The notes beneath the pieces are model-generated. The model worked only from the letters and a program-made list of their open reading frames with translations, did no database searches and was not told the origin of the DNA. From contig CAYWQM010000011.1 of the NCBI GenBank assembly GCA_964460215.1, positions 1,293 to 65,292 of the forward strand: a stretch of DNA of 64,000 nucleotides. Reading direction: 5' to 3'. The DNA is from an uncultured Lentisphaerales bacterium. GTDB lineage: Bacteria; Verrucomicrobiota; Lentisphaeria; JABSQK01; CAJWLW01. The translations under genes and the position numbers were made by a program. Of the stretch, positions 1 to 64,000 are shown in pieces; within the stretch, counting starts at the first letter, position 1, and every line of letters begins with the position of its first letter.

Positions 1-246
1 TGGATTCTGATCACTTGCTTCTGTGAACCACGTGAGCATCTTTGTTCTCCCGATTGTCGAAATTACGGTAAGTGTAGGCAGGCGATGGAATCGGCACTAT
101 TATACCCGACAATTTAGCCGAAATCATAGACCTCCGAAAAGAATGGCAGCCGGTTGGGCTCCGACCACCGAGCCTACCCCAATTCTTATATGAGGGAACG
201 GCGCCCAACACGCCACTCAAACACGCCACTCAAACTCCCAATCATC

Positions 247-2616
247 ATGTTCAAACCCCTGACGTTATCCGCATCGATTGTCGTTTTGATGATCGCTTTG
301 ACCGCGCTCCCGCAGCTTCAGGCGGCGCCACTGACAATCGTCGAGAATGGCACGGGCTTGGCCGTGATCGTCGTCGAGGCCAAACAGCCCAAGGCGATGA
401 AGGCGGCGCAGGCACTGCAGACATACATCGAGAAGATGAGCGGCGCCAAGCTTGCCCTTATCGAGGAAGGCGCTGCTGTGGAGGGCGATCCCGTCCGCCT
501 GCTGGTAGGCCAGACCGAGGCGGCACAAAAGGCCGGCGTGAAGATCCCGTCGGGCTACGACACGACGATTCGCCCGGACATCTTCGAGGAGGAGGGGTAC
601 GCGCTCAAGACTGTTGGCCGGGACCTCGTCATCGGCGGCAACAACGACGGCCACTACAAGGGAACTCTCTACGCGGCATACGCCCTGCTCGAACGTTTAG
701 GCTGCCGCTGGTACTTCCCCGACGAATGGGGCGAGGTCGTGCCCGAGAAGAAAACGATCACCGTGCCCGATCTTGACGTCGTGTCCCGCCCTGATTTCGC
801 CGTGCGCAACGTCAATCCGTCGGGCTGGGTGCCGATGACGGGCAAGGAGCGGGAACTTTATACCGAGTGGGGCGAAAAGAACGGCTTCAATTTCCATCGG
901 TTCTATCCGATGGTAGGCGACGGATACGTCGGCTACCTGGCCCCTCCCTTGGAGTACTTCGAGACCAACCCCGAATTCTTCGCGATGAACGAACAGGGCA
1001 AGCGCCACCATGCGGAGCAGCCACGGGTCACGATGCTCTGTCTGTCCAGCCCCGGCCTCTACGCGGAGAGCGTGAAGAGCCTGCGAGCCGCCTTCGCGGG
1101 CGAGAAGAAGATGAACAATGTCGATGAGCTCGGGTTCGGCATCAGCCCGCCCGACGGCCAGCCGTTCTGCTACTGTGAGGAATGCCAGAAGGCGAGTGAG
1201 AACTTCAGGTACCCGCGCTACTTCGAACGCCCTTTCCAGAGCGAGGAGTTTTTCAGGTTCGCGGCCCGGCTGGCGCGGGAGTTCCCCGACAAGATCGTCG
1301 CGACCATGGCCTACTCGATACGGGAAATGGTGCCGCAAGGCGTCGACATTCCCGAGAATATCAAGGTCATGTATACCTCCGCCGCCTGCGACGTGCTGCA
1401 CGCCAACGACTCGAAGCTCTGGCGCCGCCGGGACTCGCTGCGCAACCTCAAGGACTGGTGCGAGCGGTCGCCGCACGTCACGATCTATGACTACAACCCG
1501 GGCTTCGTCATCGGCAACTGGGTGCCCGAACGCGATACTGCCAACTTCGCCATCAACGCACCAATCCTCAGGAAAATCGGTCTCAAGGGCTACGAGGCCG
1601 AGGGGCGCAAGGCGTTTATGACGACCTGGACGAGCTACTATGCCAGGGCAAAATTTCTCTGGGACGCCGACACCGACGTGGAGGTGCTGATGGCGGACTT
1701 CTACATCACCTTCTTCGGCGCCGCGGCCGGCCCGCACGTCCAGGCGTGGTGGGAGGCGTGTGAGGACGTCCTGGTGAACTCGCCGATGCAGGCGCACGAG
1801 GATTTCTTCATCAATCACATCTACACCGTTGACTTCGTCCGCGGCATCCTCAAGCACGTCGAGGCGGCGCGCCAGGCACCGGCGAGCCAGGTGCAGCGCG
1901 AGCGGGTAGAGGCCTTCGCCCTGATCGCCGATCACCTGATGGCCTACGCCGATTTGAACGCCGCAGAGATGCGCCTGGACTACACCGCCGCCGCCGCCGC
2001 CGCCGGTCAAATGGTGGCGCTCGAGAACCAACTTCACGAGATCTACCCGTTCTTCATCGAGAACGGCCCCATGCAGGAGAGATTCTACTTTCCCGCAGGG
2101 CGCCAGAAGATCTTTGCCACGCACGCCGCCAAGATCAACGGGGAAAAGGGCGAGCTGGTCACGCCGCTGCCGCTGGAGATGACATTCCGCCGGGACCTGC
2201 ACAACGAGGGCATCGTCGGTGGCTGGCACAAGCCGGGGTTCGATGACCGCGGCTGGGGCACGAAGAACACCTACTACACCTGGGACCAGCAGGACCCGCC
2301 CGAGGACGAGGCCGGACACGACTACGACGGCATCGGCTGGTACCGGGCCACGCTGGAGGTGGACCAGAAGTTCAAGGGCCGCACGATCAAGTTCTGGTGC
2401 GGCGGCACCATCGACGAGGGATGGGTCTGGATCAACGGCAAGTACGCCCACCACAAGCCCAGCAGCGTCTGGTGGTACCACAACCATGCCTTTGAGCTGG
2501 ACGTGACCGACCTGATCGAGCCGGGCCAGAAGAACACGATCGCCATCCGGGTCCTCAATCCCGCCGACATCGGCGGCTTGTTCCGGCGCGGCTTCTTCTG
2601 GTCGCCGAAGGAATAA
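247..2616 (+). CDS. Secreted DUF4838-family protein with C-terminal GH2-like sugar-binding jelly-roll domain
   Basis: ATG at 247 gives a signal peptide (MFKPLTLSASIVVLMIALTALPQLQA). GH20/GH67-like N-domain (EEGYALKTVGRDLVIGG..GTLYAAYALLERLGCRWY), DUF4838-type core (CLSSPGL, FCYCEEC), C-terminal YDGIGWYR..VWING..FELDVT..NTIAIRV. Confidence 0.75.
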   Translation: MFKPLTLSASIVVLMIALTALPQLQAAPLTIVENGTGLAVIVVEAKQPKAMKAAQALQTYIEKMSGAKLALIEEGAAVEGDPVRLLVGQTEAAQKAGVKIPSGYDTTIRPDIFEEEGYALKTVGRDLVIGGNNDGHYKGTLYAAYALLERLGCRWYFPDEWGEVVPEKKTITVPDLDVVSRPDFAVRNVNPSGWVPMTGKERELYTEWGEKNGFNFHRFYPMVGDGYVGYLAPPLEYFETNPEFFAMNEQGKRHHAEQPRVTMLCLSSPGLYAESVKSLRAAFAGEKKMNNVDELGFGISPPDGQPFCYCEECQKASENFRYPRYFERPFQSEEFFRFAARLAREFPDKIVATMAYSIREMVPQGVDIPENIKVMYTSAACDVLHANDSKLWRRRDSLRNLKDWCERSPHVTIYDYNPGFVIGNWVPERDTANFAINAPILRKIGLKGYEAEGRKAFMTTWTSYYARAKFLWDADTDVEVLMADFYITFFGAAAGPHVQAWWEACEDVLVNSPMQAHEDFFINHIYTVDFVRGILKHVEAARQAPASQVQRERVEAFALIADHLMAYADLNAAEMRLDYTAAAAAAGQMVALENQLHEIYPFFIENGPMQERFYFPAGRQKIFATHAAKINGEKGELVTPLPLEMTFRRDLHNEGIVGGWHKPGFDDRGWGTKNTYYTWDQQDPPEDEAGHDYDGIGWYRATLEVDQKFKGRTIKFWCGGTIDEGWVWINGKYAHHKPSSVWWYHNHAFELDVTDLIEPGQKNTIAIRVLNPADIGGLFRRGFFWSPKE

Positions 2617-2754
2617 AAAGATGCTTTTCCCTGCTCCATCAAAACGTCACCCGGCACAGCGATGGCAGGTTCAGGTAATAATTTGGCAACATCCCAAAAC
2701 TGGGGTACGCCACGTCGAAGCACACGGAATCCAAAACCTCCCTTCCAAACCTTC

Positions 2755-4104
2755 ATGAGCCACATGACCCAACCAGCACGATTCGTCCCGGCGCTGTGCG
2801 CCTTTCTGTTGATCCTCACGTCCAGCCACACGATACCCGTCAAAGTCACGATGGTGCCGGGCGCCAAAGGCGGGTACGCCTGGGGCAAGGCCTACCATAT
2901 CCCGCCCGAGACGACCACCGAAGAGTCCGGCTACTTCGGCCTGTGTGAAGGCAAGAACGGGAAGATTTACGTCGGTACAGCAGCGTACGGACGCAATGCG
3001 TACCTGGTCGAATTCGATCCGGACACGGAGAAAATGCGGATTGTGATCGATGCCCATGAGGTCGCGGGGCTGCCCCTGACACCGACCGGCTACGCCGCCC
3101 AGTCCAAGATCCACACCCGCAATTTCGTCGGCCCCTCCGGCACGATCTATGTCGGCACCAAGCAGGGCTATGCAACAGCGGCTGAACAGGAGTCGGGCAA
3201 CATCCCGACATACCCGGGCGGTTACGTGTTGACCTACGATCCGGAGACCGGGACCGCCCGAAACCTCGGCATGCCCATGCCAGTAGGAGATCCCCGGCTG
3301 CCGGACGGTTCGACAGAAGGCGAAGGCGTGATCGATGTCGTCGCCGACGAGGCGCGTGGGCTGATCTATGTCATCACCTGCGAGCACGAGTACTGGATGG
3401 TTTACGACATGAAGCAGCCGGAACAAGGCTATCGCCTACTCGGCCCGATCCTGCGTAATCAGCCGAATACGCTGATCGACAAAAGAGGTCGGGCCACCGC
3501 GATCACGGCGGACTACAAGGTCGCGCGGTACGATCCGCAGACTCAGGAAGCAACTGTCGACGAGCTGCTGGTCGACGGTACCGCGTTTCTCGAAGTCGTC
3601 GGGGACGATGCCGTACATCCGGACTGGCGGTTGGCGGAGGACGGCAGGACGGCGTACCTGCAACTGTTGAACGACGCACGCCTGTTCGTAATCGACCTGG
3701 ACGGCCCCACCGGCCAGCCGGTGGAGGCCGAGTCGCTGGGGCCGCGGATCATCGGCAACAACCCGGATTCCCGCAGCTCGCTCAGTATCGCTGCGGACGG
3801 TCGGGTATACTCCGTGATCAAGATCGACAACACGACCGGCATCGGCAGCGGCTCTCTGCATCACCTGATCCGGTTTGATCCGCAGCAACGCACGATGAGC
3901 GACCTCGGTCCGGTGGCAGTGAAAAACCCGGACTTCTTCGATTTCACCAGCGGCAAACCTTGGACGCACGGCTTCCACACGCTGCCTGGCGGCACTTTGG
4001 CACCGCTGCATCACATCCTCGCCATGATCGTTGCCAGCGACGGCACGGTCTACTGCACGGTCCTATATCCGTTCACGCTCCTGCGCATCCCGCCGCAGGG
4101 GTAG
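2755..4104 (+). CDS. Secreted beta-propeller protein of unknown function
   Basis: Hydrophobic N-terminal signal (FVPALCAFLLILTSS). Repeated propeller-like blades (GKIYVGT, GTIYVGT, GLIYVIT, GRVYSVI, GTVYCTV; EFDP/TYDP/RYDP/RFDP). Start could be 2764. Confidence 0.65.
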   Translation: MSHMTQPARFVPALCAFLLILTSSHTIPVKVTMVPGAKGGYAWGKAYHIPPETTTEESGYFGLCEGKNGKIYVGTAAYGRNAYLVEFDPDTEKMRIVIDAHEVAGLPLTPTGYAAQSKIHTRNFVGPSGTIYVGTKQGYATAAEQESGNIPTYPGGYVLTYDPETGTARNLGMPMPVGDPRLPDGSTEGEGVIDVVADEARGLIYVITCEHEYWMVYDMKQPEQGYRLLGPILRNQPNTLIDKRGRATAITADYKVARYDPQTQEATVDELLVDGTAFLEVVGDDAVHPDWRLAEDGRTAYLQLLNDARLFVIDLDGPTGQPVEAESLGPRIIGNNPDSRSSLSIAADGRVYSVIKIDNTTGIGSGSLHHLIRFDPQQRTMSDLGPVAVKNPDFFDFTSGKPWTHGFHTLPGGTLAPLHHILAMIVASDGTVYCTVLYPFTLLRIPPQG

Positions 4105-4215
4105 GTCCAGGCAGTCGATACCACACGGGACCTGCATGGTAACGTCGCCCCCTGGGTATACCCCGGTGGCGGCACGTTGACTGCAGTGGCGCGGACCGGA
4201 TGTCAATGCATTCGT

Positions 4216-5421
4216 CTACAGGTCCACAGCCACGGCGCACACCTGCAAAGTGCCATCGATCGTGTCATTGTAAATCAGCCAGCGGCTGTCGGCACTGAAC
4301 CCGGCGTTTACGTAGTTGCCGGCAAAGGCAAGGTAGGGTGTGTGTATCGTGGCCAGCGGCACGAAATCGATGTTGGTGGAGCCGATGTCGAAGGCGGCGG
4401 CATAGACAGACAAATGGTCGTGGGTGCCCTCCCCGGAGACATACCGGCAGTTCGGCGACACGTTAATGTGCGAGTGCCACATGTTCACCGGGTCGGAGCA
4501 GTATACCTCGCGGCCATCGCGATCGGCCAGGCACAACTGGGTGGGGCAGGGAGAATACTCGGCGTACGGGCATTCGCGCACTGTGGGATCGTTCCGCCGG
4601 TCCTGAAACTTGTAGGCGATCAATTCGCCGCCGGGCCACCAGAACTCATGTGCGACGAGTTCCCCGTTCGCCTGCGGCCTGATTTTCCATGGCGGCCGGC
4701 TGCCATCGGTACGCGCCGCCCAGACACGCTGGTCATAAACCGCTGAGCCGTCCCAGCAGAATCTTATCAATGTGGGATCGACCGGAGAACTGTCGACGTG
4801 CATCGGCATCGTGCCGTCCGTCTGCTGCAATGTCGTAGCGACCTGTGTTTCAATGTCGAAGGCATAGAGGACACCGCTTCGCGGTCGTTCGATCAGGTTC
4901 CAAAACCAGTCGGCATCACAGAAATCGGGTGCCGGCATCCTCGGCTGGTCGTCCTCGTGGTGAGACAGAAGAAGAGTACGGCCGTCGCACGTGATGTCGA
5001 CCGGGCTGCCCGGGCAGTCCGGTGGCAGGGTAGTAACAGTCTGCAGATCGCCGTCGGGCAGGTCGATCCGCTGGATTTTATTGCCGTTCACGACCCAGAG
5101 GCGGCCATCGCTTTCACGCAGCTTCAGGGCGAGGTCGAACCGCAGGTCCAGGGCCTCTGTGGCGCCGCTGTCGGGATCGATAAGAACCAGTTGCCAGTCC
5201 TCCGCTTGCATTTTGAACGAAGACAGGAGATTATATGGCTGTGACGCAATCGTGCCACGGGCATTCAGGGATGCGGATGAACTGGTGGCGGCGGTGAAAG
5301 CGATAATCCGGTGGTCGGGCAACCGCCTGGGCAGTCGGAAATAGTCGACTACGCAGCCGCGCTGTAAGTCGGTAAATACATGAACTTCTCGGCCGGTATG
5401 CTCATCAATATGGGTTTTCAT
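4216..5421 (-). CDS. Oligogalacturonate lyase (Ogl)-like beta-propeller protein
   Basis: N-terminal D..TG.EV..FT..DYF, SPVDPTLIRFC..QRVWAARTDGS and HEFWWPGG motifs resemble the Ogl family; no signal peptide. Confidence 0.55.
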   Translation of the reverse strand: MKTHIDEHTGREVHVFTDLQRGCVVDYFRLPRRLPDHRIIAFTAATSSSASLNARGTIASQPYNLLSSFKMQAEDWQLVLIDPDSGATEALDLRFDLALKLRESDGRLWVVNGNKIQRIDLPDGDLQTVTTLPPDCPGSPVDITCDGRTLLLSHHEDDQPRMPAPDFCDADWFWNLIERPRSGVLYAFDIETQVATTLQQTDGTMPMHVDSSPVDPTLIRFCWDGSAVYDQRVWAARTDGSRPPWKIRPQANGELVAHEFWWPGGELIAYKFQDRRNDPTVRECPYAEYSPCPTQLCLADRDGREVYCSDPVNMWHSHINVSPNCRYVSGEGTHDHLSVYAAAFDIGSTNIDFVPLATIHTPYLAFAGNYVNAGFSADSRWLIYNDTIDGTLQVCAVAVDL

Positions 5422-5509
5422 GGGAACCTCGTTCGTTCGGGGCTAATAGAAGGCACAGCGTATCAGTTTCAAGGTTGACAACACCGATCTGGATTTCACC
5501 GAGCAGTTC

Positions 5510-6382
5510 GTGAAGTACGGCGTTGCCGTCGTCAGGAATCTGGTGGACAAGGCGTTTTGTGACGAGGCGCTGGATGAGATCAGACGGGTGCTGGACGAGG
5601 ACCGACCGCTGAACGAGTGGACAGTGGACAAGCCCGGCGTCCATTTTCTCCCCTTCTACGAAGACCTGGGTCGCGCCAACTTTGAGAGCAATGCTGTACT
5701 CGAAAAGCTCTTTGACCAACCGCGGCTGCGCGCCGCCTTTGAGAAGTTGCACGGCGGTCCGGGAAAGTGGGATGGAGTACGCAATTACACTGTCATGGTG
5801 AAACCGTACAATCCCAACGCCAAGGCAGAGATCGGCGACACGTTTCACGAGGACTTCGGAACGCCGCCGCCAGCCATTCTTTACCGCGGTTTCAACGCTT
5901 ATCTGTTGGTGGCGGATACCGAACCGTTCAGCGGGAATTTCATGTGCAAGCCCGGCTCGCATATCATCGCCCAGCGGAAACTGATCGAAACGCCGGAAGC
6001 AGACGGCAACGATCCCGACTTCAGAGATGCGGTCCTTGACGGACTGCCGACGTACGAATTTGTCGGGAAAGCGGGTGACGTGCTTTTCTGGCACCACCTG
6101 CTCTATCACGATGGCAACAGATCACATTCAGAGAATCGCCTGCCGCGCGTCGCCGTCGTCGGCGAGGTCTATCGCGAGAAATGGTTGACCGAGATTGACG
6201 CCGACCGCACCGACCTCTCGCCGTGGGAACGCAGCCTGGCCCAGAACGGGAGCTACAAAACGGTGCGTGACGAGGCCCAGGTAGAGCGACATCAGCGCGC
6301 CAAGCAGATCGCCAAGTTCGAGGCGGAACATGGCGTCACGGTCGACGACAAGTGGAAACACTATTCCGATTGGCCGGGATAA
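5510..6382 (+). CDS. Phytanoyl-CoA dioxygenase (PhyH)-family Fe(II)/2-oxoglutarate dioxygenase
   Basis: FHEDF (HxD), GNFMCKPGSH, AGDVLFWHHLLYHDGNRS (distal His), LPRVA (Arg). True start probably upstream, near 5462 (see findings). Confidence 0.8.
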   Translation: MKYGVAVVRNLVDKAFCDEALDEIRRVLDEDRPLNEWTVDKPGVHFLPFYEDLGRANFESNAVLEKLFDQPRLRAAFEKLHGGPGKWDGVRNYTVMVKPYNPNAKAEIGDTFHEDFGTPPPAILYRGFNAYLLVADTEPFSGNFMCKPGSHIIAQRKLIETPEADGNDPDFRDAVLDGLPTYEFVGKAGDVLFWHHLLYHDGNRSHSENRLPRVAVVGEVYREKWLTEIDADRTDLSPWERSLAQNGSYKTVRDEAQVERHQRAKQIAKFEAEHGVTVDDKWKHYSDWPG

Positions 6383-8469
6383 TTCTTCCCGGTAAACGTC
6401 TCCAGGGCAGCGCGAAACTCGTGCTGCGGCCAAAGCGCCAGGGCGCGCTCCGCTTCGTCCCGGGCCGTTGCCGAGTCACCTCGAAACTCCGCCAGTGCGG
6501 CCAGTGCCATCCGATAGTACGACGCCTGCAGCGGATTCGCCTGATCAGCTCCCTGCCAGCTTCTGTTCAGGCTCGCATCAATGAATTGCATGTCGGCGCG
6601 GGACTCGGTATACAGCGAACTCATCGCCCATAGCCGAAGGGAGTTTTCGTCCTGGCTCCTGAGCTCGGCGAGAATGATGTCGATCTCCTTGCGCAGTTCG
6701 TCTTCCGCCGCACCGGCACGCCGCGCTTGCACTGCTTCGTGAAGGATTTCGAACTGGTAGTTGCAGATGATATGCAGCGTATCAAGTCGGAGATCAAGCT
6801 CGCGGGCCTCACGGAGATGGTTCAAGGCCTCCTGGAAACGTTCGGTTCGGCAGAGGGTCTTGGCCAGTTCCTGATGGGTTCCGGCCAGGCGCAACCTGTC
6901 CGCTGGTGCAGCCATATCATATGCGGTATAAAGTTGCAACAGTTGACGCAGCTCACGCTCGGCCAGTGCGTAGTCCCCGGCCTTGTTGGCAAGCAGGCCG
7001 AGTCGCAGGCGCGTCGGGAATTCAGCGGTCTGCGGTAGGAACGGCGTGAAGGCCAGGCAGGTCACGGCCACCGGCATCGCCCACAACACCGCGGTCCTGC
7101 CGATCGGCTGCCACGGTTTCCGGTGTCGATGCCAGTCGAATATGAGACGTTGGGTTGCGTTAACCAGCCACAGAAACGCATATATACTCACGGGAATCCA
7201 CACCGCGAGCATGCCGAGCCGGAATCTGCCGAAATCGTAATAAATAATCACCGGCAACGCCTGCACCGCTATCAGTCCGATCAGCAGTTGATAGCGCCGC
7301 CACTGGCAACAGCATAAAAAAATCCCGAGTACCCCGAGCCCCGCCAGCCAGCCGAATGTCGGCAAGCCCCAGCGGAGTATCGGCACGAACCGGCCGGTCA
7401 CGTGATAATCGGAGTTGTCCGGAGCCTCATAGTCGTTCAACAGCAGGACCACCTTACGGACAGTCTGCTCGATCGCTCGGATCGGTTTCGCCCGGACCGC
7501 CCGGAGCCCCTCGTCAAACCAGTACCGCGACGACTGCCCGCGGGTCAGTGATCGCCCGGTGCGACGCTCCGCCTCACGCCTGAAATCCGCGTGCTCGACG
7601 CCGCTGGTCGGCAACACAAACGGCGGCGGCGAATAAAATCCGTCTACTGCCGATACCTGCGCAATGTAAAACACCTCCCCGCCGCCGGCGGTGACGACCA
7701 CAAACTCCTTGCCGACGATCCAGTTGTGCACGGTCGAGGGTACGAGACAGAACATGATACCAGCCAGGACTACTGCCGTCTGCACCAGCTTCCGCCGGCG
7801 CCGAACAGGTGTATCCGTCCGCCCCGTCCACACCCACAGGATGACCGGCGCGACCATCAGCAGATGACTCTCCCTGACCAGACATGCCAGACCGATGAAC
7901 AGCCCGCACAGCAACGGCCACAGCACCGGCTTGCCGTCGCGGCTGCGCAGTGCCGCATACAAAACCGCGATCACCGCCAACGGGGAAAGGAAGGTCTTCA
8001 TGATCGTGCATTCGTAAAATATAAACGGGCCGTACAGGGCCGCGGCGAACCCGGCGACAGCGGCGGTTCGGCCATCGAACAGACGGCGGCAGCAGAGGAA
8101 AATCAGCACACAGGCAAGGGCGCCTGTCAGCATCTGGCTAAGCAGAACCAGCGGTACCTGCATACCGATGAGTGTGGAACTAATGCCGAGAAAATAAGCG
8201 TAGAGCGGGCCTTGCTCGAAAACTTCACTGCCGAGCCAACTGCCGGTCGCGATCCGGCTTGCCCAGGTCAGATAGTATCGGCTGTCAACCCCGAAATCCG
8301 TTAGCAGCGGGGACGTGGCGAATTGGGAAAAATAGACCGTGCGCGCCAGGAGCGCCGCCAGGAATACCCACAGTGTCGTCCTGTAGTGCCGCCGCGTATC
8401 GTCAGCCGGTGTTGCCAAGTCCTGCACTTTTGATGGCTCGCCCACATCCTTTCTCGAACGGATTGTCAT
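6361..8469 (-). CDS. GT-C fold membrane glycosyltransferase (ArnT/PMT, GT39/83-like) with C-terminal TPR-like helices
   Basis: VDSRYYLTWA acidic motif after TM1, GPLYAYFLG, LYGPFIFYE, CLVRESHLL, RFRLG; about 11-12 hydrophobic helices; TPR-like tail (LGLLANKAGDYALAERELRQ). Confidence 0.7.
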   Translation of the reverse strand: MTIRSRKDVGEPSKVQDLATPADDTRRHYRTTLWVFLAALLARTVYFSQFATSPLLTDFGVDSRYYLTWASRIATGSWLGSEVFEQGPLYAYFLGISSTLIGMQVPLVLLSQMLTGALACVLIFLCCRRLFDGRTAAVAGFAAALYGPFIFYECTIMKTFLSPLAVIAVLYAALRSRDGKPVLWPLLCGLFIGLACLVRESHLLMVAPVILWVWTGRTDTPVRRRRKLVQTAVVLAGIMFCLVPSTVHNWIVGKEFVVVTAGGGEVFYIAQVSAVDGFYSPPPFVLPTSGVEHADFRREAERRTGRSLTRGQSSRYWFDEGLRAVRAKPIRAIEQTVRKVVLLLNDYEAPDNSDYHVTGRFVPILRWGLPTFGWLAGLGVLGIFLCCCQWRRYQLLIGLIAVQALPVIIYYDFGRFRLGMLAVWIPVSIYAFLWLVNATQRLIFDWHRHRKPWQPIGRTAVLWAMPVAVTCLAFTPFLPQTAEFPTRLRLGLLANKAGDYALAERELRQLLQLYTAYDMAAPADRLRLAGTHQELAKTLCRTERFQEALNHLREARELDLRLDTLHIICNYQFEILHEAVQARRAGAAEDELRKEIDIILAELRSQDENSLRLWAMSSLYTESRADMQFIDASLNRSWQGADQANPLQASYYRMALAALAEFRGDSATARDEAERALALWPQHEFRAALETFTGKNYPGQSE

Positions 8470-8501
8470 GTGGCTGTCGGCAGCACTTCATGTTGCCTGT
8501 A

Positions 8502-9410
8502 TTAGTCCGGCAAGGTATCTTCGGTATACGTCCAGAATTGATGCCAATCAGCATAGTTTCCAAATACATTAAAGGCCGGATCCCAGGACAGCTCATGGTA
8601 CGGGTCACCTACCCAACGCACAGAGCCGTCAAAGAAAAGCATCTGAAAACCTGCTGGAAGATCACCGCCCGATGTATGGGAAGCATGGTTCCCGGGAGGT
8701 TTACTCCGGGGCGTGCCAACGCCGTCAGAAGCACAAATAAACTTCTCGGCGGCACATCTGGAAAACTTTGCCTTGCCCCCCAAAAACCCATACGGCCCCT
8801 GCTCCAGCACACCATAGCCATCGTCGGGCGGGGTATAGTCATGTGGCCCCTTGCGGCCCCGTATATTCAAAGCAAAAGTTGACCAAACCATCCCGCCACT
8901 GGCCGAGTCTCCAACCTCAGATATCATTGTTTCGGGGTCATACTCTCCCGGGAGTTCAGCCTCATTTGAAGGACAAACAAAGACTCGCATGTCCGAGACG
9001 TATTTCGCATGATAGAGCAATCCCAAAGGATGCCACTCACTTAAATGGTTCAGTGGTGCATCCTTGATGAACCACATCATCTCTGTCTCCCAGCGATAGG
9101 ATACCAGGTTATACGGCAAATCGTCATTGGAATCGTCCGCATACATCACCAGGCCCAGGCCAATCTGTTTGAGGTTGCTGAGGCAGATTGCCCGCCGGCC
9201 CATCTCCTTTGCCCTGGACAATGCCGGCAGCAGCATGGACGCCAGGATCGCAATGATGGCAATCACGACCAGCAGCTCGATAAGGGTAAAACGGGCGCCA
9301 CCCCTGGGCCTGCTTGCCTTGAGGTTGCTCACAGGGTCGGAGGAATCGATCAGGATAGATCGTTTACACCTGCATTTTCGTAGTGTTTGATACAACTTTT
9401 CAGGCATCAT
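8502..9410 (-). CDS. Prepilin-type N-terminal cleavage/methylation protein (DUF1559/pseudopilin-like)
   Basis: [46 protein letters not shown]; C-terminal [12 protein letters not shown] (H-X9-DG-like). Exact start uncertain. Confidence 0.85.
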
Positions 9411-9760
9411 TCAGTCACCTTGGCACACTGTTACAGTGCTGCTTGACACTTCGGGGCAAAAGTCTGGTCATTGCAAAAAGTCGTTTCGCCGGGCAACAGT
9501 TCTCATCGAATTTATAGCACACTGCCGATGCACAAAAATAAGCGATGCATCGGGGAAACGATGTTTTTTTACCTTAACCGAGACACCTCGAAAGAACAAG
9601 CAATCCCCCCCGTAGAACAATGTGTGGTATTTGTCCGGTTATACAGGAAGACACCGGTATCCATCGCAACACGAACCAATTTACGACGTTGCACCGCATC
9701 GCGGCTGGCAACAAATCAAACCCATCGAAAGCAAACGAACGAACAGGCGAGTGATGGATG

Positions 9761-11029
9761 TCACCTGTTGTGAGACAGCAGCAGCTTGGCTATCAACTCG
9801 GGCCAATCCCCCCATTGCCAGAACGGGGTCCCCGGCATCTCCGCATCGACCTCGCCCAGCACCGACATCAGCAGCACGATGATACGGCCCTGGCCGACTC
9901 GTCGCTCGACGATCAACGGGGCCGTTCCCGCCGCCAACAATACCCGCGCCCCCGGGCGGACCTCAGCGTGGTGGGAATAGAGCGTATACGGCTTTTGAAA
10001 CCAGTCGAATTCGGTTCGCTCGCCTTGCCGCGGCATCAGATAAATCGGCTCACCTGCGCGGACCGGCGCGCCTGGCGTCACCGGCAGCAGCGCACCGAGC
10101 ACCGAGCGCGCCCACCCGCCGTGACTGATCCCGTGGGTGTCGCCCATGATGACGACGGTGCCGCCATCCCGCACATATTGCCTGAGCATCGTCGTGCCGA
10201 CAATCGTCACGGCTTTCGCGGGCACATTGTTCAGCACAATCACCCGGTGCCGGTACAACGCTTCCCAGGTCTTCGGAAAACCGTCGAGTCGAGTCGACTG
10301 CGGATGGACGTTGAGATGGGACTGCGTGCGTTCTCCACCCAGCGTGCCGACGGCTTTGTCGACGCCCCAGTGCTGCATGAACAGGCCGTACGTCTCGTGG
10401 ACGCGAAGCTTGTCTGTTGCCAGCTTCAGGCCGTCGGGCCTGACCGGCTGCTCGATTAACGGCAGCAGTTGACGGGTGCTGAATCGCGACAGCTGCTCGA
10501 CGGTAATTCCGTCAAACCAGACTTTTGTCGCGCCCGTCGTCTCCAATCCCCAATCACCGAAACCCTGCTCGCCCTTGAGAAACTCGATACTGAATTCCTG
10601 GTAGGTATTCGGCTTGGCAAAATCGGTACCCTTCAGCGACACTTTCTCGTAGCGATCCTCGAATGTCTTCAACTCGCTGTTGCCGATAAGGCCACGGATC
10701 ATCGCCACGACGGCGGGGTTCGTATTGTCGGCCACCTTCAAGCGGAAGTTTCCGCGCAGCCTGCCGGGCCCCTGCATATACGTATACTCATACCACATGT
10801 AGCCTTCGCCGGGCGTGGCGGCGGGGTCCGCCAGCAAGGCCCAACCCGTACGCGCCTCGGCATCCTTGACCAGCCGGCTCTTGTCCTTCGCCGGCACCCC
10901 TCCGTCAACCAGCACCGCCTCGTGTTTCTGGTTGTAAATCGTTGCCGGGCCATCCAGTTCCTGTGCCTCTGCACCTGGAAACAGACAAATCACCAACAAA
11001 CCGATATACAACCGTCTGTATTTGCCCAT
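9761..11029 (-). CDS. Secreted protein: CBM-like jelly-roll N-domain plus class I glutamine-amidotransferase-like (DUF1355-type) C-domain
   Basis: ATG at 11029 overlaps the upstream TAA (TAATG); signal peptide MGKYRRLYIGLLVICLFPGAEA; VIVLNNVPA..LRQYVRDGGTVVIMGD..LGALLPV..RRVGQGRIIVL. Confidence 0.65.
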   Translation of the reverse strand: MGKYRRLYIGLLVICLFPGAEAQELDGPATIYNQKHEAVLVDGGVPAKDKSRLVKDAEARTGWALLADPAATPGEGYMWYEYTYMQGPGRLRGNFRLKVADNTNPAVVAMIRGLIGNSELKTFEDRYEKVSLKGTDFAKPNTYQEFSIEFLKGEQGFGDWGLETTGATKVWFDGITVEQLSRFSTRQLLPLIEQPVRPDGLKLATDKLRVHETYGLFMQHWGVDKAVGTLGGERTQSHLNVHPQSTRLDGFPKTWEALYRHRVIVLNNVPAKAVTIVGTTMLRQYVRDGGTVVIMGDTHGISHGGWARSVLGALLPVTPGAPVRAGEPIYLMPRQGERTEFDWFQKPYTLYSHHAEVRPGARVLLAAGTAPLIVERRVGQGRIIVLLMSVLGEVDAEMPGTPFWQWGDWPELIAKLLLSHNR

Positions 11030-13317
11030 TAGTCTGTCCCGAACACGTTGTCCCCGCTCGGTTTTTTGCGGCAATCAAAGACTATGTTCGTCCAGCCCCA
11101 GAAACGCGGCACGACCACCCCCAGGCGGCGGTCACTCAAAGGCACAGTCGCCAATTTCCGGCGATGCGATACCGGTTCCGGTCCGACCAGCCACGCGGTC
11201 ACATGCTCCTCTTTCCGCGGCCGAAATATGATCTTCACACCCTCTGCCGGTCCAACAGTCGTAACGCCGACGACTTCCTCTTCCGCCGGAGGATTGAATA
11301 ACGGCACGATCACCTGCCGGTGCCCGTCATCGAATACCCGTTCACTGACCAGCGGCTTCCACCACAGCGGCCGCCGGCTTTTAACCGACAGAACACCGCC
11401 GGGGTCAGCCAGTTTCTGCGTACGGATGTCCCAGAAATACGAGCCGTACTGGATCATGAACCGTTCGCAATCGCCGAAGGGACTCTTGTGGAACGTCCAT
11501 GGATGCCCCCCCACGACGTAGCCCAGGGCGGTGGAATACCAGTTGCCGCCGTTGTTGATAAAGGTATGCTGGGCGCCGTGCGAGCGCGCCAGGTCCGAGC
11601 TGTGTCGGAGGTAGACGATAAAATCCAGCCAGCGCCGGTGCGGGCTTGTCTGGCGGTGAAAAGCCTGTGCAAGGTTCTCCTCCATCATCAGCGAATCGTC
11701 CCGGCAGTATGTCTCCCAGTCGTCACTGGGCTGCGTGCCCAGGCAGTTGATGCCAAGGTTATTACCGATTCCCACCGGCGGATCGATGGCAGCCAGGGCC
11801 CGTTTCGTAATCGGGAAGTGCTCAGGGCTGAGCGGTCCGGCATCGTAGCGGTACGCTTCCCATCCGTATTGACTGGCGCTCGCCACCAGCTGCTCGGTAT
11901 GGAACTGCAGATAGGTCTTGCCGTCGACGGGTGACGGTGTGTCGAAGTGCATCTCGATGGCGGGATAGACATTGCCGCTTACCGTCTCGCCGTTGAAGTA
12001 TTTCTCCATGATGGCCGTGTTAAACATCGCCTTCTGCATCCATTCGGGCCGACGACGGGCCACCTCGAAACCCGGCCAGCCGAACGGGATGGCATTGGTA
12101 TAGGCTACCGGCGCGATGCCGTGTGCTTTCATCAGGCCATTCAGCAGCAGAATCTGCCGGCGGGAGAGGACGTAAAAGGTCTGCCCGCTGAGATATGGCT
12201 CGTCGGTATCTTCCGTCAAACGGGTCGCATCCTCGCGGGCCCACGCGAAGAATTCATCGTACGTCAGATAAGCACGACGCGAGGATTCGATAGCCAGCGT
12301 GCAATCCTTCACATACTGGTCCCAATTGCCCAGCACGGTCTTTTTGAATCCCTCCAGCCCCAGGTGATGGGAACCCGAAAGGAAGTATGGAATCCGCAGC
12401 ACGCCGCTCCCCTGGATCATGCACCGGAACGGACTGTCGGTAACCGCGAATACGTCACCATGCCGCTCGATCACCTTCCCATCCACGGTCAATTCCCCGA
12501 CGACCTCATAGCCGCCGTCGGCGGTGGGAACCGCAAACGGCACAGTGCCGCTGACAGTGGCCGACGCGGGCACCGCGAAGGTCTGTACCGTGCCGGGAAT
12601 TTCCCGATCCGTGTCGGTGATCACGACCGGCCGCAGGCCGACAGTTTGCGGCTGGTCGGTGGCGTTCGTCAGGCGAAACTCCAGGGCGCCGCTTTCGGCA
12701 TGCTTGTAGCGGAGTTTGACCGGACGGGCCCAGCTGATCGACACCGGCAGGTCGAGTTTCTCGAGCTTCACCGAGGATTGCTCGACCTCCACAGTGCCGG
12801 CCTCGCAGGTTTTATCGCCGACGTATACCAGGCCGACATTCGTCGGCTTGCCGCTCTCGACATCAAACGCCAGTGAAAACGTCTGCCAGCGCCCGGGGGT
12901 CTCGAACATATAGCCGCTCATCGGCAGCGCTGCGGTTGGCACGGGAATCACACCGTAGCCTGTCGGGTATCGCATGCCACCGTCGGCACCGTCGACCCAG
13001 GCCTGCAGCACCAGGGGGCTGGCGCCGTGCTTCCCGGTCCGGGCCCGCAGCGTCACCTCGTAGCGCCCCGGCTCCGAGATCGGCTCCCAGCGCAGCACCG
13101 CCGCCTGCGGATAGTACCTGGGCCCGGGCTGGCCGTTGCCCTGGACATAGACCAGGTCGTTCGCCAACACCGCCCCGTCCTGCACCTCGCGCGTGCCGGG
13201 ACCTGCCTTCCAGGGCGTCACGCCGGTCACGGCGGCAGGTAGGCTCAGGGGTGCCAAGCCAGCACAAAGGATTGCCAGAATCGCTCGGGTCCGGACGCAT
13301 CTGGTTGTGTTTGTCAT
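11029..13317 (-). CDS. Secreted glycoside hydrolase-like protein (GH66-like barrel) with CBM-like and Ig-like N-terminal domains
   Basis: Signal peptide; Ig-like FRLTNAT..GGYEVVGELTVDG..DVFAVTD; MKAHGIAPVAY and WEAYRYDAG resemble GH66 HxxGMxxMxY and FDGWHIDQLG; C-terminal QVIVPLFNP. Family call from recall only. Confidence 0.5.
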   Translation of the reverse strand: MTNTTRCVRTRAILAILCAGLAPLSLPAAVTGVTPWKAGPGTREVQDGAVLANDLVYVQGNGQPGPRYYPQAAVLRWEPISEPGRYEVTLRARTGKHGASPLVLQAWVDGADGGMRYPTGYGVIPVPTAALPMSGYMFETPGRWQTFSLAFDVESGKPTNVGLVYVGDKTCEAGTVEVEQSSVKLEKLDLPVSISWARPVKLRYKHAESGALEFRLTNATDQPQTVGLRPVVITDTDREIPGTVQTFAVPASATVSGTVPFAVPTADGGYEVVGELTVDGKVIERHGDVFAVTDSPFRCMIQGSGVLRIPYFLSGSHHLGLEGFKKTVLGNWDQYVKDCTLAIESSRRAYLTYDEFFAWAREDATRLTEDTDEPYLSGQTFYVLSRRQILLLNGLMKAHGIAPVAYTNAIPFGWPGFEVARRRPEWMQKAMFNTAIMEKYFNGETVSGNVYPAIEMHFDTPSPVDGKTYLQFHTEQLVASASQYGWEAYRYDAGPLSPEHFPITKRALAAIDPPVGIGNNLGINCLGTQPSDDWETYCRDDSLMMEENLAQAFHRQTSPHRRWLDFIVYLRHSSDLARSHGAQHTFINNGGNWYSTALGYVVGGHPWTFHKSPFGDCERFMIQYGSYFWDIRTQKLADPGGVLSVKSRRPLWWKPLVSERVFDDGHRQVIVPLFNPPAEEEVVGVTTVGPAEGVKIIFRPRKEEHVTAWLVGPEPVSHRRKLATVPLSDRRLGVVVPRFWGWTNIVFDCRKKPSGDNVFGTD

Positions 13318-13441
13318 ATCTCCTTTCCTCCCACCGCCTGAGACTGAGGTGTCGTCCGCCTAACCGGCACGCTTGGTCAACGGAGCCAATGTTCAAGTTT
13401 GCGGCGCAACGCCGCGCCACTCAAAGTTGCAGAGCCGGCAA

Positions 13442-14206
13442 TTACACATCCACCCGACGCGACATCCAACCATCAGGGAAAACGGTGACGTGCTCGAAGG
13501 CACAGGATTGCGGTCCGTGAAATACCTGTGAGGTGCCGACACTGCCGAGCAGCGGGATGCCGTGCCAGGTGCCGACAATATCGTGATGGTAGTGCCCGGT
13601 CAGCACACAGGAAACGTTGTTGGCCTTGAAGAAGGCGATGAGCTCATGGCGATTTTCCATGTTCCAATACGTTTCCTCCTCGTCCGGCTGCTGCACCAGC
13701 AGCGGCCAGTGCATGACCACGAACCGGTGCGTGGCGGCAGCATCGACCGCCGCGAAATGCTGTTTCATGACCTCCCACTCCGCTTGCTGCAGGTCTTCGT
13801 CCAGGTCACCACGAAGATGCAGCGCGTTGAGCCCGAGGAACGACGCGCCTTTATAGGTAAACGAAAACCCGGTAGGAGCGCCGCGGTCAAAATACGGCGA
13901 CTCCGTACTTATCTCCGGTTCCAGCCAGTGTTTGCCGCCCTCGTCGTGATTGCCGGAGACACCGTAATACGGCCGCTCCAGCATGCCGAGGCATTCCATG
14001 ACAATATCCAACTGTTCGGCCGAATCGAAGCGATCGACCAGGTCACCGCCGAAGATGGCAAAATCGATCTCGTTCTCATCATCGTTGATGTAGCCGATCG
14101 CACTTTCCAGGCGTGAGCGATCGCTGACGCGTGCGTTCAGACCGAATGGACTGTTACAACCGATCTGGGGGTCGGTGATGAAAGCAAAGTGGAATGAGTC
14201 GGACAT
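13442..14206 (-). CDS. Calcineurin-like metallophosphoesterase (CPPED1-like)
   Basis: All five motifs: DPQIG, GDLVD, GNHD, MHWP, GHYH. ATG 14206 has GGAAAG upstream; alternative GTG at 14239. Confidence 0.88.
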   Translation of the reverse strand: MSDSFHFAFITDPQIGCNSPFGLNARVSDRSRLESAIGYINDDENEIDFAIFGGDLVDRFDSAEQLDIVMECLGMLERPYYGVSGNHDEGGKHWLEPEISTESPYFDRGAPTGFSFTYKGASFLGLNALHLRGDLDEDLQQAEWEVMKQHFAAVDAAATHRFVVMHWPLLVQQPDEEETYWNMENRHELIAFFKANNVSCVLTGHYHHDIVGTWHGIPLLGSVGTSQVFHGPQSCAFEHVTVFPDGWMSRRVDV

Positions 14207-14433
14207 AAAGCTTTCCGCAGGAGGTTTGTGATCCGGCACAGGGTGTTGGAGTTAGTTGGAGTACAAGACTTTGGACTTGGCGCTCCAGTACTGCACGACG
14301 CCGATTCTCCATTCCGGCAAAGTAGAACCAGTCCCGGTTAATCTGCTGGCAGACCTGCGAACATCAAGCACCGAGTCCGGGCTCCAGGCTTCTTCATCGG
14401 CATTGATCACGCCTTCCGTAAGCATGGGGTCGG

Positions 14434-15624
14434 TCAATCGCTGAGACCTGAAACCGTATCATCATGTTCAGGATGCCAGTAGCACGCCGCTCCGATCGCG
14501 CGCAAAAGACGCTGCACGTCATCCGGGAATACCTGACCGATGGTACCGATGCGGAAGGTATCGGCGACACTCACTTTTCCGGGATAGATGACGAAGCCCT
14601 GTCGTTTGATCTCTTCATAGAAGCGTACAAAGTCGTAGGCCTCGTCGTCGGGTTCGAAGAAAGCCGTAATGATCGGCGACTGGCTCTGCCCCGGCAGAAG
14701 ACAGCGAAAACCGAGGCTCTCCATACCTTTCACCAGCACACGCTGGTTTTCGGCGTAGCGCTTGTGCCGCGCCGCGACACCGCCCTCCGCGTCCAACTCG
14801 CCCAGCGCCTGCTGGAAGGCGCGGACAACGTGCGTCGGCGACGTATAGCGCCATTTGCCGTGCCCCTCCTCCATCGTTCGCCACTGCTCGTAGAGGTCCA
14901 GGCTCAGCGAGCGGGCACGACCGCGGCAACGCTCCAGCGATTCCTCTCTGGCGATGACGAAGCAGAAACCCGGCACCCCCTCAATGCACTTGTTCGCGCT
15001 GCTGATCAGGAAATCAATACCGAGCGCCTCAACGTCCATCGGGATGCCGCCGAAGCTGCTCATGGCATCGACGATGAACGTCTTGCCGCAGCGTTTGACG
15101 ACCGCCGCGATATCGGCAAGCGGATTGAGAATCCCCGTCGTTGTCTCGCAGTGGACTACGGCGACATGTGTGACCGCCGGATCGTCAGTCAACTTCGCCT
15201 CAAGCGCAGCGCAGTCAGGTGGGGCGATCTCGCCGCTGTCGAGAACGACGTTGGAAATCCGTAACCGCTCGGCAATTTGCCCGATACGGTCGCCATAGCC
15301 GCCGTTGGCCAGGACAAGAAGTTTCCCGTCTTCCGGCACAACGCTGCCAACCGTCGCCTCGACGCCAAATGTCCCGCTGCCCTGCATCAGCACCGACGTG
15401 TAACCCGGTCGCGATGTGGCTAAACTGACGAGACGAGCACGAACATCCTGCACGACGCCATGGTTGTAGTCGTCGTCCCAAGTGCACCAGTCCCGAAGCA
15501 TCGTAGCGCGAACAGACTTCGATGTGCTCAGCGGTCCGGGCGTGAGCAACAGGTACGGGTTATCCGGAATCAAATCCGGATCAATCGGCCTATCCTTAGC
15601 GCTCTGCGAAGTTTCTGGTTTCAT
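14434..15624 (-). CDS. phnW: 2-aminoethylphosphonate--pyruvate transaminase
   Basis: [72 protein letters not shown] (PLP Lys), [18 protein letters not shown]. Confidence 0.93.
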
Positions 15625-16161
15625 GGGGGGATCTGTGGGTCTGCCTGCCGTTCTGCACGGGACTGTGGTTCTTTACGTCACTGCTCCCAATCGGGCTTCC
15701 TTCATTTGTCGCCGGTTGGTTGCACACCTGAGCCCAGTGGCCCGGGAACCCAATGGCCGAAGCTCAGCGGCTCAACAACCGCCATCAACGTTGAAACGGA
15801 CAACCGTTGGCGATACAACGCTCATAGTCAAGATAGCCTACAGCCTCCACGCCGAACTGGCCAGTCGCCGGGACTGTCGACGAGCGGCAGGCTGCAGCGT
15901 GAGACAAAGGCGACACGAACAGCGTAAACTTGAAGCGACAGGATGATCGATTACAGTGAAAACTGTCGAGCAAAACAGCGACCGGATAGGCTGAAATGCA
16001 ACCTGACGAGGACTGCGCCGGCCAATCAAAATCAGTAGCTTATTACAACATCCAGATTGACCAATCCCCGGCGAACCAGAACACCAACTGGACCGATGGG
16101 CAGACCGGTTCCGCTTCGGCACCTTCCTCGTTCAGCAGCCCTCACAACCCCTGATTCTGCC

Positions 16162-18770
16162 ATGAAAAAAATCTACGCAACGCATACCAACCACTTCGAC
16201 CTGCTTTGGCGGCGCACCTGGGAGATGCCCTGTGAGTACGAGGGCAAACGCTGGCTGAGCTACAGCGAACTCGAGGAGCTCGTCATTGCGCGCAATATCG
16301 AACTGGCCGAGACCGGCCGCGGCGCCTACCAGGTCGAACAGGCGCTGACCATGCGCAAATACCTCGAGCAGCATCCGGCCGATCTCAAACGCATGAAAGC
16401 GCTGTATCAACAGGGCCTTTGGGAAATGCATGGCTCCGGCGAAGCGATTATCGACGTCAACCTGTGCAACTTCGAGACGATGATTCGCAACATGGCCTCG
16501 GGCGTGCGCTACTGCAAGGACGTACTCGAGATGCCGCCATTGTCCGCTTACCATGCGGACGGTTTCGGGTCTTCGGCACAGTTCCCGCAGGTCATCAGTG
16601 GTTGTGGCTTTGACGTCGTGCTCGGGCTGACGTACCACCCGAGGTCTGGGGCGATGGGCGCTCCTACTTCTTCGATCACTGCTACCACGAGCCGTGCCGC
16701 AACTGCGACGGCTATAACCGGGAGTCCTGCAACGTCTGCAAAGGTGCCGGCATCGATCTGCCGCAGAACTTCTACCCCGAGCTCAAGCCGGTTGACCCGA
16801 AGAATGTCGCCGGCCCGGCAGGCGTCTACAGCATCTGCTCCGAAGAAATGCTGCCGCACGACGGGATGAATGCGAATTTCGAAAAATGGCAGAAGGAATG
16901 CCCCGACGTCAGCTACGAGTGGGGAACGAGCCGCAAAACCTTTGCGGCCGTCTACAAGGCCGACAGAAAAAAGCACGGCGTAACATCCCTGTCGCCCGGA
17001 GTCGACAACAACCCGGTCATGAACGGCTGCCACGTCACGCGCATCCGGACCAAGACGGAAGCACGCCGCTGCGAGGCGGATTTCTTTGGCTGGGAGACGG
17101 CGCTCGCGCTGACCAACGGACTCGACGTGCGCCCCGGGGAATGGCAGCAACACTTCCTCGAACTGCCGCTGTTTTTCTTCCACGATTCGGTTACCGGCAC
17201 GAGCATGGATATAGCCGCGCGCGAATTAATGCTCCGGCTCTATGCACACCAGCGAAACACCCGCAAGCTCGCGGTCAAGACGCTGCGGCGCACGACCAAA
17301 GGCAACGCCTCATCCGAGCAATGGCGCCGGAACCTGAACAAGAAGCTCACCGTCTTCGGGCTCTCCCCGCAAAAAAACGCCTGCCGAGCGGAGCTGCCGG
17401 ATTTCGATTGGCGCAGCGGCGAACACTATGTGCTGGTCGATCAAGCCGGCAAACGCCAGCCTGTCATTCCGGCTTTTCACGCCGACTCCCCTGCCCTGCC
17501 GACGGTTACTTACCGATCCAGCTCCGCCGTCGGCCCAAGTACAAGAAACCGGCCCGACACCTGTTCCATGTTTGCGGAGTTCTCAAAACTCGACCCGCTG
17601 CAATGGTCGGAGTTCAGCATCGAGAAGACGGCCGGCCCCACCCCGATAACTGAATCGAGGTTGAGCAACCGGCACGTCACCGTCACGCTCGGCGACAACG
17701 GCGTCGAAGCGATCATCGACCGTGCATCGGGCGCCTCGATGAAGGCCAAGGAGATCAAGATCGGCGAACTGTTGGTCGAGGAAGACAACGGAAACCCGTG
17801 GGGCACACGGAAAATTCCCGAGTGGCGGAAAGGCACGGCACAGTACACCGAGTTCCTCGGCGCTCTGCAGTTCGACGGCTATCAAGAGGCATACTACGGC
17901 GGGCACTGGCTGCCGTCGACGGTGTTCGCCAGTGAAGGCGACCCCGAGATCCTGTGGATCGAGTGGTATGTCACCTTTCGCCTGTTGCGCGATGCGCGGC
18001 GGGTCGATGTCTCGGTCGAACTCTTCTGGAAAACATCGAACCGGCGCATCCGCGTGGCGTTCCCGCCCGCATCAACGTCGAACACCGGGACCTACTCGAT
18101 CCCCGGCGGCTGGCTGGAACGCAAGCGTTATGAAATGAAGGAAACGCACCTTTGGAGCCCGAACGGCGACTGGCCCGCGGTGAATTTCGTTGCCAACAAA
18201 CCACGTAAAGACAAACCCGGGTTTGCGGTGATCAACTACGGCACGCCGTCGGCACGGATCGAGAACGGGACGATGCTCTGTTCGGTGCTGCGTTCGCCGG
18301 CATTCGGCTATTGCCTGAACCATTACTGTATCAACTATCCGATGCCGACCACTGGTACGAAAGACCCCGGCTGGCACTTTTTCGAGTTTTCGATCGTCCC
18401 GCACTTCGGCAGGATGTCGGACCTGGCCCTGCAGGCCGATGCCCGGAACCAGTTGCTGCCAACGACCCTGGCGCCGACAGGGACAATGCCGCAGACGCCG
18501 CTGCTGGCGGTCAAAGGAAGCGGTGTCCAACTGGTCAGCGTCAAACAGCCGTTCGATGAAAAGCAAGACGGCTATGTTCTGCGGCTGCTCAATATCAACG
18601 ACCGCAAGACAACCGCCACGCTGACGTTTGCCGAGAGCCGCGGTTTGCGGGTGCGCGAATGCAACATGATCGAGGAAGCTGGAAAGCCGATTAAACGCTT
18701 CGCGAAAGGCGTCTACAAAATAGCCCTGGGGCCGTTTGAGGTTAAGACGATTATCGTGTCGGCAACATGA
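16162..18770 (+). pseudogene. GH38 alpha-mannosidase-family gene split by one frameshift at about 16638-16640 (pseudogene or sequence error)
   Basis: First frame: TNHFDLLW (HxD), YHADGFGSSAQFPQ (nucleophile Asp). Second frame is open from 16614: FFHDSVTGT, GDWPAVNF, SVLRSP, YVLRLLN..GPFEVKTI. One extra C in TAC CAC CC GAG would join the frames. Confidence 0.85.
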
Positions 18771-18806
18771 AGGAAAAAAAATGTCAGAACTAACCGAGGC
18801 AGGCTG

Positions 18807-19769
18807 ATGGAAAGAACCAAGAAAATTATGGCCTGCGTGTCGATCTTGCTTGCAGTGAACCTGCAGGCGGATCAGCAACCGGATGACTCGCTCCTGGTGG
18901 CACGCGTCGAAGCAGCAGTTGCAGCGTCCCGAGGTAAACCCGCTCACGAATACGCCAACACGTTCATAACAAGGGTCAACTGGGAAGCTGAAGGTATGCG
19001 GGTGTTGGCCAAAAAACCGGCCGGGTGGCCGAAGCTGGATCTGGACGGTGCGCGCGAGTTCATCAGTGAACGAATCGCGTTTGGCGAGGAGAACCTCGAC
19101 TTTCCTGCACCTGCACCATTTACGGTACCGAAAGCAAGCGGGCCTGTGGCGATCGATGGCAAACTGGATGATACCGCATGGCAATCAGCTGTCGTTTTCA
19201 CGGACAGCTATCCGATCAGCGAGCGGGCTGCGGGCGGGCCAGCGACCGAATGGCGTATCCTGTGGGACGACAGGTTTCTCTATTTCGCGTTCGCCTGCAC
19301 AGACACCGACCTGGTCGCACCGGAGATGCAACGTGACGCACCGGTTTATTCCGACGATTGCGTCGAGATGTTTATCCTGCCCCAGCTCCGTACCGGCAGC
19401 TACTGGGAACTGGTGATCAGTCCATCCGATTCCGTCTTCGACAGCCTGCACTCGAAGAACTTGAGTGAATGGGCATCAATCAATCGCAGTGTCGAAAATA
19501 TCGAAGGCCTGCAACGCAGCGTCGTCTGCAACGGCACGCTGAACCAACCCGGCGATACCGATACAGGTTACACCGTAGAGGTCGCAGTACCGTTTTCGCA
19601 ACTGCCCGAGTATTCGCGGAGTCAACCTGCCGCCGGACACCAATTGCATCTCATGCTGGTCCGACTCGATAAGACGGGGAAAGATTCACACCTGGTCTAC
19701 AGCTTCCAGCCACTGCTCAACTGGGGGCACAATATCTGGAACCATGCTTTGGTTACTCTGGGGGAGTAA
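18807..19769 (+). CDS. Secreted carbohydrate-binding family 9-like (DOMON-like) protein
   Basis: Signal peptide; VAIDGKLDDTAW, TEWRILWDDRFLYFAF, DDCVEMFI, YTVEVAVPF. Confidence 0.8.
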   Translation: MERTKKIMACVSILLAVNLQADQQPDDSLLVARVEAAVAASRGKPAHEYANTFITRVNWEAEGMRVLAKKPAGWPKLDLDGAREFISERIAFGEENLDFPAPAPFTVPKASGPVAIDGKLDDTAWQSAVVFTDSYPISERAAGGPATEWRILWDDRFLYFAFACTDTDLVAPEMQRDAPVYSDDCVEMFILPQLRTGSYWELVISPSDSVFDSLHSKNLSEWASINRSVENIEGLQRSVVCNGTLNQPGDTDTGYTVEVAVPFSQLPEYSRSQPAAGHQLHLMLVRLDKTGKDSHLVYSFQPLLNWGHNIWNHALVTLGE

Positions 19770-19841
19770 TTAAGAGAAAAGGTTTCAGGCCAACCAGGGC
19801 AGGCAAATGGGGCAGAGAAGCCTCCCAGACAAGTGAGCAAT

Positions 19842-20972
19842 ATGATGAGCACCACAGTCGGCGAAACAGTCATCGTCCACAAGGACCGGTTCGCCTACAA
19901 CTCGCATCCGTCAATCACCATACTGGACAACGGCGAATGGGTCGCGGCGTTCAATCAATCCCGACGCCGGGAGGGGGAGCTGCTGCATCCGCCCGACGAC
20001 CCCCTCTATCGAACGCTGTTGTGCCGAAGCGCAGACAAGGGCGCCACCTGGGATGAGCCGACATTCGCACCCGGGTTCGATTGGTACGGCACGGAGTGCC
20101 CCGGCATTGCGACCCTCGCCGACGGCACTGTTGTGCTCAGCCAGTTCCGGTTCGCCTGGTACCCGCTCGAGACGGCCAGGAAACGCCGCGCTGCGGGCGA
20201 GAGAATCTTTTTGAACCTGCCCGAAAGGCGCTGGCCGACATCGTGGATAGACGACTTTACGGATGCAGACTGGTCACGCTCATCCTTCACCTGGGCACGC
20301 GGCTATCACGGGGTCTACGTGCATCTGAGTTCCGACAATGCACGCACCTTTGAGCGGACTGTAAAGCTCGATACGGCAAATTTCGTCGACGGCTACTCGC
20401 GCACCGGGGTTGTTGCACTTGCCGATGGCCGCATTGCCTACGCAGTTACCGAACATCATCCGCCGGTCAACCGGTACACCTATCTGTTTATGTCGAGCGA
20501 CGGCGGGGCGCACTGGGATGCTCCGATCGTGATCTACGATGATCCGGACCGCCAGTTCGGCGAACCGGATCTTGCCGAAGTCAGCCCCGGCGAATTATAC
20601 TGTGTGCTGCGTTGCCCGGTGCCGTTCATGTACGGATGCCGGTCGACGGACGGCGGCCTTACCTGGAGCCACCCCGAACCCACGGATCTGCGAGGATGCC
20701 CTGGACACCTACTGGTCCTGGATGATGGCCGCCTGCTCTGCACCTACGGCAGGCGGGAAGAACCGTTCGGTATCCGGATGTGCCTGTCCGAGGACGGCGG
20801 CAAGACATGGCTGACGGACAACGAAATTGTGATACGGGACGACCTGCCCAATGGTGATCTTGGCTATCCGACAACCATCGAATACGAATCCGGCACGCTG
20901 TTTGTGTGTTACTACGGACAGACTGACGACGGCGTAACATGCGTGCAGGGAACACACGTCACACTGGACTAA
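19842..20972 (+). CDS. BNR/Asp-box repeat (sialidase-family) protein
   Basis: Five Asp-boxes: SADKGATW, SSDNARTF, SSDGGAHW, STDGGLTW, SEDGGKTW; C-terminal DLGYP. Confidence 0.8.
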   Translation: MMSTTVGETVIVHKDRFAYNSHPSITILDNGEWVAAFNQSRRREGELLHPPDDPLYRTLLCRSADKGATWDEPTFAPGFDWYGTECPGIATLADGTVVLSQFRFAWYPLETARKRRAAGERIFLNLPERRWPTSWIDDFTDADWSRSSFTWARGYHGVYVHLSSDNARTFERTVKLDTANFVDGYSRTGVVALADGRIAYAVTEHHPPVNRYTYLFMSSDGGAHWDAPIVIYDDPDRQFGEPDLAEVSPGELYCVLRCPVPFMYGCRSTDGGLTWSHPEPTDLRGCPGHLLVLDDGRLLCTYGRREEPFGIRMCLSEDGGKTWLTDNEIVIRDDLPNGDLGYPTTIEYESGTLFVCYYGQTDDGVTCVQGTHVTLD

Positions 20973-21171
20973 CGCGGCAAAGGCAAATCGCGGCGAAAAA
21001 CAGAATCCGCCGAACGATGCGGCGTGCGCAAGCTGAAACCCAAACTACATTACGGGGCGACGTCAATCCAGTCGGCCCGCCGCATCCGCAACGGCGCTGA
21101 GGAACCGACGTCTTGGTGCCCTTGGCTTATGGGCCTTTTCTCATCGAAAACACAACAGCAGTCCACGAGAT

Positions 21172-21867
21172 ATGTTTGACAGTTACTCCAAAAGGCTACG
21201 TGAAGCAGCCGTGGAACGAAGGGCCACGCACCTACCTCCCTTGAGGTTCATTGTCGTCGCTGCCATTGGTTGCACGCTGGCGTATATCATGCTTGCGATG
21301 GTTATTGTTCCCAAAGACGGGCCTCGAGACTATCACTTTATATACGAGCATGGTGCGATAACGGCGTTGTCAGCCCTTTTCCTTACCGCTGCAAGTGCTT
21401 TTTCCCTGGGAACCATGGTTACGCTCACTCGCGTAAAAGACCCACACAAATGGGTGTGGCTGGTATTGGCAGCTGGTTTTGCATTTCTATCATTGGATGA
21501 ACTGTTGCGATTCCACGAGCGCGCAGGTCGGCTGCTTGAGGCAACAGAAAGTTCAGGATTTTTCAGGAGCTGGAATGATATTATCGTGATTCTATACGGC
21601 ATCTTTGCACTGTTCATGTTAGGCGTCATGTTGCCCGCCTTGATGCGGTCGCCAAAGGTTTTTGAGATGTTTGTGGTTGCCTTTGCGTTTTACGCGATAC
21701 ATACCTTTATTGATTCAACAAATGAACCACCAACTGTGGTTTCGGTCATCTTGGAGGAATCTGCCAAACTCTTCTGTGGCGTTTTCTTGGCAATCGGCAC
21801 ATTTACGGGTTTGATCGGAGCGATTTGGAAACACATAATTGGCAACGCAACACCCAACGATCCATAG
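21172..21867 (+). CDS. Hypothetical integral membrane protein (about 6-7 TM), low GC
   Basis: Alternating hydrophobic helices; LSLDELLRFHE and ILEESAK motifs; sampled 60-nt lines 37-53% GC. Confidence 0.65.
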   Translation: MFDSYSKRLREAAVERRATHLPPLRFIVVAAIGCTLAYIMLAMVIVPKDGPRDYHFIYEHGAITALSALFLTAASAFSLGTMVTLTRVKDPHKWVWLVLAAGFAFLSLDELLRFHERAGRLLEATESSGFFRSWNDIIVILYGIFALFMLGVMLPALMRSPKVFEMFVVAFAFYAIHTFIDSTNEPPTVVSVILEESAKLFCGVFLAIGTFTGLIGAIWKHIIGNATPNDP

Positions 21868-21901
21868 CCATTCGTTGTACCGAAATCGACTATGCCGGTA
21901 A

Positions 21902-22813
21902 TTAACCACCGTTGCCGCCATCCAGGAATCCGGGCTGCTCAAAAGCGGGATTCGGATAGGTGTAGAAGCCTTTATCGGATTTGACCCCGAGCTCGCCGCG
22001 GGCGATCATGTCGTGCAAGAGTTGCGGCGGTCGGTCGGTCGGGTCCCCGGATGCATCGGCATAGACATTCTCGATGTCCTGCACCACATCGAGGCCGATC
22101 GTGTCCATGATCGCACAGGGCCCCAAGCTCGTTTGATGCTTCAGCATCCAGGTGCGGTCAATATCGGCAGCGGTAGTCACGCCCTCATCGAGCATACGGA
22201 GGACCTCCTTCTTGATCACCCGCCAGATGCGGTTGAAGATGAAGCCCATGTGCTCCTTCTGCAGGACGAACGGGATCGCGCGGATCGATTCTGCGAAATT
22301 GCGCATGATCCCGATCGTGGTGTCCGACGTCTCGGCCCCTCGCATGAGCTCGACGAACATCAGCCGCCAGTGCCCCTGCACGAAATGAAAGTTGAGCACA
22401 CGATCCGGGCGTTGCACGGCGCTCTCGATCATCGAGATAGGGATCGATGAACTGTTGGTTGCAAGGATCGTGTGAGCCGGCGCCGCGACGTCGAGTGCAG
22501 CAAATACCTGGCGCTTAACCCCAACATCCTCGGTCACGGCCTCGATCACAATATCAGCACCGGCAACGCTGTCCTCGAGAGCGGTCGACAACTTGATGCG
22601 AGAGAGAATCTGCTCGCGTTCACCGGCGGTGGCCAGGTCGCTCGCAATGTGATCGTCAATCCCCTCCGACGCCTGCTTTGCGGCGGCCCCCTCCAGGAGC
22701 TCCTGTGAGCAATCAACCATCGTCACGTCGAAACCGAATATCGCCGACTGCAGCGCAATGCGCGCCCCAAGCGTACCGGCACCGACAACACAGACATTAT
22801 TGATTTCGCTCAC
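21902..22813 (-). CDS. 3-hydroxyacyl-CoA dehydrogenase family protein
   Basis: VVGAGTLG, IEAVTEDVGVK, ILATNSSS, NFHF, GFIFNRI, GPCAIMDTIGLD, GELGVKSDKGFY; GTG start. Confidence 0.9.
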   Translation of the reverse strand: MSEINNVCVVGAGTLGARIALQSAIFGFDVTMVDCSQELLEGAAAKQASEGIDDHIASDLATAGEREQILSRIKLSTALEDSVAGADIVIEAVTEDVGVKRQVFAALDVAAPAHTILATNSSSIPISMIESAVQRPDRVLNFHFVQGHWRLMFVELMRGAETSDTTIGIMRNFAESIRAIPFVLQKEHMGFIFNRIWRVIKKEVLRMLDEGVTTAADIDRTWMLKHQTSLGPCAIMDTIGLDVVQDIENVYADASGDPTDRPPQLLHDMIARGELGVKSDKGFYTYPNPAFEQPGFLDGGNGG

Positions 22814-23085
22814 CTCTCTGACTCCATGTATATGTGATTGATTACGTCACAATATACCCTACCATGCAACGATTCTATCGCAAATGCGGGATGCCCAAGC
22901 TAGGGTGCACCGGTATCTTGACGGCTGTTTGCAACGGTCCACTGCAGGTAAAACTCTCATCCGTACGTTGCCATACGGCGCTTGAACTTTCTTTGCGGTG
23001 AACTGCCACTGAACAACCGTTGACCTGGCATCGATCACGATTACCTTCTCCCCTGCCACATCCCACTCATTTAAGGAGACTATAA

Positions 23086-23751
23086 ATGGCTTACACCTAT
23101 CCAATCACCCAGATTGCCCTCGATTATCCGACGACGGAAGAAGCGTTGTATTTGGCAGCGATCGCCGTCGAAGCCGGCTTCGACTGGCTCGAAATAGGTA
23201 CGCCGCTGATCACCTGCCAAGGGCTCTCGCCGATCGGCGCAATGGTCCGGGCCTTTCCCGATATGCCGGTTATCGCCGACTACAAAACCATGGATTCCGG
23301 TTTCAAGAACGTCGAGCGCACCAAAGACCAGGGCGGGCATCTGATGACAGTCTGCGCCAACGCCTCCGATGCGACCGTGCGCTCGGCAATCGATGAAGGC
23401 AAGAAACTGGGCATCGACGTAGTCGTCGACACCATCGGCGCCAAGGATCAGCCCGGCCGCGCCAGGCAATGCTGGGAATGGGGCGCGGACTTTATCTATC
23501 TCCACTACAGTGCGGATGAACGGCGCGCCGATGACTCGCGCGACACTACGCCCTGGCTGCCCGGTGTGCTGGAAGTCGTCCCGGGGCCCGTCGGCATTGC
23601 AACTTTCGGTGTCGAAGACGCCGTGTGCGCGGCAAAGATGGGCGCCGAATATTTTGTCATCGGTCATCCGCTGACCGACGGCGACGATCCCCTCGGGGAA
23701 CTCACGCGCTACGTCGATGAAGTCAAAAGCAATTACCGACCGAGAGGATGA
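23086..23751 (+). CDS. HPS/KGPDC (3-hexulose-6-phosphate synthase / keto-gulonate-phosphate decarboxylase) family protein
   Basis: QIALD, WLEIGTPLI, VIADYKTMDSG, VVVDTIG, YLH. Confidence 0.85.
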   Translation: MAYTYPITQIALDYPTTEEALYLAAIAVEAGFDWLEIGTPLITCQGLSPIGAMVRAFPDMPVIADYKTMDSGFKNVERTKDQGGHLMTVCANASDATVRSAIDEGKKLGIDVVVDTIGAKDQPGRARQCWEWGADFIYLHYSADERRADDSRDTTPWLPGVLEVVPGPVGIATFGVEDAVCAAKMGAEYFVIGHPLTDGDDPLGELTRYVDEVKSNYRPRG

Positions 23752-23752
23752 C

Positions 23753-24775
23753 ATGTCAGACACTGCACTTGTAAATTATGCTGTCGAACCGAAAAGCGTC
23801 GAGCTCCGCGAGATTCCAGAACCCACCATCGCTGCCGACGAAGTTTTGCTCGAAGTCGAAGCTGTCGGCGTGTGCGGCAGTGACCTGCACATGTGGCAGG
23901 GGGGGATCAGCTGGACAATGAACTATCCAGTCGTCCTGGGCCATGAGTTCTGCGGCGTCATTCGCCAGGTCGGTGCCGACGTGACGGGCTGGGCAGAAGG
24001 TGATCGTGTCGTCAGTGAAACGTCGGCCGTCATCGATCCGGACAGCCCGCTCAGCCGGCGCGGACTTTACAATCTCGACCCGTCACGGTTAGGGTACGGC
24101 GCTCTGGTCGATGGTGCGATGCGCCGTTACGTGCCCGTGCCGAAACGCATTCTCCACCGCTTGCCGGATAATGTGCCGTTTGAGCATGCAGCCCTTACCG
24201 AGCCGTGCTGTGTCGCCTACAACGCCGTCATCAACAACGGCCAGGTCAAACCGGGACACCGGGTTCTGGTAGTCGGGCCCGGACCGATCGGTATCTTCTC
24301 CGCGCTCATGGCAAAACACGCCGGCGCCGAAGTGGCGGTCGCAGGACTGCCATCCGATACAGCACGGCTGGCTATCGCCGAAGCCTACGGCTGTACGACT
24401 TTGGTAGATGGTGTCGAGGACTGGGCCCGGGAACGGGACGGCCTCGGGTGTGACGGCGTCGTCGATGCGGCCGGTGCGTCCGCCGCATTAAAACTTGCTA
24501 TCGACGTCGTCCGGCCTGCAGGCTGGATCAGCAAAGTCGGGTGGGGACCGCAACCGCTCAATTTCAGCCTCGATCCGCTGGTTCAGAAAAACGTCACGCT
24601 ACAGGGCAGTTTCAGCCACAACTGGCCGATCTGGGAACAGATCATCACGATGATGGCCAACGGCCAGCTGGACGTCGCCCCGGCGATTGGCGGGACATGG
24701 GCATTGAGCGACTGGCATACCGCGTTCGAGACCATGCACAGCTGCGAGATCGTCAAAGCCGTACTGAAACCGTAA
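23753..24775 (+). CDS. Zinc-dependent alcohol/polyol dehydrogenase (MDR family)
   Basis: CGSDLH, LGHEFCG, GPGPIG; the structural-zinc 4-Cys loop is absent. Starts 1 nt after the upstream stop. Confidence 0.9.
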   Translation: MSDTALVNYAVEPKSVELREIPEPTIAADEVLLEVEAVGVCGSDLHMWQGGISWTMNYPVVLGHEFCGVIRQVGADVTGWAEGDRVVSETSAVIDPDSPLSRRGLYNLDPSRLGYGALVDGAMRRYVPVPKRILHRLPDNVPFEHAALTEPCCVAYNAVINNGQVKPGHRVLVVGPGPIGIFSALMAKHAGAEVAVAGLPSDTARLAIAEAYGCTTLVDGVEDWARERDGLGCDGVVDAAGASAALKLAIDVVRPAGWISKVGWGPQPLNFSLDPLVQKNVTLQGSFSHNWPIWEQIITMMANGQLDVAPAIGGTWALSDWHTAFETMHSCEIVKAVLKP

Positions 24776-24780
24776 CTCCA

Positions 24781-25731
24781 ATGCGCGAGTCCAGAAGAAA
24801 GTCGACACCCTCGAAGCGCCGGAAAGGCGACGGCAGGTTGTCACCAGTGGGCAGGGCCATCAGGAACATTGTGACGATTGCAGTGTTCACAGGCACCGCA
24901 CTCATCGCCGCCGACACGCCCTACGCCACGATTGTGCCGAAAGCAATCAGCGAATCCTCCGGGCTGGCAATGAGCTGTAACTATCTGGACGTCATGTGGA
25001 CGCTCAACGATTCGGGTGACAGCGCCCGGATCTTTGCCATCACGACGGACGGCGAAGCCGTGCGCCCCGAAAACGATGCGGGCCATTATCAGGGTATCAA
25101 AGTCCTCAACGCCCGCAACGTCGACTGGGAAGACATCACGGGCGACGATGACGGCAACCTGATCATCGGGGCCTGCGGCAACCATAAGATTCCACGCCGT
25201 GACCTGGCGTTATACGTCATCAGAGAACCCAACCCGCGACTGACCAAGGCCACGTCGGTCATCAAAAAGATCCGCTTTCGCTATCCCGATCAGACCGACT
25301 TCACGCGAACCATAAATAACTTCGACTGCGAAGCGATATTCGCGTGTGGCGGCAAATACTATCTACTGACCAAGCACCGCACCAATACCCGCACGCAGCT
25401 CTACCGATTCGACGACATCGACGAAGAAGCGGAAAATGTCCTGACACTGGTCGGGGACTACGATATTGGCGGCATGGTCACGGCAGCGGACGTTTCGACC
25501 GACGGCAAGCGTCTGGCCGTTCTCACCTACACTGCCGTATGGGTCTTCGCGATCAGCGGCGGCGATGACAACTTCCTGAAAGGCAAGGCATCGCGGTGCG
25601 CCATCTCCATGGGCCAGTGCGAGGCCATCTGCTTCGACGGCGACGACCTGATCGTCTCGAGCGAACAGCGCGGGCTCTACCGAATCAAGCCGGAATGGCT
25701 GGAGCCGGTATTGAGGCCGGTCACGGAATGA
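24781..25731 (+). CDS. Secreted beta-propeller-like protein of unknown function
   Basis: ESSGL, WTLNDSG, NVDWEDI, FDCEAIF, VTAADVSTDGKRLAVLTY, QCEAICF: acidic motifs of a widespread uncharacterised exported family. Start uncertain. Confidence 0.65.
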   Translation: MRESRRKSTPSKRRKGDGRLSPVGRAIRNIVTIAVFTGTALIAADTPYATIVPKAISESSGLAMSCNYLDVMWTLNDSGDSARIFAITTDGEAVRPENDAGHYQGIKVLNARNVDWEDITGDDDGNLIIGACGNHKIPRRDLALYVIREPNPRLTKATSVIKKIRFRYPDQTDFTRTINNFDCEAIFACGGKYYLLTKHRTNTRTQLYRFDDIDEEAENVLTLVGDYDIGGMVTAADVSTDGKRLAVLTYTAVWVFAISGGDDNFLKGKASRCAISMGQCEAICFDGDDLIVSSEQRGLYRIKPEWLEPVLRPVTE

Positions 25732-25754
25732 ATGCACGCAGAGGCCGTCTTTTT

Positions 25755-26237
25755 TCAGGGGATTCTCACGACTTTGAGAGAATGCCCGGTAGCGCTCAAA
25801 AACCGTTCGATATCGCCGGAGGCAATACTTAGCGTGCTCGTGTTCACCAGCGGATGGCAGCGCAGGGTTTCGGCTTCCCACAGTGCCTGATGCACTAAGA
25901 TCTCGACGTCACCCTTGCTGTCGTTGAGCACGGCCTTCAAACTCACCGCGCCCGCGGCATTGCCTAGAGGCCTCTCGAGCCGCTCGGCCGATGCAAAACT
26001 GAGCCGACTCGCCCCGATCGTCTGTGACAACGCTTTAAGATCGACGCTGTGCTCGGCAGCGACAGTCACCAGGAAATGACGCTTGCCCTTGGCATCGCGC
26101 AGGAACAGGTTCTTCGTGTGGGCGCCGGGGAAATCCGCAGGCACATGCTGTACGACTTCCTCGCACGTGTATACCGCTGGATGATCACACCGTTGATAAG
26201 GGATGTTGTGCTGGTCAAGAAATTCGTAGATATCCAT
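25755..26237 (-). CDS. ProX/PrdX (YbaK/EbsC superfamily) aminoacyl-tRNA deacylase
   Basis: MDIYEFLDQHNIPY..HPAVYT, TKNLFLRD, RLSFAS, HPLVNT. The GxxxP loop reads GAVSL. Confidence 0.85.
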   Translation of the reverse strand: MDIYEFLDQHNIPYQRCDHPAVYTCEEVVQHVPADFPGAHTKNLFLRDAKGKRHFLVTVAAEHSVDLKALSQTIGASRLSFASAERLERPLGNAAGAVSLKAVLNDSKGDVEILVHQALWEAETLRCHPLVNTSTLSIASGDIERFLSATGHSLKVVRIP

Positions 26238-26487
26238 CTGTACACTGTGTTGGGGGTTGGCGCACAAGAGCAGAAAAGGAAAAAAGTTATTCATCACGAG
26301 CGGCGCAGCCGCCGTGTTTGAAGGTTTCTCCTCTTGCTGATCCGTGACCTTACACATTGGCTGCAAAACACCGGCCTTCAATCATAGTACTGATATTTGT
26401 ATTGGTAGTCGACCGAGAGATATTCACCCCCCCTCCTGTTGCTTTCGAATCAATCACCACAACGAACGCCACGTAGAGAGAAGAAAA

Positions 26488-26544
26488 ATGGCAGGGCCCA
26501 AGCTCGTCATTATTGGCGCAGGCGTCATGAGGCAGGGCACCTGA
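26488..26544 (+). pseudogene. 18-codon 5' relic of a Rossmann-fold oxidoreductase or GH4-type gene
   Basis: Purine-rich RBS (GAGAGAAG), then MAGPKLVIIGAGVMRQGT*; followed by an AT-rich spacer. Confidence 0.45.
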
Positions 26545-26656
26545 AACGGTGATAAATTTAAGGGCGTTAACGAAATCAATGTAAGGGAATTCTTGATCTC
26601 TGGCTCTATGTTAGCTCCGTTTCACTCAGTTCTCACATATCACAGGTCAGGCTCAC

Positions 26657-27442
26657 ATGTTAAAAGATGACAAACCCTCTCTGCGCCAGAGATTGCAAGC
26701 CGGCGAGATTGTTCTCGGTTCGTGGCTGATGGCGAGCAGCGCAGTGAACGCGGAAATCCTGGCGGACGCCGGGTTCGACTGGCTGGCAGCGGACTGCGAA
26801 CATTCAGATACGTCCATCGAGCAAGTCACCAACATGACGCGCGCCGTGCAAGGACGCAGTACGATGCTGGTGCGCGTCCGCGAGTGCGATACACTGGTGA
26901 TCCGCCAGGTGCTCGATGTCGGCACGGAAGGTGTCATCGTACCGCTGATAGAAACGCCCGAACAGGCGGCGCACGCCGTCCGTGCAGCAAAGTATCCGCC
27001 ACAGGGCGTGCGCGGCTATTCGTTCGGGCGCTCGAATGACTGGGGTACCAATTTTGACGGCTATGCAGCTGCCGCCAACGACCGGATCGTGGTTATCGCC
27101 ATGATCGAATCGGCACTGGCGGTCGAGAACATCGATGCAATCCTTGCCGTCGATGGTATCGATGGTGTCTACATCGGACCGTATGACATGAGCGGTTCCT
27201 ATGGCGTCACCGGCCAGACTAATCATCCGAAAATTATCGAGGCACGACAGCTCGTGCTCGATGCCTGTGCCAACTCGGGCAAGGTCGCCGGTGTGCATGT
27301 CGTGCTGCCGACCCACGAATCCCTGCGTGCGACGATCGCGGAAGGTTTCCGCTTTATCGGTGTCGGTGGCGATATCATGTTCCTTACGCAGACCGGCTAC
27401 AAGTTCGCCGAGCTCGGGCGGCAATGCCGGGAAGAATTGTAG
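26657..27442 (+). CDS. HpcH/HpaI aldolase family (2-keto-3-deoxy-sugar-acid aldolase-like)
   Basis: AGFDWLAADCEHS, VLDVGTEGVIVP, KYPPQGVRG, IAMIESALAVENIDAILAVDGIDGVYIGPYDMS. Confidence 0.92.
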   Translation: MLKDDKPSLRQRLQAGEIVLGSWLMASSAVNAEILADAGFDWLAADCEHSDTSIEQVTNMTRAVQGRSTMLVRVRECDTLVIRQVLDVGTEGVIVPLIETPEQAAHAVRAAKYPPQGVRGYSFGRSNDWGTNFDGYAAAANDRIVVIAMIESALAVENIDAILAVDGIDGVYIGPYDMSGSYGVTGQTNHPKIIEARQLVLDACANSGKVAGVHVVLPTHESLRATIAEGFRFIGVGGDIMFLTQTGYKFAELGRQCREEL

Positions 27443-27592
27443 AAGAGCCCACCAGATGATCTGCCGTTTTGAGCGCCACACCCGCAACGGTCGCGCCCGG
27501 GTTCGCAATGCCGTTCCGTTATGATCTCGATGCTTAGACAAAGATTGGTGTTGCAAAAAAACATTATCGGCGCCGTCAGCTTACATTTTTCC

Positions 27593-27602
27593 GGGGGGGG
27601 GG
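27593..27602 (+). repeat. G10 homopolymer immediately upstream of a TACTAT -10-like box
   Basis: TTACATTTTTCC GGGGGGGGGG CGAGA TACTAT; 68 nt upstream of the ATG at 27671. Confidence 0.8.
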
Positions 27603-27670
27603 CGAGATACTATATAGCTATTATTGAGCGCATAAGGAACCTGTCGTATCGAAGGATACTTACCAGTCGC

Positions 27671-28534
27671 ATGAAGCATTACCGATCCCATTTCACGTTA
27701 ATAGAACTCCTGCTGGTCATCGCCATCATCGCGATCCTTGCGTCCATGCTGTTGCCGGCGCTCGGCAGGGCAAAATACAAAGCCCAGCTCATTGTTTGTG
27801 GCAATCAACTGCGCCAGACCGGCGTCATGCTGCTCACCTACGCGACGAATTCTAATACATATTACCCGGACATGAGCCAGTTGGACACCCACTACACGTT
27901 ATTCTCGAACGCCCTCGGCCGCAACAGCAATCCGCGTATCCAGATGAAGGATTACGTGGCGGACTTTGACGAGATGTTTCAGTGCGTCCTGTCGCCACAT
28001 TTCGGCGGAGTCTCGCTCAATACCGACCTCGATCTCGTTCCGCCCGTCACGACCGGCGCGGCGGGGACCCCGCCCTATCGCTTCATGTACAGCACGTACG
28101 AAAACTGGTTCGGGCACCTGATCGACGAAAGCCAGCCGGGTAGCGGCATGCTGCGTATGGGAGATGAGCCGGAGGTTACCGTTGGCGGGACGACCTACAG
28201 CTTCAGTATCCTCATGGCCGACCTCGACATGTGGCGTAGCGGTGGGCTGAATTGGATGTGGACTGCGCACCCTGACCAAGACGGATTGCTGTCGTTGGTG
28301 AATGAGACCGACGACCATACACCCAATCATCATCTCACCTACAAGCACCACCGAACCAACTGGGAGACGAAGGACTCTCTCAATGTCCGCGGCCCCATGG
28401 ACCGCAACTTCCTTTGGCAAGATGGGCATGTCGAGCTTTGGCCGAATGTCCCCCTCTTTGATCCACGCCTCGTCCCGATCTCAGGACATCCCTGGATCGT
28501 TGCCGGGATCATTAACTACTTCCCCCCCGTTTGA
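27671..28534 (+). CDS. Prepilin-type N-terminal cleavage/methylation protein (DUF1559/pseudopilin-like)
   Basis: [49 protein letters not shown]; C-terminal [10 protein letters not shown]. Confidence 0.85.
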
Positions 28535-28716
28535 CTTGAGCGAATTGCCGGGATCTGCACCGTATGATCGACGTAATGATACCCCCCCCCGGCCGTCGTC
28601 GAACTCGATGGGCTTTCAAGCGGGCTGCCCCTATTCGTCCTTCTTTATAACCTCAGCAATACGTTGTCAGGAAACCCGGATTGCGAGTGAGCACAGGCGC
28701 AGGAAAACCGCCGCGG

Positions 28717-29451
28717 TCAATACCGTGCCGGTTCCTTGGCATCTTCGCCGAGCAGTCGCCGCATCACCGGCGTGGCCCGCTGCCAGACGTCCTCCGACAC
28801 CAGTTCGAGATGGTTCTGCTGGGGGCGGATAAAGGGCCGGCAATAGAAACCAAGCAGCCCCACACGCATGCTGTCAGTGTGGTTCGCACCGCTGCCGTGC
28901 CAGATCAGACCATTGACGATGATCACGTCCCCCTTCGCCCCTTCAAGCTGGATGATGTCGTTGCATGTCTCGTCATGTTTCGGACCGAAGCCTCGCTCAT
29001 GGCTGCCGGGGATAACGCAAGTCGCACCGTTCGCTTTGGTGAAGTCGGTCAGGATGTAGACGCTGTTCGCACAGAAGGTCCAGGACGGTAGGGGCACCGG
29101 CATATCACCCATCGGAAAATCGATGTGTAGATCGGATGGCAGCGCCCCGGGCCCGATCAGGTTTCCCGTAAAACTGCTCAGCACACAGTCGTCACCAAGC
29201 AGGTACTGCTGGAACTCGAGAATCCGCGGGTTAACGATCGCCCGCTCGAAACACTCGCCCTTGTTGACCAGATTCCATACGCGCTGTGACGTGCCGTCAA
29301 GGTAAAGAGCCGATTCGCCGCCGGCAGCACGTTCCTGAGCTGCCAATTCGAGGGTTCGTTCACGCAGTTCATCGGCTGCGTCCGTGCCGATCGCCTGCGG
29401 CAGAACGACGTAGCCATTCTCATCGAGAAATGCTTTTTCATCGGTTGTCAT
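28717..29451 (-). CDS. PhyH-family Fe(II)/2-oxoglutarate dioxygenase
   Basis: FLDENGYVVL, LHID (HxD), DFTKANGATCVIPGSH, KGDVIIVNGLIWHGSGAN..R. Confidence 0.9.
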   Translation of the reverse strand: MTTDEKAFLDENGYVVLPQAIGTDAADELRERTLELAAQERAAGGESALYLDGTSQRVWNLVNKGECFERAIVNPRILEFQQYLLGDDCVLSSFTGNLIGPGALPSDLHIDFPMGDMPVPLPSWTFCANSVYILTDFTKANGATCVIPGSHERGFGPKHDETCNDIIQLEGAKGDVIIVNGLIWHGSGANHTDSMRVGLLGFYCRPFIRPQQNHLELVSEDVWQRATPVMRRLLGEDAKEPARY

Positions 29452-29493
29452 GCGGTCCTCGGGATAGGGTCTGGACGAATAGTATTCGTTCGG

Positions 29494-30468
29494 CTACAGA
29501 CCGAACAGTCGAGCTGCGTTGTTCCAGAAAATATCCTCGACAGCGTTGTCGTCGAGCCGTTCAGACCAACAGGCGTGTTTGACTGAGCGCAGGTGTTCGA
29601 GCCCGATCAGGACTGGATCGATCTTCAGGTGTTTCTCCCCCCACACCGGGGTTTCCTCATAGAGCCAGATGAAGGCGTCCGAGGCGGAGAGGGACCGGCC
29701 GCGCAGGTGCGACACCGGCAGGTCCGAACCGTACATCAACTTGTCGTGGCCGATGATCCGGATGATGGCCTGATGCGCGATCGGCTCGCAATTGGCACTG
29801 GTATCAAAGTACAAGTTGTCGAGCCCGGTGAGTTGCGGCAGACCCTCAAGATTGTGGACCGGCTGAAAACCGCGCGCTGAATGCGCCAGGATCAGACGTA
29901 TGTCCGGATAGGTTTCGCAGTATTTGCGGATCCAGTGAATGTTATCGGGATCCGCCACGGCGCGGGACTTCACCATATGCAGGGTGATCGCCCATCCTTC
30001 CTCATTGGCGACGGCGACCAGCGGCTCCGGCAGGAAATCCGGAATGCTCGCCTCCCACGTCGGTGTCACATCGGCAAAGGAGTGATAGCACTTGAGACCG
30101 TGCATGCCGAGGCGTCTGACCTCCTGGCGCACCCATTCGGGATCGTCCTTGGGGGTGACGAAGAAAAGGCCACGGCAGTTTTTTCCAAGCGCCGTCTGTT
30201 CTGCATGCCAGGCATTGCTCCCATGCTGCGCCGCCTCGTTGCCCGGCTCGACCAAGGAGAGAAACAGTGCACCGTCCGTGCGGTCTCCGTGCAAGTCCCT
30301 TATAGCATTCATGTATTCGGCGTAGCCGACATCGCCGGGGGTGCCGTCCAGCGAAAAGGCCGCCATGTCCTGCCCGCGCCACAGGTGGCAGTGGGCGTCG
30401 TAGATTTTGTCAGGCAGGAAGGTGGCGAGCTCGCGCTCAAAGAATTCTTCGTCGGCAGGTGTTCTCAT
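29494..30468 (-). CDS. Amidohydrolase family protein (amidohydro_2-like)
   Basis: IYDAHCH, GLKCYH, ITLHM, ILAHSARG, YFDTS, LMYGSDLP, IFWNNAARLF. Confidence 0.88.
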   Translation of the reverse strand: MRTPADEEFFERELATFLPDKIYDAHCHLWRGQDMAAFSLDGTPGDVGYAEYMNAIRDLHGDRTDGALFLSLVEPGNEAAQHGSNAWHAEQTALGKNCRGLFFVTPKDDPEWVRQEVRRLGMHGLKCYHSFADVTPTWEASIPDFLPEPLVAVANEEGWAITLHMVKSRAVADPDNIHWIRKYCETYPDIRLILAHSARGFQPVHNLEGLPQLTGLDNLYFDTSANCEPIAHQAIIRIIGHDKLMYGSDLPVSHLRGRSLSASDAFIWLYEETPVWGEKHLKIDPVLIGLEHLRSVKHACWSERLDDNAVEDIFWNNAARLFGL

Positions 30469-30817
30469 TGGATTATCTGGCCCTGGTTCTGGCGGTGAGG
30501 TGCGGCTGCATCCGCTGCCGGAGCAATATAAATTTCCATTGCAACTTCGGTCTGCATATTGTTGACGCCCATCGTCGGTTCAGCGAATAAGACTGATGTC
30601 AGAATCTATGAAGAAGAGAAGATATTGCGAATGCTCCCTCTATATTCATTTGACTATTCACCTCCTCTTCGAGTTTGTGCCCAATGAAAATTGACTGTGT
30701 CCCCTTCTTGATCCACCCGGCGTGCCGGGCCTTGAGCAGCGCCCGCTGCATCGTGCAATTCCGCGATTTTCCTGCCGATGCCTTCATCGATCCCGTGAAC
30801 CTCGCCCCATCAACGTC

Positions 30818-32284
30818 ATGAAAGTATTTGCCGGCGGCGTCGCCACCGAGACCAAAACGTTTGCCCCGATTCCTACCGGCATGGCCGACTACGATGTCAT
30901 TCGCCCGGGCGAGCTGGAGACCGGCAGTACGGTAGCCGGTTTCGAGCAGACAATCAGAATCTGGAACGCGGAATCAGCTGAATGCGGGTGGGAATTCACC
31001 TTCGGCCTGTTTGCCTTTGCACAACCTGCAGGTGTTACGGTGCGGGCGGTGTACGAAAGCCTGCGAGACGAGTTGCTGGCTGCCCTCGAGTCTGCGATGC
31101 CTGTCGACATCGTCCTGCTCTGTCTGCACGGTGCCATGGTCGCCGACGGCTACGACGACTGCGAAACCGATATCATCGCACGGGTCCGTGACATCGTCGG
31201 ACCTGCCGCAACGATCGGGGTCGAGCTGGATCTGCACTGCGACGTCACAGCGCAGATGATCGAGCAGACGGACGCGATTGTGCTGTTCAAGGAATACCCG
31301 CACACGGATATTGGTGAGCGCGCGTTCGATCTCTTTCGAATCATTTCAGACTGCGCAACGGGCAAGGTTCGCCCTGTCATGGCGCTGTTCGATTGCCGCA
31401 TGATCGGCATGTACCTGACACCGTTCGAGCCGATGCGATCGTTCGTCGATGACATGACCGCAATGGAAGGACAGAACGGTGTTCTGTCCCTGTCCGTCGT
31501 TCATTGTTTCCCGTGGTGCGACGTCCCCACAACGGGCACGCAAATTCTGGCAGTCACCGATGATGATCACGAACTTGCGATCCGGATCGCGGCAGAACTG
31601 GGGCACAAGTTCTTTGACCTGCGCCATGAGTTGCAGGTTGACTCGCTGGATATGCACAGCGCCCTGGACAAGGCGCTGTCGAGTCCGGACGGTCCGGTGG
31701 TGGTCGCCGATCAGGCAGATAATGCGGGTGGCGGTGCGCCGAGCGATTCGACGTTCGTCCTGCGTGAACTGCTTCATCGAAAAGCGGAAAACGCGGCACT
31801 GGGAATGATCTGGGATCCTATTGCCGTGCAGACTGCGATTGCGGCGGGAGAAGGCGCCACATTGGACCTGCGTCTGGGCGGCAAGATGGGACCGATGTCG
31901 GGGGACCCGCTGGACCTGTCCGTAACGGTCACGGCGATCGTTCCGGACATGATCCAGGCATGGCCCCAGGGGAGCGCGCGCCCGATGCAGTGTCCGGTGG
32001 GAAATGCCGTAGCTCTGCATTGCCAGGGCATCGACATTGTTGTCAACAGCAGGCGCAGTCAGGTCTTCAGCCCCGAAGTGTTCAGCAAGTGCGGCATCGA
32101 TCCGATGCAAAGGCAGTTGCTGGTGGTGAAATCGACCCAGCACTTTTATGCCGGCTTCGAGCCGATTGCTGCCCAGGTCATCTACATGTCTGCGCCCGGC
32201 GCCATCCCGCTGCACTTCACGGAGATCCCGTACACCAGGGTCGATACCCGCAAGTTTCCGTGGGTCGATAATCCGTTTGAGTGA
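30818..32284 (+). CDS. M81-family metallopeptidase (MlrC-like)
   Basis: ATETKTF, LCLHGAMV, ELDLHCD, FKEYPHTD, DQADNAGGGAPSDST, VVKSTQHFYAGF. Confidence 0.92.
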   Translation: MKVFAGGVATETKTFAPIPTGMADYDVIRPGELETGSTVAGFEQTIRIWNAESAECGWEFTFGLFAFAQPAGVTVRAVYESLRDELLAALESAMPVDIVLLCLHGAMVADGYDDCETDIIARVRDIVGPAATIGVELDLHCDVTAQMIEQTDAIVLFKEYPHTDIGERAFDLFRIISDCATGKVRPVMALFDCRMIGMYLTPFEPMRSFVDDMTAMEGQNGVLSLSVVHCFPWCDVPTTGTQILAVTDDDHELAIRIAAELGHKFFDLRHELQVDSLDMHSALDKALSSPDGPVVVADQADNAGGGAPSDSTFVLRELLHRKAENAALGMIWDPIAVQTAIAAGEGATLDLRLGGKMGPMSGDPLDLSVTVTAIVPDMIQAWPQGSARPMQCPVGNAVALHCQGIDIVVNSRRSQVFSPEVFSKCGIDPMQRQLLVVKSTQHFYAGFEPIAAQVIYMSAPGAIPLHFTEIPYTRVDTRKFPWVDNPFE

Positions 32285-32416
32285 TCGGTGGTCCCATGGC
32301 AGTGAACGTTTTTTTGCCACAGCGGCAACGCCGTGCCCACTCTCCACCTTGACTGTACTGCAACCCAAACTAAACTGATTCAGGCAGATTCACTGCCAAC
32401 CAAAAAGGGGGGTATC

Positions 32417-32755
32417 ATGTATTCGATTTTCGTAACGCTCGACATCGAGCCTGATTATATCGATCGGTTCAAAGAGGTGAGTCTGGGAGATGCCCAGGGC
32501 GCCGTGCGCGACGAACCGGGATGTTTTACGTTTGCCATCAATCAGGATGAGGAAATACCGACGCGTTTCTATCTCTATGAAGTGTACCGTGACGAAGCCG
32601 CCTTCAAGGAGCACCTGGAAACACCGCACTTCAAGGAATGGCTTGCCGCGGCAAATCCCATATTCTCGGGCCCGAGATCGAAGGTGATCATGAACACGGT
32701 CTTCCCCTCCGACGCCGGCCTGGAAAAACAGAAGCCGGGCCTGCTCGACTGGTAG
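32417..32755 (+). CDS. Antibiotic-biosynthesis-monooxygenase (ABM; LsrG/YgiN-like) protein
   Basis: AVRDEPGCFTF..RFYLYEVYRDEAAFKEHLETPHFKEW; G-rich RBS. Confidence 0.88.
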   Translation: MYSIFVTLDIEPDYIDRFKEVSLGDAQGAVRDEPGCFTFAINQDEEIPTRFYLYEVYRDEAAFKEHLETPHFKEWLAAANPIFSGPRSKVIMNTVFPSDAGLEKQKPGLLDW

Positions 32756-32808
32756 ACGCCGCTACTTACCCGCCAGCAACTCGATCTTCGGCATCAGACC
32801 ACGATTGC

Positions 32809-34008
32809 CTACGGCACACCCGCCAGAACCTCAATCTCAGTCAAACAGGACGAGAATCCGTCGCCGCAGATCCCCTGTCCGGCAGCAGCAGTGGTGAGTT
32901 GCGCCGCGAGCTCGGCAATGATTTGATTGATGTTCGTGTATGGCGCGCCGGCACAGAGACCGTCGAACACGGCGGTATGCAGGTCAACGCAATCGATGCA
33001 CGGCGCGGTGCTGGTGATCTGGGCAACGCCGATCTTGTTGGTCAAGAAAAACAGCGGGATATTGGACAGCAACGCACCACCGCCAACACCGAAAATCTCG
33101 ACGCCCTGAAAAGAACGGGCAGCGTACACACGTGAGTTATTGGCGGTGACGACGATGCCGGCGCCAGAAGTCCCCTGGGCTGTGCTGCCGGCAACGCCTC
33201 CAACAATCGTGGCGGTCGCGGTGTCGATGATCTCTATGGGAATACCGTTGGCGTGGGAAACGTAAAGCATAGTGCCTGCAGGATTGAGTGCGATCCCGGT
33301 CGGACCGGCAGCCACCGGGATCGTCGAGACGTTCCACGTATTGATATCGATCACCACGACGTCGCCGTTGTTTTGGTGGACGGTATAGAGCCGGTTGCCG
33401 TCCGGGGTAATCTCGAGCGCCCCATTGCCGTCCTGCAGGGTCGCGGGAATCGATCCGGTAACAGCGTTGGTGGCGGTGTCGATAACAGTGATCGCGTTGG
33501 TGGTAATCGCATGTGACACATAGAGTGTCGAGTCATCCGGTGAAATCGCGATACCGGTGGGATCAACCGGGACGGTGATTGACTGGGTGACCGTGTTCGT
33601 CGCGGTGTCGATCACATAAACGAGATCTGTCCCGTTGGCATCGAACGTCGCGTACACCACACTGCCGTCGGACTTGAAGGCGAAATCCGAAACCGCTCCG
33701 TTTGACGATGCGAACGAAGTGATGAGCGTATTCGTCGTGCCGTCGATTGCCGAAATGGCTCCCGAGAGTTCCGGGCCGACATAGACCTTCGTGCCGTCAG
33801 GCGATACGCCGACGCCACGATTGCTGTTGGCCGTAGAAATAGTAGTCACCAGAGTGTCGGTTGCGGTGTCGATAACGTCCACTTGCGACGACGTCTGATC
33901 TGTCACATACGCGAAGGGTGCCGTGAAACCGGGCCTGACGACAGCAAAAAAAGTGCAGACCAATACATACACACCAAAGCTGTGTGCCACCGAGTGGGTT
34001 GGGGGCAT
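32809..34008 (-). CDS. Secreted YVTN/YncE-type beta-propeller protein with Cys-rich C-terminal tail
   Basis: Hydrophobic leader; about 7 blades of the type VIDTATN.V...I....P.GIA.SPD...LYV; 5-Cys tail. Confidence 0.85.
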   Translation of the reverse strand: MPPTHSVAHSFGVYVLVCTFFAVVRPGFTAPFAYVTDQTSSQVDVIDTATDTLVTTISTANSNRGVGVSPDGTKVYVGPELSGAISAIDGTTNTLITSFASSNGAVSDFAFKSDGSVVYATFDANGTDLVYVIDTATNTVTQSITVPVDPTGIAISPDDSTLYVSHAITTNAITVIDTATNAVTGSIPATLQDGNGALEITPDGNRLYTVHQNNGDVVVIDINTWNVSTIPVAAGPTGIALNPAGTMLYVSHANGIPIEIIDTATATIVGGVAGSTAQGTSGAGIVVTANNSRVYAARSFQGVEIFGVGGGALLSNIPLFFLTNKIGVAQITSTAPCIDCVDLHTAVFDGLCAGAPYTNINQIIAELAAQLTTAAAGQGICGDGFSSCLTEIEVLAGVP

Positions 34009-34230
34009 GATAAGTCCTTGTAGACAGCTGGATTGGGCTGGACAACTGGATGGTAGAACATCCACTTGCCCCAGTTATCGGATAATTGGCACGAAATTGC
34101 AAGCAAAAATATTTGACCAGGAAAGTTCTGTTGCCAGGCAGCAGGCATATCTGCACCTTCCAGTTATATTGCCGATCCCAAGCTCCGTAACCAAGCACCC
34201 AACGCCCCATCGATCTGAGAGGAACGAACA

Positions 34231-35649
34231 ATGAAAATGTATGTCGCCGGCGAATGGGTCGGTTCGGATGAGACCATCTCGATCACCTCGCCATTCGATG
34301 GCAGCGTAGTCGACGAAGTTCCTGCCGCCGACGCCGCTCAGGTCGAAACCGCCCTCGCAGCCGCTGTCGAAGGTGCCCGCCAGATGCAGGCATTGACCGC
34401 ATATGAGCGCCAAGGGATTCTCAATCGCGCTGCCGAGCTCGTTGCTGAACAGGCGGAAGACCTTGCCGAGACCATGAGCCGCGAAATGGGCAAGCCTATC
34501 AAGGAAGCCCGCGGCGAGGTCGGACGAATGCCGGACCTGCTGCGTTTGTGCGGCTTCGAGGGCGCCCAGCTGCGCGGCGAGACACTACCGATCGATGCCC
34601 AGGTCGGTGCCGCCGGCAAGTTCGGGTTCACGCTGCGCGTGCCGTGCGGGGTTGTTCTCGCCATCACACCGTTCAATTATCCCGTCCTGCTGGTCCTGCA
34701 CAAGCTGGGCCCCGCCCTGGCCGCCGGCAATGCGGTCATCCTGAAACCGGCCGGCTACACGGCCCTGACCGGCCTGAAATTGACTGAACTGCTCGTACAG
34801 GCAGGCCTGCCGCCGCTGGCGCTGCAGTGCATCACCGGTCCGGGAAGCGCCGTCGGCAGCCAACTGTGTGCCGACGAGCGGGTACGCAAGATCAGTTTCA
34901 CCGGCAGCGCACCAGTCGGCGAACACATCACCAAAATCGCCGGCATCAAGAAGCTGTCACTCGAGCTGGGCTCGAATGCGCCGATGATCGTGATGCGCGA
35001 CGCCGACCTCGACCAGGTCGCCAAAGCCACGGCGGTAGGTGGCTTTGTCAACGCCGGGCAGGTGTGCATTTCGACCCAGCGCGTCCTGGTCGATCGCGAT
35101 GTGTACAGCGACTTTCTCGACGCAACCAAAGCAGAAGTCGAGGGCATCGTCAGTGGTGATCCATTGGACGAAAATACCGGACTGGGCCCGCTGGTCGAGG
35201 AGACCGAGGCAATGCGTGTCGACGAATGGGTCCGCGAAGCTGTCACCGGTGGTGCCCGCTTAGTCACCGGTGGCGAACGCGACGGGGCGCGCTACGCCCC
35301 GACGATCCTGGCCGACGTCGATCCCGGCATGCGGGTGTCCTGTGAGGAGCTCTTCGGACCGGCAATCGCAGTGACGCCCGTGGACGACATCGATACGGCA
35401 ATCAGCTTGGCGAACGACAGCAGGTTCGGTCTCGGCACCGGCATTTTCACGCGTGACATCAACGACGCCATGCGTTACGCCCGCGAAGCGGAGTGCGGCA
35501 ACGTGATGATCAACTGGACACCCCTGTGGCGGGCCGATTTCCAACCGTACGGCGGCTTCAAGCAAAGCGGTATCGGCAAGGAAGGCCCGCGCTATGCCAT
35601 CGATGAAATGACCGAGATCAAGACCGTCGTCGTGCACGGACTGGATTGA
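34231..35649 (+). CDS. NAD(P)-dependent aldehyde dehydrogenase
   Basis: ITPFNYP, ILKPA, SFTGS, LELGSNAP (Glu), GQVCIS (Cys), EELFGP, PYGGFKQSGIGKEG. Confidence 0.95.
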   Translation: MKMYVAGEWVGSDETISITSPFDGSVVDEVPAADAAQVETALAAAVEGARQMQALTAYERQGILNRAAELVAEQAEDLAETMSREMGKPIKEARGEVGRMPDLLRLCGFEGAQLRGETLPIDAQVGAAGKFGFTLRVPCGVVLAITPFNYPVLLVLHKLGPALAAGNAVILKPAGYTALTGLKLTELLVQAGLPPLALQCITGPGSAVGSQLCADERVRKISFTGSAPVGEHITKIAGIKKLSLELGSNAPMIVMRDADLDQVAKATAVGGFVNAGQVCISTQRVLVDRDVYSDFLDATKAEVEGIVSGDPLDENTGLGPLVEETEAMRVDEWVREAVTGGARLVTGGERDGARYAPTILADVDPGMRVSCEELFGPAIAVTPVDDIDTAISLANDSRFGLGTGIFTRDINDAMRYAREAECGNVMINWTPLWRADFQPYGGFKQSGIGKEGPRYAIDEMTEIKTVVVHGLD

Positions 35650-35684
35650 CCTGGATCAAGTAGAACGGTTATCTGCCGCCGGCA

Positions 35685-37880
35685 CTACTGTGAGAATTCT
35701 ATCGTGAATTCGGGCACGGTGCCGTCTTCCACATCCATACCGACCCCGAAGTTCCGGTGTCCGTAGTTCTCGCTTCCCACCGCCGGATCCTGCCACGTAT
35801 GTTTGTCACGGCAAATTGACGACGGCGGCCGTTCGTCGCTGTCACGCGAGTGGTCCAGGTATTGGTCAGTGCCGCCGATGTCCAGCAGGAGTCCGAATGA
35901 ATTGGCATGGAAGTCGTACGGACCGTAGCGATATCCGCGTTTGCGGTATTCGTCACGGAACGGCGCAATGCCGCGTCCGCCGGTGCCGGCCGGGTACAGA
36001 TATGTGTCGTCGCCGCCGATATCAACGAGCAACGCGTTCGAGCGGATGTCGGCTCGCGCCATACTGTTGCCCCACGCCGAGTAGACATCGTTGCCGCCCT
36101 TGTTGAGCAGCAGTGCAACGGTGAAATCCCAGCCGAACCCCAGCCCCGCACCGCCGGTCTCGAACAGCTCATGGTGATCATTGCCGCCCTCATCGATCAG
36201 CACGCCGATGCAGAAGTGCGCCCCGCTGCCCTGGGTGAAGTACACACTCTTATAGTGATCGTCCCCTGCCCCGTCGAACAGCAGCCCCGTACCGTACCAG
36301 TATCCGAGTCCGACTGAGAAATTCCCCGCCAGGTAAGTGTCGTCGCCGCTGGAGTCGATCATCGTGCCGAGGCCGCCGGCCCAGTTATGGCCATCCGAAC
36401 CATCGCCGCGCCGGCCGGATCCGACGCCCTGCGCATGGCTGATGGCGATCTTGCCGCCGGAATGATAATCGGCGCGCCCGGCCTTTTCAGCGTAAACCTC
36501 GGCTTCGTACTGGTCGTTGCCGGAGTGGTTCGCCAACACGCCGACACCGCCCGGCCCACCGTACCCCTGGCCGTCACCGAAGAAGTAGAAGCGATCATTG
36601 CCGCTGCCGTCCAGATGATAGCCGAGACCGAAATAGCCGGCGCCCTGCCCTGCCAGAGTCATCGTGTAGCTATCGTCACCATCGCGGTCAAACAACAGCC
36701 CGAGACCGAAGAGACCGACACCCTGCGCATGCGAGCCTGCGGTGTAGGTGTCGTTGCCGCCGTTGTCGATCAGGACACCGGCACCGAGGATACCGGCGCC
36801 CTGGGCCGGCACCTCCTCCGATACGTAGTTGTAAACATCGTTGCCGGCGCAATCCAGCGCGATGCTGATCGGCAGCGAGGGTGACGACGTGGCGCCGACC
36901 GGACCGGTATAGCGATCGTCGCCACCCAGGTCCACGAGCACGATGGCGTCGTCATAGGCATGCGTATCGGCGCCGGAGCCAGCCAGGACAACCCGCCCGA
37001 TCGGCGTGACGAAGTCGAAGCCGGCCGCAGTCAGATCAAGATCGGTCTCCAGTACCGCGGCAAAGGCGTGACGGGCGTCATCGGCCGCCTGCACCGCTTT
37101 CATGCCGGCGTAATACAGCGACGGTTCATCGAGGTCCTCCGCCAGATCGTCGATTGCGAAATGATAGACCCGGCTGCCCGAATGGGTTTGAGGCAAGTCC
37201 CGAATGTGGAAGACTTCATTGAGATCCTGCGGACTGACATGGCGCATCGCCCGCTGCCGCCATTGCCACGCATCCAGCGCGTTGAGCACCAGTGCCGCCA
37301 GCGGTTGCCGGATCGCGGGATCGAGTTTCGCGGCCTGGTCCCGCAACTCCTGTCGGGCGTTCTTGTCCCAGCCCCGCCATTTCTCGCCGGGACTCAGACC
37401 GAAAGTCTTCACCGTCAGTTGACCGCCGGTGACAGCATAGATCCGGTCAATGGCATCGACCAGCGGCGTCTCGTCATCGAGCTGCGGATCGAGGTTGGCG
37501 CTGTATGAGCGAAACCCGGTTATCTTGCGATCGACGCCGAGGAAATAGACAAGCTGGTACAGGGCATTCGGCTTCTCCAAGCCCTCAGCACTCAGATACG
37601 CGTCGACCGCCATGGCCATGAGGCAAGTGAACTCGTAGCTTGCCAGCGGCTCAGCGAAGAGATCATTGAAAAACGGCAGAAGATGCGGCATCTGATCGGG
37701 ATTCGGATACCGTGACCAATAGCCCTTCGGCCGATAGCCCAGATCATCCCGTGAAAACCCGACCAGCCCCAGCGCCGCCCCCAGGCGATCCACCTGTGCC
37801 GGCCCCTTCTCCTGTGCCGCTGCGGTCATGCCCAGTGAAAATAACGTCAGCAGCGCAAGCAGACGAGATATGCGCTTCAT
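35685..37880 (-). CDS. Secreted protein with about 12 Gly/Asp-rich LxDxxGxDxY repeats
   Basis: Signal peptide MKRISRLLALLTLFSLGMTAAA; tandem repeats of QGxGxxGxGxLxDxxGxDxY. Confidence 0.75.
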   Translation of the reverse strand: MKRISRLLALLTLFSLGMTAAAQEKGPAQVDRLGAALGLVGFSRDDLGYRPKGYWSRYPNPDQMPHLLPFFNDLFAEPLASYEFTCLMAMAVDAYLSAEGLEKPNALYQLVYFLGVDRKITGFRSYSANLDPQLDDETPLVDAIDRIYAVTGGQLTVKTFGLSPGEKWRGWDKNARQELRDQAAKLDPAIRQPLAALVLNALDAWQWRQRAMRHVSPQDLNEVFHIRDLPQTHSGSRVYHFAIDDLAEDLDEPSLYYAGMKAVQAADDARHAFAAVLETDLDLTAAGFDFVTPIGRVVLAGSGADTHAYDDAIVLVDLGGDDRYTGPVGATSSPSLPISIALDCAGNDVYNYVSEEVPAQGAGILGAGVLIDNGGNDTYTAGSHAQGVGLFGLGLLFDRDGDDSYTMTLAGQGAGYFGLGYHLDGSGNDRFYFFGDGQGYGGPGGVGVLANHSGNDQYEAEVYAEKAGRADYHSGGKIAISHAQGVGSGRRGDGSDGHNWAGGLGTMIDSSGDDTYLAGNFSVGLGYWYGTGLLFDGAGDDHYKSVYFTQGSGAHFCIGVLIDEGGNDHHELFETGGAGLGFGWDFTVALLLNKGGNDVYSAWGNSMARADIRSNALLVDIGGDDTYLYPAGTGGRGIAPFRDEYRKRGYRYGPYDFHANSFGLLLDIGGTDQYLDHSRDSDERPPSSICRDKHTWQDPAVGSENYGHRNFGVGMDVEDGTVPEFTIEFSQ

Positions 37881-37941
37881 AACGAATTCCCCGCTTTGAT
37901 TATCGACCTGATAAAGTTCTGCAAAAAAAACCGGCGGCAGC

Positions 37942-38304
37942 CTACAACTGCAGCGGTTCCGGGGTTCGCAGGATGAACGTCTTCCTGATGTACTCCGGGA
38001 CGTGCCATTTCGTCTTCGAGCCGAGCGGCATGTGTCCGAAGTCACCGGCACGCAGGGTGACTGTCTCGCCACCGACTTCCTCGATCGTTGCTTCGCCTTC
38101 GAGGATCAGGACAAACTCGTCCCAGGCATAGTCCCAGGTAAAATCGCCCGCGGTGCAATCCCAGACGCCCTGCGTCACTTTGAGATCCTCCGTCTGCGAC
38201 GAGATCCAGATCTTCGCAACCGGGTCGCCGGCGATGATCTGCTCGGGGGCAATCGGGAAATCAGTCAACTCGACGGATGCAGCTTGATGAGTGCTCAGGG
38301 ACAT
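37942..38304 (-). CDS. Cupin domain protein (Cupin_3/DUF861-like)
   Basis: Strong RBS AAAGGAGG; GVWDCTAG..WDEFVLILEGEATI..LRAGD..W..RKTF. Confidence 0.88.
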   Translation of the reverse strand: MSLSTHQAASVELTDFPIAPEQIIAGDPVAKIWISSQTEDLKVTQGVWDCTAGDFTWDYAWDEFVLILEGEATIEEVGGETVTLRAGDFGHMPLGSKTKWHVPEYIRKTFILRTPEPLQL

Positions 38305-38439
38305 GGTGAACCTCCTTTGTTTTTGAATTCGTAACATAGGCACGCTTTGGTCAGGGTGCCAGAGGATTTTTTATCATCTCTAAATTAACCTGTCCTGCGT
38401 CGCCCAGCGCGCTATACTATCCGTTCACAGGAAACATCT

Positions 38440-39567
38440 ATGAATCAAGAGAATAATAGAAAGTCCGTTCACGCCCAGGCAACCGACGGCGATTACCCGG
38501 CAAAAACATTCACAGCCGAAGAGCTGACGGCCTTCGGCGTCGCCTTGTTGACCTCTGCCGGCACCAGTGCAGAAGAAGCGCAGGCGGTCACCGCTGAGCT
38601 GGTTGCCGCCGACGCAGCGGGGCACCCGAGTCACGGCATCATGCGGCTCATTCAATACGTGAACTTCATTGAAATCGACTTGATCAAGCCAAGCGCCCGC
38701 CTGAAAGTCGTCAGTGAGGCGCCCGGCGTCGACGTGTTTGACGGACAGTTCGGGCTCGGTCAGTTCCTGATGCGTGAATTCCTGGATATCGCCTACCGCA
38801 AAGCGCGCGAGCATGGCAGCTACACCGCCTTCGCCCGTCACTTCAATCACATCGGACGGCTCGGTTCCTATGCCGAGGATGCGGCACGCAACGGCTTCCT
38901 CGCCATGATGATGGTCAACGTCAACGGCGCCTCCCGCGTTGCTCCCTACGGCGCCGCCGAGCCGCGGCTCGGGACGAATCCGATCTGCATTGCCATGCCC
39001 AACGGTGATGACTGGCCAGTCATGGTCGATACCGCGACTTGCGTGACGGCGGAAGGCAAGGTGCGCATAGCGATGCAAAACGGCATGCCGCTGCCAGACG
39101 GACAGATCATCGACAAGGACGGCAATGCAACCAATGACCCCACCGACTTCTATACGGAGCCGAGCGGTGCGATCCTGCCGATGGGCGGGCCGGTCGGCTA
39201 CAAAGGCTCCGGCCTGGCGGTCATGGTAGAGATGATGTGCGGTATCCTCTCAGGTGCCGGCTTTGGCCGGCACGACGTCGCGGTCGGCACGAATGCCGTC
39301 TGGCTCAATCTCGTCGACCTCGGACAAGTCATCGACACAGAACATTACGCGGCAGAGACCAAACGTTTCGTCGAGTACATCAAGCATTCACAACCGCTGC
39401 CCGACGTCGACGAAGTCATGCTCCCTGGAGAAGTCGAACGCCGCCGCACAGAATCCGCAAAACTGAACGGCATCCAGGTGCTGGGCGGTACCTGGCATCA
39501 GCTCTCAACGCTGGCTGCGGAACGCGGCGTGGAGACGCCAGCCGGGATTACAGGTGCACCGGAGTAA
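38440..39567 (+). CDS. Ldh_2-family (non-Rossmann malate/L-lactate/sulfolactate-type) oxidoreductase
   Basis: ADAAGHPSHGIMRL, NHIGRLG, GTNPICIAMP, ILPMGGPVGYKGSGLA, VMLPGE. Confidence 0.92.
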   Translation: MNQENNRKSVHAQATDGDYPAKTFTAEELTAFGVALLTSAGTSAEEAQAVTAELVAADAAGHPSHGIMRLIQYVNFIEIDLIKPSARLKVVSEAPGVDVFDGQFGLGQFLMREFLDIAYRKAREHGSYTAFARHFNHIGRLGSYAEDAARNGFLAMMMVNVNGASRVAPYGAAEPRLGTNPICIAMPNGDDWPVMVDTATCVTAEGKVRIAMQNGMPLPDGQIIDKDGNATNDPTDFYTEPSGAILPMGGPVGYKGSGLAVMVEMMCGILSGAGFGRHDVAVGTNAVWLNLVDLGQVIDTEHYAAETKRFVEYIKHSQPLPDVDEVMLPGEVERRRTESAKLNGIQVLGGTWHQLSTLAAERGVETPAGITGAPE

Positions 39568-39668
39568 TCGGCATACGAACCGCCTTGATTACTTTTCCAC
39601 GCCAACTGGCAGCAATAGACATGCTTGACCGTATAGGCAACGACACATCACCGAAATGATTGATTAAC

Positions 39669-42600
39669 ATGAAAGATGAAAGGCGCAATGAGCTAACTCA
39701 ATTATTGCTGCAGCATCTTCATTCCGGGACGGTAAATCTCGGCGATGTACGGGACGTGCTCGAGGAACTGTTGCCGGGCACTCCGCCGCCGCTTGCCGAG
39801 TTGCACGAGTTCCTGGACGATGATTCGTCACCTGCGATTCGTCAGTTGCAGCAGACCATCTTTCAACAGATGCTGTCCGACGCACGGCAGTGCCATGACC
39901 GCACCGTCGCCGGCGATACCCCGGAAACCACTGCGCAGCAACTGGGGCTGTCGGCCAATGTTCACATCGGCTGGCGTGATGAAAAAGGCCTGCTGCCAGT
40001 CGTACACGCCGTCACCAATTGCCTGCGTGATAAACTGTTCCTGGATGGCCGGGACGAGTTGTACGAACTCCAAAACAAAATCGACGGTTACTTTCAAGAT
40101 TCGCTGCGATCTTATTTCGAGTTCCCCGCGCGCTGGCATGGGTTCGATCCCAGCTCCGTCGCCGGCGAATTCGAGCAACCCGTCGCGGCCCTCGTGGAAC
40201 AACGGCATGACGCAGCACTCTCCAGGGTCACGCAGGGACTCGACGCATTGCCGGCACCCATACCCGGAGACGTCGACGAAGCGTTGCTGATGACCGAGCT
40301 CAAGAGTCGGTTTACGGCAGCCACGACGCGTGCGGAACAACTAGATCTCCTGGATGTTGCCCTGTGCTGGCCGGGTGACATCGCGGCTGGTGTGATTCGC
40401 GACTTGTGCCTTGAGGAATGGGCCCAATGCCGCACCATGCTGATGCTGGCAATGCGGTTCGGCCGGTCGGACATCGACCACTGGGCAGCTGCCGTGCGGT
40501 GGCTGGATGCGCAAATCGTGGCACGCAACAACCGGCTGCAGGCCCTCCGTTCAAAGTACGAGGAGGCCACCCCGTACCTCCTGTTCCTCTGGTCGATTGA
40601 CGCGGGCGATCAGACAAGTGAATTGTCACTGACACTGCATGACGACCTGAAACAGCGAGCCGCAGCGGGTGATCTCGGAAAATTCGTCGCGGTGTGGCAC
40701 AATCACATGAGTCCGGCAGAACTCAATCAGCTCACCGGCCGACGGACCACCGAGGAGACGGTCGCAGTGGATGCCGACCAGACAGGCGTGCCCGACGTTG
40801 CGGGCGACGGCGAACAGCGTCCGCCCAGTGGGAACGCACCGGCATTTTGGGCAGAGCACATCCGGCCGTTGCTCCATGAAAACTGGTACATGGTCGTTGG
40901 CTTAGTGATGGTGATCGTCGGGACATCGTTGCTCGCCTACTTTACGTGGGACAAGCACTGGCTGATGCGCTACACTGTCATGCCGGCATTGTTGACCGGG
41001 TTGACAATCGGCTTTGCGGAATCCGGCAACTGGCTCGAACGACGATTCGCCGAGCTGCGCGGTACTGCGATCATGATTCGCGCTGCCGCGATCGGGTTAT
41101 TACCGGTCAACTTCATGGCGGTCGCGCTGTTGAGCAACGACAGCCAGGTTGCGACCCATGTAAAATGGGCGTTGCCCGTCATGATGCTGGTGTACATGGC
41201 GGTGTTCGGCTGGGGCCTCATCCGTTGGTGCAGAGCGGTACATCAACCGTCAGCAGGGCGACTGTACCCGACGCTGTTGGCGCTCAATCTGATTGTACCG
41301 GCAGGCGCGATCATCCGTTTTTTCCACGTGCCTGAAGACGCAGTCGTCATTGTCCTGTGCCTGCTGCTATACCTCGGCTTCATCGTCTTGGCTGAGACGA
41401 TCCGGTCATTCGCGCAAAAGCAATTGACCCGCGACATGATCATTGATCGGCTGATTCCCTGGTTTGTTGGCGGCGTCCTGGTGCTGACCTATGTCGAGGT
41501 GTTCGCCTGGGTGCATTGGGTCCTGCACATCGTTCCACAGGCCCGCCACTATGCCATGCTGGTGGTGCTGGCCGGTGGTTTGATCATGCTGGTCGAGCGC
41601 GAGTATCACCGCAAGCTCAGTGGCGATGTTCCTTACCTGCCGGAATCCTTCATCGGATATGCAGCGATCGTTGTCGGTATCCTGATGGGCTTCGGCGATC
41701 AATACGTCCGCATCGCCGTGCTGGTGCTGGCAGGGGGCCTGTGGTTGTACCAGGCGACCCTTCGCAAAGGCGAAGCTCATCACTGGGTGGGGCTGACACT
41801 ACTGGCAATGGGCTGGGCCGCAATCGGCACCTTGGACGCGTTCCCTCGCCGTATGGAACTTAACCTGCTGCCCATCCTGGGGCTTTGCATCGCCCTGGGG
41901 ATCGGGGCGATTCGCGCGCTGGCAAGGCGTTTCGGCAATGTCGAATTGACCTCGGCAGCGACGGAGTTCCAACCCGCAATTTTGTTTTTGACGGCGATTG
42001 TGAGCATACTCTCACAGTGGCATTATCGGTCGGCGCCACTGACAACCGGACTGACGCTGATTGTGATCGCCGCCTTTTTCGCTTGGCGCGCCTACCGGGC
42101 ACAACGCTTAAGTTGGGTGCATTCGACCATGGCGCTCCTCGCACTTGCGTTGCCGTATCTGGGTTGTGTCGATATGGGCGGACGCAGTCTGCATGGAAAC
42201 ACGCTGGTGTTCGGACTGGCCATACTCAGCTTCTTATGGCTCGCCATGGTCCATTGGAGACAGTCCGGCTTGTTGCGCCGGGCCCGTTCCACGGTGCTGT
42301 TTGCTTACGGTGCAGTCGCGGTGGCGGCGATGGTGGTTCGCGTCGTGATGGAACGCGGCCGATTCGGTGAAACTGACGCGGTATGGCTGACACTCGACCT
42401 TTGCGGGCCCATCCTGATGGCCGTCGTCCTGGCATTTGCCGCGTACCACTCCCGCTCGTTGATCCCCGGGCTTATGGCGGCAGTGATTATGGCTGTGCTG
42501 TTTCCTGAGTTGAAGCAGGGACTGCAAGACCGTTTGCCGATCTACGGATGGGGCTCCGGATTGGCCAGTGCAATCTCCGCACTGGCGCTATGCCTGGTTG

Positions 42601-45600
42601 CTTTTCCACTATTCCAAAGCCCGCGGCTCAAGGCGCTGGGTGAAGGTGATCTGTTTCTGGGACACACGCCATTCCCCATGCAGCGACGGGATTCCACGCT
42701 GTTCACTATTCCGATGCTGAGTGCCGCGATTTTTTTGTGCGCCAAGGTCAACACGTGGAGCGTATGCCGGAACCTCATCGGACCAGACGGTGTCGGGCTG
42801 AAAACCGCGGTCGCTTTGACGCTGACCGGCACGGCATGGACACTGCTGGCGATATTGTTGCGGCGGCGGCCGTGGTCGACGATTATGGTTCATCTGGGCT
42901 GGCTCAGTTTTTTCTTGAGCATCACGGTGTTCGTTGCTTTCCATTACGGCTATACGCTCAGGCTGTCGACCCTGTATGGGCATCCCGAATGGCCGCTGGC
43001 GATCTTGTTCACCGGCATCCTGCTGCAGCTGCTATGCCTCTTTTACCACTACTTCGAACACCGCCTGGAGTGGCTCGGCGCAACACTGCGCACGCCTACG
43101 GAAACAGTTCTTCGGATAGGCAGTATGGCTGGTGGAGCCTTGCTCTGTGTCCATCTTATAATGCTGCCATCGCGCCCCAGCGTGGCGGCGCTGTGTGTGT
43201 TTGTGGCGATGCAATTGTTCTGGAGCGCCTGTAAATCTCAAAAACGCGAACCTGCCGCGAGCCTCAAAGGGGGCCTGCTGTTTTTCCTGGCGTTGGTATG
43301 CGTGTTGTCTTGGACCGCGCCTGGTACAGGGCCGCTGATCCCACGCCTGACCTTCGAGTATTCCTTCTCGCCGCTGCTGTTGCTGGTGATCGTCACGCAG
43401 CTGGTCTGTCTCGCTTTCGAATGGGGCCGTGAGCGATACGATCGCTTTGCCCCAGTACTGGTGCCGTGGCAAGTGGGTACATCTATCCTCGCACTTTCGG
43501 TTGCCGTGGCAGCGGTTTACGACGTGCTGCTGTTGCCGCCGTTGACAATTACCCTTAGCCAGCAGATGCTGCTCGGTGCAGCCCTGTTATTGACTGCACG
43601 AACAACCGGCTCCGGTGCCTTTGTGCTCTTTGCAGTCACCATCGGTTTCTTCATCGCCAACGTCGATGCCCTGATGGAAATCGCAAGCCCCGTGCGGAGC
43701 TGGTCGAACCCGGATGTCGTCTGGCAGCGCGTCGTTTACCTGATGACACCGTGGCGCGGTGCAACGTTGATGATCGCCTTGGCCGTGGTCGGCGCAATCG
43801 GTCGCCTGATGCATCAACAGCTTACTGCGCGATGGCTGATGATCGGGTCCTATCCCGCGATTCAACGGTTTGTACCTGCCAGCAGCTGGCTTTTTGCCCC
43901 GGCCATCATGCTGGCTTGGCTGCTGCCGCTCACGCATGCCATGACACCGATCTATCGCCAGGACCCGGCACACCTGTGGGCGCCGTACCTGGGGGCATTG
44001 ACTTGCCTGATCGTTGCCTGGTCGTGGCGGCAATACGCTGTGCTTCCGCGCGCGCTCGGGCTGGGCGCCGGCACCCTGCTGGCGCTCGCAAACGTTCACA
44101 TGATCAACATCCTGTTCGGCAATCACGGCAGGCTGGCAACGCTGGTTGGCGACGCGGGCAAAGGGCTGTCGCATATTCATATCGTCTGCCTTGGTTTCGC
44201 GTTTACGATGCTGCAGACGATAGGGGTACGTATCGCTGTACGGCACGCGGGAAGTCGATGGATTGTGACCTTCGGCAACTTGATCCTGGCCGCACTCATC
44301 CTGATGTTGCTGGCCTTCAATTACCTCGTGCATCCCGATGTCAGTCAGGTAACATCTCTGCGCCTGGTGGTCTCAGGCCTGCTTGCTTTCGGTGCTGGGC
44401 ATTATCTCCGGCATCTGTCGCGATCGAATGTTTTGGGCGATAAAGCGCAGTCCATGTGCAAGGGGTTTTATCACTATGGCGTGACCTTGGCCCTCTGGTG
44501 CCTGGCCTTGCTGATCCCGGCGATGCGCGACCCGAGTCACGCGCTTTATGCCCTTGGCATTGCACCGGTTTATTTTTACTTGCGGGCGGAATTCATGCAC
44601 CGGGACGGCGGGGTGCACGCGAAGGCGTTGCAGTACCATCACTCAGCGACATTGCTGGCCTTTGCGCTGCTGGCGTTGTTCGTGTTCAAGGCCGCCTTCC
44701 AGATGATCCTGTTTCCAAATGCAGTTATCGACACCAGCTACTATCATCTCAACGCCCCGCTGGTCATGCTGTTGTCGATTTTGTTGTTCCGCCTGCACGG
44801 GCTGGGCGGCACGTGGTGGTTGGCATTTTACGGCGGGGCCGCCCTGGTCACCGGGACATATTTCTTCATTACCTGGTGCCCGGGGCTTTCACCCTTCGAC
44901 AGTTACATGCCCGCTGCCTGGGTTGCCGTGGCAATAGCGCATTTGTTTACTCTCGCGAGTCATCAGCGGTCACCGGTGCGGGCGCTGCTTCAAGAGATCG
45001 CACGAATCGACGGCGAGACGTGGCTCGAATTGCGCCGGTCCTGGGGCTACTTCATTCTGGTCGCATCACAGCTCCTGGTGCTGCTGGGGGTTCTGGACTT
45101 CCGATCAGACACGTATCAAGTCGCACCGTTGCTGGTGGCGGCGGCATCCGTCTGGATTCATCACGGGGCAATCCGGCGTTCGACCGTCTACTTCCTTGTT
45201 GCGGCTGTGCAATTGCTGATGGCCTTGCACATGGATTTCGTGATAGCCAGCCACCTCGATCGCGATCATGTCATCTGGGTACTCGTAACGCTGTGGGCCG
45301 GCATCGTATTCGGCCGCCCGCTCCTGCGCCGGCGCTTGCCATTGAACCAGCTCCGGGTGATTGGGCTGGCTTTTTGTCTTGCCTGCGTGCCACACGTCTT
45401 TTATCATCGACCTGATTCGGCGGTTGGGCTTTGGGCCGTATTTTTCATAGCAATCATCCTGGCATTCACGCCACGTGCCACCAAGCACCCGCAGGGCCGG
45501 AGCGAGCATGGCGTCGGCCTGGCGATGCTGATCGCGCCGCCGTGGCTCGCCTTTTTCATGAGCGTGGATTTCGCATCGTTCGGTCTCGCCGCAGTCGTGC

Positions 45601-46787
45601 AGCCATTACCCATCCTGCTCACCAGCGCAGTTGTCATGTTCGTCGGCTATATGGCGCATCGTTGCGAGGTCGAGTTCGCTCCGGCGTTTGAACGGCATGA
45701 AACGATGCAGCCACGCATCTGGCACCAGACCCTTGGGGCAATGACGCAGGTTGGGAAGCGGCTGCATACACTGGGGATGGCACTGGCTTTCGTGGCGCTG
45801 TCCGGGTTGTTTGTGCTGCGCTATAATTTGCCATATTCAGCGCTCGAGATGATGCTGTGCGTTGGGCTGTGGGCTGCGCAGTCGGTTTTGTGGTTCCGCG
45901 AAGGACGTGAATGCAAATCCATCGCTGCCAACGCCATTGCACAGGCGGCTGTCGTAGGTCTGTCTCTGGTCATGCGTCGCCAGTTGATGCTGACACATCC
46001 AGAGGTGTGGACGACTGAGTATGACGTCTGGGCGGCGCTCGCGGTGTCGATGTGTATGACCGGCGGCAAACAGCTGATCGACAAACAGAGCAGAGAACTC
46101 CAACTGCCGTATCTGGTTTCGCTCTGTGTCCTGCCTGTGCTGGTGATCGTATGGGTACTGGTGCACGGACTGGGAACGGATATCGGTCTGATAGTGGTGT
46201 TGCTGTACAGCGCGATGTTCACATTCCTCGGCAGGGGGTCAGGCAACTCACCATACAACATCGTGGCGGTGGGCGGGTTTGTTGCCTTCGTGGCGATCCT
46301 TTTCTGGAGCAAGCTCGAACTGCGGGTCTTGCATGCATACGTGATTCCGGCCGGGGTCGGCATTCTGGCGCTGGTGCAGATGTTCGGCAACGAGCTCAGC
46401 CAGCGCTTACGCATGCAGATCCGTGCCGCAACCCTTGCCGCGATGCTTGGGACGACCGCCTATCACGCGCTGCTCGACGATCGTTATCAACCGGCGTTTC
46501 ATATCACGATGTTGTTGCTGAGCCTGGCGATCATGGCTTGTGGAACGCTGTTCCGAATACGGGTCTTTCTATTGTTCGGGGCATGCGGTGTCCTGGTCGA
46601 TCTCTGCACGATCTTTTACAAGGTCACCATCCGTCTCGACGGCCACTACCAGATGACATCATTCGGCGTCATCATCCTGCTTGTGGGGATCGTCCTCGTT
46701 GCCGGAACCGCTTACTACAAGACGCAGCGGCAACAATTCGAGGAGCGCCTGGACGCCTTGCGCGCCTTTTTGGGACGCTGGGACTGA
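39669..46787 (+). CDS. Giant polytopic membrane protein (2,372 aa; DUF2157/SCO7613-like)
   Basis: Uninterrupted 7.1-kb ORF; about 400-aa soluble N-terminus, then roughly 50 or more hydrophobic segments; ENW..VGLVMVIVG and LLPVNF motifs. Confidence 0.8.
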   Translation: MKDERRNELTQLLLQHLHSGTVNLGDVRDVLEELLPGTPPPLAELHEFLDDDSSPAIRQLQQTIFQQMLSDARQCHDRTVAGDTPETTAQQLGLSANVHIGWRDEKGLLPVVHAVTNCLRDKLFLDGRDELYELQNKIDGYFQDSLRSYFEFPARWHGFDPSSVAGEFEQPVAALVEQRHDAALSRVTQGLDALPAPIPGDVDEALLMTELKSRFTAATTRAEQLDLLDVALCWPGDIAAGVIRDLCLEEWAQCRTMLMLAMRFGRSDIDHWAAAVRWLDAQIVARNNRLQALRSKYEEATPYLLFLWSIDAGDQTSELSLTLHDDLKQRAAAGDLGKFVAVWHNHMSPAELNQLTGRRTTEETVAVDADQTGVPDVAGDGEQRPPSGNAPAFWAEHIRPLLHENWYMVVGLVMVIVGTSLLAYFTWDKHWLMRYTVMPALLTGLTIGFAESGNWLERRFAELRGTAIMIRAAAIGLLPVNFMAVALLSNDSQVATHVKWALPVMMLVYMAVFGWGLIRWCRAVHQPSAGRLYPTLLALNLIVPAGAIIRFFHVPEDAVVIVLCLLLYLGFIVLAETIRSFAQKQLTRDMIIDRLIPWFVGGVLVLTYVEVFAWVHWVLHIVPQARHYAMLVVLAGGLIMLVEREYHRKLSGDVPYLPESFIGYAAIVVGILMGFGDQYVRIAVLVLAGGLWLYQATLRKGEAHHWVGLTLLAMGWAAIGTLDAFPRRMELNLLPILGLCIALGIGAIRALARRFGNVELTSAATEFQPAILFLTAIVSILSQWHYRSAPLTTGLTLIVIAAFFAWRAYRAQRLSWVHSTMALLALALPYLGCVDMGGRSLHGNTLVFGLAILSFLWLAMVHWRQSGLLRRARSTVLFAYGAVAVAAMVVRVVMERGRFGETDAVWLTLDLCGPILMAVVLAFAAYHSRSLIPGLMAAVIMAVLFPELKQGLQDRLPIYGWGSGLASAISALALCLVAFPLFQSPRLKALGEGDLFLGHTPFPMQRRDSTLFTIPMLSAAIFLCAKVNTWSVCRNLIGPDGVGLKTAVALTLTGTAWTLLAILLRRRPWSTIMVHLGWLSFFLSITVFVAFHYGYTLRLSTLYGHPEWPLAILFTGILLQLLCLFYHYFEHRLEWLGATLRTPTETVLRIGSMAGGALLCVHLIMLPSRPSVAALCVFVAMQLFWSACKSQKREPAASLKGGLLFFLALVCVLSWTAPGTGPLIPRLTFEYSFSPLLLLVIVTQLVCLAFEWGRERYDRFAPVLVPWQVGTSILALSVAVAAVYDVLLLPPLTITLSQQMLLGAALLLTARTTGSGAFVLFAVTIGFFIANVDALMEIASPVRSWSNPDVVWQRVVYLMTPWRGATLMIALAVVGAIGRLMHQQLTARWLMIGSYPAIQRFVPASSWLFAPAIMLAWLLPLTHAMTPIYRQDPAHLWAPYLGALTCLIVAWSWRQYAVLPRALGLGAGTLLALANVHMINILFGNHGRLATLVGDAGKGLSHIHIVCLGFAFTMLQTIGVRIAVRHAGSRWIVTFGNLILAALILMLLAFNYLVHPDVSQVTSLRLVVSGLLAFGAGHYLRHLSRSNVLGDKAQSMCKGFYHYGVTLALWCLALLIPAMRDPSHALYALGIAPVYFYLRAEFMHRDGGVHAKALQYHHSATLLAFALLALFVFKAAFQMILFPNAVIDTSYYHLNAPLVMLLSILLFRLHGLGGTWWLAFYGGAALVTGTYFFITWCPGLSPFDSYMPAAWVAVAIAHLFTLASHQRSPVRALLQEIARIDGETWLELRRSWGYFILVASQLLVLLGVLDFRSDTYQVAPLLVAAASVWIHHGAIRRSTVYFLVAAVQLLMALHMDFVIASHLDRDHVIWVLVTLWAGIVFGRPLLRRRLPLNQLRVIGLAFCLACVPHVFYHRPDSAVGLWAVFFIAIILAFTPRATKHPQGRSEHGVGLAMLIAPPWLAFFMSVDFASFGLAAVVQPLPILLTSAVVMFVGYMAHRCEVEFAPAFERHETMQPRIWHQTLGAMTQVGKRLHTLGMALAFVALSGLFVLRYNLPYSALEMMLCVGLWAAQSVLWFREGRECKSIAANAIAQAAVVGLSLVMRRQLMLTHPEVWTTEYDVWAALAVSMCMTGGKQLIDKQSRELQLPYLVSLCVLPVLVIVWVLVHGLGTDIGLIVVLLYSAMFTFLGRGSGNSPYNIVAVGGFVAFVAILFWSKLELRVLHAYVIPAGVGILALVQMFGNELSQRLRMQIRAATLAAMLGTTAYHALLDDRYQPAFHITMLLLSLAIMACGTLFRIRVFLLFGACGVLVDLCTIFYKVTIRLDGHYQMTSFGVIILLVGIVLVAGTAYYKTQRQQFEERLDALRAFLGRWD

Positions 46788-46933
46788 ACTGACTTCCAAA
46801 ATCAATACCTCGTATCGCATCAGGTGGCAACGCTTCGTCCGATCGATCATTCGGCACGTTCCGAAATCGCCAGCATTATACCGAGACATCTTCGAATCAT
46901 TCTTTCGTCAAGGCCATTGAACCAATCGGAAAA

Positions 46934-47005
46934 TGTCTGGACAGACTAATTGGGACAGACTAATTTGGACAACTGCGGCTTAGGGACAGCAGGCAACTCA
47001 GGACA
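46934..47005. promoter_or_regulatory. Array of GGACA motifs (operator-like) upstream of the transketolase-like gene
   Basis: GGACA at 46939, 46953, 46967, 46984, 47001; GGACAGACTAATT twice; TGTC-TG-GACA dyad at 46934-46943. Confidence 0.45.
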
Positions 47006-47023
47006 AAACAATTGGAGACAATA

Positions 47024-48868
47024 GTGACGGATCGTGGTGAACTGATCAAACACCTGACCGAGAAAGCGCGGTTTCTGCGAATCAATGCACTGGCACTGAA
47101 CAACCGCACACTGCATGCCGGCGGTGCATTGTCCTCGTCCGATCTGCTGGCTGTGCTGTTCTATCATGTCCTGCGGATCGATCCGCAGAACCCCGACTGG
47201 GCGGACCGCGACGTTTTCATCAATTCCCGCGGACACGCCTGCGAGCCGCTGTTTGTGGCGATGGCGGATCTGGGCTTTTTCCCGTGGGACGACCTGCAGA
47301 ATATCGAAGAAGCCGGCTGCCACCTGCACGGTCTGAGCGCGACCACGACGCCGGGGGTGGAAATTTCCATGGGCTCGCTGGGTACCGGCATTTCCATCGC
47401 CTCCGGCATGGCGTTGAGCATGCGCACACAGCAGCGCCCGGGTCGCGTATACATCATCACCGGCGACGGCGAGCTGCAGGAAGGACTGTCCTGGGAAGGG
47501 GCACTGACGGCAGCTAAATACGGCCTCGAAAACCTGGTAGTCATCGTCGACCGCAACAAGTACCAGTCAAATGACCGCGGCACGGAACAGGTGATGCCGC
47601 TCGAACCGCTGGACGACAAGTTTCGCGCCTTCGGCTTCGCAGTGCGGCGCATCGATGGGCACGACATCGGCCAGATCCTCGAGGCGCTCGAGGCAGCACC
47701 GCTCGCCAGTGGCAAACCGACCTGCATCATCGCCGACACGATCAAAGGCAAGGGCGTGTCATTCCTGGAGTCGGGGCACATCCATTGCGGCCGCTTCGGT
47801 CGTGACATCGATCCGGAACTGCTGAACCAGGCGATTGCCGAGCTGGAGACCGATAGCGCCGCACCGTTGCTGCGCATCGACGTGCGCCGGCAATGTGATT
47901 CGGTCAACGAGATTGCCCTCGGCTCAATTGCCAATGTGTTCAGCGAAAAGCTGCACGAATGGGCAGCGAAAGACCCGCGGGGCTGCTATCTCGGTGGCGA
48001 TACGATGGACGCGGCGTTCCAGGAAAAGTATCCCGCCCGCGCCTTCGACGTCGGTCTCGCCGAGCAGGACGAGCTCGGCCTGGCGACCGGGCTGGCGATG
48101 CAGGGCATGATTCCATTGATCCAGGCGTGGGCACCGTTCACGCCGCTGCGCAACTTCGACCAGTTGCGGACCTATCTGTGCCGACACAATTGCAACGCCA
48201 AAATCATCGGCTGGACGCTCGGCCTGGTCAACAACTCGCACGGTACGACGCATCACGATCTCGAAAGTACCGCACTGTACCGGGTCGTACCGAATCTGAC
48301 AGTGCTCACAGCCTTCGACGACGACCAGTTTCGCCAGGCCTTCGATGCGGCTATGGCGATCGAAGGGCCGGTCATCGTACTGGGGCCGCCCGAGCACTAC
48401 GCACCAGGTGCCGACGGTCTCGAGGAGTTGCCGCTGCCGGCGCACGACGACTACGTTGTCGGCAAGAGCCAGTGGCTCTGCCGCGGCAGCGACGCAACTA
48501 TCGTCACCTACGGCCCGGCCCTGCGCTATGCCTGGCAGGCCGCCGAGAAACTGCGCGCCGACGGTGTGGCGGTCGGCATCATCAACACCACATCAATCAA
48601 ACCATTCGACGCCGACATCATCGCCGAAGCGGCAGCCGCAGCGCCAACAATGCTTGCGGTTGAGGAGCAGACGGTGATCGGCGGCGTCGGCAGCGCCGTC
48701 GCCGAGGTGATTGCCGAGCGCCGTTTGACGACAGCATTCCGCCGCATGGGCATTGCCGATCAATTCGTCGAAGACGTCGGCGACTGGACCTACTGCCGAG
48801 CCGGCGTCGGACTGGCAATCGACGACGTCATACGGAATGTTCAAGAACTTACACAAAGAGGTTCATGA
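47024..48868 (+). CDS. Transketolase-like ThDP enzyme (N-terminal and C-terminal sections of the split type fused)
   Basis: GGAG RBS then GTG; LHAGG, RGHA, PGVEISMGSLGTG, GDGELQEG..DRN, TIKGKG; DVGLAEQ, THH, VEEQTVIGGVGSAVAE. Confidence 0.88.
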   Translation: MTDRGELIKHLTEKARFLRINALALNNRTLHAGGALSSSDLLAVLFYHVLRIDPQNPDWADRDVFINSRGHACEPLFVAMADLGFFPWDDLQNIEEAGCHLHGLSATTTPGVEISMGSLGTGISIASGMALSMRTQQRPGRVYIITGDGELQEGLSWEGALTAAKYGLENLVVIVDRNKYQSNDRGTEQVMPLEPLDDKFRAFGFAVRRIDGHDIGQILEALEAAPLASGKPTCIIADTIKGKGVSFLESGHIHCGRFGRDIDPELLNQAIAELETDSAAPLLRIDVRRQCDSVNEIALGSIANVFSEKLHEWAAKDPRGCYLGGDTMDAAFQEKYPARAFDVGLAEQDELGLATGLAMQGMIPLIQAWAPFTPLRNFDQLRTYLCRHNCNAKIIGWTLGLVNNSHGTTHHDLESTALYRVVPNLTVLTAFDDDQFRQAFDAAMAIEGPVIVLGPPEHYAPGADGLEELPLPAHDDYVVGKSQWLCRGSDATIVTYGPALRYAWQAAEKLRADGVAVGIINTTSIKPFDADIIAEAAAAAPTMLAVEEQTVIGGVGSAVAEVIAERRLTTAFRRMGIADQFVEDVGDWTYCRAGVGLAIDDVIRNVQELTQRGS

Positions 48869-49632
48869 TGCGGCTGAACGACAAAGTGTGTGCCATCACC
48901 GGGGCCGGTAGCGGCATTGGCGCAGCAGCGGCCCGTATTTTCGCGCGTGAAGGTGCCCGGGTCGTCCTACTCGAGATCAATCCGGAGGCGGGCCGACAGA
49001 TCGCCGACGAAATCGGTGACGCCGCGACCTTTATCGAAACCGATGTGTCCGATGCAGCCGCCGTTGCCGCTGCGTTCGAGCAGATTTCGACAGATTTTGG
49101 CCGCCTGGACGGGTTATACAACAACGCCTCGGTGTTCTGGGGTGAGCGCGATGCCAAAGTTACCGAGATCGACCTCGACGTCTATGCGCAGGTCATTGCC
49201 ATTAACCAGCACAGCGTCGTGTACTGCTGCAAGCATGCCATTCCCATGATGATCGCCGGCGACGGTGGCACCATCGTCAACACCGCCTCGAGCGCGGCAA
49301 TCAGCGGCATCCCCGGGTGTACGGCCTATACCGCTGCGAAAGGCGCTACCGTGGCGCTGACCCGGGCCATGGCAGTGGAGTATGCGCCTCAGAAGGTGCG
49401 CGTCAACTGCATCGCACCGGCCGGAATCTACACGCCGATGATCCGCGAGAGTAACCTCGACGATCCGTCGTTCAACGAGGAAGCATTCCTCGAGCGGACG
49501 CCATTGCGCCGCTGGGGGCAACCCGAGGACATTGCCAATACCGCACTGTTCCTGACCAGCGACGACAGCGCTTACATCACCGGCACGATCATCACCGCCG
49601 ACGGCGCCATCACGATCATGCCGGCATTCTGA
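48865..49632 (+). CDS. Short-chain dehydrogenase/reductase (SDR)
   Basis: TGAGSGIG, LYNNA, NTAS, YTAAK, VRVNCIAP; ATGA overlap with the upstream gene. Confidence 0.93.
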   Translation: MMRLNDKVCAITGAGSGIGAAAARIFAREGARVVLLEINPEAGRQIADEIGDAATFIETDVSDAAAVAAAFEQISTDFGRLDGLYNNASVFWGERDAKVTEIDLDVYAQVIAINQHSVVYCCKHAIPMMIAGDGGTIVNTASSAAISGIPGCTAYTAAKGATVALTRAMAVEYAPQKVRVNCIAPAGIYTPMIRESNLDDPSFNEEAFLERTPLRRWGQPEDIANTALFLTSDDSAYITGTIITADGAITIMPAF

Positions 49633-49650
49633 TCACGGACACCGAGTCGC

Positions 49651-49782
49651 ATGACCAATCCTAAATTTCCAGTTGTTTTCCACCGCGGCGTCTATTGCCC
49701 GGAGCAATGGCTACACGTTGTATGGGACAAAGACCGGCCGCCGTCAAATGACGGGAGTGACCGGCAAAAACTGCAAACCTGA
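49651..49782 (+). pseudogene. 43-codon 5' relic of a GH42 beta-galactosidase-like gene
   Basis: MTNPKFPVVFHRGVYCPEQWLHVVWDKD resembles the GH42 N-terminal motif GGDYNPEQWPEEVWEED; it degenerates and stops after 43 codons. Confidence 0.55.
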
Positions 49783-49798
49783 GCCCTCCGAAGTTCTC

Positions 49799-50938
49799 AT
49801 GCCTCCTTCCCAATTCGATACAATCGTCGTCGGTCTCGGTGTCATGGGCAGTTCAATCACCCGTGAGCTCGCCCGCAGAGGCCAGCGTGTGCTGGGTGTG
49901 GATCGAGAACGGCCGCCGCACGTGCACGGTTCGAGTCACGGACACAGCCGAGTTACACGCGAAGTATATGGTGACGACAAACGCTATGTGCCCTTTGTTC
50001 AGCGCACCAACCAATGCTGGCGCGAACTGCAGGAAGCAACCGGTACGCAACTGCTGATCGAATCCGGACTGGTGCTGATGGGCACGCCCGATTCAGCACG
50101 CATTCAGGACAGCGAAGCCAGCAGCCGTGAACATAACCTTCCCTGCGATCCACTTGAGCACGAGGCAATCAGCCGTCGCTGGCCGCAACTGCAATGCGAC
50201 CCCGACATGTGTGGGCTCTGGGATGGCAGCGCTGGGATCCTCCGCGTCGCGCCCTGCATCGAGACACTGCTCGCCCAGGCAGAAGCCAACGGCGCAACGC
50301 TACACTGCACCGCCGCGGCAGAAACCTGGCAGGCTGCTGAGGACCATGTCACCGTGCAAACTGCTACCGAGAGCTGGCAGGCAAGGCAATTGGTGATTGC
50401 TGCCGGGCCATGGCTGAGCACGTTGCTATCCGATCTGGATCTACCGCTGCAATGCGAACGACATGTGCAATACTGGTTCGAGCCGAAATCGAATCCCGAA
50501 AGATTCGCCCCGGGCAACTGCCCGATCTACTCATGGCAGTACGGCAACGATATTATCTACGGATTCCCCGACTTGGGGCACGGCATCAAGGTTGCCCGGC
50601 ACCATACCAAAGAGTTTGTCCAGCCTGATACAGTCAACCGCGACATCAACGATCGTGAACTCGACGAAGTACGCAGCTTACTGGAGAGGTTCATGCCGAC
50701 GGCCAACGGCAGACTGATCGCGCACGATGTCTGCATGTATACCAACACACCGGATTACAACTTCATCATCGACTTTCACCCGGATCATTCGAACGTCCTG
50801 ATCGTCGGCGGCTGCTCCGGCCACGGCTTCAAGTTCGGACCGGTTGTCGGCGAGCTGTCTGCAGACTTGCTGCAGGGCATTCGCGATCCGGGACTCGAGA
50901 TGTTCCAAATTGACCGGCTGATCAATCAATCCAAATAG
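49799..50938 (+). CDS. solA: N-methyl-L-tryptophan oxidase / monomeric sarcosine oxidase family flavoprotein
   Basis: VVGLGVMG, GSSHGHSRVTR, VCMYTNTPDYNFIID (covalent-FAD Cys), CSGHGFKFG. Confidence 0.85.
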   Translation: MPPSQFDTIVVGLGVMGSSITRELARRGQRVLGVDRERPPHVHGSSHGHSRVTREVYGDDKRYVPFVQRTNQCWRELQEATGTQLLIESGLVLMGTPDSARIQDSEASSREHNLPCDPLEHEAISRRWPQLQCDPDMCGLWDGSAGILRVAPCIETLLAQAEANGATLHCTAAAETWQAAEDHVTVQTATESWQARQLVIAAGPWLSTLLSDLDLPLQCERHVQYWFEPKSNPERFAPGNCPIYSWQYGNDIIYGFPDLGHGIKVARHHTKEFVQPDTVNRDINDRELDEVRSLLERFMPTANGRLIAHDVCMYTNTPDYNFIIDFHPDHSNVLIVGGCSGHGFKFGPVVGELSADLLQGIRDPGLEMFQIDRLINQSK

Positions 50939-52221
50939 CGCGGCTGTTGCGCAACGTATTCGTCCAACTGCGCGATCAGCGATGCCGCGGCAGGCGGCGG
51001 GGACTCCGCCAGGTTGTCGACCTCACCGGGATCGCGGGCCAGATCAAAAATCTCTAAACGCCGGCTGTGACGACGCGCGTCGGTGTGCAGGATTACTTTC
51101 CAGCTCGCCGTACGGATCGCGAAAATCTGCCGGTCGTCGCCGCTCAGCGCCTGCCAGCCCGCCGGTGTCGTCTCGCTGAAGGCGACCTCGCGAAATGCTG
51201 TGCCTCCATCGATCAACGGCAGCAGTGACTGCCCTTCCATCCACTCGCATTGCGGCAGGCCGAGCATCTCAAACAGCGTCGGCATGATATCGATCTGTGA
51301 AACCTGTGCATCGACAACCGTGCCCGGCTTCAGCCGCGGCGGGTACCGAAGGATCAGCGGCACTCGAATCGACTCGTCGTAGAGCGTCCCCATCAGATTA
51401 CAGGAGCAATGGCCGACGTGCCCCCGCTCCATGAGCTCCTCGCCGTGATCGGCGGTGAGAATGATCAGTGTTTCGTCGAGAATGCCCAGTGCCTCGAGCC
51501 GGCCCACCCATTCGCCGACCAGGTCGTCGAAGACCCGCACCTCACCATCGTACAGCGCCTGCACAGCACCCCGGTCCTGCGGCTCCAGGTCGACGGCAGC
51601 AGCCGTACGCCGATGCGCTTCATCGGCGTCATCGTCCGGCAGCGGATCCGCCTCGCCCGCCTCCAGTTTGCTGATCATGCCGGAGGGATGAACGATCAGG
51701 AAGTTCCGCACGATCTCCATCCGCGCCATTGTTTCGGGACTCGGCGTTTCGTCAAGGAATTGTTCGAAATACCCGGCCGGCGGATTGTAGGGCAAATGGG
51801 TGGGATACGGTTCCGCATAGAAGAACCACTTGTCGTCCCGATGCCTGTCGAAGTAGGCGGAAATTTCATCGCTCCCGGTGTCGCGCGTGAACCCCAGCGG
51901 GGCCCAGCGCATGACCAGCTCACCATCGACGCAGTATCCGGCGCGCTCAAGTGAATGCAGCGGCGTTTCGACCCCGTCCCAGGCGCCGTCACGCCACTGC
52001 ATGAACCGCTGCGCATCGACGACCCCGTGAGTCGACGGCCACTGGCTCATCAGCATCGAAACAATCGGCGGCAGCGTGTGGGCAGCGGTGGCAATGGCAC
52101 AGTCGAAACGCACCCCTTCGCGGGCCAGTCGATCACAGTTCGGTGTCGTCTCACGTTTGTAGCCGTAGCATCCCATGTGATCGGGGCGCAGCGCATCTTC
52201 AAGGATCCACAGAACATTCAT
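50926..52221 (-). CDS. Sulfatase-like hydrolase/transferase (alkaline phosphatase superfamily), Thr at the nucleophile position
   Basis: EDALRPDHMGCYGY..TTP, AHTLPPIVS instead of C/SxPxR, THLPY, TADHGE, LYDESIRVPLI. Confidence 0.85.
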   Translation of the reverse strand: MNVLWILEDALRPDHMGCYGYKRETTPNCDRLAREGVRFDCAIATAAHTLPPIVSMLMSQWPSTHGVVDAQRFMQWRDGAWDGVETPLHSLERAGYCVDGELVMRWAPLGFTRDTGSDEISAYFDRHRDDKWFFYAEPYPTHLPYNPPAGYFEQFLDETPSPETMARMEIVRNFLIVHPSGMISKLEAGEADPLPDDDADEAHRRTAAAVDLEPQDRGAVQALYDGEVRVFDDLVGEWVGRLEALGILDETLIILTADHGEELMERGHVGHCSCNLMGTLYDESIRVPLILRYPPRLKPGTVVDAQVSQIDIMPTLFEMLGLPQCEWMEGQSLLPLIDGGTAFREVAFSETTPAGWQALSGDDRQIFAIRTASWKVILHTDARRHSRRLEIFDLARDPGEVDNLAESPPPAAASLIAQLDEYVAQQPRYLD

Positions 52222-53141
52222 GATGCAGCGAATCGCTCTGCCTGACCGACGATGTCGACACCGACACGCTCACTCCAGGCATCCAGCAGGCGAGCCGCCA
52301 GCGGACCGGGATAGGCATGACCGACCGGGCGACCATCGATGCAGGAAATTGGCAGGATGCAGAAGGAAGATGTCGTCCAGAACGCCTCGTCCGCTGTGTA
52401 GGCATCATACAACGACAGGTCCTCCTCGACCGCCTCGATGCCCAGATCGCGGCACAGTCCCAGCACGTACTGGCGGCTGGTGCCGACCAGGATGCTGCCG
52501 GTCTTCGGCGTGTACAACACCCCGTCGCGGGCCACGAAAATATTGGCGCCCGTACCTTCTGCGAGGTTGCCGTCGGTATCGAGCATCAGTGCAAACGCAT
52601 CCGGATCCGTGCGTACCGCATCGCGCTTCGAGAGGAAGTGCGGAAAACGTGACCGGTTCTTCATCCGCTGATCATAGGACTGCGCCGGCGGCGACCGAAA
52701 AAAACTGGTCACCACATGTTTGCCGGTTCGATAGTAGCGCGCGTAATCGCTCTGCGGCAGCGGCGCGGTGTAGCAGATGACCGTTGGCGTGGAGGGTTCG
52801 GCGCCCCCCATCAGCGGCATCGGGAAACTTTGGCCGGGCGTCACCTGGATGTTCCCCCAGAGATCGTCGTCCGGATCCGTGAACTGTTCGTTGGCTTCGA
52901 GCGTCTGCGCCAGCGCCTGGTCGAACTGCTGCTGGTCGAGGAGATCCTGCAGCCCGGCATAGGTCAGAGATTTTTCGAGCCGACGCCAGTGTTCGCGCTG
53001 CAGGAACCAGTTGTGCTTAAACGTTCGCAGCGATTCGTAAAGCGTGACGCCGTACATCAGGCCGACGTCAAAGATCGAGATCGTCGCCTGCGATTCCGGC
53101 AGCAGTTCGCCATTGATATATACTTGCCGCTCAGAGGCCAT
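52218..53141 (-). CDS. Class IV (fold IV, BCAT/DAAT-like) PLP aminotransferase
   Basis: VYING, SIFDVGLMYGVTLYESLRT, RMKNRS (PLP Lys), LAEGTGANIF, ILVGTSR, ADEAFWTTS. Confidence 0.9.
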   Translation of the reverse strand: MASERQVYINGELLPESQATISIFDVGLMYGVTLYESLRTFKHNWFLQREHWRRLEKSLTYAGLQDLLDQQQFDQALAQTLEANEQFTDPDDDLWGNIQVTPGQSFPMPLMGGAEPSTPTVICYTAPLPQSDYARYYRTGKHVVTSFFRSPPAQSYDQRMKNRSRFPHFLSKRDAVRTDPDAFALMLDTDGNLAEGTGANIFVARDGVLYTPKTGSILVGTSRQYVLGLCRDLGIEAVEEDLSLYDAYTADEAFWTTSSFCILPISCIDGRPVGHAYPGPLAARLLDAWSERVGVDIVGQAERFAAS

Positions 53142-54006
53142 CGCTTCCCCCGGAATTGTCGCGCACACATCGTCCGACGTCGCGGGCGTGGATGCTCGGA
53201 TGTGCGGCAAATTGCTGCAGCAGCCGCTCGAATGTCGCAAAGCGATCGGCAGTGTACATGCAGATCGGATGTGCCAGTACAGTTGCAACGCCGCCCGCAG
53301 CAGCGATGTGCGTGACCTGCTCCATCACCAATTCGCCCCACCTCTCGATCGTGAACGACTCACTCGTGGGCTCGGTAGTGAACGACCAGTTCTCACGCTG
53401 CTTCTCAACATAAGCCGTCGTGCGATGGGCGTGGTAAAGATGATCATGATCCATTATCACGTTAACTGGATGGGAAATCAAACCGCTGTCGAGCTGCTCG
53501 GGGTAGAGCTTATCCCAGTTCAACTCATCGGAAAGGTAACGAATACCGTGCGCGTGCAGGATTTCGTCGGTGTTGGCATCGTGAACGAAGCCGTGGTTAC
53601 GCCAGGAGACGATTGGCGCGCCCAGACGTTCCAGGGCAATCTCGCACATCCGGCGCACGTCTTCGTCCTGGTCCTCATAGCTGCCATGCGTACCGGCATG
53701 TGAAGTCGCAACACCGCCACTCTCCATTGTTTTCTGTCGCTCAGCTGTCGAACGCGGAAATGCCTCGAACGTATGCCCGGCCACTTCACAGATCTCGACC
53801 GCGGCGATCGGTTCAAACTGCGTCCACTGGTCGGCCAGCGTGCGCCCGGTCACATACAGCGTGCACTTGACATCGTACTTCGCACACAACTGCACATATT
53901 CGAGGCTTACATCGATCTCAGAGATCGTCTGCCCCTGCTCACGCAGCCATAGTTGCTCGTTCGTATCAAGCGTATCGTGATGGGTATCGCCGGTGAGACA
54001 GATCAT
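53131..54006 (-). CDS. Polysaccharide deacetylase (NodB/CE4-like) protein
   Basis: LTGDTH, KCTLYVTG, EVAGHTF, SWRNHG, GGVATVLAHP. Confidence 0.7.
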   Translation of the reverse strand: MICLTGDTHHDTLDTNEQLWLREQGQTISEIDVSLEYVQLCAKYDVKCTLYVTGRTLADQWTQFEPIAAVEICEVAGHTFEAFPRSTAERQKTMESGGVATSHAGTHGSYEDQDEDVRRMCEIALERLGAPIVSWRNHGFVHDANTDEILHAHGIRYLSDELNWDKLYPEQLDSGLISHPVNVIMDHDHLYHAHRTTAYVEKQRENWSFTTEPTSESFTIERWGELVMEQVTHIAAAGGVATVLAHPICMYTADRFATFERLLQQFAAHPSIHARDVGRCVRDNSGGSDGL

Positions 54007-54031
54007 TATTTCGACTTGGTTGTCTTAGCTT

Positions 54032-54135
54032 CCGTGGAACGGACGGTTGGGCCGTCGAATTGAAACTTACAGTATAAATGCAAAAACCGAACCTGTAGCA
54101 GCGACACATAAACTGCCGAGCCATCCGTTCCACGG
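54032..54135. repeat. Perfect 12-bp inverted repeat bounding an 80-nt AT-rich core
   Basis: CCGTGGAACGGA (54032-54043) and TCCGTTCCACGG (54124-54135). Confidence 0.8.
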
Positions 54136-54148
54136 CAGGACGAACAGT

Positions 54149-55264
54149 TCACAACAGCTCTCGGCCAATGTGGTTGGCAAACAGCAGGCCGCGCCGTGTC
54201 GGGCGCAGATGATCCTCGTCGTGTTCAAGCAGACCATCCGCGATCAGGGCTTCGATTTGCAGACGACGCAATTCGAAAAAGTCATAGCCGGTACACTCGC
54301 GATACTCTGATCGCTGCCAGCCGGCCGTCGTACGCAGCCCGGTCGCCAGGATTTCTGCGGCGCGCGCCGGCGGCGACAGCGAATCGAGCTGCGGCGCATC
54401 CCCGTCGAACCAGGCATTGAGGTCCGACGGATTCTGCCAGCGCCCGGCTTCATCGAACCAGCAGGCGGACGGTCCGGCACCGAGAAATCGATGTCCCTTC
54501 CAGATGCGGCAGTTGTGCCGGCATTCATGCCCGGGGCGGGCGTGATTTGAAACCTCGTAGCGATGCATGCCGCAATTCTCCGCAAGGATGCTGTCGGCGG
54601 CCTCCCACATGGCGACGAGCCCGTCGTCGTCGCGCTCGCAAACGCCACGATCCGCCAGCGGCGTACCGGGTTCGACAATCAGTGAATAAGCGGACACGTG
54701 ATCGGGTCCAAGATCCGAGAGCCGACGGACATCGGCAGTGGCGCTTTCGACAGTTTGCCCCGGTGCTGCGAAAATAAGATCACAGTTGATACTGCGAACC
54801 TTACACTGACGGAGGTCATCGAAAACCTCGTAGACCCGATTTACGTCGCCGCCGCGCCCAATAGCCTGCCGGGTGTCTTCGGAAAAACTCTGGACACCTA
54901 TGGAAATTCGGTTGACACCACCGTCCAAAAGGATTTCGATCTTGTCCCGGGTCAGCGACAGCGGATTGCCTTCACAGGTGAATTCGCAATCATCTTGCAG
55001 GCTGAAATACCGGCGGATCATTGTCATCAGGCGCAGCAGCTCGCCCGGGGCGAAATGCGTCGGCGTACCGCCGCCGAGGTAGATCGTTGCCAGCGGACCA
55101 CAGCGTGCACTCAGCATATCGAGTTCAGACTCGAGTCGATCGAGAAAACGTCCGCGCAGACTGCGATCTGCTCCCTCGATCGAGAGGAAGGCGCAATAGT
55201 CACACTTGTGCGCACAGAACGGCAGGTGCACATAGATATCTGAAATGGATGAAGCCGACACCAT
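54149..55264 (-). CDS. hemW: Radical SAM heme chaperone HemW (HemN-like)
   Basis: YVHLPFCAHKCDYC (CX3CX2C), IYLGGGTP, EGNP, NRISIGVQSF, YEVSN, HNCRIW (HNxxYW-like). Confidence 0.88.
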   Translation of the reverse strand: MVSASSISDIYVHLPFCAHKCDYCAFLSIEGADRSLRGRFLDRLESELDMLSARCGPLATIYLGGGTPTHFAPGELLRLMTMIRRYFSLQDDCEFTCEGNPLSLTRDKIEILLDGGVNRISIGVQSFSEDTRQAIGRGGDVNRVYEVFDDLRQCKVRSINCDLIFAAPGQTVESATADVRRLSDLGPDHVSAYSLIVEPGTPLADRGVCERDDDGLVAMWEAADSILAENCGMHRYEVSNHARPGHECRHNCRIWKGHRFLGAGPSACWFDEAGRWQNPSDLNAWFDGDAPQLDSLSPPARAAEILATGLRTTAGWQRSEYRECTGYDFFELRRLQIEALIADGLLEHDEDHLRPTRRGLLFANHIGRELL

Positions 55265-55339
55265 CGTGTACCGGTTTGGAATCGAAGATCAGGGAACAGT
55301 ACCTTATCACATGAAAGTTCACGACAACCCCACACGGCA

Positions 55340-55744
55340 ATGATATCTTCAAACGATATGACCGATGCCGCGAGGCAACACAACAACCGCTTTGCGACAT
55401 TCATGGCACGCTGGCACTACAGCCTCGTGTTGCTGGTCGCGTATCTCGGCGTTTTTCACACCTGGATCTACGCTTCCTCGCGTACGGCTATAGCTGTCAT
55501 CGGCGTCTCCGCGTGTGCTGCGCTGGTGCTCTACATGCTGCTGGTACCGCACTACTTTGCGAACGGCATGGACCGACTGGCGCATGGCATGGTGATCCTC
55601 GACCTGCTACTCGAAGCACTGCTGCCGATCATCCATGACCACTATGGCTTTTATCTATGCGCCCTGGCGTTCACTGTCATCGTCGGCTGGCACAGGGCCC
55701 GGGTGTTATCTCGACCTGCACGCAACGGCACAACGCAAGAATGA
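55340..55744 (+). CDS. Small hypothetical membrane protein (about 4 TM)
   Basis: Four hydrophobic helices; stop overlaps the next ATG (ATGA). Start may be 55358. Confidence 0.6.
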   Translation: MISSNDMTDAARQHNNRFATFMARWHYSLVLLVAYLGVFHTWIYASSRTAIAVIGVSACAALVLYMLLVPHYFANGMDRLAHGMVILDLLLEALLPIIHDHYGFYLCALAFTVIVGWHRARVLSRPARNGTTQE

Positions 55745-57579
55745 AAATACAGCGCCAAATCTGTCTGTTGTTGATGACTGCAACGGTCTCTCTGACAACG
55801 GCTGCCGAATTCGCCGCGCCCAATATCGTCTACGTCGGCTGCACGGTACACGACACGCCGTGGCGCAGCGACCTCAAGGCATGGCGTCACTCGCGCGAGC
55901 TGATCGGTACGGCATTGACCAAATGGTTCGGCGTCGGCGCCGAACGGCAGCATCACCTGATCAATCCAAGCGCAGGTGAACTCGAGACATTTATCACGGA
56001 AACGCTGCCCCCGACCTTGCAGGCCAACGACATTGTCGTGTTCTACCTCGGCGCACATCACCGGAAAAAAGGCGGCATCCTGCTGGGCGCCCGCACGAAA
56101 ATTGCCGATCAGCAGCTCGGCGAATGGCTGCAGCGAATCCCGCAACGAACGCTGCTGCTGGCGGATGTCTGCTTTGCAACGCGTCTGGAGGACAATGTTG
56201 ATTTCCCCGACAACGTCATGCGTGTACATGGCGCGAGTCGCCGGCAAGCAGCAACCGACCTCAACCTGGATGGCAAGCATCGCAAGACCAAACGATTTTT
56301 CCGGGACACGCAGCGGATCGTGAACGAAGACCTCGAGACGCAGGAGACGCTATTCAGTATCATGGGCTACATCTGCGTGCACGCGATGCTGCAGGTACGG
56401 CAACAGCCCAATGACAGCCTCGCAGCCAGTACCCTCGCCGAGTTGATGCGGTCTGAGCAGGAACGAATGAGGCAGTATACCCGTCGCACATCAAAGACGC
56501 CGATCCTGTCGATCGCCAATCCGCAGTCATGGCTGCTGGCCGAGCGCGCCCCGGAAGCACCATGGCCGTTGGCGAATAACGGACGCGAGGGTCTGAAGGT
56601 GTCAACAATCGACGCGATGCTGACGCTCGACGAGCAGGATATAGACATGGGCTACGGCAATCTGTTGATCGGCAAGCTGTATGATCCGGGAATCGACCTG
56701 GCGCATTTTTCCGAGCAACTCGACGCCATGGCGTACGAGCTTCGTGAGCGCATCCAGGACCCGACCGACCGCAACCGCGTGGCAGCTACAATGGCAGACT
56801 ATATCTTCAACGAAAAAGGCTTCGTGGCAGATCTCGATCCATACGACGAAGACTTCCTGCTCCACGTCCTGCTGGAAACAAAGCACGGGCGTTGCAGTGC
56901 GCTGGTGGCGTTGTACATAGCCCTGGCGGAGCGCCTCGACCTGCCCTTTCAGAGCGTCTGTATTCCCGAGCACATCTACATTCGCTGGCCAGCCTCGGCA
57001 AACGGCGAAGCACTGAACATCGAAACGACACAGGACGGTGTGATCCTGGCGGACAACGTTTACGTCGAACGCTGCGGCGGCGAGTTCAGCGAAAAAGGGA
57101 AGAAGTTTTACCTACAGCCGCAAAGCAAGCGCCAGACTCTCGCCGCCCTGCTGAGTCCGCTGGGCAGTGCACTGCGCGAAAAAGAGCGCTACGACGAAGC
57201 AATCACCGCCTGCCAGCTCGCCATTTCAATCAATGTCCACGACGCCGAGGCGTGGAACAATCTCGGCATGGTCTACCGGCTGAGCGACAGTGGAGAATTG
57301 GCCAGGGTGTCTTACAGCAAGGCGCTGGCAATCAATCCCGACTTCGCGGCTGTGTGGAACAACCTGGGAACCGTCACCGATGACATCGAAGAGGGCATCG
57401 GGCATTACAAGAAGGCGGCAGCACTCGATCCCCGCCTGGCAGATGCCTGGCAGAATCTGGCACGCGCCTATTTCGATAACGGCGACTACCAGCTCAGCCT
57501 CGCTTGTGTGCGGCGCTATCACACACTGGGATACCTCATGCCGCAGGAGTTCCTCCTGCAGTTAAAGGCGAAGATGTAG
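55741..57579 (+). CDS. Exported caspase-like (C14) + transglutaminase-like (SirB1/Transglut_core2) + TPR protein
   Basis: Signal peptide; DIVVFYLGAHH and LLLADVCFA; GRCSALVALY..IPEHIYIRW..NIETT; about 4 TPRs (AWNNLG). Confidence 0.7.
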   Translation: MKIQRQICLLLMTATVSLTTAAEFAAPNIVYVGCTVHDTPWRSDLKAWRHSRELIGTALTKWFGVGAERQHHLINPSAGELETFITETLPPTLQANDIVVFYLGAHHRKKGGILLGARTKIADQQLGEWLQRIPQRTLLLADVCFATRLEDNVDFPDNVMRVHGASRRQAATDLNLDGKHRKTKRFFRDTQRIVNEDLETQETLFSIMGYICVHAMLQVRQQPNDSLAASTLAELMRSEQERMRQYTRRTSKTPILSIANPQSWLLAERAPEAPWPLANNGREGLKVSTIDAMLTLDEQDIDMGYGNLLIGKLYDPGIDLAHFSEQLDAMAYELRERIQDPTDRNRVAATMADYIFNEKGFVADLDPYDEDFLLHVLLETKHGRCSALVALYIALAERLDLPFQSVCIPEHIYIRWPASANGEALNIETTQDGVILADNVYVERCGGEFSEKGKKFYLQPQSKRQTLAALLSPLGSALREKERYDEAITACQLAISINVHDAEAWNNLGMVYRLSDSGELARVSYSKALAINPDFAAVWNNLGTVTDDIEEGIGHYKKAAALDPRLADAWQNLARAYFDNGDYQLSLACVRRYHTLGYLMPQEFLLQLKAKM

Positions 57580-57683
57580 GCCGGAGATCGCATAGCCTTA
57601 AATCTCACGGGCCTTAATTCATTGGATCCGTTCGACTCAAATCACGGCAGAAGCTTATCGTCGCTCTCGAACTGTACAGGGAG

Positions 57684-58781
57684 CTAGTCGATGGCTTGAA
57701 GCTCCAGCGAGACTTCCCGCTGCCTACCGTCGTTCACGAGCGAGACCTTGACCGTCTCACCGATTTTGCGCTTGTCGAGGATATTGAACAGGTCATCGCT
57801 GTCACTGACCTTCTCGTCGTCGATCGCCACGATCACGTCCCCGAGCTGGTACCGCCCGAAGTGGCCCCAACGAATTCCCTTGATACCGGCACGCTCGGCA
57901 GCGCTGCGACGAAGCACGCCACGGACGATCACGCCCTCTATTCCGAGCCGCTCATTCAGGTAATCATCGATCTTCACGCCGAGACCCGGGCGAACGACCT
58001 TGCCATGCACAATCAATTCCGGCACAACACGGTTGACGGTATCCACGGGCACCGCAAACCCGACCCCGGCATAGACGCCGGACGGGCTGTAGATCATGGT
58101 ATTAACACCGATCAAACGCCCCCCACTGTCCAGAAGCGGACCGCCGGAATTGCCGGGATTGATGGCAGCATCGGTCTGGATGACATCCTGGATCGGCCGG
58201 CCCGCCACCGACTGGATTTCACGGCCGAGGCCGCTGATGATACCGGTGGTGAGCGTATGATCGAAACCGAACGGATTACCGATCGCCAGCACCTTCTGCC
58301 CGACTTTCAGATCATCTGATGTGCCGATCGGGATGGCACGGAGGGTCTCCCTCGGCGCCTCGATTTGCAGAACCGCCAGATCCTTGTCGGGTGACACTCC
58401 GACCAGTTTCGCCTCCCAGACGCTCTGGTCATCCAGCATTACCCGGGCAATCTGGGCGCCGCGCAGGACGTGGAAGTTCGTCACGACATGCCCCTGGTCA
58501 TCCCAAACGAAACCGGAGCCGGCACCCTGCGGGATCTCAAAAAGATTCCGGCTGAACCGGTCGCGACCAACCCGCACGGTAGTGATATAGACGACCGAGG
58601 GCGAAGCAGACTCGAACAACTTGATTGTCTGCCGTTCCCCGGCAGCCAGCGGCCCGCGATCGGCAATCACCCGCGGCACTGCCTCTAGCGGCTCGCGATC
58701 AAGCGCCAGAATTGTGCCTGCAATAAACAGTGATACAGCGGTGAGTCTTGCTGGTGCCGCCAGAATGAAAAGCTTTTTCAT
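57684..58781 (-). CDS. HtrA/DegP-like trypsin serine protease with one PDZ domain
   Basis: GAGSGFVWD, TNFHV (His), KDLAVL (Asp), INPGNSGGPL (Ser), RPGLGV..GDVIVAID PDZ domain. Confidence 0.95.
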   Translation of the reverse strand: MKKLFILAAPARLTAVSLFIAGTILALDREPLEAVPRVIADRGPLAAGERQTIKLFESASPSVVYITTVRVGRDRFSRNLFEIPQGAGSGFVWDDQGHVVTNFHVLRGAQIARVMLDDQSVWEAKLVGVSPDKDLAVLQIEAPRETLRAIPIGTSDDLKVGQKVLAIGNPFGFDHTLTTGIISGLGREIQSVAGRPIQDVIQTDAAINPGNSGGPLLDSGGRLIGVNTMIYSPSGVYAGVGFAVPVDTVNRVVPELIVHGKVVRPGLGVKIDDYLNERLGIEGVIVRGVLRRSAAERAGIKGIRWGHFGRYQLGDVIVAIDDEKVSDSDDLFNILDKRKIGETVKVSLVNDGRQREVSLELQAID

Positions 58782-58874
58782 GATCGGGTTCCGGTAAGAT
58801 TATGAGTGAGGTGGCGAGGGGGTCACCAATGAATCAGACGCCTACAAACGCGGATTGTTCACCGCTCCGCTGCT

Positions 58875-58910
58875 TTGAAATCAACAAGCGGTACAGTAGA
58901 ATAACCGCTT
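58875..58910 (+). promoter_or_regulatory. Putative sigma70 promoter of gatCAB overlapped by a 7-bp dyad
   Basis: TTGAAA (58875) - 16 nt - TAGAAT (58897); AAGCGGT-N11-ACCGCTT (58886-58910). Confidence 0.5.
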
Positions 58911-58948
58911 CTGATTTGCCACTGCAACTGTTAACTGTCGAGAGACGT

Positions 58949-59263
58949 ATGGCATCCGACAAACAGATAAACGTCGAGGACATCGCCAAACTCGCACGGG
59001 TTGAACTCACCGTCGAGGAGGCAGCCGAGTTTCAGAAGGAAATCGAGTCGATTCTCGGTTACGTCGAAGAACTTTCCGCTGTCGACGTCGAAGGCATTGA
59101 ACCGATGGCACACGCCACGGCGATCACCAATGTGTTCGGCAAGGACGTGCCAGGTCCTCAGCTTGACCGCGAAGCCATTTTAGGAAATGCGCCGGAGACA
59201 CTCGACGACGAGCTGATTCGCGTTCCCAAAGTGATCGAGGGCGGCGACGGAGGGACGCATTAG
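58949..59263 (+). CDS. gatC: Asp/Glu-tRNA amidotransferase subunit C
   Basis: IAKLARVEL..ILGYVEELSAVDVEGIEPMAH..ILGNAP..IRVPKVIE. Confidence 0.95.
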   Translation: MASDKQINVEDIAKLARVELTVEEAAEFQKEIESILGYVEELSAVDVEGIEPMAHATAITNVFGKDVPGPQLDREAILGNAPETLDDELIRVPKVIEGGDGGTH

Positions 59264-60717
59264 TGGCGGACCAGCACGTCTATCAACTGTCGCCCGCGAC
59301 GCTTTTCGATGCCGCTGCCGCACTGGCCGCCGGCGATGCAACGTCGACCAGCCTGTGCCGCCAGCTGCTGGCGCGACATGAGGCAACCGACAATGTCCTG
59401 AACGGCTACCGCCAGCTCGACAGCGACGCGATCCTGGAACAGGCGGCGGCGGCGGATGCCCGCCGGTCCGACGGCAAGCCGATCGGCCCCTGTGACGGCC
59501 TGCCGATCGCCATCAAGGACAACATCGCTGTCAACGGCCAGCCATGCGGTTGCGCCAGTCGCATTCTCGAAGGCTATACAGCACCCTACGACGCCACTGT
59601 GGTGACGCGACTGAAGGCGGCGGGAATGATCTGCGCGGGACGTACGAACATGGACGAGTTTGCCATGGGCTCATCCACCGAAAACAGCGCCTACGGACAC
59701 AGCTGCAATCCGTGGAATACCGAGTGTGTACCCGGCGGCTCCAGCGGCGGTTCGGCAGTTGCCGTTGCCTCCGGCCAGGCCTTCGCGGCGCTCGGTTCGG
59801 ATACTGGCGGATCAATCCGGCAGCCGGCCAGCTTCTGCGGCATTGTCGGACTCAAGCCGACGTATGGGCTGGTGCCACGCTACGGCCTGGTCGCCTACGC
59901 TTCGTCCCTCGACCAGATCGGACCGTTAACCAGCGACGTGCGCGACGCCGCACTGGTGCTCGACATTATCGGCGGCCACGACCCGATGGACTCGACCTCG
60001 ATCCCGGACACAATGACTGGGTTTGTCGACGCTTTGGAAGAGGGTGTCGAGGGCCTGCGTATCGGCGTGCCAAAGGAGTATTTCGACGTCGATGGACTGC
60101 ACCCGGAAGTGCGGCAGGCCAGCGAAGCCGCAATCCGTGCATTCTCAGATGCAGGCTGTGAAGTTGTCGATGTGTCGCTGCCTTCCCTGCGTTACGGCGT
60201 GGCTGTGTACTACGTCATCGCCACCGCCGAAGCAAGCTCCAACCTGGCCCGTTACGACGGCATCCGTTACGGCGCACGCTATCCGGACACCGACCTGATG
60301 AGCACCTACTTCATGACCAGGGAGAAAGGTTTCGGCAAAGAGGTCAAACGCCGGATCATCCTCGGCACCTACGTGCTGAGCAGCGGCTACTACGACGCCT
60401 ACTACCTGCGCGCACAGAAAATACGAACGCTGGTGCGCCGTGATTTCACCGAAGCGTTCAAGGTCTGCGATGTAATCATCGGCCCAACCAGTCCAACGAC
60501 CGCCTTCCGCCACGGTGAAATCAGCGATCCACTGCAGATGTACCTGACCGACATCTACACGGTGCCGGCCAACCTCGCCGGCAATTGCGGCATCTCCATA
60601 CCGTACGGTACGGACAGCAGCGGCCTGCCGATCGGCGTGCAACTGATGGGCGACTCGCTGTGCGAGAAAAACATTCTGCGCGCCGGCCACTGGCTGATGG
60701 AGTCGGGAAAATCATGA
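59263..60717 (+). CDS. gatA: Asp/Glu-tRNA amidotransferase subunit A
   Basis: IAIKDNI, GRTNMDEFAMGSSTENS, PGGSSGGS, GSDTGGSIRQPA, EVKRRIILGTYVLSSGYYDAYY; GTG overlaps the gatC TAG. Confidence 0.98.
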   Translation: MADQHVYQLSPATLFDAAAALAAGDATSTSLCRQLLARHEATDNVLNGYRQLDSDAILEQAAAADARRSDGKPIGPCDGLPIAIKDNIAVNGQPCGCASRILEGYTAPYDATVVTRLKAAGMICAGRTNMDEFAMGSSTENSAYGHSCNPWNTECVPGGSSGGSAVAVASGQAFAALGSDTGGSIRQPASFCGIVGLKPTYGLVPRYGLVAYASSLDQIGPLTSDVRDAALVLDIIGGHDPMDSTSIPDTMTGFVDALEEGVEGLRIGVPKEYFDVDGLHPEVRQASEAAIRAFSDAGCEVVDVSLPSLRYGVAVYYVIATAEASSNLARYDGIRYGARYPDTDLMSTYFMTREKGFGKEVKRRIILGTYVLSSGYYDAYYLRAQKIRTLVRRDFTEAFKVCDVIIGPTSPTTAFRHGEISDPLQMYLTDIYTVPANLAGNCGISIPYGTDSSGLPIGVQLMGDSLCEKNILRAGHWLMESGKS

Positions 60718-62153
60718 AGTACGACGTCGTCATCGGATTGGAAGTACACGTGCAGGTGCAGACCGCGACGAAGATTTTCTGTCGCTGCCCGAACCGCTCG
60801 GGGGCCGAACCAAACACCCTGGTTTGCCCTGTGTGCATGGGATACCCCGGCGTTTTGCCGGTGCCGAATCAAGAGGCGGTGCGCAAGACCATCCTTGCCG
60901 GATTCATGTGCAACTGCCAGATCGCCGAATACAGCAAGTTCGATCGCAAGAGTTATTTCTATCCGGACATGCCGAAGAATTTTCAGACCTCGCAGTACGA
61001 CCTGCCGCTGTGCGGACGCGGTTACGTCGAGATCGCCGGTATCGGTTTTTCAGGCGAGGAACTGCCCGCAGCAAAGATCGGCATCACCCGCATCCACCTG
61101 GAAGAGGATGTGGGTAAATCAACGCACTTCGGCGAGTGCAGCGGTATCGACTACAACCGCGCCGGCGTACCGCTGATGGAGATCGTCAGCGAGCCGGACA
61201 TGACCAGCCCGGACCAGGCGTACGCCTATCTCACTGTCTTGAAGCAAGCCATGCAATACGGCGGTATCAGCGATTGCGACATGGAGAAGGGCCAATTGCG
61301 CTGCGACGTCAACGTCTCGCTCAAACCGGCCGGCCGCGCCGAGCTCGGCACCAAAATCGAGCTCAAAAATCTCAACAGCTTCAAGTCGATACACCGCGCC
61401 CTGGAATCCGACATCGAGCGTCAGGCTGCCATCCTCGACGGTGGCGGGGAGTTGTTTCAGGAAACCCGCGGCTGGGATGATGACCTTGGCGACACCTATT
61501 TCCTGCGCCGGAAAGAGGGCGATGAAGATTATCGCTATTTCCCGGAACCCGACCTCATGCCGATGGTCATCGATGACGCGTGGCTCGAGGAAATTCGGGC
61601 GCAGGTTCCGGAGACACCCGAGAAACGCCGTGACCGTTTCGTGGCGCAATACGACATTCCGGAATACGATGCCGGCGTGCTTACCGCCGATCGGCCGGTT
61701 GCCGATTATTACGAAGAAACGGTCAGTGCCGGGGCGCCGGCGAAAAAATCGTCGAACTGGATCATGGTCGAGCTCATGCGCGAGCTTTCACAGGCAAACG
61801 TGCCGATCACGGAATCCCCGATCACCGCAACGGCGCTGGCACAACTTATCATTGCGATCGAGAGCGCCGATATCACCGGACGCCAGGCAAAGGACGTTTT
61901 CGTGGAAATGTTCAAGACCGGCAACGACCTTGAGACCATCAAGGCCACCCTCAATATCGTCAAGACGGACGACAGCGAAATCCGCAACTGGGCCCGCGAA
62001 GCGATCGCCGCAAACCCCAAACCGGTCGCCGAGTTCAAGGAAGGCAACGAGAAGTCGATGAACTTCCTGGTCGGGCAGGTCATGAAAGCGAGCCGCGGCA
62101 ATGCCAACCCGCAATCGGCACGGGAGATCCTCATCGAGGAACTGGGCAAATAG
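60714..62153 (+). CDS. gatB: Asp/Glu-tRNA amidotransferase subunit B
   Basis: VIGLEVHVQ, FDRKSYFYPDMPK, RIHLEED, DYNRAGVPLMEIVSEPD, LRCDVNVS, YRYFPEPDL, FLVGQVMK. Confidence 0.98.
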   Translation: MKYDVVIGLEVHVQVQTATKIFCRCPNRSGAEPNTLVCPVCMGYPGVLPVPNQEAVRKTILAGFMCNCQIAEYSKFDRKSYFYPDMPKNFQTSQYDLPLCGRGYVEIAGIGFSGEELPAAKIGITRIHLEEDVGKSTHFGECSGIDYNRAGVPLMEIVSEPDMTSPDQAYAYLTVLKQAMQYGGISDCDMEKGQLRCDVNVSLKPAGRAELGTKIELKNLNSFKSIHRALESDIERQAAILDGGGELFQETRGWDDDLGDTYFLRRKEGDEDYRYFPEPDLMPMVIDDAWLEEIRAQVPETPEKRRDRFVAQYDIPEYDAGVLTADRPVADYYEETVSAGAPAKKSSNWIMVELMRELSQANVPITESPITATALAQLIIAIESADITGRQAKDVFVEMFKTGNDLETIKATLNIVKTDDSEIRNWAREAIAANPKPVAEFKEGNEKSMNFLVGQVMKASRGNANPQSAREILIEELGK

Positions 62154-62662
62154 TGAGAACCCGCCACATCCTTATTCTGCTTGCAGCCATGGCGCTGGCC
62201 GGGTGCATGGCGCACCCGTTGCAACTGAAAGTGCCATCGCGAGCGATGGCTCCGTTGATTTCGTTCGGCAGCTACGTCGAGACCGAGCAGTACGGGCGCA
62301 ACTCGCCGGAGCGCTTCGACGTAGTCGTGGTTGGTTCGCCGGCGGAAGAACGGATTTACGTCTTCCGCGTTGTCGGGCTGCCGGGTGAGCATGTCAAGCT
62401 CACGCCGGACGGCGTCTATATCGACGGCGAATACCTGGAACCGCCGCCGGGCATCCAATACTCGTCGGAAGCGGTGGGGCAGCCAACACCGAAATCGGAG
62501 TTCCAGCTGCGCCGCAACTACTACGTCCTGCTCGGAGACAACGTCGAGCATGCCCGGGACAGCCGCTTCTTCGGTCCTCTGCCGCGACGCAGGATTTACG
62601 GCAAAGTATCGGACATTCACCCGGCCGACCCTGACGAATCCTATCAGGATCTCGAGGACTGA
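62153..62662 (+). CDS. Signal peptidase I (S26)-like lipoprotein, apparently catalytically inactive
   Basis: Lipobox LAGC; VPSRAMAP (Ser replaced by Ala), YVFRVVGLPGE (Lys replaced by Phe), GDNVEHARDSRFFG. Confidence 0.75.
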   Translation: MRTRHILILLAAMALAGCMAHPLQLKVPSRAMAPLISFGSYVETEQYGRNSPERFDVVVVGSPAEERIYVFRVVGLPGEHVKLTPDGVYIDGEYLEPPPGIQYSSEAVGQPTPKSEFQLRRNYYVLLGDNVEHARDSRFFGPLPRRRIYGKVSDIHPADPDESYQDLED

Positions 62663-62678
62663 CCCTGGGAGCACAGGG

Positions 62679-63773
62679 TTAGCGACCTTTCAGGTTGCCC
62701 ACCCAGGCATGGATTTTCGCAGCGAGCGCATCAGCCTCACCCGGGTCATTGGCGCGTTTCAGAAAGGCGTCGAAGAGGTGCAGAAAGGCGCGACGCATGG
62801 CATCGATGAAGTACATGCGTTCCTGGAAATGACTGCCAACGTCGACTGCTTCGCCGGGCGGCAATGTGACCGCCTGAAAATTGAACGTCGCGGCATCGAG
62901 ATTGAAAGACCAGTTCTGATTCTCTTTGGCCATGATGTACTTGGCCTTCATGATCTTCCTCCCGACCATGAGCGAGGCCTTCGCTTCCGCACTCTCGGTC
63001 GGCATGCCCTTGCGGATCACGGACTCGAGCGCCCCCGCCCCTTCCGCAGCAAAGCACATCGGACCGTCGACCATGATCCCGAACTGGCCAAGGTGCGGTA
63101 CGTCGAAGGTGCCGCCCTCCACGTCCTGGAAGTACCAGATCCAGGTGGCGAAGTCACGGCCAAGCCCGCCCTCTTCGTCGCCTTCTGAGCGTTGCGGCGA
63201 GAAACTGAGAGGCTCGAGCGAGTCGATGCTGTAGCCGAGTTTCTCCGCGATCAACTCCGGCGAGAGCGGCACCGGCTCGATCCCTACGGTGTCGTAAAAA
63301 AAATGGATGAACGCGTCGACCTTCGCCCGTGAAAGAGCACCGACATACAGCAGATCGTTATTGGGGTCGTAGACAAACGGTGTGCCGGCAAGACTCGGTG
63401 GCATGTCCTCCATCAGCCGGTCCTGCACTTCTTCCTTGATCTTCTTGCGCTCCTTGCGCGAGAGGAAGGCACCCTTGTTCTCCTCCATCATGGCGAACTC
63501 GGCCATTTTGTATTCCGCCTTGAGCAGTGACGGCGGGATCTTACGCTGCGCACTGCGCAGTACGAGGTGGAGATAGCCGCCCATGTAGGCGGTCTCATCG
63601 TCGATGCGGGTGTCGAGCAGGTGGCGGCCGGTCACCCAGCCGAGTTCTTCCTTGTCCTTGACGTACTGCAACGACGACGCCTTGCGACCGGCAAAGCGCT
63701 CAAGCGCGTCATCGGGCATTTTGGCGGGCATGTGGCAGATGGAGAATGCGAATGATCCGGAATCAAATCCCAT
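62679..63773 (-). CDS. RdgC-like recombination-associated protein
   Basis: EELGWV, LRSAQRKIPPSLLK, RKERKKIKEEVQDRL, GRDFATWIW, TESAEAKASLMVGRKIMKAK. Confidence 0.7.
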   Translation of the reverse strand: MGFDSGSFAFSICHMPAKMPDDALERFAGRKASSLQYVKDKEELGWVTGRHLLDTRIDDETAYMGGYLHLVLRSAQRKIPPSLLKAEYKMAEFAMMEENKGAFLSRKERKKIKEEVQDRLMEDMPPSLAGTPFVYDPNNDLLYVGALSRAKVDAFIHFFYDTVGIEPVPLSPELIAEKLGYSIDSLEPLSFSPQRSEGDEEGGLGRDFATWIWYFQDVEGGTFDVPHLGQFGIMVDGPMCFAAEGAGALESVIRKGMPTESAEAKASLMVGRKIMKAKYIMAKENQNWSFNLDAATFNFQAVTLPPGEAVDVGSHFQERMYFIDAMRRAFLHLFDAFLKRANDPGEADALAAKIHAWVGNLKGR

Positions 63774-64000
63774 AATGCAGCTGGTGTCGGGTTTCGGGTT
63801 TCGGGTTGTCTGAAATCGACGGAAGGGATGACTGAATGTTGCCCCTGCGCGAGATCGGGAATTGCGGCAATAAACATGGCCGTGGCATGGCGTTTTCCAA
63901 ACGCCGCGAGAGATTGTTCACCATTTTCGTGCCCCAATGGTGAAAAATTGTCTGTTATCCACGGTCCGGAATATCTTGCTGGCGACGGTCAATCCGCAGG

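What the first reader, a model, noticed from the sequence alone, without database searches (positions are those of the whole stretch)
39669..46787. 2,372-aa membrane protein with roughly 50 or more predicted TM helices
Seen: one intact ORF, a soluble N-domain of about 400 aa, then about 1,950 aa almost entirely hydrophobic segments (counted by eye). This is far more than known transporters usually have. The ENW..VG.V.V.G and LLPVNF start and the C-terminal RIRVFLLFG segment recall uncharacterised DUF2157/SCO7613-type proteins. No partner gene is evident. Inference: a large membrane scaffold, channel or sensor (envelope biogenesis or anti-phage), and a strong candidate for an undescribed system.
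Basis: partly seen in the sequence, partly recalled or inferred. Interest (0 to 1): 0.65.

Follow-up and report, generated by a model that had tools for sequence, protein, structure and literature searches.

The report
Giant 64-helix bacterial membrane protein
This is a real, conserved, stand-alone bacterial gene for a 2,372-residue protein that crosses the inner membrane about 64 times, matches no described family or solved fold, and has an unknown function that I can only guess at.

Summary
ORF 39669-46787 (+) is intact and encodes 2,372 aa: a cytoplasmic all-helical N-domain of about 360 aa, a disordered linker, then about 64 transmembrane (TM) helices. Topology is N-in/C-in (loop K+R 87 inside vs 32 outside, p=6e-8).

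It is neither a chimera nor a transporter fusion. Full-length homologues (2,250-2,480 aa, 35-45% identity) occur in Lentisphaeria, Verrucomicrobiota, Planctomycetota and, sporadically, other phyla. They are always single-copy and share no conserved neighbour. dN/dS is about 0.2. No indel adds or removes a helix in 114 members.

Pfam, NCBIfam, PADLOC and a PDB sequence profile give nothing. Foldseek of two confident AlphaFold2 halves (pLDDT 85 and 83) finds only weak resemblance to soluble alpha-solenoids and toroids.

The family is small: 251 representatives among 1.84 billion. A C-terminal module of about 190 aa, and weakly the first TM module, recur in other giant polytopic proteins.

Function is inferred, not shown. 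I favour an autonomous sensor or channel for membrane state (about 0.3). Rivals are a metal/ion/redox site and a membrane scaffold or corral.

The parts
39669..46787 (+). Whole gene: 2,372-aa protein plus stop codon. An in-frame TTG at 39660 is an alternative start.
   Evidence: Full-length homologues begin at the equivalent Met.
39669..40742 (+). Cytoplasmic N-terminal domain, residues 1-358. All alpha-helical and acidic. Conserved D229, R255, R263, G265, W272, W275. No family match and no stand-alone relatives.
   Evidence: AF2 model with 17 helices, pLDDT mostly 65-93. Conservation. Slice search finds only fragments of the same family. Pfam gives none.
40743..40844 (+). Linker, residues 359-392. 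Low confidence and gappy; Pro-rich in the family consensus.
   Evidence: pLDDT below 50 for 359-390. Gap fraction 0.35 in 351-400. Consensus.
40845..46724 (+). Transmembrane array, residues 393-2352: 64 TM helices joined by short loops. Mean loop length is 12 aa on the periplasmic side and 15 aa on the cytoplasmic side; the longest is 35 aa.
   Evidence: No helix-adding or helix-removing indel in 114 members.
40845..41240 (+). Entry module, residues 393-524 (TM1-4). Motifs W394, ENW, G411/G418/S420, WD428, LLPxNFM (N481), Y509. It lies in one of the most conserved stretches, and it is the part weakly shared with distant giant relatives at their DUF2157-like region.
   Evidence: Conservation 0.76 in 401-450. 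Family HMM against G1333p i-E 3.3e-4 and against G619p i-E 0.036. Sub-threshold DUF2157 in those relatives.
44742..45407 (+). Conserved polar cluster region, residues 1692-1913. Y1692-H1693, H1854, H1909 and H1913 lie near the periplasmic face. R1708, H1758 and H1831 lie near the cytoplasmic face.
   Evidence: Invariant or at least 99% conserved in 115 sequences. Sides come from the topology. Only R1708 and H1909 (plus H1504 outside this stretch) persist in the most divergent members.
46218..46784 (+). C-terminal module, residues 2184-2372: the last six TM helices plus a cytoplasmic amphipathic helix (YYKT...RW..LG.WE). It is shared with other giant polytopic proteins of different length.
   Evidence: hhalign probability 96% (E 1e-9) to G698p and 86% to G619p. 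Family HMM i-E 3.9e-18, 4.7e-14 and 1e-14.

Best explanation
Shown:
- The gene encodes an inner-membrane protein with a fixed architecture: a cytoplasmic helical N-domain, a flexible linker, and 64 TM helices with both termini in the cytoplasm.
- Almost no mass lies outside the bilayer.
- It is the core clade of an undescribed family. It is always single-copy, encoded alone, under purifying selection, patchily present in free-living PVC bacteria and sporadic elsewhere.
- It is not a fusion of known transporter, enzyme or defence domains.

Inferred from the models:
- The TM domain is one continuous array of antiparallel helical hairpins, solenoid-like.
- The first and last modules are the parts conserved across a wider superfamily. 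The middle varies in length between clades but is fixed within this one.

Inferred mechanism (my commitment, at low confidence):
- The protein is a self-contained device that reads or responds to the physical state of the membrane, such as tension, curvature or envelope stress.
- A very large in-plane footprint would make its conformation sensitive to bilayer forces.
- Conserved polar clusters would form a gated path or site. Candidates are N481/Y509/N540 in mid-membrane and the Arg/Asp/His set at the interfaces around residues 1692-1913.
- The cytoplasmic N-domain would be the output or regulatory end.
For: - Real gene with fixed architecture.
- Conservation: 299 positions are at least 93% conserved in 115 sequences from several phyla. 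dN/dS is about 0.2.
- Autonomy: no conserved neighbour or small ORF in 14 loci from different lineages. One copy per genome.
- Not a known family or fold.
- Hairpin-array appearance: both AF2 halves (pLDDT 85.4 and 82.6) find only TPR/HEAT solenoids and designed alpha/alpha toroids as best Foldseek hits.
- Intramembrane polar sites.
- Conserved end modules in a wider superfamily with about 30 to over 66 hydrophobic segments.
- From my own knowledge, stand-alone single genes with patchy spread are typical of mechanosensitive channels such as MscS and MscL paralogues.
Against:
- I could not inspect model coordinates, and the two halves were predicted separately. The overall shape, any pore and the proximity of the conserved residues are therefore unknown.
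- Foldseek TM-scores to solenoids are only 0.1-0.2.
- No Piezo structure appears among the 50 listed hits of either half.
- The DUF2157 link is two-step, below Pfam's threshold, and absent from this family itself.
- Very high conservation along the whole 2,000-residue array is more typical of enzymes and transporters than of force sensors.
- Sixty-four helices is an expensive way to build a sensor.
Confidence: 0.3

Rival explanations
1. Intramembrane metal-, ion- or redox-handling machine. The conserved His, Arg and Asp residues form one or more binding sites for a metal ion, or possibly haem b. H1693, H1854, H1909 and H1913 would sit at the periplasmic face and H1758, H1831 and R1708 at the cytoplasmic face. 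The protein would move ions or electrons across the membrane.
For: - Five His (1693, 1831, 1854, 1909, 1913) are invariant and four more are at least 95% conserved in 115 sequences.
- There is an HxxxH motif at a helix end.
- The His fall into one group near each membrane face within six consecutive helices.
- Conservation along the whole array is enzyme- or transporter-like.
Against: - In the most divergent full-length members only H1504 and H1909 persist. H1693, H1758, H1831, H1854 and H1913 are replaced in one or both of P0249 and P0262, although alignment at 24% identity is uncertain.
- There is no match to any cytochrome, transporter or metal-transport family.
- No redox or metal genes are conserved nearby.
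- Residue proximity could not be checked.
Confidence: 0.2
2. Structural membrane organiser. The 64 helices form a long two-layer hairpin wall, perhaps closed into a ring by contact of the conserved first and last modules. This wall would fence off, stiffen or curve a patch of membrane, and the N-domain would dock cytoplasmic partners.
For: - Foldseek's best hits for both halves include closed designed alpha/alpha toroids and ring-like HEAT proteins.
- The end modules are the parts conserved across the wider superfamily, while the number of hydrophobic segments in the middle differs between its members.
- Helix number is strictly fixed within the family, as expected for a closed shape.
- From my own knowledge, many PVC bacteria have elaborate internal membranes.
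Against: - TM-scores are 0.1-0.2, so the resemblance is loose.
- Ring closure is untested.
- Only about 4-6% of sampled PVC genomes carry the gene, so it cannot explain PVC membrane architecture in general.
- A passive wall would not need invariant mid-membrane Asn/Tyr or interface His/Arg/Asp.
Confidence: 0.2
3. A divergent member of a known transporter or membrane-enzyme superfamily (for example fused MFS/RND-type units, or a GT-C-like polymerase or flippase), too diverged for sequence methods.
For: Very many TM helices and strong conservation. Remote homology can escape HMMER.
Against: - No Pfam or NCBIfam match at E<=1 for this protein, and none at that cut-off for four relatives beyond chance-level hits (E 0.035-0.64) to unrelated families; six divergent members give none at E<=0.01.
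- No PDB sequence-profile match.
- No membrane protein appears among the listed Foldseek hits, apart from three ion-channel entries (IP3R, RyR2, NALCN complex) at TM-score 0.16 or below and one ABC transporter at rank 50 with TM-score 0.09.
- No internal duplication was detectable.
- There is no soluble catalytic domain, and loops are at most 35 aa.
Confidence: 0.07
4. Single-gene anti-phage or abortive-infection membrane effector spread by horizontal transfer.
For: - Patchy distribution.
- The tree does not follow taxonomy: the window's protein is nearer to Vicinamibacteria and Verrucomicrobiota copies than to same-class Lentisphaera.
- One homologue lies near a PemK toxin gene.
Against: - No PADLOC match.
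- Neighbours are housekeeping or metabolic genes in all loci read.
- Strong sequence conservation and fixed architecture are unlike fast-evolving defence genes.
- G+C content is the same as that of the flanks.
Confidence: 0.04

Closest known systems
Piezo1/Piezo2 mechanosensitive channels (eukaryotes; 38 TM helices, from my own knowledge)
   Same: A giant single chain dominated by a long array of TM helices with short loops. A plausible working analogy is a large in-plane footprint that senses the membrane.
   Different: - No sequence match.
- No Piezo structure among the 50 listed Foldseek hits of either half.
- No extracellular cap-sized domain: the longest periplasmic loop is 27 aa.
- No four-helix sequence periodicity.
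- Bacterial, with 64 rather than 38 helices.
- Oligomeric state unknown.
DUF2157 (PF09925) = LiaI-LiaF-TM four-helix sensory domain (bioRxiv 10.1101/2020.09.24.301986), and 'SCO7613-type' membrane proteins
   Same: Distant giant relatives that share this protein's C-terminal module, and weakly its first TM module, show sub-threshold DUF2157 matches at that first module. All are polytopic proteins of unknown function.
   Different: - This protein and 25 family members give no DUF2157 match, and NCBIfam gives no match of any kind.
- Even in the relatives the matches (21-26 bits) are below Pfam's 32.4-bit cut-off.
- DUF2157 covers about 4 helices, against 64 here.
Soluble alpha-solenoid and toroid repeat proteins (TPR: Ctr9, SKI3; HEAT: exportin-5, RRP12; designed toroid 6xr1)
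   Same: These are the best Foldseek matches for both halves, which implies a regular stack of antiparallel helical hairpins.
   Different: These proteins are soluble. TM-scores are 0.1-0.25 and E-values are at best 1.7e-3. No homology is implied and no sequence repeat is detectable here.
Other giant polytopic proteins sharing the end modules (G698p 1,215 aa; G1333p 1,848 aa; G619p 2,927 aa; all unnamed)
   Same: A homologous C-terminal six-helix module (hhalign 96% and 86%; HMM i-E down to 4e-18), weak collinear similarity at the first TM module, and a cytoplasmic N-terminal domain followed by tens of TM helices.
   Different: They differ in length and in the number of hydrophobic segments (29, 42 and 66 counted). 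G1333p and G619p begin with paired Cys-x2-Cys motifs that look like a zinc ribbon (my reading of the sequences; no domain match). The middle 1,700 residues are not detectably related.

Membership tests
DUF2157 (PF09925) / LiaI-LiaF-TM | Match to the Pfam model at or above its gathering score (32.4 bits) | tested here: not met
   No match at E<=1 for the whole protein. No DUF2157 match in 25 family members scanned over residues 388-600 at E<=10.
DUF2157 (PF09925) / LiaI-LiaF-TM | Remote homology through intermediate sequences | tested here: inconclusive
   G698p and G619p match DUF2157 at E 8.8e-6 and 2.8e-4, below the cut-off. This is at the region the family HMM aligns to residues of about 390-500: i-E 0.036 for G619p, 3.3e-4 for G1333p, and hhalign E 0.057 for G698p.
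SCO7613 C-terminal domain (NCBIfam; I recall such a model but did not verify that this release holds it) | Match to the NCBIfam model | tested here: not met
   No NCBIfam family at E<=1 for this protein or for two distant relatives.
Piezo channels | Tandem four-TM repeat units | tested here: not met
   Profile-profile scores of four-TM blocks in register (offset 0 mod 4) are no higher than out of register (2 mod 4): means 5.0 vs 5.5, p=0.87. The best self-hit has 17% probability. Structural periodicity could not be checked without coordinates.
Piezo channels | Large extracellular cap and C-terminal pore module; fold similarity to solved Piezo structures | tested here: not met
   The longest periplasmic loop is 27 aa. 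No Piezo chain is among the 50 listed PDB Foldseek hits of either half.
Known transporter and membrane-enzyme superfamilies (MFS, RND/MmpL, ABC, Mrp/complex-I antiporter-like, GT-C) | Sequence-profile or fold match to a member | tested here: not met
   Pfam and NCBIfam give none. The PDB profile search gives none below E 0.067. Foldseek gives none below E 1e-3 and no transporter with TM-score above 0.1.
Known anti-phage defence systems (PADLOC-DB) | Match to a defence-protein model, or residence in a defence island | tested here: not met
   PADLOC gives 0 families. Neighbours are dehydrogenases, transketolase, sulfatase, tRNA synthetase, urease and the like.
The new 64-TM family itself (operational definition) | Full-length collinear homology (about 2,250-2,480 aa), 64 TM helices, helical N-domain, conserved entry and C-terminal modules | tested here: met
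   More than 114 full-length homologues at 33-98% identity and about 100% coverage. No TM-changing indels. Shared invariant residues.

The most novel reading that the evidence does not exclude
This would be a new class of membrane protein architecture: a single-chain transmembrane alpha-hairpin solenoid of exactly 64 helices, to my knowledge the most for any single chain. Its conserved first and last modules would meet to close a ring of about 10 nm that encloses or gates a private patch of bilayer. The protein would act as an autonomous sensor or valve for membrane state. It would also be the best-conserved clade of a wider, unrecognised superfamily of giant bacterial 'membrane solenoids' of variable circumference.
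Probability: 0.15. Interest if true: 0.92.

Novelty: categorically new. Interest (0 to 1): 0.72.

Why it matters
If the count stands, 64 membrane-spanning helices in one chain would be the highest number I know of; Piezo has 38. The fold would have no counterpart among solved membrane proteins.

The family is strongly conserved, is encoded by a single gene, and is present in at least one cultured bacterium (Lentisphaera marina). That makes it directly open to knock-out, purification and cryo-EM.

It could show how very large polytopic proteins are inserted and folded. It could also reveal a new way for bacteria to sense, shape or gate their membrane, and give protein designers a natural template for membrane-embedded repeat or toroid scaffolds.

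It also shows that a family of 2,300-residue proteins can remain wholly unannotated ('hypothetical protein', no Pfam) across several phyla.

Tried and rejected
Searches and tests that gave nothing:
- Internal repeats. Profile-profile self-comparison in 160-aa windows gave at best 17% probability. A register test of four-TM blocks showed no four-helix periodicity.
- Stand-alone or shorter relatives of residues 401-1050 and of the N-domain: only fragments of the same family.
- Conserved neighbours or small flanking ORFs: none beyond close relatives.
- Promoter and terminator scan: nothing informative.
- Literature searches for giant polytopic or solenoid membrane proteins: nothing relevant.

Attempts that failed for technical reasons:
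- Residue covariation to infer helix packing or ring closure. Two mean-field DCA runs exceeded memory or time. MI with APC at Meff of about 84 was dominated by noise, with only two-fold enrichment for adjacent helices.
- Alignments of 110 or 81 full-length sequences were too large for alignment or folding. I used 33 diverse sequences instead.

Explanations rejected:
- Bis-His di-haem site as the main explanation. Most of the His cluster is not kept in the most divergent members.
- Chimera or pseudogene. The gene is intact in independent assemblies and under purifying selection.
Full report
**1. The observation**

Window 39660/39669-46787 (+) is one open frame of 2,375 or 2,372 codons. The ATG at 39669 corresponds to the start of the close homologues.

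A Kyte-Doolittle scan finds 50 strong hydrophobic segments from residue 408 to 2347, with further weaker ones inside the longer 'loops'. Averaging hydropathy over 115 aligned family members gives 65 segments. AlphaFold2 secondary structure shows that two of them (1457-1494) are one long helix, which leaves 64.

With 64 helices, the loops following even-numbered helices hold 86.7 Lys+Arg. Those following odd-numbered helices hold 32.2 (p=6e-8). The topology is therefore coherent over the whole chain, with the N-domain and the C-terminus in the cytoplasm.

Loops are short: a mean of 12 aa outside and 15 aa inside, and at most 35 aa. Residues 1-358 form an acidic all-helical domain, and 359-390 are a low-confidence linker. 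The T-over-A skew of the gene is what I would expect from a hydrophobic coding sequence, and its G+C equals that of the flanks.

**2. It is a real, selected gene and not a chimera**

A word-indexed search returned 195 significant proteins. The best 120 are almost all 2,250-2,480 aa, collinear over about 100% of the query, and 33-46% identical, apart from near-identical copies at 98%, 87% and 92-93%.

Named sources include Lentisphaeria, Verrucomicrobiota, Planctomycetota, Elusimicrobia, 'Deltaproteobacteria' and Vicinamibacteria MAGs, and the cultured Lentisphaera marina.

Against the two closest relatives, dN/dS is 0.20-0.24. It is lower in the membrane part (0.18-0.21) than in the N-domain (0.28-0.36).

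In 115 aligned sequences, 299 positions are at least 93% conserved. Conservation peaks at residues 401-450, 1701-1750 and 2251-2300.

No insertion or deletion of 15 aa or more in 114 members is hydrophobic. All are loop extensions, mostly on the cytoplasmic side, so the helix number is fixed.

**3. Family size and spread**

An exhaustive HMMER search with the C-terminal half against 1.84 billion representatives found 251 proteins at E<=1e-3 and 142 at E<=1e-30. Many of them are fragments. The family is small.

Whole-genome searches gave these counts:

| Group sampled | Genomes with the gene |
|---|---|
| The window's own genome | one copy |
| Even sample of its phylum | 1 of 301 |
| Its class (Lentisphaeria) | 15 of 251 (9 of 108 genera) |
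| Planctomycetota | about 12 of 301 |
| Acidobacteriota, beyond the seed genome | 0 of 250 |
| Elusimicrobiota, beyond the seed genome | 0 of 150 |
| The 'delta' phylum, beyond the seed genome | 2 of 250 |

The search method detects homologues down to about 30% identity.

Carriers are mostly genomes of 4-10 Mb. In a FastTree of 124 members, the window's protein is nearer to Vicinamibacteria and Verrucomicrobiota copies than to same-class Lentisphaera. Together with the sporadic occurrences, this suggests some horizontal transfer. That is an inference.

**4. Context**

The neighbours in the window are:
- upstream, an Ldh_2 dehydrogenase;
- upstream and divergent, a 795-aa ORF with no family match;
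- an aldehyde dehydrogenase;
- downstream, a transketolase-like protein, an SDR, a DAO oxidoreductase and a sulfatase.

Loci from other lineages show entirely different neighbours. All-against-all comparison of flanking ORFs, including small ones, finds nothing shared beyond the two close relatives. PADLOC finds nothing. The gene therefore stands alone and does not lie in defence islands.

**5. What it is not**

- Pfam and NCBIfam give no match at E<=1 for this protein. Four other members scanned at that cut-off give only chance-level hits, and six divergent members give none at E<=0.01.
- A family profile against all PDB sequences gives nothing better than E 0.067.
- Two AlphaFold2 models were made from 33 diverse sequences. 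Residues 1-1190 gave pLDDT 85.4 and pTM 0.59; residues 1183-2372 gave pLDDT 82.6 and pTM 0.62.
- Foldseek against the PDB gives no match below E 1e-3 for either model.
- The best hits are soluble TPR and HEAT solenoids and designed alpha/alpha toroids, at TM-scores of 0.1-0.25. The only membrane-protein entries listed are three ion-channel entries (IP3R, RyR2 and the NALCN complex) at TM-score 0.16 or below and one ABC transporter at rank 50, and no Piezo appears.

I read this as a regular stack of antiparallel helical hairpins lying in the membrane, with no solved counterpart. I could not obtain coordinates, so the overall shape is not known.

**6. Internal structure of the sequence**

Profile-profile self-comparison shows no significant repeat; the best hit has 17% probability.

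I also made a specific control for four-helix periodicity. Four-TM blocks compared in register scored no higher than blocks two helices out of register, a comparison that preserves topology (p=0.87). I confirm its count of 64 and the lack of known relatives, but not the repeat claim at sequence level.

**7. Wider relatives**

Weak whole-genome hits led to three other giant polytopic proteins:

| Protein | Length | Hydrophobic segments counted |
|---|---|---|
| G698p | 1,215 aa | 29 |
| G1333p | 1,848 aa | 42 |
| G619p | 2,927 aa | 66 |

- They share the C-terminal module (residues 2184-2372) significantly. Family HMM i-E values are 4e-18, 1e-14 and 5e-14, and hhalign probabilities are 96% and 86%.
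- They share the first TM module (about 390-500) weakly but collinearly, with i-E 3e-4 and 0.036.
- G698p and G619p have sub-threshold DUF2157 matches exactly at that first module (E 9e-6 and 3e-4, below the gathering score).
- G1333p has no Pfam match.
- G619p and G1333p start with zinc-ribbon-like Cys pairs.

According to bioRxiv 10.1101/2020.09.24.301986, DUF2157 belongs with the four-helix LiaI/LiaF TM domain of the envelope-stress (PSP/Lia) systems.

The family itself fails the DUF2157 test and gives no NCBIfam match, including to any SCO7613 model.

A divergent clade also shows an internal duplication of about 560 aa (P0261, 2,989 aa) and apparent split genes.

**8. Conserved residues**

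- Mid-membrane: N481 and Y509 are invariant and N540 is 95% conserved, in helices 3-5. C1611 is about 99% conserved.
- Near the cytoplasmic face: R1708, H1758, H1831.
- Near the periplasmic face: Y1692-H1693, H1854, H1909, H1913.
- At the interfaces: many Arg and Asp, namely R681, R873, R891, R929, D994, R1006, D1008, R2103, D2119 and R2252.

In the most divergent full-length members the universal set shrinks to W394, R681, R873, D994, D1008, H1504, R1708, H1909, R2103, D2119 and R2252. This weakens a strict multi-His cofactor site as the family-wide function.

**9. Mechanism**

Nothing here demonstrates function.

What is shown is an autonomous inner-membrane protein of fixed length, almost entirely buried in the membrane. 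It has conserved intramembrane and interfacial polar residues, a cytoplasmic helical domain, and conserved end modules.

I commit, at about 0.3, to a self-contained device that senses or responds to the state of the membrane, in the manner of a very large mechanosensitive or stress-responsive element.

The rivals are:
- a metal, ion or redox site (0.2);
- a structural wall or closed corral (0.2);
- a cryptic transporter or enzyme (0.07);
- a defence effector (0.04).

The remainder is 'something else'.

**10. Novelty**

No description of such a family was found in the searchable literature. Every source that names a member calls it a hypothetical protein.

In helix count, in the absence of any family or fold match, and in its fixed architecture, this protein lies outside the known kinds of membrane protein. 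I therefore rate it categorically new, with the caveat that its function is unknown and that the same family was already flagged once in this scan.

Noticed in passing
window 35685-38072 (-): A 795-aa ORF divergent from the Ldh_2 gene has no Pfam or PADLOC match. It is conserved only in the two close relatives (L001, L003).
   Followed up: partly
L020:1211-9994 (+), L024:863-6409 (-), L019:1187-4834 (+): Three other unnamed giant polytopic proteins (2,927 aa with 66 hydrophobic segments counted; 1,848 aa with 42; 1,215 aa with 29) share this protein's C-terminal six-helix module. Two begin with zinc-ribbon-like CxxC pairs and two have sub-threshold DUF2157 matches. This points to a wider unrecognised superfamily.
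   Followed up: partly
P0261 (2,989 aa), P0252, P0237, P0256: A divergent clade carries an internal duplication of about 560 aa: P0256 residues 1-151 match P0261 at both 1658-1806 and 2220 onward. Shorter proteins of 796-1,394 aa all start at the same homologous point (equivalent to residue 1592 here). These may be split genes or fragments.
   Followed up: partly
G315:C81:103979-109716: In one Lentisphaera-like genome the homologue is broken into open frames of 826 and 1,619 aa. This may be a frameshift, a pseudogene or a split gene.
   Followed up: no
P0006 locus and L017:16135-18909: Patatin-like phospholipase genes lie within a few kb downstream of two unrelated homologues. In the P0006 locus a 72-aa ORF and a calpain-like peptidase follow the giant gene directly. 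No such genes lie near it in the other loci.
   Followed up: no
L016:16006-23087: Four consecutive genes with weak squalene-hopene-cyclase-C-like matches, plus ECF sigma factors, lie beside one homologue. A PemK toxin gene lies upstream.
   Followed up: no
window 50926-53288 (-) and the wider window: A sulfatase gene lies near the locus, and the window's G+C is about 59%. This is consistent with a free-living marine Lentisphaeria genome; close relatives come from oxygen-minimum-zone and TARA samples.
   Followed up: no

Follow-up and report, generated by a model that had tools for sequence, protein, structure and literature searches.

The NagA/NagB route for N-acetylglucosamine-6-phosphate removes first the acetyl group and then the amine, so that a keto sugar enters central metabolism. 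In the biosynthetic modules for kanosamine (NtdC/NtdA/NtdB, and RifL/K/M/N with the Orf15 transketolase), a dehydrogenase, an aminotransferase and a phosphatase act on a sugar phosphate; the aminotransferase is of fold I and the phosphatase of the HAD type. In the sulfo-transketolase and apiose transketolase pathways, split transketolase paralogues act on atypical sugars; these pathways are not known to include a deacetylase, an aminotransferase or an esterase of the AlkP type. The gene trio analyzed here resembles the NagA/NagB route in its predicted order of chemistry and in the NagC-type regulator found near it in many loci, but the enzymes are not homologous (a CE4 barrel for the amidohydrolase NagA, a PLP transaminase for the isomerase-deaminase NagB), and the trio system has an extra dedicated esterase and a transketolase-like enzyme. 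Compared with the kanosamine modules, it has fold-IV and sulfatase-fold enzymes, includes a deacetylase and lies in a context that looks catabolic. Like the sulfo-transketolase and apiose pathways, its clusters carry an extra split-type transketolase paralogue and an SDR-type reductase in a dedicated sugar-utilisation cluster, to which the deacetylase, aminotransferase and AlkP-type esterase are added.

The trio lies in a 64,000-nt stretch of DNA (the window) from a marine Lentisphaeria genome, that of an uncultured Lentisphaerales bacterium, and consists of the following genes.

53131..54006, minus strand: g1, divergent CE4-fold (beta/alpha)7-barrel amidohydrolase, 291 aa, cytoplasmic (Pfam, AF2 model, alignment)
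52218..53141, minus strand: g2, fold-IV (class IV) PLP aminotransferase, 307 aa (Pfam, alignment)
50926..52221, minus strand: g3, sulfatase-fold, alkaline-phosphatase-superfamily enzyme, 431 aa, cytoplasmic (Pfam, AF2 model)

Read directly, g1 and g2 overlap by 11 nt (ATGGCCTCTGA) and g2 and g3 by 4 nt (ATGA). The length of g2 is counted from the ATG at 53141, while the mechanical open reading frame begins at an upstream TTG (53288). The ATG starts agree with the N-termini of homologues, and the three proteins (MICLTGD..., MASERQVYING... and MNVLWILEDALRPDH...) have no signal peptide because all of them open directly on the first conserved strand. An earlier note on this DNA had described the same overlaps and the lack of obvious signal peptides, and its author knew of no pathway with such a trio; a literature search likewise found no paper on the trio and no described pathway containing it.

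By the earlier note's own test, a trio that is not conserved would refute the grouping; the trio is clearly conserved. The results showed that 37 of the 41 informative loci, which span about ten phyla, keep all three genes, the surveyed loci being uncultured MAGs or metagenomes throughout and some of them duplicates between collections. Linkage of this extent is far beyond chance. Complete trios occur in eight gene arrangements, in Lentisphaeria, Kiritimatiellaeota, Verrucomicrobiota, Spirochaetes and Omnitrophota as well as in Desantisbacteria, Pirellulaceae, Bryobacterales, Armatimonadota and Zipacnadia, and start/stop overlaps among the genes are seen again in other lineages. We found that the pairwise identities of the CE4 and AT4 proteins correlate strongly (r = 0.90). 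The co-evolution of g3 with g1 and g2 is weak (Spearman about 0.25), and a few AT4 or CE4 members have no partner within 10 kb (loci L099, L029 and L045); both observations count against a common module.

The earlier note had proposed a three-gene operon. The trio is indeed linked, but the unit is larger, and three further genes converge on it in the window.

47012..48868, plus strand: transketolase-like gene, probable accessory (Pfam Transketolase_N, Transket_pyr, Transketolase_C)
48865..49632, plus strand: short-chain dehydrogenase (SDR), probable accessory (adh_short_C2, 223 bits)
49673..50938, plus strand: FAD amine oxidase of the MTOX/sarcosine-oxidase family, possible accessory (DAO, 173 bits)

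The transketolase-like protein is a fusion of the N and C subunits that adjoin the trio as split genes in other phyla, with 40% and 32% identity to the split subunits of locus L017. Such split genes are found near at least 10 of the 37 complete trios, and in four of five other trio genomes they are extra paralogues beside a canonical transketolase about 670 aa long. An NCBIfam scan of the cluster transketolase-like genes gave generic transketolase/DXS models only, all below cut-off, and no pathway-specific family. The SDR gene is translationally coupled to the transketolase-like gene, and SDRs occur again near the trio in other phyla. The FAD amine oxidase scores 390 bits against NF008425 (N-methyl-L-tryptophan oxidase; cut-off 257) and overlaps the 3' end of g3 by 13 nt; it is linked to the trio within the genus of the window only. 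ROK regulators, closest to NagC, are near 15 of the 37 complete trios, an Ord-like amine dehydrogenase near 12 and a GFO gene near 8. Binding proteins of the sugar type (NgcE-like and UgpB-like) recur as well, as do NagZ-like GH3 hydrolases, CBM9-like proteins and an SSF symporter. Since the window genome also encodes NagA and a NagB-like gene elsewhere, the trio would serve a different substrate and not the standard GlcNAc route.

The recurrent neighbors point to catabolism of an unusual amino sugar or aminopolyol ester. With somewhat less than even confidence, we favor the reading that the trio forms one cytoplasmic, catabolic module whose single substrate is a small amino compound, N-acylated and negatively charged; the likeliest candidate is a phosphate ester of an unusual amino sugar or aminopolyol. 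We infer an order of steps in which g1, as a metal-dependent CE4-fold amidohydrolase, would strip the N-acyl group, g2 would transaminate the exposed amine to a ketone, its Arg-rich pocket binding the anionic group, and g3 would take off the phospho-ester group with phospho-threonine as the intermediate. An NAD(P) dehydrogenase (the SDR here; GFO or Ord-like elsewhere) may then reduce or oxidize the resulting keto or hydroxy compound, and the specialized transketolase-like enzyme may cleave it to central sugar phosphates. No kinase is consistently present among the trio loci, which leaves the origin of the phosphate ester unexplained in this scheme. The SSF symporter carried by Pirellulaceae trio loci also counts against a phosphate-ester substrate, as SSF symporters do not normally carry phosphorylated solutes.

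The g1 protein scores 20.7 bits against PF01522 (Polysacc_deac_1), below the cut-off of 23.1, and has no NCBIfam match. A CE4-type fold is supported by its AlphaFold model (pLDDT 86.8), whose best Foldseek matches are the CE4-type barrels 3rxz, HP0310, PuuE allantoinase and ArnD (TM about 0.62). The last three are cytoplasmic CE4-type, soluble or membrane-associated amide/formamide hydrolases with small-molecule or lipid-linked amino sugar substrates; the substrates of the fold neighbors, N-acyl/N-formyl amino sugars and cyclic amides, favor the proposed module. Compared with PuuE, HP0310 and ArnD, g1 has only 12-17% sequence identity, retains a single His from the H-x-x-x-H motif and has an additional invariant D-H-D-H-x-x-H-x-H-R segment. 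In the family alignment, D7, H9, H78, R136, H138, D160, D186-H-D-H189, H192, H194, R195 and H246 are invariant. The CE4 deacetylase of the earlier note thus stands as to fold, but judged by sequence g1 is a marginal CE4 member with a non-canonical, His/Asp-rich active-site pattern.

The assignment of g2 as a fold-IV PLP enzyme was confirmed by PF01063 (Aminotran_4, 138 bits), with the catalytic K161, E195 and R54 all in place. Among PDB entries, its nearest relatives are archaeal BCATs and (R)-amine transaminases, and it belongs to a tight clade with a nearly invariant active-site signature, Arg-rich around the catalytic Lys (R159-x-K161-x-R163-x-R165, K172, W95, N/C97), which suggests an anionic substrate. 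Comparison with outgroups showed that R159, R163, R165 and K172 are invariant within the clade and variable outside it; R165 stands where BCAT has Y164. The fold class is specialized for D-amino acids and (R)-amines, and instead of a neutral sugar amine the substrate might be an amino acid: an N-acetylated D-amino acid or 2,4-diamino acid, or a 2-amino-2-deoxy-aldonic acid, the last being formally a D-alpha-amino acid derived from C1 oxidation of a hexosamine. In that case g1 would deacetylate the compound, and g2, working as a transaminase of the D-amino-acid type, would convert it to a 2-keto acid. A second amine would be lost through the Ord-like dehydrogenase, leaving decarboxylation or cleavage of the keto acid to the ThDP enzymes (transketolase-like, E1 alpha/beta). 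This agrees with the invariant R39 of g2 (equivalent to BCAT R40), with the Ord-like gene (which matches the model for 2,4-diaminopentanoate dehydrogenase at 295 bits and sits between AT4 and SULF in many loci), with the window SDR, which exceeds the NCBIfam 'glucose 1-dehydrogenase' subfamily cut-off (243.8 versus 215), and with E1 alpha/beta pairs in some loci. However, g2 has W and N in place of Y95 and R97, which contact the alpha-carboxylate in BCAT, it scores under all BCAT, DAAT and ADCL equivalog cut-offs of NCBIfam, no Ord-like gene was detected in the window genome by the query used, and the role of g3 is left unexplained. We regard an amino acid substrate as unlikely.

It is distinctly unlikely that the module is biosynthetic and follows kanosamine logic. 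On that reading a sugar phosphate would first be oxidized to a keto-sugar phosphate, g2 would aminate it, g3 would remove the phosphate to leave a free amino sugar or aminocyclitol, and g1 would trim a protecting acyl group. Dehydrogenase, aminotransferase and phosphatase would chemically equal NtdC/NtdA/NtdB and RifL/K/M; GFO, SDR, ROK and transketolase-like genes recur at the trio loci, and the rifamycin AHBA cluster also holds a ROK kinase and a split transketolase. However, the N-terminal wHTH and full-length NagC alignment of the trio-locus ROK proteins indicate regulators, not kinases, uptake components and GH3 hydrolases are present, and the loci revealed no glycosyltransferase and no genes for export or tailoring. 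The deacetylase would have no obvious role, and the Ntd and Rif enzymes are not homologues of any trio enzyme.

The g3 protein matches PF00884 (Sulfatase, 121 bits) and SGSH_C (76 bits), and the best PDB folds for its AF2 model (pLDDT 86) are S1 sulfatases and phosphonate monoester hydrolases; it shares the two-domain fold (TM 0.65-0.71) and both domain memberships with S1 formylglycine sulfatases, PMH, SpAS2 and EfAS. It retains D9, D258 and H259 as metal ligands, and such Asp ... Asp-His ligands are typical of the PMH/SpAS2/EfAS subgroup (PMC12421950). Unlike the S1 sulfatases and PMH, whose nucleophile is formylglycine made from Cys/Ser, g3 is cytoplasmic and has T49, which aligns on that Cys/Ser of solved sulfatases in HMMER alignments. 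Because the invariant H48-T49-x-P51 replaces Cys/Ser-x-Pro-x-Arg, g3 is unable to form formylglycine; the motif is missing in every family member examined, Thr is also present in 136 of the nearest 150 representatives of 50%-identity clusters, and both the CxPxR Arg and the Lys of the KGxxYEGG segment are replaced, the latter by Met in the window protein.

It is very unlikely that the ester is a sulfate, with g3 desulfating a 6-O-sulfated hexosamine barred from the NagK/NagA/NagB route, although its fold is closest to S1 carbohydrate sulfatases (top match the GlcNAc-6-O-sulfatase BT4656), the trio is found mainly in sulfatase-rich lineages (PVC, Pirellulaceae), and a sulfated solute would fit the missing kinase. 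We know of no sulfatase with a Thr nucleophile. According to SulfAtlas, Thr cannot give formylglycine, and proteins with this nucleophile are left out of the database (PMC5066984). The sulfatase-like assignment of the earlier note therefore holds for superfamily and fold, but g3 is almost certainly not a true sulfatase; the earlier note's proposal of cytoplasmic de-N-acylation, deamination and de-esterification of a modified amino sugar or amino acid is consistent with all findings, sulfate removal being the least likely of the options it listed. We consider g3 best read as a predicted Thr-nucleophile phospho(di)esterase. EptA/MCR-1, LtaS, NPP, PafA, PhnA and phosphopentomutase also have a Thr nucleophile beside the metal site, and phosphoryl or phospho-alcohol transfer would therefore be expected of g3. 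This expectation is generalized from other superfamily members, which counts against the phosphate reading, and g3 resembles them very weakly in sequence, with E of about 1e-4 to 1e-6 over short stretches and scores far under the cut-offs. They are mostly membrane-anchored or exported and have no SGSH_C-type C-terminal domain, whereas g3 is cytoplasmic and carries one.

Adjacency by chance or selfish co-transfer, to which the lone members and the weak co-evolution of g3 would lend themselves, is hardly credible given linkage across phyla although gene order changes, frequent translational coupling and an accessory gene set common to the loci.

URO-D-like and MTTB-like genes also recur near trios, with no corrinoid protein nearby and no role in the proposed scheme. 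Upstream of g1, a repeat search found one further feature.

54029..54138, no strand assigned: inverted repeat, imperfect, with 27-nt arms

It has no match in Rfam and lies within roughly 105 nt inserted between hemW and g1. The repeat is missing in two other cases compared (G002 and G003), where the hemW-g1 spacing is 40 nt, and is found in the window and in G001; the window genome has a single copy of it.

The trio consists of three genes on the same strand:

53131-54006, (-) strand: g1, CE4-fold amidohydrolase, ORF of 291 aa
52218-53141, (-) strand: g2, fold-IV aminotransferase, ORF of 307 aa
50926-52221, (-) strand: g3, sulfatase-fold protein, ORF of 431 aa

The mechanically called ORF of g2 started from a TTG at 53288; because alignment showed that the homologues begin at the residues encoded at the ATG at 53141, this ATG was taken as the start. 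Given this start, the stop of g1 and the start of g2 overlap by 11 nt (ATGGCCTCTGA), and g2 and g3 overlap by 4 nt (ATGA). The earlier note, which had proposed a coupled cytoplasmic deacetylase, aminotransferase and sulfatase-like operon at 50926-54006, had described the same overlaps, and our direct reading of the ORFs bore them out. Its observation that none of the genes has an obvious signal peptide also held: the N-termini of all three proteins lead directly into the first conserved strand, so none carries a signal peptide. By a shared strand, the 11- and 4-nt overlaps and linkage across distant taxa, the trio is a functionally coupled module.

Two scans were run, one over one genome per species with the g1 alignment and one over metagenomes with the g2 alignment, and each contributed 80 loci. 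Trio-type genes were assigned by tblastn mapping (at least 40% identity for g1, at least 45% for g2), and a locus was counted as informative if it held all three genes or had flanks of at least 3.5 kb on each side. The results showed that trio-type g1 and g2 are nearly always accompanied by the other two genes, with the full trio in 37 of 41 informative loci. Naming the three genes CE4, AT4 and SULF, and a dehydrogenase resembling 2,4-diaminopentanoate dehydrogenase Ord, we found eight arrangements, the commonest being CE4-AT4-SULF (17 loci) and CE4-AT4-Ord-SULF (6), followed by AT4-SULF-CE4 (4), AT4-CE4-SULF (4) and CE4-Ord-AT4-SULF (3). The taxa comprise Lentisphaeria, Kiritimatiellaeota, Verrucomicrobiota, Spirochaetes, Omnitrophota, Desantisbacteria, Pirellulaceae, Bryobacterales, Armatimonadota and Zipacnadia. 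The conservation check proposed in the earlier note thus came out in favour of the trio, which is kept in distant taxa and in different gene orders. Its remark that no pathway with this trio is known was matched by the searched literature, in which we found neither the trio nor a cytoplasmic sulfatase-like enzyme of the Thr type described.

All trio loci are MAGs or metagenome contigs (29 non-redundant, with duplicates between the two collections), and no cultured organism with the trio was found among the genomes scanned; function is therefore reachable only through heterologous biochemistry. The exceptions were an AT4 gene in an unrelated context (L099, 67% identical) and two loci with CE4 alone (L029 and L045). 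Marine 'Lentisphaeria bacterium' MAGs are the closest relatives (91-95% identity). When 40 relatives of the window genome were compared, close homologues of g1 (91-93% identity) turned up only in the three same-genus genomes, so the module is accessory; one same-order genome carried a 32%-identical match belonging to the distant subfamily. The CE4 and AT4 distances were strongly correlated (Pearson 0.90), and the correlation of SULF with the other two was looser (0.6; Spearman ~0.25), pointing to two SULF subtypes or occasional replacement.

The g1 protein scored 20.7 bits against Pfam PF01522 (Polysacc_deac_1), below the cut-off of 23.1, and the NCBIfam scan gave no match; since many homologues do carry a precomputed PF01522 match, the family is borderline for PF01522. 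Its AF2 model (pLDDT 86.8) forms a distorted (beta/alpha)7 barrel, and Foldseek matched it with probability 1.00 to the CE4-type structures 3rxz, 3qbu, 3cl6, 8t0j and 2w3z (TM up to 0.64), the best matches being a mycobacterial putative deacetylase, HP0310, PuuE allantoinase and ArnD (TM ~0.62, identity 12-17%). Canonical CE4 enzymes assemble an Asp-His-His metal triad from a TFDD motif (Asp-Asp) and an H-S/T-x-x-H motif. The family alignment (A1) showed that g1 departs from both, with T-G-D7-x-H9-H10 and with G-H78-T, in which the second His at +4 is missing and a single His of the classical H-x-x-x-H is left. The counterparts R136, D160 and H246 are kept, an extra segment D186-H-D-H-x-x-H-x-H-R195 is invariant, and the invariant His and Asp residues sit at the C-terminal ends of strands. 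We take g1 to be a divergent amide hydrolase of the CE4 fold that depends on a metal. A search for longer, fused forms of g1 found none, which by that search's own rating is weak evidence, and the ESM Atlas yielded generic 'polysaccharide deacetylase' and 'sulfatase' clusters alone.

More distant g1 homologues (~30-35% identity) occur in Nitrospirota, Cloacimonadota, Chthonomonas, Myxococcota and others (L040-L085; for example L044 8001-8828 and L057 8001-8825). They form a separate subfamily unlinked to AT4 or SULF, and their own conserved block contains a multi-copy family of ~385-aa proteins, which we guess to be putative glycosyltransferases, together with genes of ~410 aa and ~305 aa.

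The g2 protein belongs to the class IV aminotransferases (PF01063, 138.3 bits against a threshold of 28.5). Its K161 aligns with the catalytic Schiff-base Lys of BCAT, and the cofactor-binding Glu lies in a conserved E195-G-T-G-A-N. In NCBIfam it stays well short of all BCAT, DAAT and ADCL equivalog cut-offs (for example TIGR01122, 138 against 245; TIGR01121, 94 against 277; TIGR03461, 62 against 177). In the alignment, W and N occupy the BCAT carboxylate contacts Y95 and R97, and an Arg replaces Y164, the BCAT Tyr that hydrogen-bonds the cofactor. An active-site signature (Y30, E36, R39, H43, H51, R54, W95, T-P-G, F-P, R159-x-K-x-R163-x-R165, K172 and T-T-S-S-Y-C) is essentially invariant across ~70 members from many phyla, and outgroups of 30-39% identity deviate from it at many positions. 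The simplest reading of this alignment is that the clade would act on one conserved substrate, probably anionic. A fold-IV clade with such an unusual Arg-rich pocket, itself a large and misannotated set of proteins, could have potential in biocatalysis, for (R)-selective amination of polar or anionic ketones.

The g3 protein has the sulfatase fold (PF00884, 121 bits; SGSH_C, 76 bits), and the best 50 Foldseek matches of its AF2 model (pLDDT 86) were all S1 sulfatases or phosphonate monoester hydrolases (PMHs), the top PDB match being the GlcNAc-6-O-sulfatase BT4656. HMMER alignments to solved sulfatases placed Thr49 at the Cys or Ser that becomes formylglycine, within H-T-L-P-P-I rather than the S1-defining C/S-x-P/A-x-R. 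Thr49 was invariant in 19 of 19 trio-type homologues, and H48-T49-x-P51 and the metal ligands D9, D258 and H259 were invariant as well. In S1 sulfatases the Lys of K-G-x-x-Y-E-G-G touches the sulfate or the leaving group; M277 aligns to this Lys in g3, and the position is variable in the family. Elsewhere in the alkaline-phosphatase (AlkP) superfamily, Thr nucleophiles carry out phosphoryl or phospho-alcohol transfer, and since T49 sits in the nucleophile column beside the metal site, as in Thr-type members, we read g3 as a predicted phospho(di)esterase and not a sulfatase. Against the EptA, CptA, LtaS and MCR models it gave E values of 1e-6 to 1e-2 and 15-24 bits (cut-offs 400-1250), which places it outside these families. 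The D ... D-H ligand set of g3 is that common to PMHs, SpAS2 and an Enterococcus enzyme (PMC12421950). According to SulfAtlas, Thr cannot be oxidised to formylglycine and such PF00884 members cannot count as sulfatases (PMC5066984).

We also searched a g3 profile against 1.84 billion cluster representatives (50% identity). Among the 150 nearest representatives, 136 carry Thr at the nucleophile column, mostly as W-T-x-P-S (P0124-P0270), and most of the 20 N-termini inspected in these Thr-type relatives had hydrophobic, signal- or anchor-like starts. Within this large Thr-type group, the trio-type H-T-x-P proteins make up a minor cytoplasmic branch. The annotation correction is clear: Thr-type PF00884 'sulfatases' are not sulfatases. 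They form a large misannotated group, and sulfatase counts in PVC genomes are probably inflated by them.

The trio proteins belong to known superfamilies but fall within no characterised family, since g1 fails the CE4 threshold and motifs, g2 all equivalog cut-offs and g3 the sulfatase motif. We rate the trio as an uncharacterised, widely distributed metabolic module. Genes within 8 kb of complete trios were counted in the 37 loci:

Neighbouring genes of complete trios
15 of 37 loci: ROK protein with N-terminal wHTH, closest to NagC
At least 10 of 37 loci: split transketolase-like N and C subunits
12 of 37 loci: Ord-like dehydrogenase (295 bits on the 2,4-diaminopentanoate dehydrogenase (Ord) model)
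12 of 37 loci: URO-D/MtaA-like proteins
About 11 of 37 loci: SDR oxidoreductases
8 of 37 loci: GFO/IDH/MocA oxidoreductases, directly after SULF in Armatimonadota loci
6 of 37 loci: MTTB-like proteins
4 of 37 loci: class III aminotransferase
3 of 37 loci: GH3 closest to NagZ
3 of 37 loci: SSF symporter (Pirellulaceae)
Near complete trios: binding proteins closest to NgcE or UgpB, and small CBM9-like proteins

The most complete form of the cluster that we saw is a 16-gene co-directional operon of one uncultured bacterium (L017, 1-16100), in the order ROK, MTTB-like, E1 alpha, E1 beta, FMN reductase, Zn-ADH, AT4, Ord-like, CE4, transketolase N, transketolase C, two URO-D-like genes, class III aminotransferase, SULF and CBM9-like. 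Three genes in the window run convergently towards the trio: a transketolase-like gene (618 aa), an SDR gene in translational coupling with it, and a gene for an MTOX-family FAD oxidase. The window transketolase-like protein joins the two split-type subunits in one chain, with 40% and 32% identity to those of L017. Split transketolase genes were additional to a canonical ~670-aa transketolase in four of five other trio genomes, so the cluster genes are specialised paralogues. Unlike those four, the window genome (94.6% complete) yielded no canonical transketolase, its sole good Transketolase_N match being the fused split-type gene at 47012-48868 (131 bits). The queries used found no Ord-like gene and no NagC-like ROK in it. 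It encodes elsewhere a NagA above the cut-off and a NagB-like gene just under the cut-off; the trio as a replacement of missing NagA/NagB was rejected, as both are present.

That the genes stay tightly linked across phyla, are translationally coupled and keep invariant active sites speaks for a single pathway, in which one N-acylated amine bearing an anionic ester would be processed. The neighbourhood suggests that this pathway is catabolic and breaks down an unusual amino sugar or aminopolyol outside the reach of the NagK/NagA/NagB route: it includes regulators of the NagC type, components for uptake, GH3 and CBM9-like proteins, an ever-present NAD(P) dehydrogenase of varying family and the dedicated transketolase paralogue. 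In the most economical scheme, whose step order, direction and substrate we infer, g1 would take off the acyl group, g2 would transaminate the amine to a ketone, a dehydrogenase would adjust the carbonyl, and g3 would take off the phosphate ester, with the transketolase-like enzyme passing the carbon skeleton to the pentose-phosphate network. The scheme has weak points: there is no conserved kinase, and the transporter in Pirellulaceae is of the SSF type; g3 co-evolves more loosely than g1 and g2; and the URO-D-like and MTTB-like genes are unaccounted for, with no corrinoid protein nearby.

The D-specific fold of g2, the Ord-like enzyme and the window SDR, which passes the glucose-1-dehydrogenase subfamily cut-off, would also fit an amino-acid-type substrate; candidates are hexosaminates formed by C1 oxidation and N-acetylated D- or 2,4-diamino acids. 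A biosynthetic, kanosamine-like role is a further alternative: the proposed chemistry mirrors kanosamine biosynthesis but with unrelated enzymes, and the regulators and uptake components nearby favour a catabolic direction. A sulfated substrate fares worse. The earlier note had an AlkP-superfamily enzyme acting on sulfate or phospho groups; the superfamily stands, phospho groups are the likelier target, and removal of sulfate is the least likely of its options, because g3 has Thr49 and no formylglycine motif. Mere adjacency of the genes with no common pathway sits poorly with linkage retained across phyla.

Returning to a catabolic route for an amino-sugar ester, we tentatively suggest, as a possible but rather doubtful reading, that the trio could be the core of an unrecognised, widespread pathway in the cytoplasm, its substrate being an amino-sugar ester or a blocked hexosamine that is abundant in the environment. 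A CE4-fold deacylase and a fold-IV sugar transaminase, the first for its fold, would replace NagA/NagB chemistry, a Thr-based phosphoesterase would have arisen from the sulfatase fold, and carbon would exit via the dedicated transketolase paralogue. If true, polysaccharide degraders among PVC, Armatimonadota, Spirochaetes and candidate phyla would share an undescribed route for an amino compound beyond the textbook GlcNAc pathway, and a missing piece would be supplied to models of how carbon and nitrogen turn over in the sea and in sediments.

Several other candidates were set aside. A corrinoid demethylase composed of the MTTB-like and URO-D-like neighbours is unsupported, as no corrinoid-binding protein occurs in the loci examined, and so is the window FAD oxidase as an aerobic substitute for it, since the linkage of the oxidase to the trio is confined to the genus. 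The upstream hemW gene passes the HemW equivalog cut-off and is likewise linked to the trio only within the genus; it was treated as unrelated rather than as a maturase or operon member. A recurrent unannotated ORF (cluster c11; 350-372 aa, Arg/Ser/Pro-rich, no Pfam match; L014 3226-4344 (+), L025 3563-4615 (-) and equivalents) lies antisense to the flanking genes where other loci have the transketolase C subunit, and is probably an antisense shadow of that gene.

No riboswitch or other Rfam match was found in window positions 46500-55500 or in nine related loci. Between hemW and g1, at 54029-54138, lies a ~105-nt insertion, an indel-polymorphic element able to form a hairpin: it carries two inverted arms of 27 nt, imperfect (81% complementary) and separated by 56 nt. 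The genome has a single copy of it, and it gave no Rfam match. It is shared with one same-genus genome (G001) and absent from two others (G002 and G003), in which the hemW-g1 gap is 40 nt and one arm only is retained (CCGTTCCACGG). At the other end of the trio, g3 (-) and the convergent MTOX-like oxidase gene (+) run into each other, their 3' ends overlapping by 13 nt (50926-50938), so that the terminal codons are shared.
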